Shown here piece by piece: positions 1 through 64,000 of a stretch of 64,000 nucleotides of DNA. The stretch is from NCBI GenBank assembly GCA_021613535.1, contig CP075492.1, forward strand, positions 6,138,001 through 6,202,000, given 5' to 3'. The notes beneath the pieces were generated by a model. The model searched no databases. It had not been told where the DNA came from and was given only the letters and a program-made list of their open reading frames with translations. Numbering within the stretch: the first letter of the stretch is position 1; each line of letters starts with the position of its first letter. A program made the translations under genes and the position numbers. This DNA is from Adineta vaga (lineage: Eukaryota > Animalia > Rotifera).

Positions 1-282
1 TCCAGAATTTTAAAAAACGATTGTAATACCGAACAAATACGATTAAATGCACATAATCATACTTCATTCTTTCAATCATTATTTCTTTCATCGTTAAATC
101 TTAGTATAAACAAAACATAGTTGTTTCGAACATTGTTATCTTTTTTTCTTTTGTTGAAATAAATAGATACATTTCATATTTATCGAACAAAGAAATTTTC
201 GACATTTTCTCATGTCTTATTTATTAGAATATAAAGTCTGTAGTTTGTTTTTCTTTCAATTGAAAAGTATTCATATCATAGC

Positions 283-875
283 ATGTTAGCTAAACTTCAT
301 CTAATCATTCTTGCTGGTCTTACTGCTATTTCATTAGCATTGATCATCACTGGTGGATGGATATCAGCATGGTGTATTAGAGTTGGAAATCGATTTGAAT
401 GTTATTCATTATTTCAATCGAATGATACTTTTTCATGTCTTTTCAAATTAATTCCAACAGGTGTAATTTTATGTTTGATTATTTCATTATTAATGTTTAT
501 TATTTTGATTGTTACACAAGCTAAAAAAGAATATCAATTTGTAACACGATTTGTGAATATTCTTGTTCTTTCAACAGCTATTGTTTTGATAATGATTGTC
601 TTACTTCAATGGTTTCATCCACCTGCACAGACATCGAAGAATTAATCATTGCTCGATTAGTTGGAAAAACAGAGAATAGTACAGGTGAACTCGTTTTTGG
701 AACAATTTCATCGAAAGATCCATTATATTTAGCAGCATCCGAAGCACAACGACAAGCATTTGTTAGTTCACGTTATAATCTTAATCATGGTCCGAATTTA
801 TTTTTTGCTTCGTTTGTTATTCTTCTTATTGCTCTACTTGCTTTTGTTATCCTACATCGAGTTGAATTCGCTTGA
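283..875 (+). CDS. Four-transmembrane claudin/PMP22-like protein, with a 1-nt frameshift near 640
   Basis: ORF 283-645 has TM1, a W..C..C loop, TM2 and TM3. ORF 609-875 supplies the last loop and TM4 (YNLNHGPNLFFASFVILL). One extra A in 'aagaattaatc' joins the two. Confidence 0.55.
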
Positions 876-947
876 GAAAGAAAATAATAAATTACGCGCC
901 TTACCATCTATCTATTTGTTTTTCCAATTTTGTTGTCTATTTGTTTT

Positions 948-1235
948 ATGCCAGTCAAACGACGTCGATTACCGAGAAAAAATCGACGACAAAACGAATC
1001 TAAACCATCATCCATAGAAGTAGTTTATCCACAAATTTTGTATGAAACACATTTAGAAAAATGTAATTCCGATCTTCAAACAATTCCTGATCAAACTTTC
1101 GGAAAAATCTATTCAACGCAAATCATTGAAGAAATCTCTTCTTCGAATGCATCATCAACGATAGAACCGAATCCAATTGAAAGATCGCCAAGAAAACCAC
1201 GAAAAAAGAAAGTCAAGACTAGAAAACGAGTTTAA
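948..1235 (+). CDS. Small basic protein of unknown function
   Basis: ATG at 948; 95 codons with NLS-like K/R clusters at both ends (KRRRLPRK, KPRKKKVK). Confidence 0.3.
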   Translation: MPVKRRRLPRKNRRQNESKPSSIEVVYPQILYETHLEKCNSDLQTIPDQTFGKIYSTQIIEEISSSNASSTIEPNPIERSPRKPRKKKVKTRKRV

Positions 1236-1516
1236 TCTATATCTGTAAACTTTCCGAAAAAATTATCATGTTTGAATCGATTTATCAGTAAATGTTTTCA
1301 ATAAATATCGTGTTTTGTGACACGTACTATTCAGTTGTAACTCTATTACATTGAATGTATACATGATAAAACCAGTTCTCTGATCAACTACTATTTTCAT
1401 ACAAAAATATCATTCGTTACACATGATCGATTGTTGATAACGCATGGAAGTCACCGGTAAAATATATTTTTACTCTCACATACACAAATTATACCTCAAG
1501 GATATTGTGGTCAAGT

Positions 1517-1691
1517 AATGAATATCTACATCTTTATGTTTATGATGAAGATGAAGGAAAAAAAACGATATAATTGCTTCTACAAAAATCAGTTTAGATA
1601 AAGTTATTCAAACAGGACGTTTTGATGATTGGATACAATTATTGGTAGTCGAGGTGATATTCATATTCGTGTAACTTATGAACAAACATGA
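1517..1691 (+). pseudogene. C2-domain C-terminal fragment, frameshifted
   Basis: Across frames it reads YLHLYVYDEDEGK/NDIIASTKISLDKVIQTGRFDDWIQL/GSRGDIHIRVTYEQT*, the typical C2 pattern 'VYDED..D.I...I.L..V...DDW..L...G.IHI'. No N-terminal half found. Confidence 0.5.
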
Positions 1692-1781
1692 ATCATTCAA
1701 CTTTCTTATAAAAAATTAAGATAGATAGTTTTACTATTCTTTTATTGGTTTAGTGAAAATCTGACATAAATAAAATCGAAA

Positions 1782-2240
1782 TTACCATCTTTTATACGGT
1801 AAAAATTTACCAGACATGTTTATATTGACCCTGGGTGCATCCACTATTGTTTCATCTTTATCAATTTTAATTGTAAAATCTACTGCAGACATGATTCCAT
1901 CACCGAATTTTTCATGAATAACTTCTTTCATTGGAACACCATATTGAAGTAGAATTTCATAAAATCGATAGAGTAATGGATCAGTTGGCGGTAAGGATGG
2001 AAGAATAGATCCTTTATGTGGTGGATGCATAAATTCATTCATTTGTTCTTTTGTCAAATTGATACCAAGTATATTCATCAATCTTTGATATTCTTGAAGA
2101 TCAGCACATGTTGCTTGACCATAAAATAATGCAGCCACCCAAACGTCATCTCTACCAAGTTGTTTTCCAATATCAGTAAATGTTAATTGTTTTTCTTCTT
2201 TAGCCTTTAATAATAATTTCGATATATCAGATACATTCAT
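1782..2240 (-). CDS. cynS: Cyanate hydratase (cyanase)
   Basis: N-terminal HTH-like domain, then PPTDPLLYRFYE, IHEKFGDGIMSAVDF and GKFLPYKRW signatures. Intronless CDS with likely ATG at 2240. Confidence 0.95.
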   Translation of the reverse strand: MNVSDISKLLLKAKEEKQLTFTDIGKQLGRDDVWVAALFYGQATCADLQEYQRLMNILGINLTKEQMNEFMHPPHKGSILPSLPPTDPLLYRFYEILLQYGVPMKEVIHEKFGDGIMSAVDFTIKIDKDETIVDAPRVNINMSGKFLPYKRW

Positions 2241-2374
2241 TTTTTTATATCTGGAATACAATGCGTATGTCTACGTTGATATTTATTTTCGAAAACCAAA
2301 CACAAAATCTAACTACTCCAATATTTACAAACAGCTAGATTAAGAGAAATGAATAAGTGAACATTCGACTTTAT

Positions 2375-3001
2375 TTAAGAAAATAGACGAGAAAAGAAAC
2401 CGGCATTTGGATTGTTTTGATTATTACCCAAGTTATGATGATTGTTTGATTGACCATTATTTAAATATCGTTGAATAATATCAAAGATCAATTGTCGACC
2501 ACTACCATTCGTAGCCTAAAAACAACAACATAAGAAATATATTTTCTAATTCAAAAGAATTTACATACGTAACGAAGTAAATTATCAACTGATGATGAAC
2601 CAACAGTTCGACGAATTTCATCAGCAAGATTTTGTTTAGTATGATCATTTAGATCACGTAATTGACTTGTTAAAGAGTGATATGGATTAACAGCCTTGAA
2701 ACCTAGCCATGCACCTAAAGAAGAATTCCATAGATAGTCATAGGAATGTCAAAATCAGAATCGTTTTCATACCAATAATGGTACCAATTAATGCGCCATA
2801 GTTTCCGAAGATTACTGCTCCAATAACACAACCAGCAATTGCATATAATGCTTGCCAGAACATACCCCAAAGGGTAGAAAGTGTACCCTAGAATTAGAAG
2901 TCCAATAAATAATATAGAAACTATACCGATATACTTACACTTCGGCCTTGAATTAAATTAAGAATAGCATCGAAATAATTTGGATTAAAGAATGACGACA
3001 T
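2375..3001 (-). CDS. C19orf12-like glycine-zipper membrane protein, 4 exons, missed by the ORF track
   Basis: Manual splicing gives MSSFFNPNYFDAILNLIQGRS/GTLSTLWGMFWQALYAIAGCVIGAVIFGNYGALIGTII/GAWLGFKAVNPYHSLTSQLRDLNDHTKQNLADEIRR...FFSRLFS*, with three GT-AG introns keeping the frame. Confidence 0.7.
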
Positions 3002-5438
3002 GATCTCTTGTATCTAGACAATGAATGAATAAAGATATTAATTGAATTAATTATTTCACAAGTAAAACAGTAGAGGAGAGAGAAAAGAAATGACCAGAAT
3101 ATCCTCAGTTTAGGTGTGTGTCAAATAGAGACGACAATCACTGAACTGAATGACTTCTCGTTGGCGCTCTAACCAATACTAGACAGATGCACTCACTGAC
3201 TCTTTGTTTCTTATATCAACAAATAGAAATCTTCTTTCTTACCTCTCTGAGTAAAAAAAATATATCAGATGATATTTACAAGTTTTTTTCCAAATTAAAA
3301 AGTAATTTAACTATTTAATTGAGAAATAAATATGGATGTCATACAGATGTCGCTAGAGTATTGTTAAGAGTGAACTTTATGTTTCGGATGAATTCGCATT
3401 TATCTGTGATTCATCTTGATAATAAGAATATATTCATATGCCATCATTTCATATCATATCGATTCGAACAATGAAATTGTTGAGTAAGATTAATGTGTTG
3501 ATGTCAATGGTAAAAAACTTTACATGAGATAGATCAAGACAGATTTATTGCAAAGCTAATAGCATACTTGAAAGAGATCTCGAATTGCTTTCCCCTTATC
3601 GTTATCGATTCAATCTTGTTGTCTTATACTATCTGAATATATTTGAAAAACAAATCTTTGTTGTAAATTATAAATATAGTTTCTGATAACACGAAGAATA
3701 ATGCGAAAAAAATGTGAAAGATAACTTTTTCTACTGATATTTGAAAATCAGTATCAAAGTTGAACAACTAGAAGACGAATGATTACACCACGTTAGCTTT
3801 GTTTTACATTATTCAAATCCTCATATTCTCAGTAAAAGAACAGTCAGATGTTTTTCCCACAACTATAACTCAAATCTACAAATAATGAAGCAAATACACT
3901 AGAGATTACGTCTTTATTTCCCGAATGATCAGATATGCTTTTGAAGTCTTTTATAAGCATACGTTTCTTAATCAACTCGTAGGGTTCGAACGTCATTCAA
4001 GTTATTCCCAACAGATTAATATCTTGTCAACATTGACAAGAAAATTGAGAAACAAATCAACGTAGATTGTATCTTCATTCATAACCAAAACTTCGCCAAG
4101 ATATCACAGTCTATATAAAAAACTCATATTCGATTTTTTCTATGACGTCATCGGAAATATCATATATTCTTCAGAAGAAAAAGAGAGTGATCAAATAATA
4201 CGATATAACTTTTGTTGACGTCGTGTCTAGTAGATTTTTCTATATTTAACACACAGAAAGGTCATACAATCGATTAGATGTTATTCCGTTTGATTGCTTG
4301 ATTTATTTATTTTAATAAAAAGAGGTATCAAGCATATCAAGTCGAGCTTTTCGTTTCACGGTTATCTTCCTGTGAACAAAAGTAAATGTCAAAGTATACC
4401 TGGCTTTTGTTATCCATATTCATGTTGAAATGAGTACAAGAAAATCTGATAGAATTTTGTTCTCAAAGGAATTCTTAATAAAAATCATGAAGTCTCAAAC
4501 ATTGCTCAGATGCCGAATAATCGATTGCTTCGAAAAGAACAAAAGATATTCTGAACATGTAAAATAAGTTTTCTTTGGAGAAAACAACAACAACAACAAC
4601 AACAACAGCAATACATGCAATATGTTCATTGATTGAAGAAACCAAAATAGATATTTGATAAAAGACCATGTTATTTTCGGTCAAGATCAAAAATGTTTTC
4701 TTTCATCTATTCTTTTAATTGATACCATAAAGAACCGAGCAAAAGATCAATCATACAAAAAAGAAAACTAACATGCTATCAGCTTCTACTTATTCGTCAC
4801 ACTCCTCTTCCATATCATTATATTCTAATCCGAGTGAATCTCGATGATGTGTAATTATTTCCGTAAACGATGGTTTTAATTAGATTTTTAATGACAAGAT
4901 CTTTGAAAAAGAAAATTATTGAGTGCACTCATAGCTGCTATATATATGTATATTAGTTTGAATTATCTTGACTTGAGAATATCTTTTTATCCTCGAAGTT
5001 TTTCTAGGATAAAGTTAATGGTTTTCTAAAGTCGAATATATTACAAGGTCAAAATAATATAGAGTATGAAATTCATTGATTGTATTTATATCCGGTATTA
5101 GAAAGCTCATTGTTGAAAGCTTACTTAACAACAGCTAGTTTATTGATATTCTATTTAAATATGTTGTGATAAAAGGACTTTTCTTTGTTTGTTAAGACTA
5201 TATCGTTTTTAAGATTTTCCTTAGTTTTTCTCAGTTGTATTCGCATCAGATATTGTATAAATATACATCAATATTAACCTTTTATTCCTAAAAGTTCTTC
5301 GATATACAACTTCCAAAAGGCAAAACAAAAAACGGAAAAAACAACATCTGTCATAAAGAATGTAATTCGATATTCAGTATTAAATTACAAGTCAAAATTA
5401 AATGTAATTAGAATCATATAGTCTAGTTTTTAAACACT

Positions 5439-6548
5439 TTAAGGTAAACGATTTATTGAAAGTAATCGTTCTTTGGGTAAATCAATAGGATTATGTCTCA
5501 TATGTGGTGAAGATCGTGGATTTGAATTGGTTGATCTTCGATTGGATAACATTACACTAGATTTTAATATTCGTGTTGTACCTGTTCGAGAATCGAAACT
5601 GGCTGGTAATGGTTGACATAAGAGAAAATATTGACCAACTTGACGGAATTTCCTATCAAAAAATGCGTAGAGTATAAATGTTGACGAAGCATTAATAACT
5701 GACAAGAGATTATTAATAGACAAATATTGCCTTGCACCTAAATGCATCATTAAACTAGTGCCAGACCAAGTGTATAGAACATTAAAAACAAAGTATGGTA
5801 ATTGTGTTACGAGAAATATAAATACAATTGATAAAAGTAAGAAATTAATTGCATTGGATGATCGATTCGTTTTGGTTGCTGTACCTAATAGACGTTTACG
5901 CTGTCGAACTGAATAAAGTTTTTTTATAATGGAAATTTTACATATTAAGATAATTGTTAAAGGAATAAGAAAAACAAAAATAAAATAAAGATATTTACGC
6001 ATTAATAAAAGGTATAATTGTTTCGAGCCAAATTCTGATACGACGATAACTGTTGTATTATTTTCTGTTTTCAATGTATACTCAAACCAAAATGGAACAC
6101 AATAGAGTACACAAAAGACAATGACAAATATGACGACGAATACAGCTCGTTGTGGACTTCGCCATTTTCGGCCACGAAATGGTAAACAAATTAGAATGAA
6201 TCGATCAACTGCAACAGTTGCTGTTAAATAAATTTGAATCAATAAACATGTCACATGAATTGGAAATATTCGAGTGAATATATGACGATAGAATACTTCA
6301 GCATGAAAGGTCGAACGTATGCCATGTGTTAATAAGAAGCCAATCAAGACACAAGATGATGCACATGATAAAGAAAATATATAGATATTTGTAATTGATG
6401 TTCGCATAAATCTACTGGATAATATAACACATGTTAAAGCATTACCTAGTAATCCACATATACAAACGATGGATAATAGATAACCTTCAACAATACGTTT
6501 AAATTCGGCAAGCCGTTGATCATATAGGGCATCAGATGAAACATTCAT
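5439..6548 (-). CDS. Rhodopsin-class GPCR, FMRFamide/peptide receptor-like
   Basis: Seven hydrophobic helices; GN in TM1, AVDRF, CxP, QLP in TM6, INASSTFILY in TM7 and FR in helix 8. Single exon. Confidence 0.9.
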   Translation of the reverse strand: MNVSSDALYDQRLAEFKRIVEGYLLSIVCICGLLGNALTCVILSSRFMRTSITNIYIFSLSCASSCVLIGFLLTHGIRSTFHAEVFYRHIFTRIFPIHVTCLLIQIYLTATVAVDRFILICLPFRGRKWRSPQRAVFVVIFVIVFCVLYCVPFWFEYTLKTENNTTVIVVSEFGSKQLYLLLMRKYLYFIFVFLIPLTIILICKISIIKKLYSVRQRKRLLGTATKTNRSSNAINFLLLSIVFIFLVTQLPYFVFNVLYTWSGTSLMMHLGARQYLSINNLLSVINASSTFILYAFFDRKFRQVGQYFLLCQPLPASFDSRTGTTRILKSSVMLSNRRSTNSNPRSSPHMRHNPIDLPKERLLSINRLP

Positions 6549-7133
6549 TATGTTGTTTGTTTACAACTTATGTAAAATAAACTATTCCGATCACAGTGAT
6601 AAATCTTTATATCTACAAGAAGAAAACCGATTTCCTTAATTATATTTTTCTTCTACCACTTACTATTGTGACCAATGTTTTGTTTGAAAAAGAAAAGATA
6701 AAACTAGCGTAGGCTGTTTAAACAATGCTTAATGCAATATACGACTCATTATCAACAATTTATTCACATGCAAGCATGCTTCTTATATCCGTTAGTGAGG
6801 TCGTGTTAATTAATTTATAGAATATAAATCTATCCGATTAGATTACAGAATACTTTGTTTAGAATTAATTTATTCGACAAGAATATATGTCACATAAAAT
6901 GATAAACTATAACTTACTTCTTTTTTTCTCTTCTTCTTTGGATAGATATTAGAATCAAATGAAGAATAAGAAACCGACCTGATCTTCTGTCTAGTCTCTT
7001 GAAAAGAAGTAGAAAAACGCATCCACTCTTCTCCTTTTCCTTTCTTATTTCTTTTCTCTTTTTCTCCTCACGACTATTCAACAAGATGAGAGAAATATTT
7101 GCTTACATCTCTAATAATCAAAGAAAAGAAAAT

Positions 7134-7166
<33 letters not shown>

Positions 7167-7170
7167 GAGC
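7134..7170. repeat. (AG)n microsatellite
   Basis: Imperfect agagag run. Confidence 0.85.
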
Positions 7171-8364
7171 GAAAGCGAGGGAAGTGCTTCGATTCCATAT
7201 TAAAACCTACGGAACTTAGAATCGATATTCGATTTATAATCCACAATATATCATATTTTATTCATTAATTCTTCTCAAGAATCTTTTATTTTAAACAATT
7301 CAAATTTAAGTATTTCTCGAATATGATATGCGGAAAGAAGAACTTTGTTTTAGTTTTCTGAAGACATAATTGCATGCATTACTTCCATTTCTATCACGAA
7401 GTAATATCACTTTAAGATCTAATATATTGCATACGGGCATTAATATCAACAAAATAAAGACAGTTAAGAGTGTCTGTAAGTTTATATTATTTCCTCTTCT
7501 AGGATCAGTCCGTTCTACATATTAGCTCTTCAAATATACTTGAAAGATTGATTTCCATCGAGCAAGTGATCATGAATTGTCGACTTTCGAAAATGATTTT
7601 TCTTTTATGTCTCTTTATTTTATTAGGTACAAAGAACAGTAGAAACCGACTACTTATTCACAAAGTAAATCTTATTAATATCACATTATCAAACGAACGT
7701 AAAGAACACCGAGTATTTACAAGTAAAGTAATAATAAACTTAATGAAAGAAAAAAATGGTCAGGTTGTTTGAAAGTAAATATAGTCAGACACAAGTTCTG
7801 ATTGTGCTCGAGCACGTTTCTTTCAAAAAAAAGAACGCAGTAAACAAGCAAGATATATACAAAAGAAAAGAGCAAATAGAAATAATAATAATAATAATAC
7901 GGCTTTTTTCAATGATCAATCTCGCACACACACATATACGTATGGGAACATAAAAAAAACATTAACAATAACAACAACAGAAACATACGTTTACAAAGAG
8001 AGAAAAAAACTATAAATTCACCATATCATTTAATGATATTTTATTATCCGATTGAAGGAAGACATTCACCGTCTAAAAAGAAATAAAAATAAACAATGTT
8101 ATCGTTCTGAAGAGATTTCATTTCCGTCTTTTCTATCATCGTTCTCATAACTAATCCGATTCAATCTACAAGAAAAATGTAGATTAATATTGGCCTAAAT
8201 CTTATTTTCATACGATTCTATGTCTACAGCTGTCATAATAAATCAAAGGTTAATTACGCCCTGTAATCTCTTTTCTATCTCAATAAACGAACAAGTCTTC
8301 ACTATGTACTTCTATATTCTAATAAAATCTCTTTTTCTCAAAGATATATAATTAGATTTGAAAC

Positions 8365-10726
8365 TTACTTTTCAATGACATCTAATACATAATTCCATCC
8401 TTGATTATTATCCCAGAATTCCTCTGACGTTGTTTGAAAGCAAACAGCAAAAAGAATTCTTTTGGTTTCTAATACATCCGACTTAGATTTTGGAAGTACT
8501 ATTTCAAATGTAAATGTATCAGTATTATCATGGGGACAGTTCATCGAATGTCTAGCTTCAATATCCGTCCATGTATTCCATTCATTATCAGTTGAACGAA
8601 TAAATACATGTTTATTATAATTACAATTATGTACACGAATAGTTCCATATGCAATCGCATCTTTTGTATATAAACATTCTAATAAGACTTGTTTATTATA
8701 GATTATCGGAGTAATATTTGTTCGAGATGTAAAATTTCGTGAAACGAGATTATATTGTTTTGCTGATAAAGAGAACGATGACGATGATGGTGTTCGTCGA
8801 GCAATATTTGGAAGATCGAGAAGATATTTTCCATGACGAAGTTGTCCGAATTGTACACGAACACATTCTTGAATGATTGTAGAACTCATTTGATCCGGTG
8901 GACTCATGTAACGAATAGATTCAAGATCAAGACCCTAGAAGAAAAACAAGAATGAATGTATAGACGAATATTCGAAGATGTCGTTTTTTTTGTTTTCAAT
9001 CATACGACTAACATACAAGTGAGCGAAGGAAAAATGCTTTACGAAATTTGATGATGTATAATGTCTTATGATGCTAGCGATAATGACGACAAAGAAATTT
9101 TAGAAAGAAAAATGTAAAGTTATTTCACTCTTTGTCTGGATTGGTAAAGAATAGTATATAATGAATGGATCACGTGTGCTCTTTTTCGTTCTGTTGTAAA
9201 TAGGGGGTGTTAACGCTCGTGCCCCTCAGAAACAAATATCACAAGATACGTTATTTTTTATGCACATGATTTGTGTAAATATAACCTGAATGGAGATAGT
9301 ACATATTTCATTTGTTATTCGTAACAACGTAAACATGCGTCATATGTTTTTTATGTGTAGTTACATTGAAGCGTTCGCTTTTCTGTCAATATCAATCAAG
9401 CCGTGGAAACTAGTGAATGATCATTTTATTCTACAATGACATAAAGTTGCACAGATCAAATTGTATGGCACAACTGATAAGTACAATGTACTCGATAAGA
9501 ATCGAATTTCAACTCAAGATGGAATTTGTGTATCAAAATATATTATTCGTCAAACTTGATAAATACTAGTATGTAATATACCTTTCGAATTATATTATTA
9601 GTCTCTATGACATGACCTCAATCGAGTGGTAAGTACATACAATGTATTTACACCTATTCTTATTACTCATTAACCACATTTGTGATTCTCAATGACTACA
9701 ACAGATTCTTAACGCCACTTCTTTTAACAGTTCGAATAACCAGTATTCAATAGTCAGAATCCTTCCCTTTCGTACTACAAATTGTACTATATTATACACA
9801 ACCTAAACATTGTGTTTACTACGAACAAATTCTGCAAAAACGAAACGTTATTGTATAATATAATGTTTCAGTGAGAAAATCTAACATGGACTTTAATTAT
9901 CACAAGAGACCTTAGAAGATCTTGATTACATACCATCACATCAGCAAATCGAACCATTTTCTTGGGTGCTGTTTCAAGAAGTGGTGGTTTTTCACTGAAT
10001 TGAAAAACACTGACTGAATTTGAACGTATACTAAGTCCAGTAATTTGTTCTTCATCTCCATCATCATGATCGTTTGTTGTATACGGCGAGAATAATTCCT
10101 CCGAACATAATGTATGTGTTGAATCATGAAAAAATTTCGTCGGTTTTTGTAAATTACTAGCATCGTTATCCAAATCATAATCATCTTTACAAACTGTTGA
10201 ATCTGATGATTGACGAAGTAATTCATCGTATCCATTTTCACCGTGTAGTGTAATTGCATCTAAACAGCGATAAATAATGATGTTAGAAAAAAAACAAATA
10301 CTGACAAATGTCTTTCTCTTCATACATACCCACATTACTTTTAGAATGATATTGATAATCATCATCATCATCATCGACGTCGTCGTAATTACTGATCTGA
10401 TCGAATCCAAGATTGAAATCCATATCTTCTTCGGACGATTGATTCGAACTAGTTATACTACAATGTGCAACTGGATCAGATAGACGTGATAGGCGAGTAA
10501 AATTTGATTGAGATAAATCCTCAATAAGCGAGGAAGATGATGATGTTGATATTGAATCATTTTCCGAACAAGATCGTAGACGTTGTTGAAAAAGAATTGA
10601 ATTATCTCGTGGTGACTTTGACAGCATAGCTAAAGTGTTGATCGTTGGATAATGTTTAGAATTTTGTAAATAATGCATAACTTTATCGTTACTAGAAAAA
10701 TCGATTGCTTTTTTTATTCGAGCCAT
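8365..10726 (-). CDS. Glycogen-targeting PP1 regulatory subunit (PPP1R3 family, CBM21), 3 exons
   Basis: RVxF motif KMVRFADVM/GLDL across intron 8935-9933; CBM21 motifs GTIRVHN, DTDTFTFEI and EFWDNNQGWNY. Second intron about 10260-10329. Confidence 0.9.
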
Positions 10727-12977
10727 TGGTAGACAGTTTTACAAATCTGAAATGAAAAAGTCGAGAAGAAGGTTACTGGTAAAAAATAACAAGAGAAATG
10801 TTAGTAAGAGTATGAAGAAGAAGAAAGAGAAAGAAGCGATGACGTGTATATATTGATGATTTTGCTTTTACTCAATAAACTTCTGTAAAAATGAATCAAT
10901 GTTAAAGTCAAAATATAAAGTAGATCTATACGTGAATAGATAAAAATTTCCAAAAATGAAAAGTCTGACTCAATAGTATAGTGAAGTTTCATCATTTATC
11001 ACAATATGAATCATGTCACGTTTTCTGGGACACAAGGTTTTTTTGAACTTGGTCAATGAGTATGAAAAGATGTTTATACATGCATTGTACACAGTAATCA
11101 ACAAATAATAAATGGGCGTATATTTATACACATATATTAAACGATTACCTTTATACTTATGAAGATGTTTTTCTTATTGAAGCAGAAATGTACATATTCA
11201 TGTTAATATATTGCGCATATAAATATATAAACGATATACCATCTATATACTATAAATAGCAAGAGAAAAAGCAAACTTATCGATATGTAGAGAACATAAA
11301 AAAAGATTTTGTTGGTCAATCTTGTCCAAAGATAGAGTTGTTATCTCGTATTTTTGGATGACATTTTTTCCTGCCAATGAAAGTGTGTCTTAATCAAAAC
11401 GAAAAGTAAACGGGAGCACAGACAAGTAGTTATTTTAAATAGAACTCGAATAAAGAATGATGGGTAAAGAAATATAAAATGGATTTTCTTTTTCATCTTT
11501 CTCTTGAAGAGAAATTTATCTAAAGAATAAAAAATTATGAAATAAAAAGATTTATTTAAATTAATTGATAATGAAGTCACTGAGTACGAATGTTGAAATG
11601 GATATTGCGAAAGATTTCGAGCGAATTATGTCTATGTATTACTATTAATAATAATGACAAATTTACATAAAAAGCTAAACTAATCTAAGAGTGATTGAGA
11701 TTTAATATAACTTAAATGAAATCTAGTAATATAAATTACAATGATTTACTTTTATTAAATTAGAGTTATTCACTATATCTGCTAAACAATATTGATGTTA
11801 AACATCGTTACCTGACGATATAGATGATTGATGATCATATGCGGAGAAAATAACGTAAGCCAGCAAATATATGGCATTCATATTCTTCCATTATATACCT
11901 GCTAATGTATTCAAAACTAGTTGCCAAGAAAAGGTTGACTGTACGTGAAGTAGCCTCGAGTACACTTAACCATACCTCCGTTTGTAAGCAATAGCCGACG
12001 AAATAGGACTGTAGATGATATCAGTCGAATTTATATTATCAAACATAAATAGAGATGATCAATAGTGAGGAAAAGAGGAGGCGTTATTTCGTCTAAATGA
12101 GAAAGTAGATCATGAGTTGACTTGATGGTCTATTATCTGTTACCTGTATATAATACATATACATAGAAAAGAAAAGAAAGATCAAAGTCCATTCGATAAT
12201 GAAAACTATCTCAATTCCAATGTCATACGAGATGAAAGTCTGCAGTTATTTTTATCTCAAGGTCAACCTAAACGGAATAACTTCATTTGTACCAAAAAGC
12301 GAAGAAGAGTAGTCAAAATAGTTGCTCAACAGGAGAACCCGAAAATTTTCTTTTTGTTTCGTACTTGTTTTCTTCTTTAGATTATATTGGTTTCATGTTT
12401 TTATCACGCCTCGAGACATGCATCAAGTGCGTGAATAAGAAAACGACGCAAAATTATGACATTGATAGGATATACTTGTTGAATGCATAGATATTCAAAC
12501 CGTAATCGTTTCATCTATGTTTTCTACTCCATATTAAAAACACTCTTCGAATCAATGAAATTAAATAGCAATATGAAAAGATTTATCTTACCATGCAATT
12601 ATAGTTTTAGGTACATAATATTTGTTCGTCCTTCAAATGATTGAATCTATACTTAACTTACCTTTGATCCATAAGAAAAAAGAAACAACAAATATCACAA
12701 TCTCGTTTTCTTTCGTATAAACAAAACTATACATGACCAGAAAGGAACTTTTTTCCTCAGTGTTGGCAAATTGATTAACGAATCATTTTTTTTTAAATAA
12801 CAAAAAGAAACAAACAGATTCTTTTTTTTCTTTTCTCTTTCGTCTATTGTAATTAACCATATTGTTCTGTTTCGAACAAACTTTGTTGTTGTTATTGACA
12901 CAAACTATTCGATGACAAGTAGTTGGAGGATAACAATGACATTTAAGGAAAAAAGAGACTGGATTATCACCATAATA

Positions 12978-13770
12978 TTATTGTTGAAGCAAAGAAGAAG
13001 TAGAACATTCCGTACTATTTATAGTTGCAACAATATTGTCAGTTTTCAAATTAGTCTTAGGCAATGGTTGATTTGAACTTGTTGTGATTGATTCGAGTGC
13101 AGAACGAGTATTACTATCATCATCATCTTTTATAGAACTTTCTTCTTCGCCCATAATTCTATAGAAGAAAAAGATTATATTTGAGGTGATTGGTAAAAAG
13201 ATCTCAATTTACCGTAATCGCGCTAATCGATATTCGAGTTCACGTTGTTCATAAGTTTTTATCGAAGATTTTGTTGTTTGTACAGAGGAAGTATTAGATA
13301 CTGATTCTTTTGATTGCTTTCGTGGAATGATTGATACGACAGGCGCAGTTGTTGTGATCGAATTATTATTATCATAAAAAGGTGAATTTAGGTCATCATT
13401 ATCATCATTATTTGTGGATGTCGTCGTACTAGAATTAGTGAAGTCATTGTAAGCAGAAGTTTGAGATTGATTAGTTGGTCTTTTAAGTATTCGAATTGGT
13501 TTATTTGATTGATTCACATTTAAATTCGAAAAATTTCGATTGTCATTTACGTTTGATAATGTTGAAGGTATAATAGATTCCTAGAAAAATTCAAAAGATA
13601 AATAAATAGTCCTTCGACTTTCGATTGAAAAACTCAGTTTCATCTATTCGAGACATAAACGAAAAATTTACTTGCGTTGCAGCTCGATCCTTTTCTAATT
13701 GTTCCAATCGTTTATCAAATTCTCCAGTATCAACTGCAACTTCCCAATCATCATGATCATTTCCCATCAT
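12978..13770 (-). CDS. SZRD1: SUZ domain-containing protein 1-like, 3 exons
   Basis: N-terminal DDWEVAVDTGEFDKRL, then IRILKRP and KTYEQRELEYRLARL/RIMG. Confidence 0.8.
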
Positions 13771-14480
13771 TGTCGTCGTTAAATAGGTTTATACTTTTCC
13801 AAGATACACAAAAAAGGACAATCAAATAAACATTGAAATAAATAATCTGACCAACGAACAAACAAAAGAAACTCTAAAATCAAAAAAGAAGAAGAAATAA
13901 ATGAACATTAGAATAAAAGAATTTGTCTTAATGTGGTGTTTCTTTTTGCAAACGAAAGCTGAAAAAAAAATGTCTTACACACACATACGCGCAACAAACG
14001 CAGATAATCACACAAGCTACACGGACAAGAACAGATCTTTATATATATGTATAAAATGTGTTGTTGTTTTTTTTTGTAAAAAGTAAGTTTTGATTTTCCT
14101 CTTTGAGTAAAAAGAAAACGATTGATTATTTGAAATTGTTCGATGAAAGGAGACAGAATGTTTATAATAAATGTTTTGGGAAAAGAACAAAAAAAACCAA
14201 CGAAAGGAATACATCTTTTTTTGTTTTGGCTTTGTATATTCGAGCAGAGAGAGCGAGAGAGAGAAAATCGAGAACAATGCACGACATGTTGGTGCGTAGA
14301 AAAATACAAGCGGAAAAGAACAAGACACGTGATGACGTACATTGTAGAAAAACACACACACACGCACACACACAAACCCTAAGAGAGAAGGTTAATTTCA
14401 CTTAATTAGTTCTTCTCAATTTATATACTTTTGTTTATCATGTATTTTTTTTTGTACAGAAAGAAAACTCTTTCATTTAA

Positions 14481-17602
<3,122 letters not shown>

Positions 17603-18610
17603 TTGTCGCAGATGAGTGAGTGCGTCTGAAAATCGCTTCAGCTCGAACAATGGATGAATGGAACAATTAAGAATTGAATTCTATACGTGCGTATTCAAAG
17701 AAAATATATTCTTGATATGTTTTCTTTCTTTCTTTCTTTCTTTTATGTAAACGTATAAAAAACTAAACTCGTTTGTCTTTATATCAACGCAATTATTATC
17801 ATAATCAATCAATAAAACTTTGATTTCAATATGTTATTCTCATCTAAAAACAATCCGATGATAATGTATGACAAATAAACAACAAGAAAATCAACAACAA
17901 TATAATGAATGAAAGAAAAGATGAATTACCTCGTCGTTTCTTATCGGTCCATCACGTTAACTAATCACAGAAAAGTTTTTTTTATATACATTTATTTTAC
18001 CTTGGTTACGCTAACTATTCGATCAGAAATGATAAATGAAAAAAGAGAATTAATGATTTCTATCTTCTTTTTTTTTCTGTACCTTGAAAAATTAAAAGAA
18101 AGAGATGAAATATACGTCTCAATCCATATCAGATTACAAATTTTATCAACAATTTTAAGATAAAAATAGAAATCAACTTTATAATTATAGATCTTGTTTA
18201 TATTCATGTGAAATATAAAGAAATAAAACTCAAAATTTATAATTAATCTATAGATGTCGCGCGTGATAATTATGTCCATAGTTTATTCATTCGAAAGATA
18301 TGCCTCTTTTTTGTTCTTATTTTTTCGTAACAACTATTCTTAAAATAACTTATCACGTGCAACAAACAAAAAAACACGATTTAATTGTTAGAAAATAACT
18401 GAAAACTGATACTCTTATCAGATTTTTATCTCGCTTCATATGAAAAGTCTATTTTTTCTACGTATATATTCATTCTACTTCAATAGAACTGTCATATTCT
18501 GAATTCATGCATCAATACACAATTCATTTTCCTACCTAATAACTACACAGAAAAAACAAAATCAGAAGACGAACTGATTTCCTTATTCTAGATACATTTG
18601 TTATTTGATA

Positions 18611-19879
18611 ATGACTCAGAGAAAAATTGATGATCTATTTTCTTTAAAACCATCATTATCAACAAATAAACGTTCACGTACAACTCAAGTGACAACCAAT
18701 GATCGCGATGAATTTGATGATATATTCGAAACGACAAGTTCATCAAAACGTCGTCGTACAAATCAAAAACCATCGACAGATGTTTTTGATTTTGATATAC
18801 CATCTACATCAACAAATATTCCGAGAAAATCTATCGACACCGAGAAATCAACAAGTTCTTTGAAAAAGAAACGAAGTGATGAAAATCAAATGATCGACGA
18901 TCTATTTAATAATGATACGAGAAAAAAAACTCGACGTCCTATTAAACAAGAAGAAACAATTGATGTATTAGATATGTTTAAAACACGAACAAATACCAAT
19001 GCACCTCCAGTTCTCTCGACAATGGACGATTTTAAAACACCAATATGTCCAAAAAATTCAACAACACAAAAGAAAATTAAGATGTTTTTCGATGATACTG
19101 ATCTCATTCAATTACGTGAACAAGATGAAGCTGTAAGTTTTGATCAATTTCATATTCAAAATATCTCACTTGATCTCATTTAGAAAGATTACGCTCATGT
19201 TAAACCCGTATTAGTTACCAGTGGACAATGGTTATCCAAAGAAGTGGAAACGAAAGTAAGTTACAAAACAACATTTATCTTACTTATTGATTTCTTGAGC
19301 ATTGTTCTATATCGATGTTAATCTGAAAAAGAAAACAATTTCAATTGATTATTTTAGTCAAGCTGTAAAACCAATCATCCATCTGTAGAAGACGATATTC
19401 CAGATGATCAACGTAATCTAATGCATATTCAATATGTTTCACTTAGTCTCGATGATGAAATTGATAATATTAGTAAGAAAAAATCGAAATCTACTTCATC
19501 GAATCAATCAACAAAAACAGTTCTCGATGGAAAATCATTTCAGAAAGTAAATTAAAACTTTTTTTGTTTTGTTTTTCAAATTTTCTTCTTCGCATTTTTA
19601 GCAACTCGTTCTCTCCGATTCGACCGTTGTACGTAAAGAAAATCTTCAAAGTTGTTATAATGCTCTATTGGAAGATATTAATAAGCCACGAATAGTAACA
19701 ACATCATCATCGAATAAACAAAAGAAATTAGTAACTGAAAACAAAAAAAACAAGACTTCCTTCATATCATTGATTGCTTTCTATTTTAGACAAATTCCAA
19801 ATCTTCTCTCAGTGATGATGACGATCAAATGACTCATATCGATTTTTTTGATTTATCAACTCGAAAAAAGAAATTCTGA
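18611..19879 (+). CDS. Disordered nuclear protein resembling the C-terminal half of nibrin (NBS1), multi-exon
   Basis: Spliced exons read MTQRKIDDLF...GQWLSK...NLMHIQYVSL...VLDGKSFQK...DDDDQMTHIDFFDLSTRKKKF*. The gene itself is clear; the nibrin identity is inferred. Confidence 0.5.
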
Positions 19880-21160
19880 CCGTACTTTTTCTTTTTGTAT
19901 AGAATTAATTATATTTTTGTGTGTGTGTGTGTGTGATAATCATTTTCTTCTTCTTTGTAGCTCATAAAAGCACATATATTCATTTATTTTTTTGTTACTA
20001 GTAAAAAAGAAGAAGAAGAGAGTTTTTTCTCATTTGTATAGAACTATATTTAACACGTATATCCGGTTGAGGGGAGAAAAAAAAAGATAGACACTTTCAT
20101 TATCATTCTTTGAACATCTTCTTTTTACTTACTTACTCAACACACTAAAGGTTAGTATACCGAAAGAGAATACAATCAGACAATACGATGATTTCGAATC
20201 GGAATGATGAGAATGATTCGATCTATAATGCAAAGAAGAACAGGTAAGTTGAAAGAACGAGAAGATTTCTTCTTTTTAATAAAAGTTGAATCCTAGAGTA
20301 TTTCAGGAAATGAAACAACTGAGTTGGATGAATATCACCATCTACATAGAATGAAACTTTGATGAAAAAGAATTTTTGATTATATATAAATAGATCTATT
20401 TAATTTTCTTTATGTACTAGTGATAATTTGATCAATCGTCGACATAGTATAGCTCATACAAATTTTCGTAAAGCTATCTATCGAAGTTTATCATTCTGTG
20501 CAGATAATGATGGAATTAACGACAAGATATCTTATGTTAAATACTGTGTGAAAGTATTTTTTTCTTTGTCTTTTCATTGTATTTATTGGTGCAGTTATTA
20601 AATTTATATGGTCACAATAGTAGTGTGCTTTTATTTTCTGGAAATAAATGAGAACTATAAATGTTTCTATACTTTGTATATTTAGAGCTCTGTGCCAACG
20701 TTGACAAATGTATATGACGGATTGAATAGTTGCATTTTGTATATTTAGGAAAGCTCCTCTTACAATCACAGAATCTTCTTTGAAGATTAGTAGAGCTTTG
20801 ACTAATCGTTTCTTAGATGTATTTATTTGTATGTCCAATTGTATAAAATGACACCTTTTACTTCCTTCTAATACAATAGATTAACAGACTGAAAACTTAT
20901 TTAAGATACATGATCATTCTATCAGCAACACTGACTATACTAAAGACGAAAGGAGTAACTTCTATATTAGTCTAAGAAGAACTAAGTAGTTGCACATTGT
21001 TGTCGATCTATTCCTTACTATGAGTAAATCTCAAATTATTATTGATTGAGTGACGAAGAATAAATATTAACACGTCGGAAAAAACCTAGTTTGATCTTTT
21101 TTTAGTAATTTTTTTTTCTTCGATGTGAGATATTTTTGGTTGTAGCAGAAAGACTCATCG

Positions 21161-23460
21161 ATGGTATACGCGGAAGAAAGAGAACGGAATGATTCAGATT
21201 ATTTACGCACAATTTTTTTTCAGATTATCAGGAATAGCATTTTATAGTGAAGGTTCATTTGATAGAATGAAGTTCGTACTCCTTCTCTTGTATCTTTTAA
21301 ACCGTTTTTCAATACTTATTCGTCATATATATGCATGTATCAACAGTAAGACGGTATATAATAAATGTGATATTGCAAAGAAAAATCCTGTGTTATTTGG
21401 TATCGTTTGGTTCACTCGAAATGTTAAAATAAATGATCGTATAGAATCCATTGGAAAACTTCGTGAAATTGTTAATCATTTGGAGATATTCGATAATATT
21501 GACACATTTCAGCAGTACATTGATCAATTATCTAAAAACGATCGTTTGATACTCGTTCTTAGTGATGTTAAAAATATACAAATCATTCGTTTGATTCATC
21601 ATTTACGACAAATATCGTCGATTTATTTATTTTGTACTGATAAATTTGAAAAACAACAGTGGATAAACGATTTTAATAAGGTAATACACCTTTCAAAGAA
21701 AATTTATCATTACTATAAAATACTATAACATCGATTCTTCAAACTGATCAGTATTTATTGCGATAGCAAGAAAAGGATAGCGTGATCTTTTTAAAATATT
21801 CGTTTATATCCTCTCATTTTCTTATACTAAGATATATATCGCTTGGATGTATAACTTTGTGAAATGACTTCTTTTTTCATGTAGGTAAAAGGAATTTTTC
21901 ACGATCTTGATGAATTGATGACTCGAATTAAGAAAGATCAAGAAATCCAAAAACAACTAGAAGAACCATTGGAAATTCGTGTTTTCACTGTTACAGATTA
22001 TGAAGATGGATCAACAACAAGTCTTAATGGAAAATTTTTCTATGCTCAATTACTACTTGAATATATCCTCTCCATTGAATCAAATGAACAAGATAGAAAT
22101 GAATTAATTTCTCTTTTAAAACAAGAGTATAGTGAAAGCCCTACTGAATTGTCGAAAATTGATGATTTTGAAAAAAATTATTCATGTGAAAATGTTCTAA
22201 AGTGGTATACACGTGAATCTTTCTTCTATAAAATGTTGAACAAATCTCTTCGACAACAAAATATTCATATGATATTTCTTTTTCGTTCATATATAAATGA
22301 TCTTTGTCAACAACTATCAAAAAGCCAATCGAGCATTCCAATGACAAGTTATCGATCTCAATTAATGTCAAAAGATGAATTAGATTGTTTATTGAAACAT
22401 GTAAATCACTATATTTTTATTAACTCATTTTTTTCGACAAGTCTTCAACGAGATGTTGCTTCATTTTATATGGATGATGGAAATTCACAAGATAATTTAG
22501 TCAAAATTTTGTTTGAAATTTCTGCAAAACCACATCGAAATGAGAAAACATTATTCTCAAATATTAGTTTGCATAGTGATTTTGACATTGAAATGGAAGT
22601 GCTTTTTGCACCGGGTTGTATTTTTCGATTGAACGATATTAATTGTGATAAAAATCAGATATGGACTATTCGAATGACTTTATGTATTGATGATGAACAT
22701 GATTTAAAACTTGTATTCAATCAGCTGAAACTTCAAAATGAAATGCAACCAAAAGATTTGCAGACATTGGCAGAATTCTTAGTAAAAATGGGTAAATTTG
22801 ATCCTGCTGAGAAATACTTTTACCGTTCCATTAAACAACTTCCGCCTGGTCATCCTTCCCTACTCCGTGTTTATCGAGGCCTCGCTGATATTGCTTCACA
22901 AACCGGTGATCTTGATCGAAGTCTTCAATGGCAGAAAAAATTGGTATCACTTCAACGAACTATCTCGAATACCATGACAATTAGCAATAGTGAACATATT
23001 GAATCGAATGGTAAGATTCTAATCGAATATCAGAGAGATGTGCACATATGATTGTCTTTCTATTCTAGTATCAGCAGTTGTTAAGAAACGCCGAGTTTAT
23101 CCAAATGGGGATGTTTATGAAGGAGAACTTATGAATGGTCTTTATCATGGATATGGAGTTTATGTTTGGAAAAATCATGATCGATATGAAGGAATGTGGC
23201 AAAATAATCGTCGCGAAGGACAAGGTACATGGATTTGGGGAGAACAAACATCTTCGGCAGGTGATCGATACTGTGGGGAGTGGTCTTTGGACAAGAAACA
23301 TGGAAATGGAGAATATTTTCAAGCACATGGTGACGTATATAGAGGACAATTTAAAGAAGATCAGCGTCATGGAACTGGTATCTATAAAACCAAAGATGGT
23401 CAATGTTTTTATGTTGTTTATGATCATGATAATACGGTCTCTCGTGAAGTTATTAAATAG
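21161..23460 (+). CDS. Receiver-like domain + mono-ADP-ribosyltransferase domain + TPR + MORN repeats
   Basis: ART motifs WYTRESFFYKMLN, SYRSQ, FFSTS and EMEVLF; a TPR pair; MORN repeats (YEGxWxxxxRxGxG) after an intron near 23011. The 5' end is uncertain. Confidence 0.8.
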
Positions 23461-23930
23461 TTCGAGAAAGTATAAAACGAATCTTTCTGTACATCTTTTA
23501 ATCTGATTAGTATTATTCACACTTTCATTCATCGTAGGAAAGGAAAAATAACTAGACAACGACTGTATATAATATATCCCCAAGAGAGAGCACGTTTTCT
23601 ATTCAGTATTTTTTGTATTATTCTTGGGAAAAGAAGCGCTAAAAAAAACGTCGCCCTCTCTCATAATTCTCAGATACTGTATTATGCACGATGATGTTTT
23701 GTTGCTTATAATTGCAGTCACATCATCAAAAAATTTCTATCAACATAAAGCAAAAAATACCGAACATAGTGTTTTATGTATTATATTTCATGTTATTTCA
23801 TCAGAACAAAAACGATTAGACAACATTTTTTACTGACGTCATTGCGTCAATACCAAAGCGCCTTGCGCTATTACAGGTGAGTAACATACTTTTGAAATTA
23901 CATATACAACACACCGATCTATAACTATGA

Positions 23931-24956
23931 ATGAATTCCAACACAAAATCAGAACATTTACTGAAGATTCAAAATCTCAGTATGGAAATGAGAAACGAAT
24001 TGTTACAACACATTCAACAGATGTCGATCGAACGAAATAAAAATGAAACAAAATCGAACTATCGTCCTAAGTATAATGATGAACACTACAACAAGTTAAT
24101 TTGGAGTTCAACTGAATACAGTGACGTTGAAAACATTCAAGTACAAATAGTCGTAGTTGAAAATGATGATCAACGTGATTTATTTGATTATATTCGACAT
24201 ACTGTTTCATCAATGCCTCAATGTCAAGTTCCTGGACGAGTTCTATCTGTTTTAGTTTATGATCAATATTCGAAATGTTATCTTGGAATATTACAATTAA
24301 CAACTGATTTATTGAAAAGTGAACATAAAGATACATTTATTCATCCAAATTTAGAAACAACAAAAAGAAATCGATTGAAACAACATATACGTGATCATTC
24401 TGTCAATTTATCTATTTGTGTTCCTGTTCAACCATTTGGATTCAATTTTTGTGGTGGAAAACTATTAGCAATGCTTGCTTTTTCCACTGAACTTCATGAC
24501 TTCTATCAAAAACGATATGGTTATCCAATTGGATTGGTTACGACAACATCAATACATGGCAAATCAATTCAATATGATCGATTAAAACAATTGAAATTCA
24601 TTGGATGCACTAAAGGATTTGGCATTAGTCACATTCCAACTTCATTTATTGATCGAGGAAAAATTTATCTTAAACAAAACTATCCCGAATCTTTACATCG
24701 AAAACAAGCAAATTGGCAAATATTAAAAATTTTAGTAGAAAAATTAAAGATCGATAGTACAGAAGTATTTTTTCATGGTAATCAACGAGGAATCTATTGT
24801 GGTTGGACTGGAACAAATGCGAATGAGTTTCTTTTGAAGAGAATGATGAATTTCACTCAAGATAAACTTCAATCAGTTGATCAATGTGGACAATTTTGGA
24901 AAGAAAGATGGGCAAAACAACGATCGACGCATTTAAATAAAATGAAAAATTTATAA
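23931..24956 (+). CDS. DUF4338 / Druantia DruA-like protein
   Basis: Motifs PGR..VLVYD....YLGILQL, CVPVQPFGFNFCGGKLLAMLAFS, TTTSIHGKSIQYDRL and IGCTKGFG..H. Intronless 341-aa ORF. Confidence 0.8.
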   Translation: MNSNTKSEHLLKIQNLSMEMRNELLQHIQQMSIERNKNETKSNYRPKYNDEHYNKLIWSSTEYSDVENIQVQIVVVENDDQRDLFDYIRHTVSSMPQCQVPGRVLSVLVYDQYSKCYLGILQLTTDLLKSEHKDTFIHPNLETTKRNRLKQHIRDHSVNLSICVPVQPFGFNFCGGKLLAMLAFSTELHDFYQKRYGYPIGLVTTTSIHGKSIQYDRLKQLKFIGCTKGFGISHIPTSFIDRGKIYLKQNYPESLHRKQANWQILKILVEKLKIDSTEVFFHGNQRGIYCGWTGTNANEFLLKRMMNFTQDKLQSVDQCGQFWKERWAKQRSTHLNKMKNL

Positions 24957-25329
24957 GTCTTTGAGGAAAATATTGTTGAGTAGTTATAATAATGATTTCA
25001 ATTGAAATTTGTTTAGTTTCCGCATCTAGACGAAGAGTAGAAGTAAGAGTAGATAATCCAATTTATTTCTCTCACGTCTACTTTTAATTCAATTCAGATA
25101 TTTATTAACCTCTTCAAATGATGTCATCGATAGATTGTCGAAAACAAACTATCTATGTGTATTTTTTAAATTTCTTTTATTATACTCTCATTTGTTTTGA
25201 AATAAATCAAATGAGATAATTTTGCATGAATAGATGCTTATTTTTTGTATATTAATTAGAATTAAGTAAAAAATAAAAGTTTCTTGATATTTAATATATT
25301 TTCGTATAAATCAGTCGTTAATGACAATA

Positions 25330-25882
25330 TTATAAGATTTGCCAACGTCCTAATTCGGTTCCACAATTTGGACAGTAATGCACTCGAGTCTAAAAGAAAT
25401 ACATGGATAACATAGTCGAGTAAAAATAATGAACTTCGAATGATTTACTTTGATGTCTCTAATACAAAACGGAATTAAACAGCATCCAAGCCAAAAACCA
25501 ACAAGAACAAGAACTAAACAAATTATCCAAGCCAATGCACCATTCGACTCTTCTATACGAGTTACAATAGTTTGGTTACATCTCTGACATGTACATTGAA
25601 CGGGTGTTTGTCCGAAATGATATTGAACTGGAACTACTGTAGTATCGGTAGATGGATTTACATCAAACTTGACTCTTATATCTTTTTGAATTGTTTCTAT
25701 TTATTGTAAATATAAAATACGAAATTCAATAAAATGCATGAAAAATACTGACCATAACCTGGTGGTGGTTCTATTGGTGTTTCTATAATAGCAGCAGCAG
25801 CAGCAGCAGGAGGATGTTCGTTGATTGGAAGTGTTTCAACTTCATTCTGTCGCTCCGCTTCAACCGATTTCATGTCCTTCAT
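25330..25882 (-). CDS. LITAF-domain protein, 3 exons
   Basis: PPPGY N-terminus, then PVQCTCQRCNQTIVT, hydrophobic GCCLIPFC and HYCPNCG in the last exon. Confidence 0.9.
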
Positions 25883-26339
25883 TTTAGTCTTGTATTTGCC
25901 TTGTATTCTTTAATTATCTGTATAAATGATCAATAAATATCGGCGAAATGTCGCTTTTTTCTCCTCGTTTCTCTATACATCATTAGGACGTGATGAGTAA
26001 AAAAGGAAAAAATGATCATATCGTCACAGATTTCTTTCTTTTCTGTTCCTCCTATGTTGTCTGTCTAATTTCAAATGAAAAGGTGAGTAGGTGTCACATA
26101 GGTCGTTATGCGAAATCTAGTTGATTCATTGAATTAAGAACGTAATACAGACGTAGGTAGATTTTTCGTGAATATGAGTCTTATTGTCCGAAAGAAACCT
26201 ATAACAACAGTGAAAGTACGACACCTTTTATATCTATATTCACTTGATTCGAATTGATCGATCCAATCGTTTTAACGCATTTTATCGGAGTATATTTTTT
26301 TAGAATAGTCCCAATAAAGACAAAGGAATAGTGTAAAGT

Positions 26340-28374
26340 ATGAATTTGGAAAGAATTAAATCGATCCCTGCTTCAAAAACTACAATATTATTAGTTGACG
26401 TTCAAAATAGCGAAATTGATAATGAACATAAAGACAAGTTGCCTTGGTATTATAAACAAATTACTAAAGTTTGTTTACCGAATATGAAACGTATAATTGA
26501 TATTGGACGTTCATTAGATATGGAAATTATGTATACTACAATTGAAAGTCTTACTTCGAATGGGCGAGATCGAAGTTTAGATCATAAATTATCGAATATA
26601 TTCATACCGAAAGATTCTTATTTTGGTCAAGTGATTGATGATGTTGCACCACATGATGATGATATTTGGCTTAAAAAAACAAGTTCAGGAGTCTTTAATT
26701 CTACGAATATTGATTATTTATTACGAAATCTTCAAAGAAATTATCTTGTCATCATGGGATTTTTAACTGATCAATGTGTTGATATGGCTGTTCGTGACGC
26801 TGCTGATAAAGGTTATTATGTTATTTGTATTGACGATGCCTGTGCAACACATACAAAACAAAGACATGATAATGCATTAAATGCTTTCAAAGGTTATTGT
26901 ACTATTCTTAATACAGAACAGTTTATTCAAAAGGTTCAAGGTTTGATCACATATATGCTTAAGGTTGTCTTCATTTAATTGATTTCTTTTAGAATGCAAT
27001 GTTATGTCAGATAATGTGAATGAAATTTCAGCTGATAAAAAACATTCTATCAATGCAATGTCTTTAACGACCTTAGTAACGACTGATTTAATTGGTATTA
27101 CACGGGGTCGTTCAATTCCTACTTATGATCTTGATAAATATTATCATACTGGTTGTGGATGGGTACCAGCCGATAGTGCTTTGACCCCACAGGATATCAT
27201 TGCCGATTCAAATCGTTGGGGATCACATGGTGATTTACGTCTTTTACCCGATCGAAATTCTCGAGTAAGAATTACGAATGGACCAGATCCAAAATCTACT
27301 CCCTTGGATTATATTCATTGTGATATAGTAGAAACGGACGGACAAACATGGGATTGTTGTCCTCGAGGATTGCTAAAGAAAGAGATGGAATATTATGAGA
27401 AAGAATTTGGTATGAAAATCAATGTAGCATTTGAACATGAATTTACTTTACTAGCAAAACATGATTCAATCGCTCAACCCTCGTTTTCATTACGATCTCA
27501 ACGTCAACAAAGTGAATTTTCAAGTTGGTTAATGGCATCACTTCAAGTTGCTAATGTTCAACCTGAAATGTTCTTATCGGAATATGGACAAGATCAATAT
27601 GAAGTCACTTGTCATCCATCAGATCCTTTAACAGCTGCTGATCGTGCTGTTAATATTCGAGAAATAACTCGAGATATTGCAAGACAATTAGATTCAACTG
27701 TGTCTTTTTCTTCTTTAACATCGATCAATGGTATCGGTAATGGTGTTCATTTACATATTAGTATTGATGATCTCAATGGTAAACCGTTATTTTACGATGA
27801 AAATCGTCCTTTTAATTTATCAACAATTGGTGAATATTGGTCTGCTGGAGTTCTTCATCATATAGGTTCACTGTGTGCTATTACAGCACCTACACCTGTT
27901 TCTTATTTACGTTTAAAACCACATCATTGGAGTTCGGCATATAGTTGTGTAGGATATCGAAATCGTGAAGCAGCTATACGAATTTGTCCAACGGTTGATT
28001 TCGATGAAAAAACGATTCCGAAACAATTTAATTTAGAATATCGTCCCATGGATGGAACATCTTCTCCACATTTGTCATTGGCAAGTATTCTATTTGCTGG
28101 TAGATATGGTATTGAAAATAAATTAGAATTAACATCGATTATTACAATGGATCCACATTTATTGGACGAAAATGAACGTAAACAAAAAGGTATTTTACCA
28201 TTACCAAGTAATCTAAAAACTGCTTTGGGAAATTTGAAAAATAATCAACAATTTCGAGAATATTTACCAGTAGCTTTGATGGAAACTTATTTCGCTGTGA
28301 AATATAAAGAATTATCATTAACAAAGCAATACGATGATGAGACACTTTGTCAACATTATTCACGTATTTACTAG
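26340..28374 (+). CDS. Isochorismatase-family cysteine hydrolase fused to a glutamine synthetase-family ligase through intron 26941-26992
   Basis: D-K-C triad (VDVQN, KKTSS, TDQCV); GS motifs EHEF, EYGQDQYE, GNGVHLH, NREAAIR and EYRPMD. Removing gtttg...ttttag gives the in-frame junction KVQ-E-CNVMSDN. Confidence 0.9.
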
Positions 28375-28627
28375 AAGAAATATTTCTATTGTAATATTTG
28401 TATGAAAAAGATAATTCAATAAATCATTCTATTCGAATACTCCATAAATCTATAGTTTATTTTTTTTTAAAGAGGATATGAATGGGATATCATATGGGTT
28501 AGTATGAACTACGGAACAAAGATTGTTAAAATCATCTAAAACCTATATCTAATTTGTAATATTGATTATATGAGCAGATTTATATATGATAAAAGTTAGA
28601 TCTTAAAGAGTTCATTCATGAATGTTT

Positions 28628-30421
28628 TCATTGATTATTGAAAATCGTACTGCCTTCAAGTCTATCAGCAACAATGATTTGTGTTTGTGGTAATAAATTG
28701 ACCGTTCCATCGGATTTCAATGAGTCGAACCAACCAGAACGTTTGTCTAACAAAGTAGCTATTTGGATAAACTGTTTGTTGTTATAGAATTGTCCACCGT
28801 TTTCTCGTACCATCGCTGCAATTTTATCCAATAAAACCTTCAACATTTCTTCTTTCTCTTCAGCAGTAGCTGTATTATCGACAGCAATGTAACGACCATT
28901 ACATCTTTGAATAAGATTTTGCAAGAAAACTGGTGAATCTTGAAGAAATTCTTCAACAGATACGTCATCACGTTTCAAACTGTCTAAACCAGTGAATACA
29001 ATAATACAATAATCGAGAGCTCGTTCATCAAATACTTCGGATATCCAGTTAGCGGCTGCTTCTTCTTGTGGAGTAAAACGATCGAATGTAAGAACAATTA
29101 AGAAAACATCTGGACCTGGTGCTGCACTCTGATATGATCCTGCGATTTCAGGTATTACCATTTCTGGACCAAGTTCAGTATCAAAAAATCCTGGTGTATC
29201 AACCAATACTAATCTTCTTTCATCATAAATTCGATCGCCAACCATGCATTTCGTAGTAATAGATTTTGCAGATTTACGTGCTTTGAACTCTTTTTTTCCT
29301 AATATTGTATTTCCAAATGAGCTTTTCCCTGTACATGAACAAAATACAAATATTTATATGTCGATCTATAAGATTACATTTTATCTTACCCGTTCCTGTT
29401 CTTCCAAGTAAAATTATTCGTACTTCTGGTACTACAAATATATGAATATATGTTTTATCGTTGATGTGCTCTACTTTATCAATTCGAAATGTGGCTCCAG
29501 GAGGTAGTAGTACTTCGGCTTCTTCGTGAAATGCTGAAAAGAGCTTAAATCTAATCCTGCAGTACAACTAAGATCGATAATAAATAAACAATTTCCACCC
29601 AAAAATTCGGCTAGTTCAATACTAGCACTTGTTGATGTAAATCCATACCAATACTTATATGTGCCTGTCGCTTCCTGATAATGGAGAAGTAGATTTGGCT
29701 CCAACAACATACCACGATAGACCATCCCTTTGAATCGACATGTGGCTAATGCATCACTCCAAACGGCTTCCACTAATAAATAACAGAATGGAGCCAGTGT
29801 ATCGACTTTAGATTTATCGTTTTCACGCAACGCTTTGTTTAGTATACGATACAAGAAGCTGTCTCTTGTGTATAAGTGAATACAACACTGAAGAATGTGG
29901 TATTCATGCTTATCTTTGATAGATATCAAGTTTTCGGCCAGATACTCAGCTTCATAGGGTTTGCCGAAGAGATTGCCTTCTGTTATTATACCATTTGCGG
30001 CTAGTGTAACTATTTCACTGTTCGAAAGCATCGAATTTCTTTTCCTCCACTCATAAATAAATGCCATTCCACCTTCTAAACCAGAATCCTCGAATGATCG
30101 GGATTTAAGACCTGGAAAAATAGGTTCTCCTGGGGTATTTTGATTTACATCATCGTCAAATACACCTCTTTTGATTCGGTTTTGTTTAGTTTCATCATTT
30201 TTATTGATTTGAGTATTGCTATTCAAGTTAATCCAACAATGATCCAATTCAATTAATTCAGTTCTACTGCTTTGGTGAAAGGCATTCTCAATAGTTTGCG
30301 ATTCGGCATCAGAATACGGTATCCAGTCTTCTGTTTCTCTCAATGTTTGAACATCACTATTCGGTTTCCAGTACCAGCGAACTAATGATTGATGCGTGCC
30401 AGTGGACTCCGAATTTGCCAT
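28628..30421 (-). CDS. WWE + ADP-ribosyltransferase + AIG1/GIMAP GTPase fusion, with one intron and a 1-nt frameshift near 29540
   Basis: WWE (WYW..WIPYS..IENAF); ART (YTRDSFLY, VYRG, FTSTS, EAEVLL); AIG1 (GRTGT/GKSSFGNTILG, VDTPG, PGPDVFL, IIVFTG, RCNGRY). Confidence 0.85.
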
Positions 30422-32156
30422 ATGGTGTGTATTTTCTTACAGTTATAAACAAAAATAACTTCGATTCGACGTAATGTTCCGATACACCAAATATACTGTT
30501 TTGAGTTGTACTCCGATGTTGGAATGCTCTCAGTATTTGTAAAAAAATTATATGAAGGAATCGTTTGATTGAAGTTTATTAATCTATAATAAAAAAGGAG
30601 ATGAAAGCAATCAGTCGACGTATCCATAGTTTTAGCCTATGTGTATGTGCTTTCATTTTATTCAATTCTGTTTTCCTTTCTTCTTTTGACGATAAAATTA
30701 GCAAGCGAAATTCTTAAGTACTCTGAAGATGATCAACAATCAGCATGAATAATGCATGGAATATAAAACTCAATAAGATTAGATGGCGTCCAATGAAAGC
30801 ACTATACAACTATTACATTTCGTTAGATATCTACTTTACTGTTGATTCTCTTTCTTGCTGACAAGCATTTTCTATGCAAGGATTGCGAAATCTACCGATT
30901 TTATCTCTTTGGAGTTCTATTAAGGTCGGTTAATCTCTGTTTGTTTGGATAATAGTTAATAGTCAAATTAAGAAATAAGAACTATGAATACTATGACAAA
31001 ATTCATTGATTAGTGTTTTCACCGAATAAGGGTATTAATGAAATCGGTTTATCGATGATTCAATGAATATGATCTAGGTTCTAACGATTATGCATAACTC
31101 AACGGGCACTAACCCATGCAGACATGTTGACGCCAAAAACGGTGTTTCAACGCGTTTATGTGCAAAAACATTGAAAAAAACGCTGTAAAACTGGTTAAGA
31201 TGATTTTTAAAAGGCTTAACGTGTTTAAACCAGTTTTTTAATTTAAACAGGCTTTAACGCACTGAGTCCACGAAAATTATGATTTGATGTGGTTTAACGT
31301 AAAAATCAAATCGTTTTCAATGCGTTTGTACATAAGACATAGAACCGATAACAAGTGTCTCGGTCAAATGCATTTTTGTTTTCATTCTCCAGAAACAACG
31401 CATTTTAATGAGTTGATAGAATGTCATATAACTTTATTAGAATGTGTTATTTATCTTGTCAAAGAAAGACGACAAACTTTTATGTGCTAGAATATAGATT
31501 TGAAAATTGATAAAAAAATATTGAGTCAATAAGTGGATAAATATTTGTATTTGCGCCAAATCTAAAGGCAAGTTTTTGTATCAAATATTCGTAATAAACA
31601 GGTTCGATGGATGATCCATGATTGAAATCCTTAATTTTCACTAACATAAACTATGATTTTACTAACTTCACATTTAATAACTGTTCGTAGACATATCGAG
31701 CATAAAGCATATACTTTAGATAATCTATTATAGAGCAACTAAAGTAAAACGCGTTTCCATTAGATATTGACCCATCACTATTAGTATTTTTATCGACTAA
31801 TGACGTCACTCTTCGTTGTTTTCGGTTAGTATAAAAGAAAAGACGGAGATGCAATAAATCATTTGTTTCGTTTTACACTCAATTAATCGGTGTATTATAT
31901 ATTCATATTTATTATCTTTGCTCATACAAAAATATTCATACGCTATCTAATTATATATAACAAGATAATTTATATTTCTCATATTCTTTGTTGCATCAGT
32001 TTTTACTTAATGATATTTTCTATAACAAGTCCGTTAGTCGAGTCAAACTGATTTCTAAAATACGCAATACTAATGTTATCTGACGAAAGAGAATAGCCAA
32101 GACAACCATTTTCTTCTCTTGAAATAATTCAATTGAGTTTTTCTACATATTGAGGT

Positions 32157-32250
32157 CAATATATATCGTAGGACAGATTAAAATTAAGTTCAATTTAAAA
32201 CTGAACTAGTGCAGATCAAAATATTTCAATCTGTCCTACAACATATATAT
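32157..32250. repeat. Short imperfect inverted repeat
   Basis: atatatcgtaggacagattaaaat pairs with atttcaatctgtcctacaacatatat. Confidence 0.6.
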
Positions 32251-32480
32251 GAATACATTATGATTACCGAGATAAGAGGAAACATCAAATAATCATGATA
32301 GAGAAAGTATACAGAGAGAATTTCTTCGTTAGATGTTTGAATCGTTAAGTTATCTATTTAGTCGACGAGTACCGAGCGAGAATATCCACTACACTATTTT
32401 TCATGACAACAGATTTCGACACTACAAAAATTCAATAGAGTAGATTCAAAGTAAGCATACGTGAGACATGAATAGCATAC

Positions 32481-32997
32481 CGATAAACTCATACAACAAA
32501 TATGAATAGTATTTAGTAGCAGTTAGACGATATCATGTAACACTGCTTCGTATATTAAATCAAATATTGACAGTGTAAGGATTCGAACAATATTATTCTC
32601 ATTTGTAGAAAGACTGTAAATATTGACAAAGTCATAATATTTTAGCGAATATCTCGAAGTTTTCTTGAACATTTTGTCTTTAATAACCAAACCAGTCCTA
32701 CATAATGCCAAAATACTTAATATAAAACAAATGACAACCTAGACTTCAAGAAATTCATCATTCGCTCCATTATTATGTGAGATTTGTTTGGTTATTAAAG
32801 ACAAAATGTTCAAGAAAACTTCGAGATATTCGCTAAAATATTATGACTTTGTCAATATTTACAGTCTTTCTACAAATTAGAATAATATTGTTCGAATCCG
32901 TACACTGTCAATATTTGATTTAATATACGAAGCAGTGTTACATGATATCATCTAACTGCTACTAAATACTATTCATATTTGTTGTATGAGTTTATCG
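32481..32997. repeat. Long inverted repeat: arms 32481-32692 and 32786-32997, 93-bp loop
   Basis: The 212-bp arms are reverse complements, with 3 mismatches counted by eye. Confidence 0.95.
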
Positions 32998-34047
32998 ATA
33001 TCCTACTCATTTTTAATGTGTCCAACGCATTATGATTCTTATCAAAACGGTTTGAATTACTCAGTTTAAAGATGCTGTTAAAGCAATGCAAAAAATGAAT
33101 TGCAGGAGAAATGCATTAGAATGGGTTTTTTTACTCAAATAGTTGTACACCATTAAAAATGTCCGAAATCATGCGTTTTAATGCATTAATATGATAAACT
33201 CAAAAAATTGTTTAGTTCACAAATAGTCAAAACTAGTTTAAAATAGGAAAAAAATGCGTTTGTTAAAACGCACAATTCCGGACATTTTTGACTGTGCGAA
33301 ACGCATTAAGTGAAAGAAAAGGAGCATTTGTTAAAACGCGTCAGTTTCATATTTTTGACTGCATGGGAATATCGATGGTGTTAGCCTCTATTACATAACA
33401 AAACTTAGACAATCATGATATAGACACATTTGCGAAATATAGTAGCATACTTTGCTTTTGTAGTACTCACATACAACGAAAATAATGTTGTTTTCATTAT
33501 GAACAAGATTTTTTCATTTTTTCTGTTCTTCTCTTCTATAGAAGAAGTAAAAATTCTTGATCTATAATACGAAATCGTTTGTGTAAGTACTTTTTCGTTC
33601 CTATAGCATAAAGACTGACTAGAAGAAAGATAATACTTTTATTGTTTGCTCTTCATATTCTTTTTTCAAAAATCATGTGTGTAAATAAAGAATGATGAAG
33701 CATTATATTCCTGAAATGACAGCAAAGAAAATTATCCGTCTACAACTACAACTATAGCATTTTTTCAACATAAAATAGTTGGAATTAGTAAGCTTTTCTG
33801 AATCTATCAGCTTTTTCTTCTAGTAACGAATTTTTATCTTGTTATTCAATTTTCTCAATGACTTTGATAAAACTATATTAAAAGTGAAGTTTAACTGCAA
33901 TAAATAAAATAATGGGAATATACATATAACTCAGATATCATAGCCATAAAAATCTTTATTTATCAATAACAACGCCATAAACTATATATATATGCATGAA
34001 ATGTAATTTTCATCGCATAGTTTGTTTTTAGTTTAAATTTGATCGAT

Positions 34048-35183
34048 ATGGCTAGACGTTCTCAACACAATAAATTTCAACCACCAACAGAAGCTCAACG
34101 TATTCAAGCTCTTGGTGAAATCGATAAAGTTAGTCTTATTCAAACACATAATACAACTAATTTAACTATATTTATTCTTTTACAGTCGTGTGAAGATATT
34201 CAAGATGTTCTCACACTTGGCATTGATCAAAGTTTTCCACCAATTCCAAAACCAGATAAAGGTGATTGGCTCAATATATGTAAAGAAGACGGACAAACAG
34301 TACAAGAATTTGAAAGATCACAAAAAGCTTTACCAAGTTCTAGGTTAATACATACATTTTTTTTCGTGTCAGTAATAAAACAAATCAGTTTTGTTATTCA
34401 TATAGATGTAACATAATTTACCTTCAACCTTTTGGAGATTTCAATAGTCCAAGGTAAATTGATTTTCTTTAATTGAAGAAATATATTTTAAACTATTTCT
34501 CTAGAACACCAAGTTTGGACATCATCTGTCAATTCTCTCGAATATTCTTTCCTGGATGTCAAACTGAACTATTACCATCAGTTGATTTGAATGATAATAT
34601 GAGACAACGTATCAATACATCCACTCATCAATCACAATATTTAATATCTGATTTTACTGAATATTTGAAGCAAATGCAACAAAAACGAAATAATCCTCAG
34701 GAATTATTTTCTATTGGTGTTACTATGGTTGATATTTATCCCAATTTAAAATGGAATTTTGTTTTTGGTGAAGCCTCTGTTGCCGATGGGATCGGTTTAT
34801 TTTCATTTGCTCGATTTGATCCATTATTTCCTCATCCTTCTGTGGAATCATTTCAACAATTATGTACTCAAGAAGAAAGAGTTTTAATCCTTCGACGAGC
34901 TTTAAACACTTATATACCTGAAGTAATGCATTTGTTTGGATTAAAACATTGTATCTACTATTTATGTTTAATGAATGGAACTAATGGTGAAATAGAAATG
35001 GATAATAAATTGTTATATCTTTGTCCAATATGTTTGAGAAAAATGTCAATCGTATTTAAAAATCAAAATTATGATATTATACATATGTATAAAAATCTAT
35101 CTGAATTATCAAAAACGTTGGGATTTCAACAAGAAATTGCTTGGTACACAAATAGATTACAAATATTAAACAAAGATTCATAA
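34048..35183 (+). CDS. Archaemetzincin (peptidase M54, AMZ-like), multi-exon
   Basis: GDWL..EDGQT, IYLQPFG, DIYP..WNFVFG, FSFARF, xEVMHLFGLKHC...CLMNG and LCPICLRK. Confidence 0.88.
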
Positions 35184-35531
35184 TAATCGTTTGAATGAAA
35201 GGAATGTTAATTTGTATGGAATAAAAACTTCATTGAATAACAGAACAATTGTTTTGAAAGATGAATTTCTTTGTAATCTTTTCATGCGCAAAAATAACTG
35301 CTATAAATATCCATATATCACCTATAAAGATATTTTTAAACTTAATTGTAATGTTTATTAGTTAATTACTTGTGACAAGTATACGATGACTGACGAAAAA
35401 GTTATATCGATGCTTTTTCCTACTTTTCAAGTAGTGCACCATTAACATTATAGATAGTATGAACAAAAAATAAGGAAAAATACAATAGTGTTCTTTGTAA
35501 GTGTTATAACTGATGTTAAATTATTCTCACA

Positions 35532-36557
35532 TTACTCAACTTGTCTGAAGCATATTTCAAACACCGTTTCAGCATCTAAATAATTGTCAGTAGTGGATTT
35601 TAGTCTAAACCATGGACATGCTTGTAAACGACCACGAATTTCATCAATTTTATCGTATTGATAAGTCGAAAAATCAAAATCGATATGAGCATCTGTAATA
35701 TGCTCAACTAATCGTATGAATTGGTTAGGATTTATAAAATAAGTTTCGTCTCCTGTAGTACCTACCGGCCAATATGATATGCTTAGATGACGAAGCGATG
35801 GTAACGCACGAATTAATTGTTCACAAATCGATCTTTCTGCTACCATACGATCGAATTTGAGTATTGCCAAATGATGATGAACAAATTTTTCACGTGGAAA
35901 TGAACAGAATTCATTCCAAGTTAATGTATCAAATTGCAATTCACGTAAATTGGGCATATACTGAAGAATAAGCAGAATGAATGATGTTGAAATAGTCGAG
36001 TTCATGTGAAGCTTTTTGAGAGTGTTGCTGCGTGTAAAATTTGTATCGCCATATTTTGGGAACCATTCATTCAAGATGCAAATGCGAAGATTTTTCATCT
36101 GAAGAATGGCTGAAAGAACCGAGCGTTTGTTGTTTCCATCGTTATTATGTGTTGTTTTTTTGATAGACAAATATTTCAAATCAGTCAAAATCGGAAGAAT
36201 ATCTATGATATTTTCGCAATGTTCTTTTCTGATGCTCAGAGTAAGACTTGTCAGATGAATTAAATGATTTGCATGACATTGAATAAATTGTACTAATGTC
36301 TCGCAAGTTTTATCATTTGTTTTAACAAAATAAAGATTCTCAAAGTTTATAAGAGAACAAATAGAATCATTTGAAGTTGATGAAAGAATATCTTCCGAAG
36401 AATCGATATTTGCGTATACACGTAAATGAGGCGAAGTAAGAATTGAATCAAAATAAGAATTCAGATTTCCAAAAGCATTAATAAGATCATGTGCTTCGAG
36501 ATGGCGAAAGATGATGAACAAAATTTCAACAGGTAATTGTTCAATTTTGAATGACAT
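35532..36557 (-). CDS. F-box/LRR-like protein
   Basis: N-terminal IEQLPVEILFIIFRHL..LINAFGNLNSYF followed by LxxLxL repeats. Confidence 0.8.
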   Translation of the reverse strand: MSFKIEQLPVEILFIIFRHLEAHDLINAFGNLNSYFDSILTSPHLRVYANIDSSEDILSSTSNDSICSLINFENLYFVKTNDKTCETLVQFIQCHANHLIHLTSLTLSIRKEHCENIIDILPILTDLKYLSIKKTTHNNDGNNKRSVLSAILQMKNLRICILNEWFPKYGDTNFTRSNTLKKLHMNSTISTSFILLILQYMPNLRELQFDTLTWNEFCSFPREKFVHHHLAILKFDRMVAERSICEQLIRALPSLRHLSISYWPVGTTGDETYFINPNQFIRLVEHITDAHIDFDFSTYQYDKIDEIRGRLQACPWFRLKSTTDNYLDAETVFEICFRQVE

Positions 36558-37078
36558 TTTCAAGAATGATGAAATAAATAATGGCACACCGTTCGTATAA
36601 TGCAAGCTATATTGTGCAAATATATGACTATCGTCATTCCGCTAATACATAATCAGATGTCATGTTTGAGCATAGAGGCAAAAAGGAAAAATAGTATGGT
36701 AGTGTTTATTGCAATGCTATATGTGTCTTAGTCATCGTGTCGTCGGCATCGAGAAAGAATAAAAGAGAAGCAATATAAAACGATGATAAAAAACCTTCGA
36801 TGTATACGACTGGCCTGAGAGAGAAATAAAATTCTTATTTACTGTTTTGTGTAAAGTATTCAATGATTAAGAGTTTGGACATGCTCGATAGTACAATGTA
36901 AATTATATTTTAACTTGAATTATTTATCTTGATCCAATGTCTCAAGTACAAAAATAATAATCTATGCACTCACTTGTTCCATATATATGTATATGTATTC
37001 TTATGAGAATATTCATTTAGATAGGCTGATTATAAATAATTTATTTGAAATTATCTAGTTTAATATTCTTTCACAAAA

Positions 37079-40000
37079 TCAATACAGATAACTCGTATGC
37101 TCTTTGAGAAAGTCTTCAATCCTTTTATCACCTTCTTTATTGTTCATAAACAAGTCTCGAACAAGTATCATCGGATCTAGATCGGACTCATTAGCTGTTT
37201 CTTTAATTTCCTCGGGTAAACCACAACTACCAACTTGGCATGGTGAATCCGCTCCATATAAACCCAAACAACAACCCCATATTAGTTTTGGTAATTTCAC
37301 AGATGTACCACTAAGAGCGTCACATGCTACTAACTTTGCTTTTTGTGTCATGGTTTGTGCTTGTTCACGAGTTATTTTACGCTGGTTTTCGACATCATAA
37401 ACAAAGGCATTATGATAATGACAACTACCATGATTCGTCTTTGATGGAATGTAATTTTGTTGACATTTTGGACATTTCTTGACTGTCTCATCATCCACTT
37501 GTTTCTTTTCTTTTTCAGCTATTTTCTTTGCTTCTCCTTTGGTCTTCTTAAAATCAATATCTTCTATGAGTAAATTACGTAAAAAGGGATTCTTCACTAT
37601 CATCACCATCCATTTCTCTTTTGGTTGATAGAAAATTCTTGACTAAAACATATATTTTGGAAAGAAAATTACAAATGAATTTCTACTCTAACTTACATCG
37701 TTAGTCATTTGTTTTTGTTCAACAACAGCGCTCTTACATTTCTCTCGAATGAACTGATATAAGCGTATGTTTGAAATCGATGTTGATTTTGACATAGCCG
37801 AATCGGAAACACTAAGCATTATCAATGAATCAATGTCAAAGATAAGCATCGATCGATTGTATTCTTCGCATTCTGAAACAAAAGTGTTTATCATGTAGTG
37901 TAATCGATTGCATAGAACATGTTACATACCTAAAAATAATGTTGTCAATAATTCGAAAATTTGATTTTCTTCGAATGCATTATTCTTAATTAGAAAATTC
38001 AAGTCAATTATTTGAAAAGTATCAATATTACGACTTGAACATCCATTAATGAAACGAGAAAGTAATGTCAATGTTGATGTTTCGTGTGAATGCAAATCCA
38101 ACGAATAAGATGGTATATCATTTGCAAATTCAATGACACATGTTCGATCTGTTAAATTAACAAGAATTCGACCAGAAGGAGGATGTTCGAGCGATTCGAG
38201 TGAATAATCTTTCTGATTATTTATTGAATCCGTACTAAGATAGAGACGAAATATGTTCGGTAAGGTTTCCATACCGAACCAACAACTAAATTCACGTGCA
38301 ACACCATCAGCTAATGTTAGAAGAGCATGTTCAGTCATTGGTTCTGACCCTTTAGCTTGATCTAAAGTAGCAACAATGTTCGATCGAAGTGAACCAATAG
38401 CAGCACCACTGAAATTCGTTGTTATTCGAACGAGAAAATCGATATGTCGACTGTCCAATTTGGGTCCATCTTTAACTAACAACGGCCGAAGCATATTCTC
38501 ACGAATTTTTGGTGATGGTCGACCTACAAAACATTTTCCTTGCATACGACGTAAAAATGCGTCATCCATCATATTTCGACGATTAGTTGCACCGAGTACA
38601 ATCAAATTTGGAATATCTTTTACACCTTCAATATGCGAAAGAAGTACACTAATACCGTCTACTTTCGATTGTTGTGCATTATTATCACGTTTTGGAACAA
38701 GTCCATCGATTTCATCAATAATCATTGTTGTTATCAAATATGGTATCGTATTTGAACGATGCATAATATCTACCAATAATTTTTCTGTTTCACCAACAAG
38801 TGGACGATTAAGTTCACCTGCAGCTAATGGGATCGTGATTGTTGTAATACCAGAAAAAGCAGCTGCACATTTTAACAATTCAGATTTACCTAAAATCAAA
38901 ATATAATGACGAATGAAAACAGTTAAGCATTACAGATAACAAAATAAAGTACACACCTGTGCCCGGTGGTCCATAAAGTAGTAATCCTCGTCCATATTTG
39001 ACTTTTAACTTTCGATGTTCATCAACCAAATTAAGATTAAGAAATGCATCAAGATCTCTTATCTGCATATCAAGATTGGTCAGCTTCTTCAATATCTCTG
39101 CATATTTATTATCTTTGACAGCAAAATCATCTCGTTTTCCATTTAGTTCATTTTCCAGTTTTCTCTTTTCTGCCTCGTAATTAACTTCAATTTGTTGTGC
39201 TTCTTCACGTCTCGATCGTTCAGTCATTATTCTAATTTTTCCCTCAAGTATTTCATCTTTTTTTCTTTTCATAATCGACTCGTCTGTAACTTTATTTTTG
39301 TAACCCAATTCAGCCAATTCAACTTCTTTTTGACAAATCGAACGTGTAAGGTTTTGAGTAGAATGTTCTTTACGTACTGAATTTCTTTCTTCCAATAATC
39401 GTGCATGATCTTCCATCCATTTCTTGCGTTTTTCATCATGTTTATCTTGACTTATTAGATTAGGTTTTAAACAGAATTTTCTCATATATGCATGAATAGT
39501 ATTAAGAACATTTCCATCATCATCATATTTTCGTCGCATTTCTTGAATACATAAATCAACAGCTTCTTCATCAAGATAAGATGTATAATCGAGAGTATCG
39601 GTAATATGATGAAAATAACGTCGGATACGATGAATATTTCCAAACAAGGTCGCTTTCGAATCATCGTATGGATTCTTTGCTCTATTTTCTGTACCTACTG
39701 ACGTGCCAAGTAGAATATAATCACGTATCATTTGTTTAACGAAAGATTTTACTAATACTAATTTATCCCAACAATCTTTATTGGCAACAACAGTACGAAG
39801 ATGTTGAACATTTGAAACATTTTCCACTATTGGACAAATTTAAGATATGAAAATAAATAAGAGATATATTTTTTACTTATATACTTATACATACGTTTCA
39901 AAACTTCTTCCCAAGTTTTTGCGTCCTGTTCACTGCATTTATTTTGTAAACAAATACGTTTGAGAAGATCCAGAAGAGTAACATCATCATTGGTTTCGAC

Positions 40001-40555
40001 AGCAGTTGCATTTGTTGTTGTTGTTGTTGTTGCTGATGAAGTAGTAGTAGTAGTTTGTGGAGTAGAGCATTTATGTTTAATTATTCGAACTGTTGTTTTT
40101 GATGTTGTTTTCCATACTTTTGGAAAAATGTTCTGTTTATCTTCATCATCACATTGATAATCAAGTTCTAATAAGTCAAGCAAGTAGTTGAAATCCCACG
40201 TTCCAAATGCGTCGTTTTTTCGTATGCACAGATCTGGTCGATAAATAAGACGTTCTTCTTGATTACTAATATCTGTTGCTTTACATGTTGAGTTGAGTGC
40301 ATATTGTTCCAGTATTGAACGACGATCTCCTTTTGCGTTCTTTGGAAGATACTCACATGAAGCCACCATTTGATCAACAAAACAATCCAATTCTTCATAA
40401 GAATATTTCATACGAATATTCAGGACCAGTTTATTGACAATCTCAGTTCTTGTAGCTTCATTATCTGTCATTTTAGGCGGTTCTTCAATATCTTCTTTGA
40501 GTTTTCTTTTTGGTACATATAGCTTGAACTTTATTTTCTCATTTGATTCACTCAT
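37079..40555 (-). CDS. NSF-like AAA+ ATPase with N-terminal helical/coiled-coil region, degenerate second AAA module and C-terminal Cys/His Zn motif, 5 exons
   Basis: GLLLYGPPGT/GKS, IIDEID, VLGATNR, FLRR and NFSGA; D2-like SMLIFDIDSL; CPKC..CHYH..WGCC..C. GT-AG introns link the five ORFs. Confidence 0.8.
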
Positions 40556-40763
40556 AAATTAATCTACAAAAAAAAAGTGTAGAATATCTGTTAATGCATA
40601 ATCAAATCATTTTAATTCATATGCTTGCTGAAGCATAAGCATAAGTTTGATTCTATTTGATAAGATAAACGACACAACGAAAAGAAAACTATGATATATT
40701 TCTCTAGAATAATGTACTTTTTCTCTCGATTACTGTCTTGAAATATGTTATGCAACGATCTTC

Positions 40764-43760
40764 TCAATTCGTTGTTGTTCGCATATGTAGATTTGTATTT
40801 TGTAGAACTTGTTGATTTTGAAGATGTATTACTTCAGGATGTTGCAATGCAATTCTGTTTGACTCTTCAATATATTTTTCTTGTTGTTTTTGGTGTTCCT
40901 CTTTAAATAATGTAATTTCATCGTCAAGTTCTTTTAGTTTTTCATTGCATTTCTTTTTCAACTCTTCATTTCCATTGAGACTTGTGCTCGCTTGTTCCAA
41001 CTGTTTAGTCAATTCGTCATATTTTACTTCATGTTGACGAATTTTTTCATTGGCATCATTCATTTGAGCATCAAGCGAATTTAATATGTTGTTCGATGCA
41101 TAAATGATTTTCTGTCCATTTGTTTGTCGTGTACGTTTATCAGTAATGATTTTAGTAGTATCACCAACTTTCGTGTTGGCATTTGCAATTTCACTTTTTT
41201 TCTGTTGTAATTTATCCTCAACAACTTTGGCATTATCACAGAGTTGTTTATCACGATTTTTCAATAATTCCAATTGTTGATCGAGAAGTTTTACCTTGTT
41301 TTCTTGTTCGAGAACTCGAGCACGTGCATCACGAAGTTCATTTTCTTTTTTGACTTTTTCTGCTTTGAGACCTTTCACTTCTGTATCTGATCTTGTCTTT
41401 TCAGCTGTTTTGTCTTTTATTTCTTTTTGTTTGTTCGTAAGTTAAATTGTTTTCTTCTGCAAATTGGTTTGAAGTGTAACCAGATCAGTTTGTCTCGTCT
41501 TTATGTCATTATTCAATTCTTCAACTGTCATTTTCTTTGCATCATATAATGATTGTTCATGCGTCATTTCACGTTCTTTAGCTTTGACTGTATTGTTCAA
41601 ATTACCAATTGTACTGTTCAAATTTGTGCTTTCATCTTTAAATAAATAAAAAAGAAGATAATGATGAGAATTTTCAAAAGTTTCGAGATTCCAATTCTAT
41701 TCGTTTTCTTTATCCATACCTTTTAGTTTTTGTACAGTGGTTAATTGTGTTTCATACTCGTTTTGTTTCTTTTTCAACTCTTCAAGATTAGTGTCCATGA
41801 CCTTTTTATGCTCTTCTATGTCGCGTCGTTGTCGTTCAATCTCGGTATTCACATTGGTAATACTGGTACTTACATCATCCATTTGAGTTTTATGTGACCT
41901 TAATTCTTCTTGTCGACGTTCCAGTTCAGTATTAGTCGTATTTAGTTGTGCATTCATTCGTTGAAGTTTAGTACCGTTTATGCGTAAATTTGATTCACTT
42001 TGTTTTTGTCGTCGGACAGCTTCTCGAGATTGTTCCGTTAGCTGTTGTACTTTGCTTGTTGCTGTATTTAAATCAGTTTTCGCTTTGTTGGCAACATTTA
42101 CTTGACTAGCGAGAGCTTCTTTCGTAGCTCCATGTTTTCGTGCACAATCACCTTTTTTAAATTCGATACCTTTGAGTTTATCCTTCAGTTCAGAGACTTT
42201 CGATTTTATTGTCCCGACATTATCTTTTGCTCTCTGAAGTCTTGCTTAAGCATCATTTGCTTCTTGTTTTTTGTCGGAAGCAAAACTGGAAATAAAAGGT
42301 ACCATTCCTACAAGACTCCATATAGTTTTCATCGATTTAGTTGCATTGACTTCAGCTTGAGCAGCTCGTACTTCATTTTCTGCAGCATATAGATTCCATT
42401 CAACTTCTCGTATTTGAATTCGACAACGTTCTTCATTATTTTTTTCTCTTTCATATTCACTTTTGTGTTCTCTCTCTTGCTGTTTAAGTTGATTTAAATT
42501 TCGTTGAGCTTCTTGATTTGCAGTTTCAGCAGTTCGTTGATCTTGAATAGCATCATTCTTCTGATTAACTAATCGTTCTGCATCTGAAGTTAATGTTACT
42601 ACTTCAGTAGTAAGTCTTTCTGCTTCACTATTAAGTCTTGCAACTTCTTCAGTTAATTCTTGCTGTTTGTTTGTAAGTTGTTGAACGAGAGTTTGAGTAC
42701 GATTGTTTACTTCCGTTGCAGCTTCTAATTTTTGTTGAAGACGTTTCAATTGATTTTGTTTATCAATAAGTGTATCATCAAGATTTTGAGCTGTTTTCTC
42801 CAATTCACGTTTTTGTTCTTCCAGAGCTTTTCGTTGATCATCGATCTCTTTCAATCGTACTTCTGCTTCATTTAAATGTTGTGTTATTTTCGCTAAATTT
42901 TCATTATGAGTTTGAATTTGTGTTTGCAATGTCTGTACTTGAACTTTCAATTGTTCAACTAATTCTCTAGATGTATCAACTTGTGTTTGTAATTGAACTA
43001 ATTCACGTTTCTTTTGATCAAGCATTTTTATTAATCTATCAATTGCTGTTGTCATTTGTTCAACTTCTTTTTTCAGATCTTTTTCTTGTAATTCAAGTTT
43101 ACGTGCTTCTTCTTGACAAATTTCAATTTCACGTTCAATTTTCTTGATAGCCTCTTCAGCTTTCACAATTGTAAGACGTATGTCTTCAACAGCGTTTTCT
43201 AACTTTGCTCGTTCTTTTTTTTCAGTATCCAATATTACTTGATTATCTTGTAATTCTTTTTGCATCCGTGCAATTTCGTGTCTTAATGTTCTCAGCGACA
43301 TTTCCAAGTAATTTTGTCGACTAGCATTTTCTCGATCTTTCTCGTTGATATCTTCTAATTCTTGTTGTAAGATTTTCTGTTCTTTTTCAAGTTCACTTTT
43401 ATGTTCATTATGATCTTTTAATTCACGTTCATAATTACCAACTTCTTCTTCGATTGCTTCAGTAACCTTTACTTCATTAGCGATTATATCCATTTGTCTT
43501 TGTCGTTGTTCCAATTGTTCTTTATATAATTTTACTTGTTCTTCTTCCAGCTTTTTCCATTCTTGAATTTGACCATCAATTTTATCATATAGTTTATTGG
43601 TTTGATCAAGAATGTTTGTACTTTGTTCTTCTAATCTTGTCTTCTCGTTATCATGTGGAGCTTTGTCATTTTCAAGTTCTCTAATTCCATTTTCATTTTG
43701 TTCTTTTGCTGCTTTTCTGTCTTCTTCGTTGTTATTGAATTCTTTTACGATCGATGCCAT
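40764..43760 (-). pseudogene. ~970-aa coiled-coil protein with two in-frame TAA stops and one intron (41636-41719)
   Basis: One continuous heptad-rich frame. TAA at 42246-42248 and 41442-41444 interrupt it without any frameshift. Confidence 0.75.
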
Positions 43761-43929
43761 TTATCTGAAATATATTTAAAATATGATTAAAAACGTACGT
43801 CTACTTATACAGGCTGTTATTCTTCAATTTCTTTTTCAAGAATCTGTTAACAAGTAATACACAGCTATAAGTTTAATCAAATTAAAATTTTCTTTCCATG
43901 ATAGCAACAGAATTAAGTATCAGAAGACT

Positions 43930-43960
43930 GATATATATTATATATATATATATATATATT
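43930..43960. repeat. (AT)n microsatellite
   Basis: atatat run. Confidence 0.8.
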
Positions 43961-44138
43961 ACTGAAAAACAATTAAAATGTGATACTAGTTGAAGTAAAA
44001 TAAAAATAACTGAAGGGTTTTTCATCAAATCATTATGATCTTCGAATATTTTTCTCTAAATACAAAATATAATATGTAAAAAGACTAAATAACAAAAAAT
44101 TTAGTTACTAACTGGTATTGAATCTACCTTTATCGAAA

Positions 44139-45167
44139 TTAAAAATTCTCGTTACTTTTGCCGTACCATAGTCCTTTTCTGCAGTAAGTAATCGATGGCA
44201 TATCTATGGGTTTTGAAGGAGGAGAAGTCATTGGCGGGGTCGGTGTCGGAGATTCCATTATTTTATCAATTTCAGTAATTTCAATATTACCTTTACGATA
44301 ACGTAAATACATGTATATAACAATAGAGATAACAGGGCAAAGGTAGACTAAGCATTTCCAACCCATACGTGTGATAATATTGTAGAAACGTTGAACATAA
44401 AAATGATAGAGATCTCGCAATCTGTGGTTCAGGGATAAAACGGCAAAACTATCCTTTTCTAAACATCGTCGAATAAATTCGTTTCGCATATCCATCACAT
44501 GTCCATGTTCAAACAATAACGCTTTACGATCATTGTTTTCCAATGATTCACGACGAATACGTCCCATAAATAATATACCACGTTCGAAGAAATCACGCAT
44601 TCCACTGTTCATCAAACGAGAATGTTCGAAGAGCTCATTGATCAGGTCTCGCCGTTGATGTTCTAGCTTTTCTTCACAATGTGTCAAGATTAACATCATC
44701 TTTGGACTTAATTGTGTAAATTTGGATTTGAAATTGAGCATGGCTGTAATATCATCTGCATTAATACCTTGATGAACACTGAACACAAGACCAAAGAGTG
44801 GAACAGTATTATCGATGAATGGAATACTAAATTGATTAATTAAAAGATTATGATTAGTTATTTTACATTTGCTTAATTTATTTTGTTGATCGAATATGTC
44901 AGGTGTATCGATGATACGCAAACCTCCTATTTGATGTGGTTGTGGTTTTTGTGTTGGATGATGTAGTAATGATATAGGTGGGCAATAGAGACTATCATCG
45001 ATGACATTGACGATAGTCGTTTTTCCTACTCCTGAACGACCAAGGAGAATGATGGTTTGTTTTGGATGATCAGGAGGAATAATGTATTGTTCGTCTTTAT
45101 CACGGTGGCGTCGAAGATCTTCAAGATCAAAACTTGGTCGCTCATCCAATGGTTCAGACGAAATCAT
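44139..45167 (-). CDS. AIG1/GIMAP-like GTPase with C-terminal TM segment
   Basis: GRSGVGKT, IIDTPD and LILTHCE; hydrophobic LVYLCPVISIVIYMYL near the C-terminus. Confidence 0.85.
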   Translation of the reverse strand: MISSEPLDERPSFDLEDLRRHRDKDEQYIIPPDHPKQTIILLGRSGVGKTTIVNVIDDSLYCPPISLLHHPTQKPQPHQIGGLRIIDTPDIFDQQNKLSKCKITNHNLLINQFSIPFIDNTVPLFGLVFSVHQGINADDITAMLNFKSKFTQLSPKMMLILTHCEEKLEHQRRDLINELFEHSRLMNSGMRDFFERGILFMGRIRRESLENNDRKALLFEHGHVMDMRNEFIRRCLEKDSFAVLSLNHRLRDLYHFYVQRFYNIITRMGWKCLVYLCPVISIVIYMYLRYRKGNIEITEIDKIMESPTPTPPMTSPPSKPIDMPSITYCRKGLWYGKSNENF

Positions 45168-45551
45168 CTATGTGTAAATATAATTAATCTGAAAAATAAG
45201 ATCAGCAAAGAGTTCATTTGATTAACACAGATAAATCACACTCGTCTTCATCTATTAAACATTCTATAAGTGTTGAGAAATTCAACGGTAATCTACACAT
45301 ACTTTAGAAAAGGTCAAGGAAAGAGAAAAATTGATTAAAGCACAATCGTGCAACTGTTATTCGATATAAAAAAAACTTCTTTTTTTTTAATAAATCACAT
45401 TCAACACACTTCATTAATAACTAAGAATCTTTAAAGAAAATGGTTTGTGTAATGTATGAGCCTCAACAAAATTCTGTCCTAATATAAACAATGATTTCCA
45501 ATAGCAAACGAGTATGTTCGTAGGTCCCCATTACTGTTAGCAAGAAGTTCA

Positions 45552-46343
45552 TTAAAGTAGAATACAACCGGATGATTCTTTTTTAACACGATGTATATTG
45601 AAAGTATTTTTCACATCAAGACGTGTGACATGATTGAGAAACGTTTGACGCATGTCAAGAATATTTTCGATTTGGAACTCAGCGGATTTATAGTTTGGGT
45701 GAGTTCTTAGTTCTGGACGTAATGAACCCATATAAAAAATTCTATCTTTAAAAAATTCCTTGAAACCTCGTTGAATTACTTCTTTTGATTGAAAAAATTC
45801 AAGCATTTTGTTACTTCTTTGATCTGGAAGTGATTCTTCAGAATGTGTTACCAGTAAACAAATATACGGACGAAGATTTGGATAATATTTAATTACGAAC
45901 TCTATTGAATCAATATCTTCGACATTCACATGGCCCAGAAAACTAATCACAAAGGCGAAGAGATGCATATTCGTAACATCCTTGTTAATACATTCATCAA
46001 TAGCAGCCTTAATTCGTTCATTGGATAACGCAATATTATTTCCTTTTACCTTATCAAATAAACCAGGTGTATCGACTACATTAAAGCAATATACATGATT
46101 TTCTTCGTTCATTATTGCAGCAATCGGATGAATAGTGACTTCCTTTGTAGCAGAATGAAGTTTGGCTTCAGGTGGTACATAAAAAGGATCAGCAAGTACT
46201 TTTGCCACTGTCGTTTTTCCAGTGCGAGTTCTGCCCATGAGCAGAAGATTGTATATAGTAGTTTTTTGAAATTTATAGCTGTTTTTAATTTCCTTCTGCT
46301 TACTAATTTCTGCCATTATTTGTTCGAAAGGAACATCATCCAT
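45552..46343 (-). CDS. AIG1/GIMAP-like GTPase with CaaX tail
   Basis: GRTRTGKT, VVDTPGLFD and LLVTHSE; ends in GCILL. Confidence 0.88.
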   Translation of the reverse strand: MDDVPFEQIMAEISKQKEIKNSYKFQKTTIYNLLLMGRTRTGKTTVAKVLADPFYVPPEAKLHSATKEVTIHPIAAIMNEENHVYCFNVVDTPGLFDKVKGNNIALSNERIKAAIDECINKDVTNMHLFAFVISFLGHVNVEDIDSIEFVIKYYPNLRPYICLLVTHSEESLPDQRSNKMLEFFQSKEVIQRGFKEFFKDRIFYMGSLRPELRTHPNYKSAEFQIENILDMRQTFLNHVTRLDVKNTFNIHRVKKESSGCILL

Positions 46344-46844
46344 ATCTATGTTCGACCGATTCTTAATTCCTGAAAAACAAATCTTTCAATCTACTATCCA
46401 GAGATTTTTTAGTACTGTTTTCCTTCTCACAATCCATGTTAATTCAAAGAGGATTTCATGAAACAAAATATTCACAAATGTTTGTAATTGAAAGATGTAA
46501 AAACCGAAAAGATACTCTAATGATAATATGGTGTTGAAACTATGTCTTAACGAATTGCAAGTATACAAACCTGAGCTTGCAATTTCCCGTTGATCAGTTC
46601 AAGTGGAAGGTATTTTTGAGCCAAATTGTAAGGTGAAAATTATAACGCAATTATTTTCTGTGTACGGAGTAGCGATAAATGAATCTGAAATATATAAGAA
46701 TCCCACTATTGATTCGTATGAATAACAAATATCTGAGATTTATTTTGAGCCGAAAAACTACGTTTAGTCTCGTCATAAAATAACAATAAATGATAGTTTT
46801 GAAGATCAAGTATGTTCTCCTATTTATGATTGTTATTTACACAT

Positions 46845-47660
46845 CTAAAGAGAACAAAACCATCGTCCACAAGAACAATGATAACAAAATCGTCGAAGAT
46901 GAAAACAATGAGAATCTCTGTATAAATCTTCAAATGTTATTGGTATATTACTTCCATTCTCTTGACACCTCCAAATAAATTCGTTTCGCATATCCATCAC
47001 ATGTCCATGTTCAAACAATAACGCTTTACGATCATTGTTTTCCAATGATTCACGACGAATACGTCCCATAAATAATATACCACGTTCGAAGAAATCACGC
47101 ATTCCACTGTTCATCAAACGAGAATGTTCGAAGAGCTCATTGATCAGGTCTCGCCGTTGATGTTCTAGCTTTTCTTCACAATGTGTCAAGATTAACATCA
47201 TCTTTGGACTTAATTGTGTAAATTTGGATTTGAAATTGAGCATGGCTGTAATATCATCTGCATTAATACCTTGATGAACACTGAACACAAGACCAAAGAG
47301 TGGAACAGTATTATCGATGAATGGAATACTAAATTGATTAATTAAAAGATTATGATTAGTTATTTTACATTTGCTTAATTTATTTTGTTGATCGAATATG
47401 TCAGGTGTATCGATGATACGCAAACCTCCTATTTGCTGTGATTGTGGTTGTTGCGCTGGATGATGTAATAATGATATAGGTGGACAATAGAGACTATCAT
47501 CGATGACATTGACGATCGTCGTTTTTCCTACTCCGGATCGACCAAGGAGAATGATGGTTTGTTTTGGAAGATCATGAGGAATAATGTATTTTATCCATCT
47601 TTATCCCGTTGGAGACGTAACTCGTGAGTAAGACATTCATTATCAGTGCACTTGTCTGAA
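46845..47660 (-). pseudogene. Paralog of the GTPase at 44139-45167, frameshifted near 47595
   Basis: 46973-47434 is identical to 44472-44933. The P-loop GRSGVGKT is present upstream, but the 5' frame breaks at 'gatggataaaatac'. Confidence 0.75.
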
Positions 47661-48801
47661 ACTGACTGGATTATATATGATCTGGAAAATCTGAAATAAT
47701 TCCAAGGTTTATAAGAATATCATCACGTTGCGGTTTTCTCCCCATATTGCGAAGCTGTATGTGATGATAGGCAAATATAACAATCAGAAGAAAAATACAT
47801 ATTTTTCTACTATTGAGGTCTATACTCACATCGTCATCCGTGGTCAAGATTGTGGTATAAAAAGTTGCCGTATATATTTGGCATATATTGAGGTGTAATT
47901 GTTTTTTGCCATACTATTTATGGGGTAAAAGAAATCGTTTTTCAAATTGTTCTTTTTGTCAAATATAAAGGATATCTCCAAAACAAAAATCCACAAAAAC
48001 AAGTACATTTGTCGAGTTTTTTTATACGCTATTATACAACGTTGTATTTTACTATTTATTTGACTGCAAAGGATTTTTTCCCATTTATTTTATTTTCTTT
48101 TACTGATTGTTTTCGTTCATCGTTCACTGATAAGTTATAGTTTTTTTCTCCTTGTATTTATTTAAAATGTAGATTGACTAGATAGGTTTTTGGAGTGATG
48201 AGTTGAAAAGTAACTACCGTATTTCTAAAATCTGACATTTGAAACCGTGAAATAAAAGTACGATAATCACACAATCATTAGTTTTGTTATTTAGAACATA
48301 GCTACTTAGTTCATTAGACGTTCGATAAATCTATCAGAACAAACCTATCGTAGATATTAATACGAATAGAAATAAATCATAGAAAAAGTTAAAGACTTGT
48401 ATACAATGTTAGAACAGCTAAAACGAGAGTATTTACGATGTATTACAGGTGGAACGTTGTTGTCGAAAGAAAAAGATAATATTGGTTGCTGGACGATGAT
48501 AATCAGAAGAAAGTTGTTGTTTTTCTTTTGATGTATATGACCCGTTCTGTTCTGTGTTTGAGTTTTTTACCATGACTCTGAGACATTTTCTCAGCTGTAT
48601 GCGTAAAAATAATAGACGTGCTCGTTTATTTTTTCCTTTTCAACCGAATATTTCAATTTAACAAAGTGAAATTTCCAGTTTTCGTTATATAATAGACTCT
48701 TATCAAATAAGATAACTGATATAAATGATGACACAGACATAGATGCACAGGTGTTTTGAAAATTCATTGTATAAATTTCATCAGTTGCTTTTTTTTCTCA
48801 G

Positions 48802-50612
48802 ATGACATCGAACGATCAGTACAAATATTCTGGTAAAACTAATCCATATCTTATATGTGAACTATGAAGTAAACCTTTCGATAATCCTCGCACAACTCCA
48901 TGCAAACATATGTTTTGTTATCAATGCATTGATAATCATCTCAAACGGAAATCTCCTAACTGTCCAAGTAAAACGTGTGATAAACCGATGACTATCGAAG
49001 AAATAGACTTGGTTCTAACGAATTTTCTCTGTCTAATTAATGCACTTCAAGTTGAATGCAGTAATTGTGGAGATCACTTTAACTCGAGGAAGTATCGATG
49101 AGCATATCTAATCAGTGCCATGAATCTCTTGTTCATTGCCCAGCAAAAGATCTTCAATGTTCATGGAAAGGTAAACGAGCAGAACGGAATACACACGAAG
49201 AAACATGTAATTTTCAACAATTACGACCAATACTTAGCCAATTGATAAAAGTAACTACTCAGCAAAGTACAGAAATACAACAATTATCACTACAAATCGA
49301 ACAACAGAAAACAGAAGCTCAAAAACAGATTAATGCATTACGAAAAGATATTACTCTGTTAATTGATCAACAATCTACTGAAACTTCAAGCAAACTTCAA
49401 AACGAATACGAAACTTTCAAGAAAGAAGTTACACAAACAATTGATAAAAGATGCACAGACTTTAATGCCACAATTAGTAAAATTTCACAAGACACTCAAA
49501 AGCAATCAAATGGAATAAAACAGTCAAACATTGAGAATCCACCCCAGTCAAATGAAACAATTACTACTAATCAATCAACAACAGAAGTAAAAAAAACAGA
49601 ACATCGAATAGGTTAGTTAATTCTTTTAACGTTCAAAAATTCAACTGTAAAATAGATTCTGCTTGTCATACACGATCTTTATTTTGTTTTTTTTTGCATT
49701 GTAGCTTCTGCACAACTTTCAAACGATGCCATTTGGATACAAACTACAACGAATGTTGCTGGCGTACAAGGATCTGGCAATGCATTAAACCGATTATCTA
49801 ATCCTCTTGGTATCGATGTAGATGACCAACAAACTGTCTATATTGCTGATCGTAATAATCATCGTATAGTTCAATGGCAAGCAGGAGCAACAACTGGTCA
49901 AATAATAGCTGGTGGAAAGCCTCCAGGAATTGGATATGATCAATTGAACATGCCAACAGATGTAAAAGTAGACAGGGAAACAAATAGTATATACATTTGT
50001 GATTCTAGAAATCGACGAATACTAAAAGGATCTCTTCAGAATCCGAGCGATATGTTGCCTATCATCGAGAACGTCGATTGTTTCAGATTAGCGATCGATA
50101 ATAAGAAAACCCTCTATTTCTCTGACATCAAATCACATCAAGTAAAACGTTATCGATCAGGAAAATTGGAAGTGGTGGCAGGCAAAAGCGACGCAGGCGA
50201 TGGTCTAGATCAACTTGATGATCCTCGATTCGTATGTGTTGATCAACATCATTCTGTCTACGTCACAGATCTCAATAATCATCGAGTAATGAAATGGGCA
50301 AACGGCTCGAAGAAAGGTGTAGTTGTTGCAGGTGGTAAAGATCGTGGTAATGGTATGAAACAATTGAGTTATCCTCAAGGGTTATTTGTCGATGGATCAG
50401 GTAATATTTTTGTGGCAGATCATGGTAATAATCGAATAATGCGGTGGTGTAATGGAGTTTCAAGTATCGTTATTGGTCAAACTACTCAAGAAGAACAAAC
50501 GAATTCAATAAACTTACCGACAGGCTTGTCGATCGATCAAGCTAACAATATCTATGTTGCTAATGTCAAAGATCATCTTATACAACGTTTTTCACTTCAA
50601 GCAAAAAACTGA
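48802..50612 (+). pseudogene. RING/TRAF Zn finger + coiled coil + NHL repeat protein, disrupted
   Basis: LICEL*SKPF..TPCKHMFC has TGA at 48865 in place of a Cys; frameshifts at about 49075-49110; TRAF-like CPAKDLQCSWKG; NHL repeats (YIADRNNHRI, FVADHGNNRI). Confidence 0.8.
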
Positions 50613-50765
50613 TTCTAATGAACTAATTTGTTTTTTAATCGCAAATTAAATAAAGAATTTAAATATAAATAGATTAAATGAAAACATTACTTATCAAAAA
50701 TATTTATTCAATTATAACTGATAGACAAATAAATAAATAAAATATGCTACATTCATAGATTTAAT

Positions 50766-51755
50766 TTAATTTAATTCATCAGGCATTCCAGGTAATTTAA
50801 AAGCTTCAAATAAATGTTCACTAGGTATTGCGAAACCAATGCGTTTTCGATTCGTATAATTTACTTCACTGCCTCGAACAATACCAACAACACTTTTTGT
50901 TTCTTCATTCACAATTGGTCCACCACTTGATCCATTTGAAGATGGATGTGTATGCATCATTGACGTTAGTTCATCATATGTACCTGTCTCTGCTTCTTGA
51001 CCACATGGACCTCTATAACATAACACTTCGGCTGATTTCCATACATATGAGATAGTTGGTTGAGAAGAAGATGAAAGAGATGCTGTTCTAAAGTCATAGG
51101 TTAATAGTGGTGTAGAAATTGGTGCTGGATATGGATCAATTGCGAGAGATGTGATCTTTTGTCCTTCTTGCAGGCGAAATATAACGAGATCTGACCGAAC
51201 AAGATGTGATTCAATCGATGCAACTCCAATCAAATTTCCTTTATCAGTGATTACAATCGATTGAGATTTAGAATCAAATTCTGAACAAGAAAGATGTTGT
51301 GCAGCTTGATAGAATGTATGAGCACATGTGACAATAAATCTTCCATCGAGTATAGCAAAACCACTTGCAACAACTACCTTACTTCTTGATGGTAACACAT
51401 GAGCAATAGTAACGATTCCATGTGTAAGATCTTCTTTGTCAGTCACATTCTTTCGTCCGATATTTTCATAAGGAAGAACATATGGTAATTGTACGTTTGC
51501 TTTGGATTGTAACTGTTCGAACAAATTATTGAACGATGATGTTGATATTGATTGATTCTCTAATACGTAATCAATTAAGAACTTATTCAATCGATCATCT
51601 TTCGATGTTTCTAATTCTGTATTTGGAACATTTAGTGTCGGTGATGTTGGAACGGTACATTGTGAGTGATTTCTTGCTTTGATGAACATTCGAGAACATA
51701 TTTTGGAAGTTAAATACAAGGACAATGACCGAATTGGTAATGTACATGAAAGCAT
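50766..51755 (-). CDS. Trypsin-like serine protease domain protein, fungal-like, possibly mitochondrial
   Basis: Catalytic triad TCAH, SDL and GSSGGP; S/R-rich N-terminus; intronless. Confidence 0.8.
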   Translation of the reverse strand: MLSCTLPIRSLSLYLTSKICSRMFIKARNHSQCTVPTSPTLNVPNTELETSKDDRLNKFLIDYVLENQSISTSSFNNLFEQLQSKANVQLPYVLPYENIGRKNVTDKEDLTHGIVTIAHVLPSRSKVVVASGFAILDGRFIVTCAHTFYQAAQHLSCSEFDSKSQSIVITDKGNLIGVASIESHLVRSDLVIFRLQEGQKITSLAIDPYPAPISTPLLTYDFRTASLSSSSQPTISYVWKSAEVLCYRGPCGQEAETGTYDELTSMMHTHPSSNGSSGGPIVNEETKSVVGIVRGSEVNYTNRKRIGFAIPSEHLFEAFKLPGMPDELN

Positions 51756-52056
51756 ATTTGTAGAGTGACAATAATTATGAAGAAGAGTGAATTGAATGAA
51801 GATCATGAAGAAGCAAATCAAAGTAGCTGAAGAGAAGAGCAAGAGGAGAATGGATGTATAGTTGGCTAATAATAGAAAAAAGGCATGCACATCACCGTCA
51901 ATTAGCGACACATCTAGCTGTGTCAGAAGTATTTAGTATTTAGTTATTCAATCGATCACAGCATCTAGTTTTATTTTTAAATAAGATTCATAAGTACAGT
52001 ATAAATATAATTTTACAGCTATTCAACTATTTTGAGTGTATTCTTTCATTTAATCG

Positions 52057-53017
52057 TTAGGTATGCGTTGAATAAAATTGAGGACGTTTTTGACAGAAAT
52101 AGAATCGTTTTTTTACAGCTCCACGAAAATGCGTTGATGAAATATAAAACATGTAGAAATTGCCCTAAAATCAAATTTTAAACAATTATGTAACATCGTC
52201 TGAATAACAATGTAATACATACAACATAATAACAGTATGAAATAAGAATTGAGATTTGCGTAACTAAATATTCAGTCATTTGTTGATCATAACTTTTCGT
52301 TTCTTGACTTGTTATAAGAAGATAAGTAGAGAGATTACCAAATGGTGCATTACTTATAAAAACAAGTATTACTTGAATCAATGCCATTCTTACTGATTGA
52401 CGATCGGCACGTTGTTCAGCTAGAACAATTGTTCGTCGAATATTTCGATAAGTCAACCAACCAACCAGCCAAAGAGTATTGTTATAGCAATGGATATTGG
52501 ACAAAGAAGAACAATAGCATAGATCGAAATGTAAGTACGATAAATAACATTAGTAGTCGTACAAACATATCTTGGAGCTACAATATCAAAGTAAAGAAGG
52601 GTAGGTATACCATGAGTACACCAAATAATGATGAGACCATTTGGTACTACTACAATTTCGAAGACGAATATTTTGTGATGTGACAAAGACTTGATCAATA
52701 GTAGCTAAACATGTACAACTGTATGTCAGTGGACCTAGTAGTGCAATGAATGAATTTCGAAGCTTGCACCAAATCACTGAATAATTAGCAAAATCAATGC
52801 CATATCCAACACTAAGAATGTGTGTAGGAAGATTGATGATAATGTACATAGTATTGACTACAGCGGCAATAAGAAAAAAGAATATTGTAGGATTTGTTCG
52901 ATAATTTCGAATAGTTGAAAAGATCATGATATTCATAATATTATCAAAAAGACCAATAGCAAGCATAGAGAAATCACCACAGATGATTGTCTGTTGTGCA
53001 GCATATAACAATGACAT
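52057..53017 (-). pseudogene. Divergent rhodopsin-like GPCR, frameshifted
   Basis: TM segments (WCKLR, CLATIDQ..TSQ, DRQSVRMALIQV) are spread across three frames; the last exon reads NFYMFYISSTHFR. Confidence 0.7.
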
Positions 53018-54490
53018 AATGGCTTCTAGAGTTTCTAATCTTTGTAGTAAAAGCTAAACGATGATATTGTGATTTATCAAATATTGAAACTACTCCAAGG
53101 ATTTGAACTATCACACTTGAACAATTTTTAACTAAGAAGATTTGTCACAAACGGAGATAATGGTGTTTTTCTAATGTTAAATTAAATTACTAAGATTATG
53201 TTACTGTTGCAACACATAACATATAGTCACAGAAAATTAGAAATATGGTCTCGAATGTTTTAGCTTGACTATGGTAGTCATAAACATTTTCTTATCTCTG
53301 ACGTTAGTTATTGTCCTTTTGTACTTTTTTCTCATCCATGAAGAGTTCAGATGACATCGTTAACGGCTGCAATTGCACAACTCAAATCTAATGAAGAATA
53401 TCTTGTTTAGAGTTTGTCCGTTGGAAATCACAGTCTTGTTTTGACAGATCAAACATTAGAAAAGATATTCAGTAATCTTACAATAATATCTTATTCTATG
53501 AAATAAAAACGTCTGTAATAGCTATATCAGCAAGTCTCTCACAAGGTATGATCTATTGATAAAGATTCTTTTGTGACGAAAAGATAGTACTCATGAAATA
53601 GAATAATATCTATAACGATTGTTTTTTGTTTTTCTATTCAAAATAATGGATTAAATTTATTAATGAAGGGAAGATGATCTTCTTCCATAAACACACTTTC
53701 ATGATACTGCAAATAAAAAACTAGTATTTTTATTCATTCATTGAATGTTCTTGTTTTTACTGAACTAAAAGTTTATTCGAGACTTGAATTTTGTTTACGG
53801 ATTCGATTTATCACCATATTGATCTACATGGTGTAAACTACGAATAACGATATATTCTATGTTTCATGTTTTTTTGTTCATAGCTTTTTACTAATTTATG
53901 AGTTTACTTGAAATTAAAAAAGATCATTAGTTATTGTGACAGTATGTGCATTATTTTTGATGATTTTGTCCATCATCAACTGATCGTAAATAAATCATAT
54001 AGCATTTGTTTTACTTTAATACATTTACTAGGAATTATCCGATAAGAACGATGTTTGTCAATCGAACAATATACGATACATACGTTAAGATGCAACGAAC
54101 AAAAAAAAACAACCCATCTCCTTTTCTGTTAAATATATTCAAATGTTAGCAGTGCTAGTAAATTGAATAGTATTAATAAGATTCGTATAAGAGAAAACCA
54201 AAAAAGCATCATCATCCGGAAGAGGAATATTTAACAGTAAAAAACAATATTAGTCACAAAATATGAAACAAGATTTGTAATGTTATTTTTGAGTCAGTTC
54301 CATATAAGGGTAGTAATTTTCGTTTTAAAACAGAATTATATAGAAAATGTCGCAAGATTTTTTTTTCTTTTGTTTATAATTGATTCAAGTATTAACAAGT
54401 GGCCAAAGGCAGAGAATTTTTTTCTATAAGAAAGCATAGACTTGAGAGAATACGAAGTTTCATCATTCTCAATTCATCGACGAAAGTAAT

Positions 54491-55623
54491 ATGCAACCGA
54501 TAATATTTCTAAGTCTTACCATTGCTTTTTTCTCTATGCAAGGTTTGTATGCTGTATTCTCTTCATTTTTCATATGAACCTTTTCTAGGTCAAGCTACAA
54601 TACCATCTACTTATACTTGTAATCAAAATAATAGCATCATTCAACTTACGCAATCATCATCAAATCATTCTGCATGGAATTCCATGTCCAACTGCTCATT
54701 GCAACAATGTATTGGAAGCTCGAATAATAATAATAATAACAGTTGTTTGTTATCATCTACATCTTGCTATAAATATCGTTCATTCAATAACATTTTATTT
54801 TGTGCAACCGCCATTCTATGTTCAATAGTGGACACATGTGACAACTTGACAAATACTTGTTCTTCAAACAATTCAGTATGTGTGATAAACTCATGTTGTT
54901 CTCCTCAATCAATATGTCTACCCTTAATATCAACAAGTCTTTGTCCATCAGGTAATGATAGTTTTTTATTGAATTTCAAGTGAAATCATATTAATTTCGA
55001 ATATTTTTAGCGTCTCTTCTTTATAGAAATACGATTGTTCGACGATATGATGTCGAGACCAATAGCTTTTGCATAGTAGATGGTAGTACATCCCCCCATA
55101 TCGATGCACCGAATTTAGAGATTGCTGCTCATTCTAATTTTGCGCAAGGTTGTGGCTCAAGACTCACACGCTCGCTATTAACCTTAGATGAAATTAGTTA
55201 TTTATCACCAACTGCTTCTATACGATCTGCTAATATAACATTATTTGGTAGTGATCCTGGAAGTTTTCAAGCATATTCACTCACTGGAGAAGCAAATGTT
55301 ACTAATGAAGTTTTCATCAAACGTGTGCTCACTCCATGGGACGCATATACAGTTATATGGATCACACAGCCAAATACAACAGATACAAATGCAGTGATCA
55401 TTCCGACAACAAGACTAACAGATATATAACGCCTAACACTGAATTATACAATTTTACTATTGATATTACACAACTTGCTCGTGATGTACATGCTAGTGGA
55501 CCAGGAAATAATCATGGAATTATGTTTCAGATGAAAACTGAACGAAAATATCGTGCGATGGCATTCTGTTCATTTCAGCATTCTGATACTCAACGACATC
55601 CTCGGATTACAATTGAAACATGA
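54491..55623 (+). CDS. Secreted Cys-rich protein fused to a DNRLRE-like beta-sandwich domain, 3 exons, with a 2-nt frameshift near 55425
   Basis: Signal peptide MQPIIFLSLTIAFFSMQG; Cys-rich exon 2; exon 3 reads TRSLL..IRSANITLF..KRVLTPWD..VIWITQP/..IDITQL..NNHGIMF..HPRITI. Confidence 0.7.
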
Positions 55624-56259
55624 ATAAAATTACTATTTTTATTTTTAATTTTCAAAAAGAATTGAAGTGTGTCAGTAGTAAAAATATGAAAGAAACGACA
55701 AGCGTGTTTATCAAAACGCATTCCTTATATTCCTTCTCGTTGATATAATAGTAACATAGTAAAATTTAAATTTTCAGATGAAGAAAAGGAAGAGAAAACT
55801 TTGTGTCTATACGTTTTTGATTAGCTGTCTTTTAATTCTTTATATAAAAGTGTAAAAAAATGATCTATCATTTATTTATTAACTAACTAAAAACAAAGAT
55901 ACATCTAACACGAATATCTAAAGCAATTTTCATATTCATTGATACAATCCATTGCGATAATTTTTGTATGAGAAAAAAATGTAATCAAACACATTGCTCT
56001 ACGATAAAAAAAAGTACCCTTTTTAGTAGTATTTGAACGTAAATGTCTAAACATGATGTGTTTTTCATAGCAACCGACTACTCGATACTTTCTGTTTCTT
56101 TGTCTCTGTTATAGTATTTTTCCCATATAACTTTAACAGTTTTCTCTTCATAGACGGCAGAATATCATAAAATAGAAGAGAGCATACTCATAATATGTTT
56201 ATAAATCTATTAATGGTCGTTTTTTAGAGACATACTAATCAATCGACAGACAACAAGTA

Positions 56260-59115
56260 ATGCTTGCAGAGCGTCCTAAGAAAAGGGATGTGAAATCTCA
56301 GCAAAACTTAAGAGACAAAGTAAAAAGGAATATTTTTTTCTATTGTTATTATCATCTATACATAATACTTAATCATTTTTTCAGCTTGAGACTGAAGTTG
56401 AACTTGCTAACTTTCCATCAGTCTCGACACAATCAATAGTGCCAGTTGCCAGCGTCATACAGGTATGATAATTATACGATCGTATTTTGATATGTATTCG
56501 GATTTGATTTCAATACATATTCTATTGTGTATGTCATCTCACTGATTTAGACAGGTAAACATCTTGCTTCTCAAGGGAATTATCGTGATGCAATCCACAT
56601 TTTCAATGGAATATCACCGCCTACATTTGAATCCCTTTATTATTGTGGATGTGCTCGTCTTGAATTAGGTGACCGAATCGAAGTCTTCAATGCAATTGAT
56701 AATTTCAATCAAGCATTGAATTTATCACCATGTCAACAAGATTCGAATTTATACTACAAACGTGCTTTTGCATTCCAATTAGTTGGTCGTTATGTTGAAG
56801 CCATTCTTGATTATACGACTTATATTGAAAAAAATCATCATATTCCTGCTCATCAAGGGTACTTAAGTCGAGGCCTTGTATATAATGATATCAAAGAATA
56901 TCACAAAGCGTTGGATGATATTAAATTTGCTAATCAATTTTGTCCGTTACCATCGAAATATTATCTCTACTGTTTGGGACAAGCTCAGTTCTTGATAGGT
57001 CAGAATTCTGACGCACAACAAACATTTTCTAATCTTGCAAAATTATGCAAGAATGAATTTAATACAATAAATCAATCATTCGATAGTTTTTTCTATTATG
57101 GGATTGCTCAATATGAATTGGGTGACTATCCTGATGCTTTGAAGTACTTTAGGGAAGCCCTAGAATATGTACAGAATAAAAAACATCGGACTGATACAAT
57201 ATTTAATATAGGACTGACCGCATATGCATGTGGTGACATGGATCTTGCTAAAACGGCATTTACTGATGTAATTCAACTCGATGAAAATCATGCAAAAGCT
57301 AAATTTCGACTTGGAATGATGTTAAATCAAGACGATCGCTCTTATAATGAAGCATTGAATTTATTAACTGAAGCTCATAAATTAGCACCACATAGATCAG
57401 ACATATTATATGAACGAGGAGAATTGTATTACAAATTAGGCCAACTTGGTGCAAGTATTCAAGATAAACGACTTGCTCTACAGCTTCAACATACAGAGAT
57501 TGATCCATCAATTCTTAAAAATCAGTATGAGGTAAGACGATGTCTCTTTCATCACTAGAAATTCTAAAATCAGCACACATTTCATTTATTTTAGCTTCTT
57601 AAACAACAACTATTATCGAAGATAAAATCGCCATCAACTTTACCAAATGTTTATCTTCTATTTGCAATATTATCCGAAAAATCTTCGATGCCATCACAAA
57701 ATGGGACTAAAAAGCATCTATCTAATGGAGAATATCGCCGTTTAATCTCATATTATGATCAAGCAATCGAAAAAGATCCGTGTAGTCTTAATACAACTTA
57801 TACATTTGCTCTCCGTTATCAATTACATAAAGATAAGAAACATTATGCATCAGCAATGATCAATCTTGATCAATTCAATGATGTTCTTGATAAATATCCA
57901 AACATTGAAAAAAGCTGGAATGAAATGTTAATCGGTATGACGAAAAAACAAAACATTTCTCAATCTGGAGATCTTCATTCTCTACTCGAAATGGAAGATA
58001 TAAAAAAGTTTACGCAAACTATGGATGAAAAAAAAATCAATGATATGGTTATGACACTTTTAAACAGCAAATTTCAAGAATTCACTAAAATTAATTCAGA
58101 TCGAAACAAAGTCAAACTTGATGAAGATTCATTTGCCGATGATCAAAATCAAAATCGTCGCATTTTCTATCGAAAAATGCGAGCTTCACTTTCGCACAAG
58201 TTTACAGCCATGGCAGTCACTAGTGGTGATGATGAAAATGATCCACTAGTCAAACATGATCGCACAGGAACGACGTCAGAGCAAGTTTCATATACATTGT
58301 TTCTATAGTATTTTATTCACGATTCTCATTTCAGAATTGCCGATGGCTTAGGATATATTGCGGATATTGTCGGTACCGTGGTACCAGTTGGTGGTGAATT
58401 AATAACCTTTGCAGCAGGTCAAATTAGTAATAAACTCAAAGACCATGAGTACGGTAAATATCAAACTCGAATGTCACATATTATCGAAGATCGAGATATT
58501 CTCGAGCTGAATGATTTGGCACGCCGAGTAGCTCGTGAACTTACTGATCGTTATAAAAATCAATTATTGAATATAGCATCAAATTTCGATTCAGTTGTAC
58601 CAACACGTTCATGTTGTCATTCAATATTTCCATGTAAAAATAAAGTCAAACCAACAGATACTGCAACCGAATTGAATCTCATAAAAAGAGTGACTGAATT
58701 CGGTATTGCTTTCGCCATTCAATCCATTCTTAATGGAAATTTCTCTATTCGTACAACACCGGATGATCTCTATATAGACTTAGTCGAATTAATTTGTCGT
58801 GCTGAACCAACATTGAGTAAAAAGATTCGTCAACGGTTACGTTTGAAAAAGAATGAAATTATCTCGTATATCCCATCGAAAGATAATCAAGAAATATTCA
58901 AACCGTGGTATCTTTATGATTTTTATCGAAAACCAGGAATTTACTTGAAAGAAGAAAATGAAACGATGGATAATCAACAACCTTTACCATGGATGGATGT
59001 AGATCTGTATGGTTTTCGATTAGGAACACGTGAAGAATTGAATAATTTAATTGAATTTGATAAAAAACAACCGAAGAAAAAAATTAGAAAATATCTATGT
59101 TGTTGCTTAAAATAA
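56260..59115 (+). CDS. TPR-repeat protein with an unknown C-terminal helical domain, multi-exon
   Basis: Tandem TPRs (YYKRAFA, YLSRGLVY, YERGELYY); GT-AG introns link the ORFs; ends KKKIRKYLCCCLK. Confidence 0.8.
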
Positions 59116-59168
59116 ATATTCTAGAAGACCAAATATTTTTTCAGATTAATTACATTTTTACTTTAAAC

Positions 59169-61206
59169 ATGCCTAGTCCTGATAGAAATCGACATCGACA
59201 ACGTCGTAAATCATTACCGTAAGTTGTCTTTTATTAGAATTTTCCTATCGACAGATAGTTTATTCATTTTAGTCGATCTGCTTCGTTAGATAGTACAGGA
59301 GAACCAAGTTGCTATACTCGAATTTTACAAGCTAGATTACGCGAAGCTAAACGAGTAAAATTATGATCATTGGCTGTTTTAAAAAAGAAATCTTGTATTG
59401 TTGAAAACAGATTGTAGATGGTGATGAACCTGCTGTATCTATGCAAACTCGACATATTCATAATCGACAACATGCTATTCCATTTCGACAACAATATTTT
59501 GAACAATTGACACATGAGTATCAACTATTATTCGGATAATAATCTCATTTTGATTCTAAATTTTACTATATATAGTTTTAAAACGCTCGAGCGACAGTTG
59601 GTAGCAGAACGTCGAAAGGAAAAAGAAGAATATGAGAAAAAATATAATCATGATCGTCAATTACTACTCGTATGTATGATCGAAACATGACACGAACTAT
59701 ACATATATAAAATTTCTTTCATTTTGTTTTTATTTAGGAAGAACATGCAAAAAAACAGCGTGAATTTGAATTGTACAATAATCGTAGCTTAGTTCGAGTA
59801 TGACATGATACTACTTCTATTAAAAGACAATATTTATTAATGAATTTTGTTTTGTTACTTAGGAAGCCTTTGATGCATATTTGAAAAACTCAACACCACA
59901 GTATGTTGAATAATGTTATGATTGAAAAGTTAAGAGAAGAAAAAATCTTTTTAGAGCTCAACTAAAAAGAATTTTTCAATTAGAGGATAATTATACTAAA
60001 TTTAAACAGCAATATGATGACTTAGTTCAAAAGATTAATCAGAATGCGACAAAATACGATGAAGATAAACGAAATCATACGAATGAAATCAGTCAAATCA
60101 CCAATCGATTTGAAAAGTATCTCAATGAATTTAATAATTATAAAGATGTCACAAAAAATATCAATAATGATTTTGAAATGAAATTCAAAGTACTAGAAGA
60201 AAAACAAGAGTTATTAAACAGAGAACAAGAAGAACAGGGATCATCTATCAAAGATCTTTCTTTACAATGTGATAAACTTGGTAAATTATTACAAGAACTT
60301 GAACAAATTATACATGAAAATCAATTAGAAAAACTAACTAAAAGAATCGATGAGATTCAAACTTTAATCAATGAAATACAAGAAGGAATGAAGCATTCAT
60401 TCGATCGAATGCTTACACTCGAAGAAGAAAACCAACAAATTCGACATTTATTCATTCAATCCAACAATTTAACAGCTTTACAATCGCGTATTATTCAAGC
60501 AGAAAATCAACTTATTCATCATAATAATCTCTTAGAACAATTCAATCAGACTATCAATAATCTTCGAGAAATGAATGATCTTACAAGAGTTAAACAAGAT
60601 CTTCAATTGATTCATGATGATTTGCAACAAAAATCAGTTCAAATCGATTATGCAAATTCCACAGCTATCGATGCTATAAATCAGATCGATGGATTACGTC
60701 AATTTTTAACAAACATTAGCGGTCAACTTTCTGATTTTGAGGAAAAATTTTCGAACCTTAAAAATATACCACTGGCACTCAATCACGTACAATCAATCCC
60801 ATATGAATCAAGTAATCATCAACAGTTCAACAATGTAGACGATTATGAGAGAGCACAACAGCAACTAAATGATCTTGCGAGAGAGATAGATAATCTCAAA
60901 AGAATGATGAATACATCGAATGATTCATCGATTGCACAAAATGAAACAGATAGAAATTTAGACATTTTCTTAGACCGTGCGAAACAAGAAATCATGAAAT
61001 TAGTTTTCAATGCATTGAAACAATACAAACAACAGATAGATCAAGCTCAAACAATGATCGAACAGTTAAAAGCACAGATTGATGCATTAGTCACCAGCCA
61101 ATCACGATATCAACCAAGCTCTATACAACCAGTACGACCATCTCGACATATTCCTTATCTGGAATCGTTGGAACCAAAAGATTTATTAACGAATGATTGG
61201 CTATAA
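59169..61206 (+). CDS. Coiled-coil protein, several short 5' exons
   Basis: ATG at 59169 (MPSPDRNRHRQRRKSLP); short exons with GT-AG introns lead into a long heptad-rich exon. Confidence 0.7.
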
Positions 61207-61639
61207 AAAAAGAAACTATCCGTTGCATTGAATCTTGATAAAATAATGAACTACTTAAGAATAAAGTTTCTTTTTTCGTCGAATTTATTTGTTCTTCTAT
61301 CCGTATTCGTGTGCTTTTGAAGAAGAATGAACGTTACTTTGTTCATAGTAAAACATTTCTTTCGAACTCTCAAATCTCAAATAAGAATGTGATTAAAGAT
61401 AGAATCAAAAAAGGATTCTCCAGGATTGTTTTTCTTTACTTAAACAAGCAAAATGAAATGATTCTTTAAGTATCACAGAGAAGTGTAAAAATCAACGAGA
61501 AAAAAATGTAAAGAAAAGAAAATGATCGCACAGAACAGAGAAGAGACCTATATAATGAGCAAATTTTATCGTTTGATTGCTAGTAACTTTTCAAGCGATT
61601 AAAACTTACAATACTTCAAACAACAAACGAACGACAACA

Positions 61640-63676
61640 ATGGCAAACATCAAATCAAGTGGTACCACAACAACTCAACAAGTATCTGTAGTTTCTACAG
61701 AAGTACATCGACATCTACAATTCAATGTTCAAAATGCCCAGGATGTTCTTCTAGTATGGTTAGACAGCAAAATTAGTAACAACAACGAAGACTGCCAGAA
61801 TACTTTCAGTCACTTACAATGTGCTGTTAGCGATGTCAAAGCATACACAGACAGTATAGATTGTATTCAGTATATTGAAACAATCAATGATCGTATAGTA
61901 TTTATGCTTGTATCGGATTCGCTTGGACAACATGTTATACCTCGTATACATAATCTGTCTCAAGTAGATTCGATTTTTATTTTTGATGGTAACAATAGTC
62001 GACAGGAAGAATGGATGAAAGAATGGTCAAAGATTAAAGGAATCTTTACAGAAATAATGTCGGTATGTGGAACTCTTAGACAAGGCTGTACAACAATATG
62101 AACAAAATGTGGCACCTATAAGTTTCGTCGGATTTGGTAAAAGATGGGATCAATTACATCCTTCTTTTATATATACACAAGTCTTGAAAGAAATCGTATG
62201 TACCATCAAATTCGATGATGTATCCTTACAAGATTACGTCGATTATTGTCGTGAAGTTTTTGTCGACAATCAAGAAGAACTGAGTAATGTGGCACTATTG
62301 GAACGTAGATATTATCACCAAACGTTTGGTGGCACAGCTGTGACTGTTTCTTATCTCCTATGCTCAATCGTGGTCTTCGACTAATGGATAGCGTTATCGT
62401 AACACGGATGGGTTTCTTTATTAATGATTTACAACGACACATCGAACAACTATACAAAGAACAATGTACTACTGAAGTCTTCACAGTTTATCATGGACAA
62501 GGATTATCGAGCAAAGATTTTGAACAACTGAAGCAAACCATAGGTGGAATGATATCATTTAATAGTTTCTTGTCTACTAACAAAGTTCTTACAGTGCCAT
62601 TTTCATTTGCTCAACGAACTGCAACTGATCCAAATTTAGTTGGAATTCTATTTGTAATGAAAATAGATCCAATTCAATCAAGTACACCATTTGCTTCAAT
62701 TCGTGGTATTAGTGCCGTTCCAGAAGAAGATGAAGTACTTTTTTCTATGCACAGTGTGTTTCGCATTCAAAATATTAAACCAATAGGTGCAAACAACAAA
62801 CTCTACGAAGTAAACTTGATCCTTGCCAATGGCAATGATAAAGATTTATGCATACTTACTGATCGCATTCAAAAAGATAGTTTTTCAGACGATCAAGGAT
62901 GGTATCGATTGGGTTCAGTACTATATAGGATGCGGCAATATGATAAGGCAGAGGAGATTTATGAAATATTACTTGATCAAACAGCGGAAGAAATTGAAAG
63001 CGCATCAATTTATAATCAACTTGGTTCAATTAAAAATGATCAAGAGAAATATCGAGAAGCACTTATGTTCTACGACAAATCACTTGTTATTAAAGAAAAA
63101 CTTTTGCCTCCAAATCATCCTAGTGTAGCTATGTCGTACAACAATGTCGGTGTGGTATACAAAAATATGAGTGACAATTCAAAAGCAATTTCATTTCATG
63201 AAAAAGCTGTTGCAATTCGACAAAAATCACTACCTGCTGATCATCCAGATTTGGCGATGTCTTATAACAATATCGGTGTGGTATATCAAAATATGGGTGA
63301 TTATACGAAAGCACTTTTATTTTATGACAAAGCTCTTGAAATTTGGCAGCAAGTGCTTCCTTTAAATCATCCTGAATTAGCTATGTGCTACAACAACATC
63401 GGTGTAGTATACAAAAACTTAGGTGATTATACGAAAGCACTTTTATATTATGATAAAGCTCTTACCATTCGACAACAAGCTCTTCCTTCAGATTATCCTC
63501 AGTTAGCTGTGACACACAACAACATCGGTTTGTTGTATGAAAATATGAATTACAACTCAAAAGCTCGTTCATTTTATGAAAGTGCTGTACAACTTGGAAA
63601 ACAATTATTACCAACGAATCATCCTCACCTTCAAACGTATGAAATAAACTTAGAACGTATAAAAAAGAAGTTGTAA
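61640..63676 (+). pseudogene. Receiver-like + ART + 42-aa TPR repeat protein, two frameshifts
   Basis: LVWLD N-domain; ART motifs VYHGQ, FLSTN and EDEVLF; HPxLAMSYNNIG repeats. Frame breaks near 62083 and 62325. Confidence 0.8.
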
Positions 63677-64000
63677 TTCTGATTTATTTTTTTTTCGTTC
63701 TTTATCAACAAGAAAAAGCTATTCAATCAATAATATAGGTGCATACCTATAAAGTAACTTCTTTAGTTCTCTTAAAACACAAAACGGCTGTTAATCTTTG
63801 TTTCCATACACTGAAATTGTGATATAAACAATAATATATACATATATAATTTCATAATGATTAATTGTGATATAGTTTTGGAGGTTTAAACATCGCACTT
63901 ACTCCTTGTGTCTTTCTTTTCCATAATGAAAACCGTTCACATCTGGGACAGTATACTTCAAGTACATCGATTCGTTCGCTACGACATTTCTTCGGTAGAT

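Follow-up and report, generated by a model that had tools for sequence, protein, structure and literature searches.

Druantia type I is defined by a druE helicase gene and druB-D next to druA, a layout that we also see at three of the loci collected for comparison (L131-L133). One preprint (10.1101/2024.04.14.589459) describes a PacBio 'm6A' call that is made at CAGCTGNC only when E. coli expresses the methylase-free Druantia I, and it does not assign the adenine mark to DruA. No measured activity for any DUF4338 (DruA) protein was found in the literature examined. A second point of reference is Mom of phage Mu (PDB 8bv8), which the available portion of PMC13219725 describes as a Gly-tRNA-dependent adenine N6 modifier with an HTH-like insertion, at about residues 175-209, that is required for activity. 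Jumbo-phage Mom domains fused to endonucleases are described in the accessible part of PMC7824862. Within the bdelloid rotifers, the corresponding part of PMC8885841 presents N4CMT, a bacterial N4-cytosine methyltransferase, as an epigenetic writer and reports 17,886 SMRT '6mA' sites in Adineta vaga.

The window, meaning the whole 64-kb stretch of A. vaga DNA that was analyzed, contains a gene that is a DUF4338 family member and is not a Druantia system. Its open reading frame (ORF) is intact and intronless and occupies positions 23931-24956 of the forward strand (341 codons). The product matches the Pfam profile PF14236 (DruA/DUF4338; E = 9.6e-28) with 97.6 bits against a cut-off of 27, over profile positions 11-295 of 297, and the PADLOC DruA model matches it as well (E = 5.1e-22). 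These matches and the ORF listing agree with the first-pass annotation, which had recognized an intact, intronless DUF4338-type ORF and had proposed the profile search as a check. The coding features are as follows.

23982..24956, forward strand: coding sequence of 324 aa, DUF4338/DruA, predicted GNAT fold, pI 9.3 (from the Pfam match, the ortholog start, the structure model and the contigs).
23931..23981, forward strand: in-frame 17-codon extension of the ORF, probably untranslated.

The protein has the motifs GGKL, T-x-S-x-x-G-x-S-x-Y and G-x-T-x-G in common with DruA of Druantia I. However, it is only 25-27% identical to that protein and about 85 residues shorter, it has what appears to be an animal promoter, and it is nearer to giant-virus copies. 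No druB-E partner is present among the neighboring genes. The first-pass annotation had found no DruE in the window, and this holds in a six-frame regular-expression scan of the window for helicase motifs and in a PADLOC scan of 19 long window ORFs (40 ORFs of at least 150 aa are present). Two weak PADLOC DruC matches (E = 1.5e-4 and 2.1e-4) fall on window proteins more than 17 kb from the ORF, and these proteins also match other coiled-coil models.

The neighbors of the gene are host genes: an ART/TPR-like ORF, a MORN ORF, a LITAF gene, an isochorismatase-glutamine synthetase gene, an AIG1 GTPase and a WWE-ART gene. The LITAF gene is seen spliced in RNA contigs, as expected from the earlier description of an ORF between spliced animal genes, and no viral genes are seen beside the ORF in the window. 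The GC content of the ORF (0.30) is like that of the window, whose GC profile has no step, and its GC3 is 0.18 versus 0.16-0.21 in four neighboring genes. A recently inserted endogenous giant-virus segment was considered and rejected on the grounds of the single gene, the window-like GC and the host neighbors.

RNA contigs from the gene at 26340-28374 (forward strand) join 26938 to 26991 across a 52-nt GT..AG intron, and this splice links isochorismatase and glutamine synthetase in frame, with no stop, into a 660-aa fusion protein; the gene may represent two bacterial operon neighbors fused by an intron. At 21885-23460 (forward strand), a MORN-repeat ORF overlaps the ART/TPR-like ORF that precedes it, and a small intron is plausible near 23011-23070; this arrangement suggests an ART-TPR-MORN fusion gene, and the ART/TPR-MORN join is not seen in the RNA contigs. 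A cyanate lyase at 1782-2270 (reverse strand; Pfam E = 2.3e-30) is probably another foreign gene. Three tandem AIG1-like GTPase ORFs, two of them nearly identical, lie at 44139-47600 (reverse strand; the domain scan covered the first).

Orthologs of the DUF4338 protein occur at 63-81% identity in eight named bdelloid taxa: Adineta ricciae (the closest named protein, 81%), A. steineri, Didymodactylos carnosus, Rotaria sordida, R. magnacalcarata, R. socialis, R. sp. Silwood1 and Silwood2. The dN/dS comparison proposed in the first-pass annotation indicates purifying selection, with values of 0.14-0.24 in 6/6 pairs formed by the window gene and three metagenome orthologs, L048-L050 (Nei-Gojobori; dS 0.43-0.84). 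Strain variation within the ORF amounts to 11 variants, of which seven are synonymous and four non-synonymous (pN/pS 0.15). The 1-3 kb pieces that carry L048-L051 have no neighbors in common with the window beyond a generic TPR match. Three A. steineri records (P0495, P0059 and P0267) have models that extend the protein or join parts of it to EGF-like or other exons, and these gene models probably reflect errors of annotation or assembly.

An ORF of this kind could also end up among animal genes through contamination, through chimeric assembly or as a viral insertion that is recent and dead. No listed DNA contig reaches from the ORF into a neighboring gene: one contig covers 23916-25122, and breaks fall at 23831-23915 and 25123-25187 among the listed pieces. 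However, DNA runs X6 and X2 cover 30/30 bins of 21000-27500, the X6 depth of 30-36 over the ORF is like that of its flanks (about 30), and an identical protein sits on a 20.35-Mb contig. Together with the orthologs in eight taxa, a dN/dS of about 0.2 and a window in which no viral neighbors are seen, these observations make an artifact or dead insertion extremely improbable. The DNA runs also contain loose ends at 24053 and 24466 and, at half depth, a 9-base deletion at 25166.

Contigs from five of six probable RNA runs, which come from two studies, cover the ORF, and the gene is apparently transcribed. Their extents are 24003-24956, 23951-24956, 24456-25217, 24003-25021, and 23959-24152 with 24201-25021; X22 is the sole probable RNA run with no contig on the ORF. 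No run is recorded as RNA, and the label is a guess backed by spliced neighbors: each of the five ORF-covering runs removes at least one neighboring intron, whereas the DNA runs do not. The contigs of X17 and X18 extend 3' to 25021, and one X18 contig has three unmatched letters at 24153, a variant site. The following features flank the coding sequence.

23920..23924, forward strand: candidate TATA box (TATAA), the sole TATAA within 200 nt upstream in 4/4 sequences.
23949..23951, forward strand: initiator-like TCA, 31 nt downstream of the first T of the TATA box, with transcription predicted to start near 23951.
24957..25217, forward strand: 3' UTR, reaching at least this far in one run (X19 contig 24456-25217).

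The TATAA is found at -62, -58, -59 and -58 from the ATG in the four upstream regions, where it occupies invariant alignment columns. By chance, a TATAA would start within any one 4-nt slot with a probability of about 0.01, and the four sequences are related and hence not independent. A conserved GAATT follows the TATAA, and 31 nt on is a pyrimidine-purine initiator, for which the triplets in L048-L050 are TCA, TCG and TTA. The RNA contig that reaches furthest 5' starts at 23951 (X16), and others start at 23959 and 24003. Transcription probably starts near 23951, although contig ends cannot prove a start. The orthologs begin at a Met equivalent to ATG 23982 (residue 18 of the 341-aa ORF), which bears out the start codon suggested earlier and makes it the likely one. 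Because of this ortholog start, and because ATG 23931 lies upstream of the predicted transcription start site, the 17-codon extension is probably untranslated.

The first-pass annotation had reached the same ATG by a different route, a 5' intron at 23877-23952. Both of the upstream signals that it listed are present (TGACGTCA at 23834 and a CAG/GTGAGT donor at 23877), but neither is conserved. TGACGTCA occurs three times in the window and in 0/3 of the orthologous upstream regions, and it was rejected as a conserved element. A GT[AG]AG match is found at -105 in the window and at -116 in L050, positions that do not align, and is absent upstream of L048 and L049. No contig joins 23876 to 23953 in the six probable RNA runs, whose contigs leave 23604-23950 uncovered. 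We dropped the intron model because the conserved TATAA lies within the proposed intron and the position of the donor is not conserved. As judged from these alignments, the intron is unnecessary, and the same ATG would follow from a TATA/initiator promoter.

With its intact orthologs, purifying selection, host-like composition, RNA coverage and host flanks, the gene is a domesticated host gene. The earlier description of a horizontally acquired, domesticated, stand-alone gene is thus upheld by the bdelloid orthologs, the selection, the GC3, the core promoter and the RNA coverage. Its label as a defense gene stands only as a family name, since there is no Druantia partner and the nearest relatives with genomic context are giant-virus genes.

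The AlphaFold2 model of the protein is confident (pLDDT 93.5, pTM 0.88) and predicts a GNAT fold. The best 50 VIA rows are all GNAT-fold entries (Z 8.7-10.6), with a tie among KKT23 (Z 10.6), Naa60 (Z 10.3) and Mu Mom (8bv8_A, Z 10.3). The Mom alignment (rmsd 5.1) covers 185 residues and is the longest among these 50. Foldseek finds GNATs in the PDB, none at E <= 0.001, and giant-virus proteins from Faunusvirus, Yasminevirus and Dasosvirus in BFVD (E = 4e-25 to 2.6e-13). An ESM Atlas search returns DruA clusters only, mostly from phages. A PDB sequence search with the window protein gives 0 matches, and NCBIfam and E. coli blastn searches yield nothing useful. The assignment is consistent with the available text of PMC10853773, which likewise classes DUF4338 as a GNAT. 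The protein features are listed below, with conservation expressed as the percentage of rows that have the residue among 296 family domains, including bacterial and phage domains.

24120..24872, forward strand: predicted GNAT acyltransferase core (residues ~64-314 of 341), the span of the VIA GNAT matches.
24453..24467, forward strand: GGKLL motif at the start of the motif-A helix (G176 and K177 100%, L178 99% conserved).
24543..24575, forward strand: TTSIHGKSIQY, the end of strand 5 and the next helix, with candidate active-site residues (T205 99%, G210 99%, Y215 100% conserved).
24639..24770, forward strand: helical insertion (residues 237-280) between the last two core strands, from DSSP of the model.

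Seven residues (G176, K177, T205, G210, Y215, G225 and T227) are kept across bacteria, phages, viruses and rotifers. The canonical acetyl-CoA motif A of GNATs is R/Q-x-x-G-x-G/A. This pattern has no match in the window protein, which has a family-specific GGK at the helix start instead. All nine of the family proteins checked are basic (pI 9.05-9.35). The helical insertion is a candidate DNA-binding element in the model, and the 185-residue Mom alignment suggests that it may be the equivalent of the HTH-like insertion of Mom.

A search for proteins of near-equal length gives 105 hits among 647 candidates, consisting of a block at 57-81% identity and then many nameless proteins at 35-53%. A representative search gives 797 clusters at E <= 0.001, and alignment-based scans locate 47 IMG/VR loci and 80 metagenome loci. 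When viral contigs are scanned with the window protein, P0025 and P0029, the result is either no locus or the L001 contig alone. A giant-virus core gene is present in the fetched flank of 44/47 IMG/VR loci and 46/76 non-rotifer metagenome loci. The first-pass annotation had stated that the family also occurs in phages and giant viruses, and both kinds are found.

Most of the viral copies are long: 45/47 IMG/VR loci encode fused forms of at least 606 aa. The long forms are fused to EndoVII/HNH or LAGLIDADG nucleases (for example, L002:6681-9035 and L085:9860-12469; within L002-L047), and in 34/43 capsid-bearing loci the DUF4338 ORF starts at most 500 bp behind the major capsid gene. The literature examined contains no functional characterization of these viral proteins. 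Short stand-alone viral copies (~325-340 aa) are a minority, and they are the nearest relatives with genomic context (L001 and L055; probably also L056 and L052). The L001 copy adjoins DNA polymerase B on a 624-kb contig, the L055 copy adjoins a capping enzyme, and each is 42% identical to the rotifer protein. At 48% identity, L052:4237-5211 is the closest non-rotifer copy with context. Its surroundings are a gene cluster of 51% GC that encodes sugar-modifying, collagen-like and GNAT proteins, and the part covered contains no core viral marker. A viral fusion is 39% identical to the rotifer protein; the values are 27-29% for the copies in marine T4-like phages and 25-27% for bacterial or plasmid DruA. 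Giant-virus copies and the rotifer protein have the motifs QPFGFN[FY]CGGKLL and SI[HN]GKS[IV]QY in common, but the viral copies are mostly nuclease fusions behind a capsid gene, whereas the rotifer gene has neither a nuclease nor viral neighbors.

T4-like cyanophages and pelagiphages also carry DUF4338 genes among replication genes (L137:4737-5858 and L136:4608-5906), and the accessible text of the Phold preprint mentions DruA-like proteins in six cyanophages. A cyanophage gene deposited as 'methylcarbamoylase mom' belongs to phrog_19197, not to the Mom PHROG.

The phylogenetic analysis began with 378 hits. Span filters removed five of these, bacterial L135 among them, and a further 77 were omitted because they were at least 95% identical to others, leaving 296 rows. 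Three trees were rooted on bacterial DruA: FastTree with all 296 rows, LG+G4 with 66 rows and a quick LG+C20 analysis with 45 rows; the two subsets were picked after the first tree was seen. In the two IQ-TREE trees, the rotifer clade (SH-aLRT 99-100) is nested within the giant-virus clade (95-98). It groups with the short viral forms (support 92-99), and its placement is the same in all three trees. The comparison with bacterial, phage and viral homologs that had been proposed in the first-pass annotation therefore puts the rotifer genes among giant-virus sequences. The branch order among the short forms is a polytomy, and the nearest rows without a name or context are P0021, P0024, P0025, P0061, P0027, P0028, P0030, P0031 and P0033. 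Two prokaryotic hits are labeled as MAGs (P0074, on a 4.6-kb contig, and P0443).

A transfer from a giant virus to a rotifer is the most economical reading of donor and direction from these comparisons, and we consider it probable. The transfer likely predates the split of the sampled bdelloid genera. The animal TATA/initiator promoter was, with good probability, gained after it.

A different source, closer to the emphasis of the first-pass annotation, would be a bacterial Druantia druA or a phage copy transferred directly and still serving in anti-viral defense. This would fit the DruA family membership (Pfam, PADLOC) and the capacity of bdelloids to take up bacterial genes, of which N4CMT is an example in the available text of PMC8885841. 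One of two approximately unbiased (AU) tests also fails to reject a grouping of rotifers with bacteria (p = 0.093; LG+G4, 66 rows). However, the other rejects it (p = 0.033; mixture model), and a grouping with phages has p = 0.045 (LG+G4, 66 rows). The rotifer protein is also 42% identical to giant-virus copies and 25-27% identical to bacterial DruA, the window yields no DruE in the scans above, and two pattern scans of 185,579 prokaryote genomes, which reach close relatives only, detect 0 relatives. Direct bacterial or phage descent is consequently very unlikely.

The gene could instead have arrived by way of another eukaryote (a protist, alga or fungus), or giant viruses could have taken the short form from eukaryotic hosts. 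Nameless proteins do emerge next to the rotifer clade or as its basal branches, the short forms make up a polytomy, and one of the nameless proteins, P0061, stops abruptly after its LK motif at what could be an intron boundary or a contig end. Against such a route, no non-bdelloid eukaryote is named among the 105 near-length and 103 longer hits, viral diversity is far deeper than rotifer diversity, and the rotifer gene has no coding intron. We regard a eukaryotic intermediary or source as unlikely and retain direct capture from a giant virus.

For the function of this domesticated bdelloid protein, of likely giant-virus origin and predicted GNAT fold, the favored reading predicts acylation or aminoacylation of a DNA base, most likely at adenine N6, a proposal that we hold at even odds. 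The first-pass annotation had offered no biochemical mechanism. The DNA-substrate reading is drawn from context, namely from the fusions to nucleases, the operon setting in Druantia, the adenine signal seen with Druantia I and the Mom-endonuclease fusions. By this analogy, a nucleic-acid substrate for the rotifer enzyme has about an equal chance of being right or wrong. In the source lineages, the DUF4338 domain would be the marking half of mark-and-cut systems. In giant viruses, its cutting partner would be the fused nuclease (HNH, EndoVII or LAGLIDADG), and in Druantia I it would work beside the DruE helicase. Giant viruses already have a short form that lacks the nuclease, and this is the form that rotifers carry today, likely passed to bdelloids before the sampled genera split. 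The rotifer enzyme would then act alone, with no nuclease, to mark either its own DNA or foreign or mobile DNA by placing an acyl or aminoacyl group on a base, likely adenine N6, as phage Mu Mom does.

Like Mom, the rotifer protein is basic and has relatives fused to nucleases, and its model has a GNAT fold and a helical insertion late in the core that may correspond to that of Mom. However, they belong to separate families (PF25680/phrog_1384 for Mom and phrog_19197 for DUF4338). An hmmsearch comparison scores about -1 bit, there is no Mom family hit in Pfam or PHROGs, and profile-profile alignment (hhalign) gives a probability of 0.1-0.2%, equal to the reversed control, with a shallow Mom alignment (Neff 3.4). 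In a manual register, the essential Mom residues R111, S124 and R151, as well as D149, do not appear to be kept, and only Y159 appears to have a conserved counterpart, Y215. The sole R/Q-x-x-G-x-G/A match in Mom is at residue 31, away from its motif-A helix near S124. The rotifer protein is therefore not a Mom-family member by sequence, and it may nevertheless work like Mom.

The same origin and domestication would also be compatible with an ordinary acyltransferase whose substrate is a protein, a tRNA or a small molecule, as in detoxification. GNAT substrates are diverse, and acetyltransferases of the protein N-terminal, histone and polyamine types are among the best structural matches. A protein substrate would also accord with the available text of PMC10853773, in which a DUF4338 domain fused to DndF is suggested to be a protein-targeting co-effector. 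In addition, there is no sequence link to Mom and no nuclease partner near the rotifer gene. What speaks against an ordinary substrate is the recurrence of the family with DNA nucleases or helicases in giant viruses and Druantia loci, the unexplained adenine signal described for Druantia I in the accessible text of 10.1101/2024.04.14.589459, the missing canonical acetyl-CoA motif and the presence of the helical insertion. On balance, we judge the ordinary acyltransferase possible but rather doubtful and continue to favor a DNA base as the predicted target.

For the DNA-modification reading, N4CMT offers an earlier example of a DNA-modifying enzyme that was acquired horizontally and has been retained throughout Bdelloidea. 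The two differ in fold, chemistry and donor, and N4CMT gained introns and a chromodomain, whereas the DruA-like gene gained neither. Title and abstract searches, in which most subscription journals fall outside coverage, give no report of DUF4338/DruA in rotifers or any animal. The terms DUF4338, PF14236, DruA and Druantia have 0 hits in the bdelloid transcriptome supplements covered (12/16 files of PMC11258130 and one file each of PMC10809525 and PMC12220480).

An ancient giant-virus-to-animal transfer kept in all eight of the named bdelloid taxa would be unusual. Most described bdelloid foreign genes are bacterial, fungal or plant-like. If the enzyme does not modify DNA, then the gene is a well-supported but more ordinary gene capture. 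As a small, single-domain, nuclease-free DruA under purifying selection, the protein is easy to test. A more tentative proposal is that bdelloids write a bulky acyl- or aminoacyl-derived adenine mark on DNA by means of the captured enzyme. If true, this would be an animal DNA base modification outside the methyl series, a kind not yet known in animals. It would bring Mom-type base hypermodification to an animal and give bdelloids, in addition to N4CMT, a second DNA-marking system of foreign origin. The '6mA' calls made by PacBio for bdelloids would then need a chemical re-check, and the adenine mark could explain part of them. In addition, this 324-aa stand-alone protein would show what chemistry DruA carries out in Druantia I.
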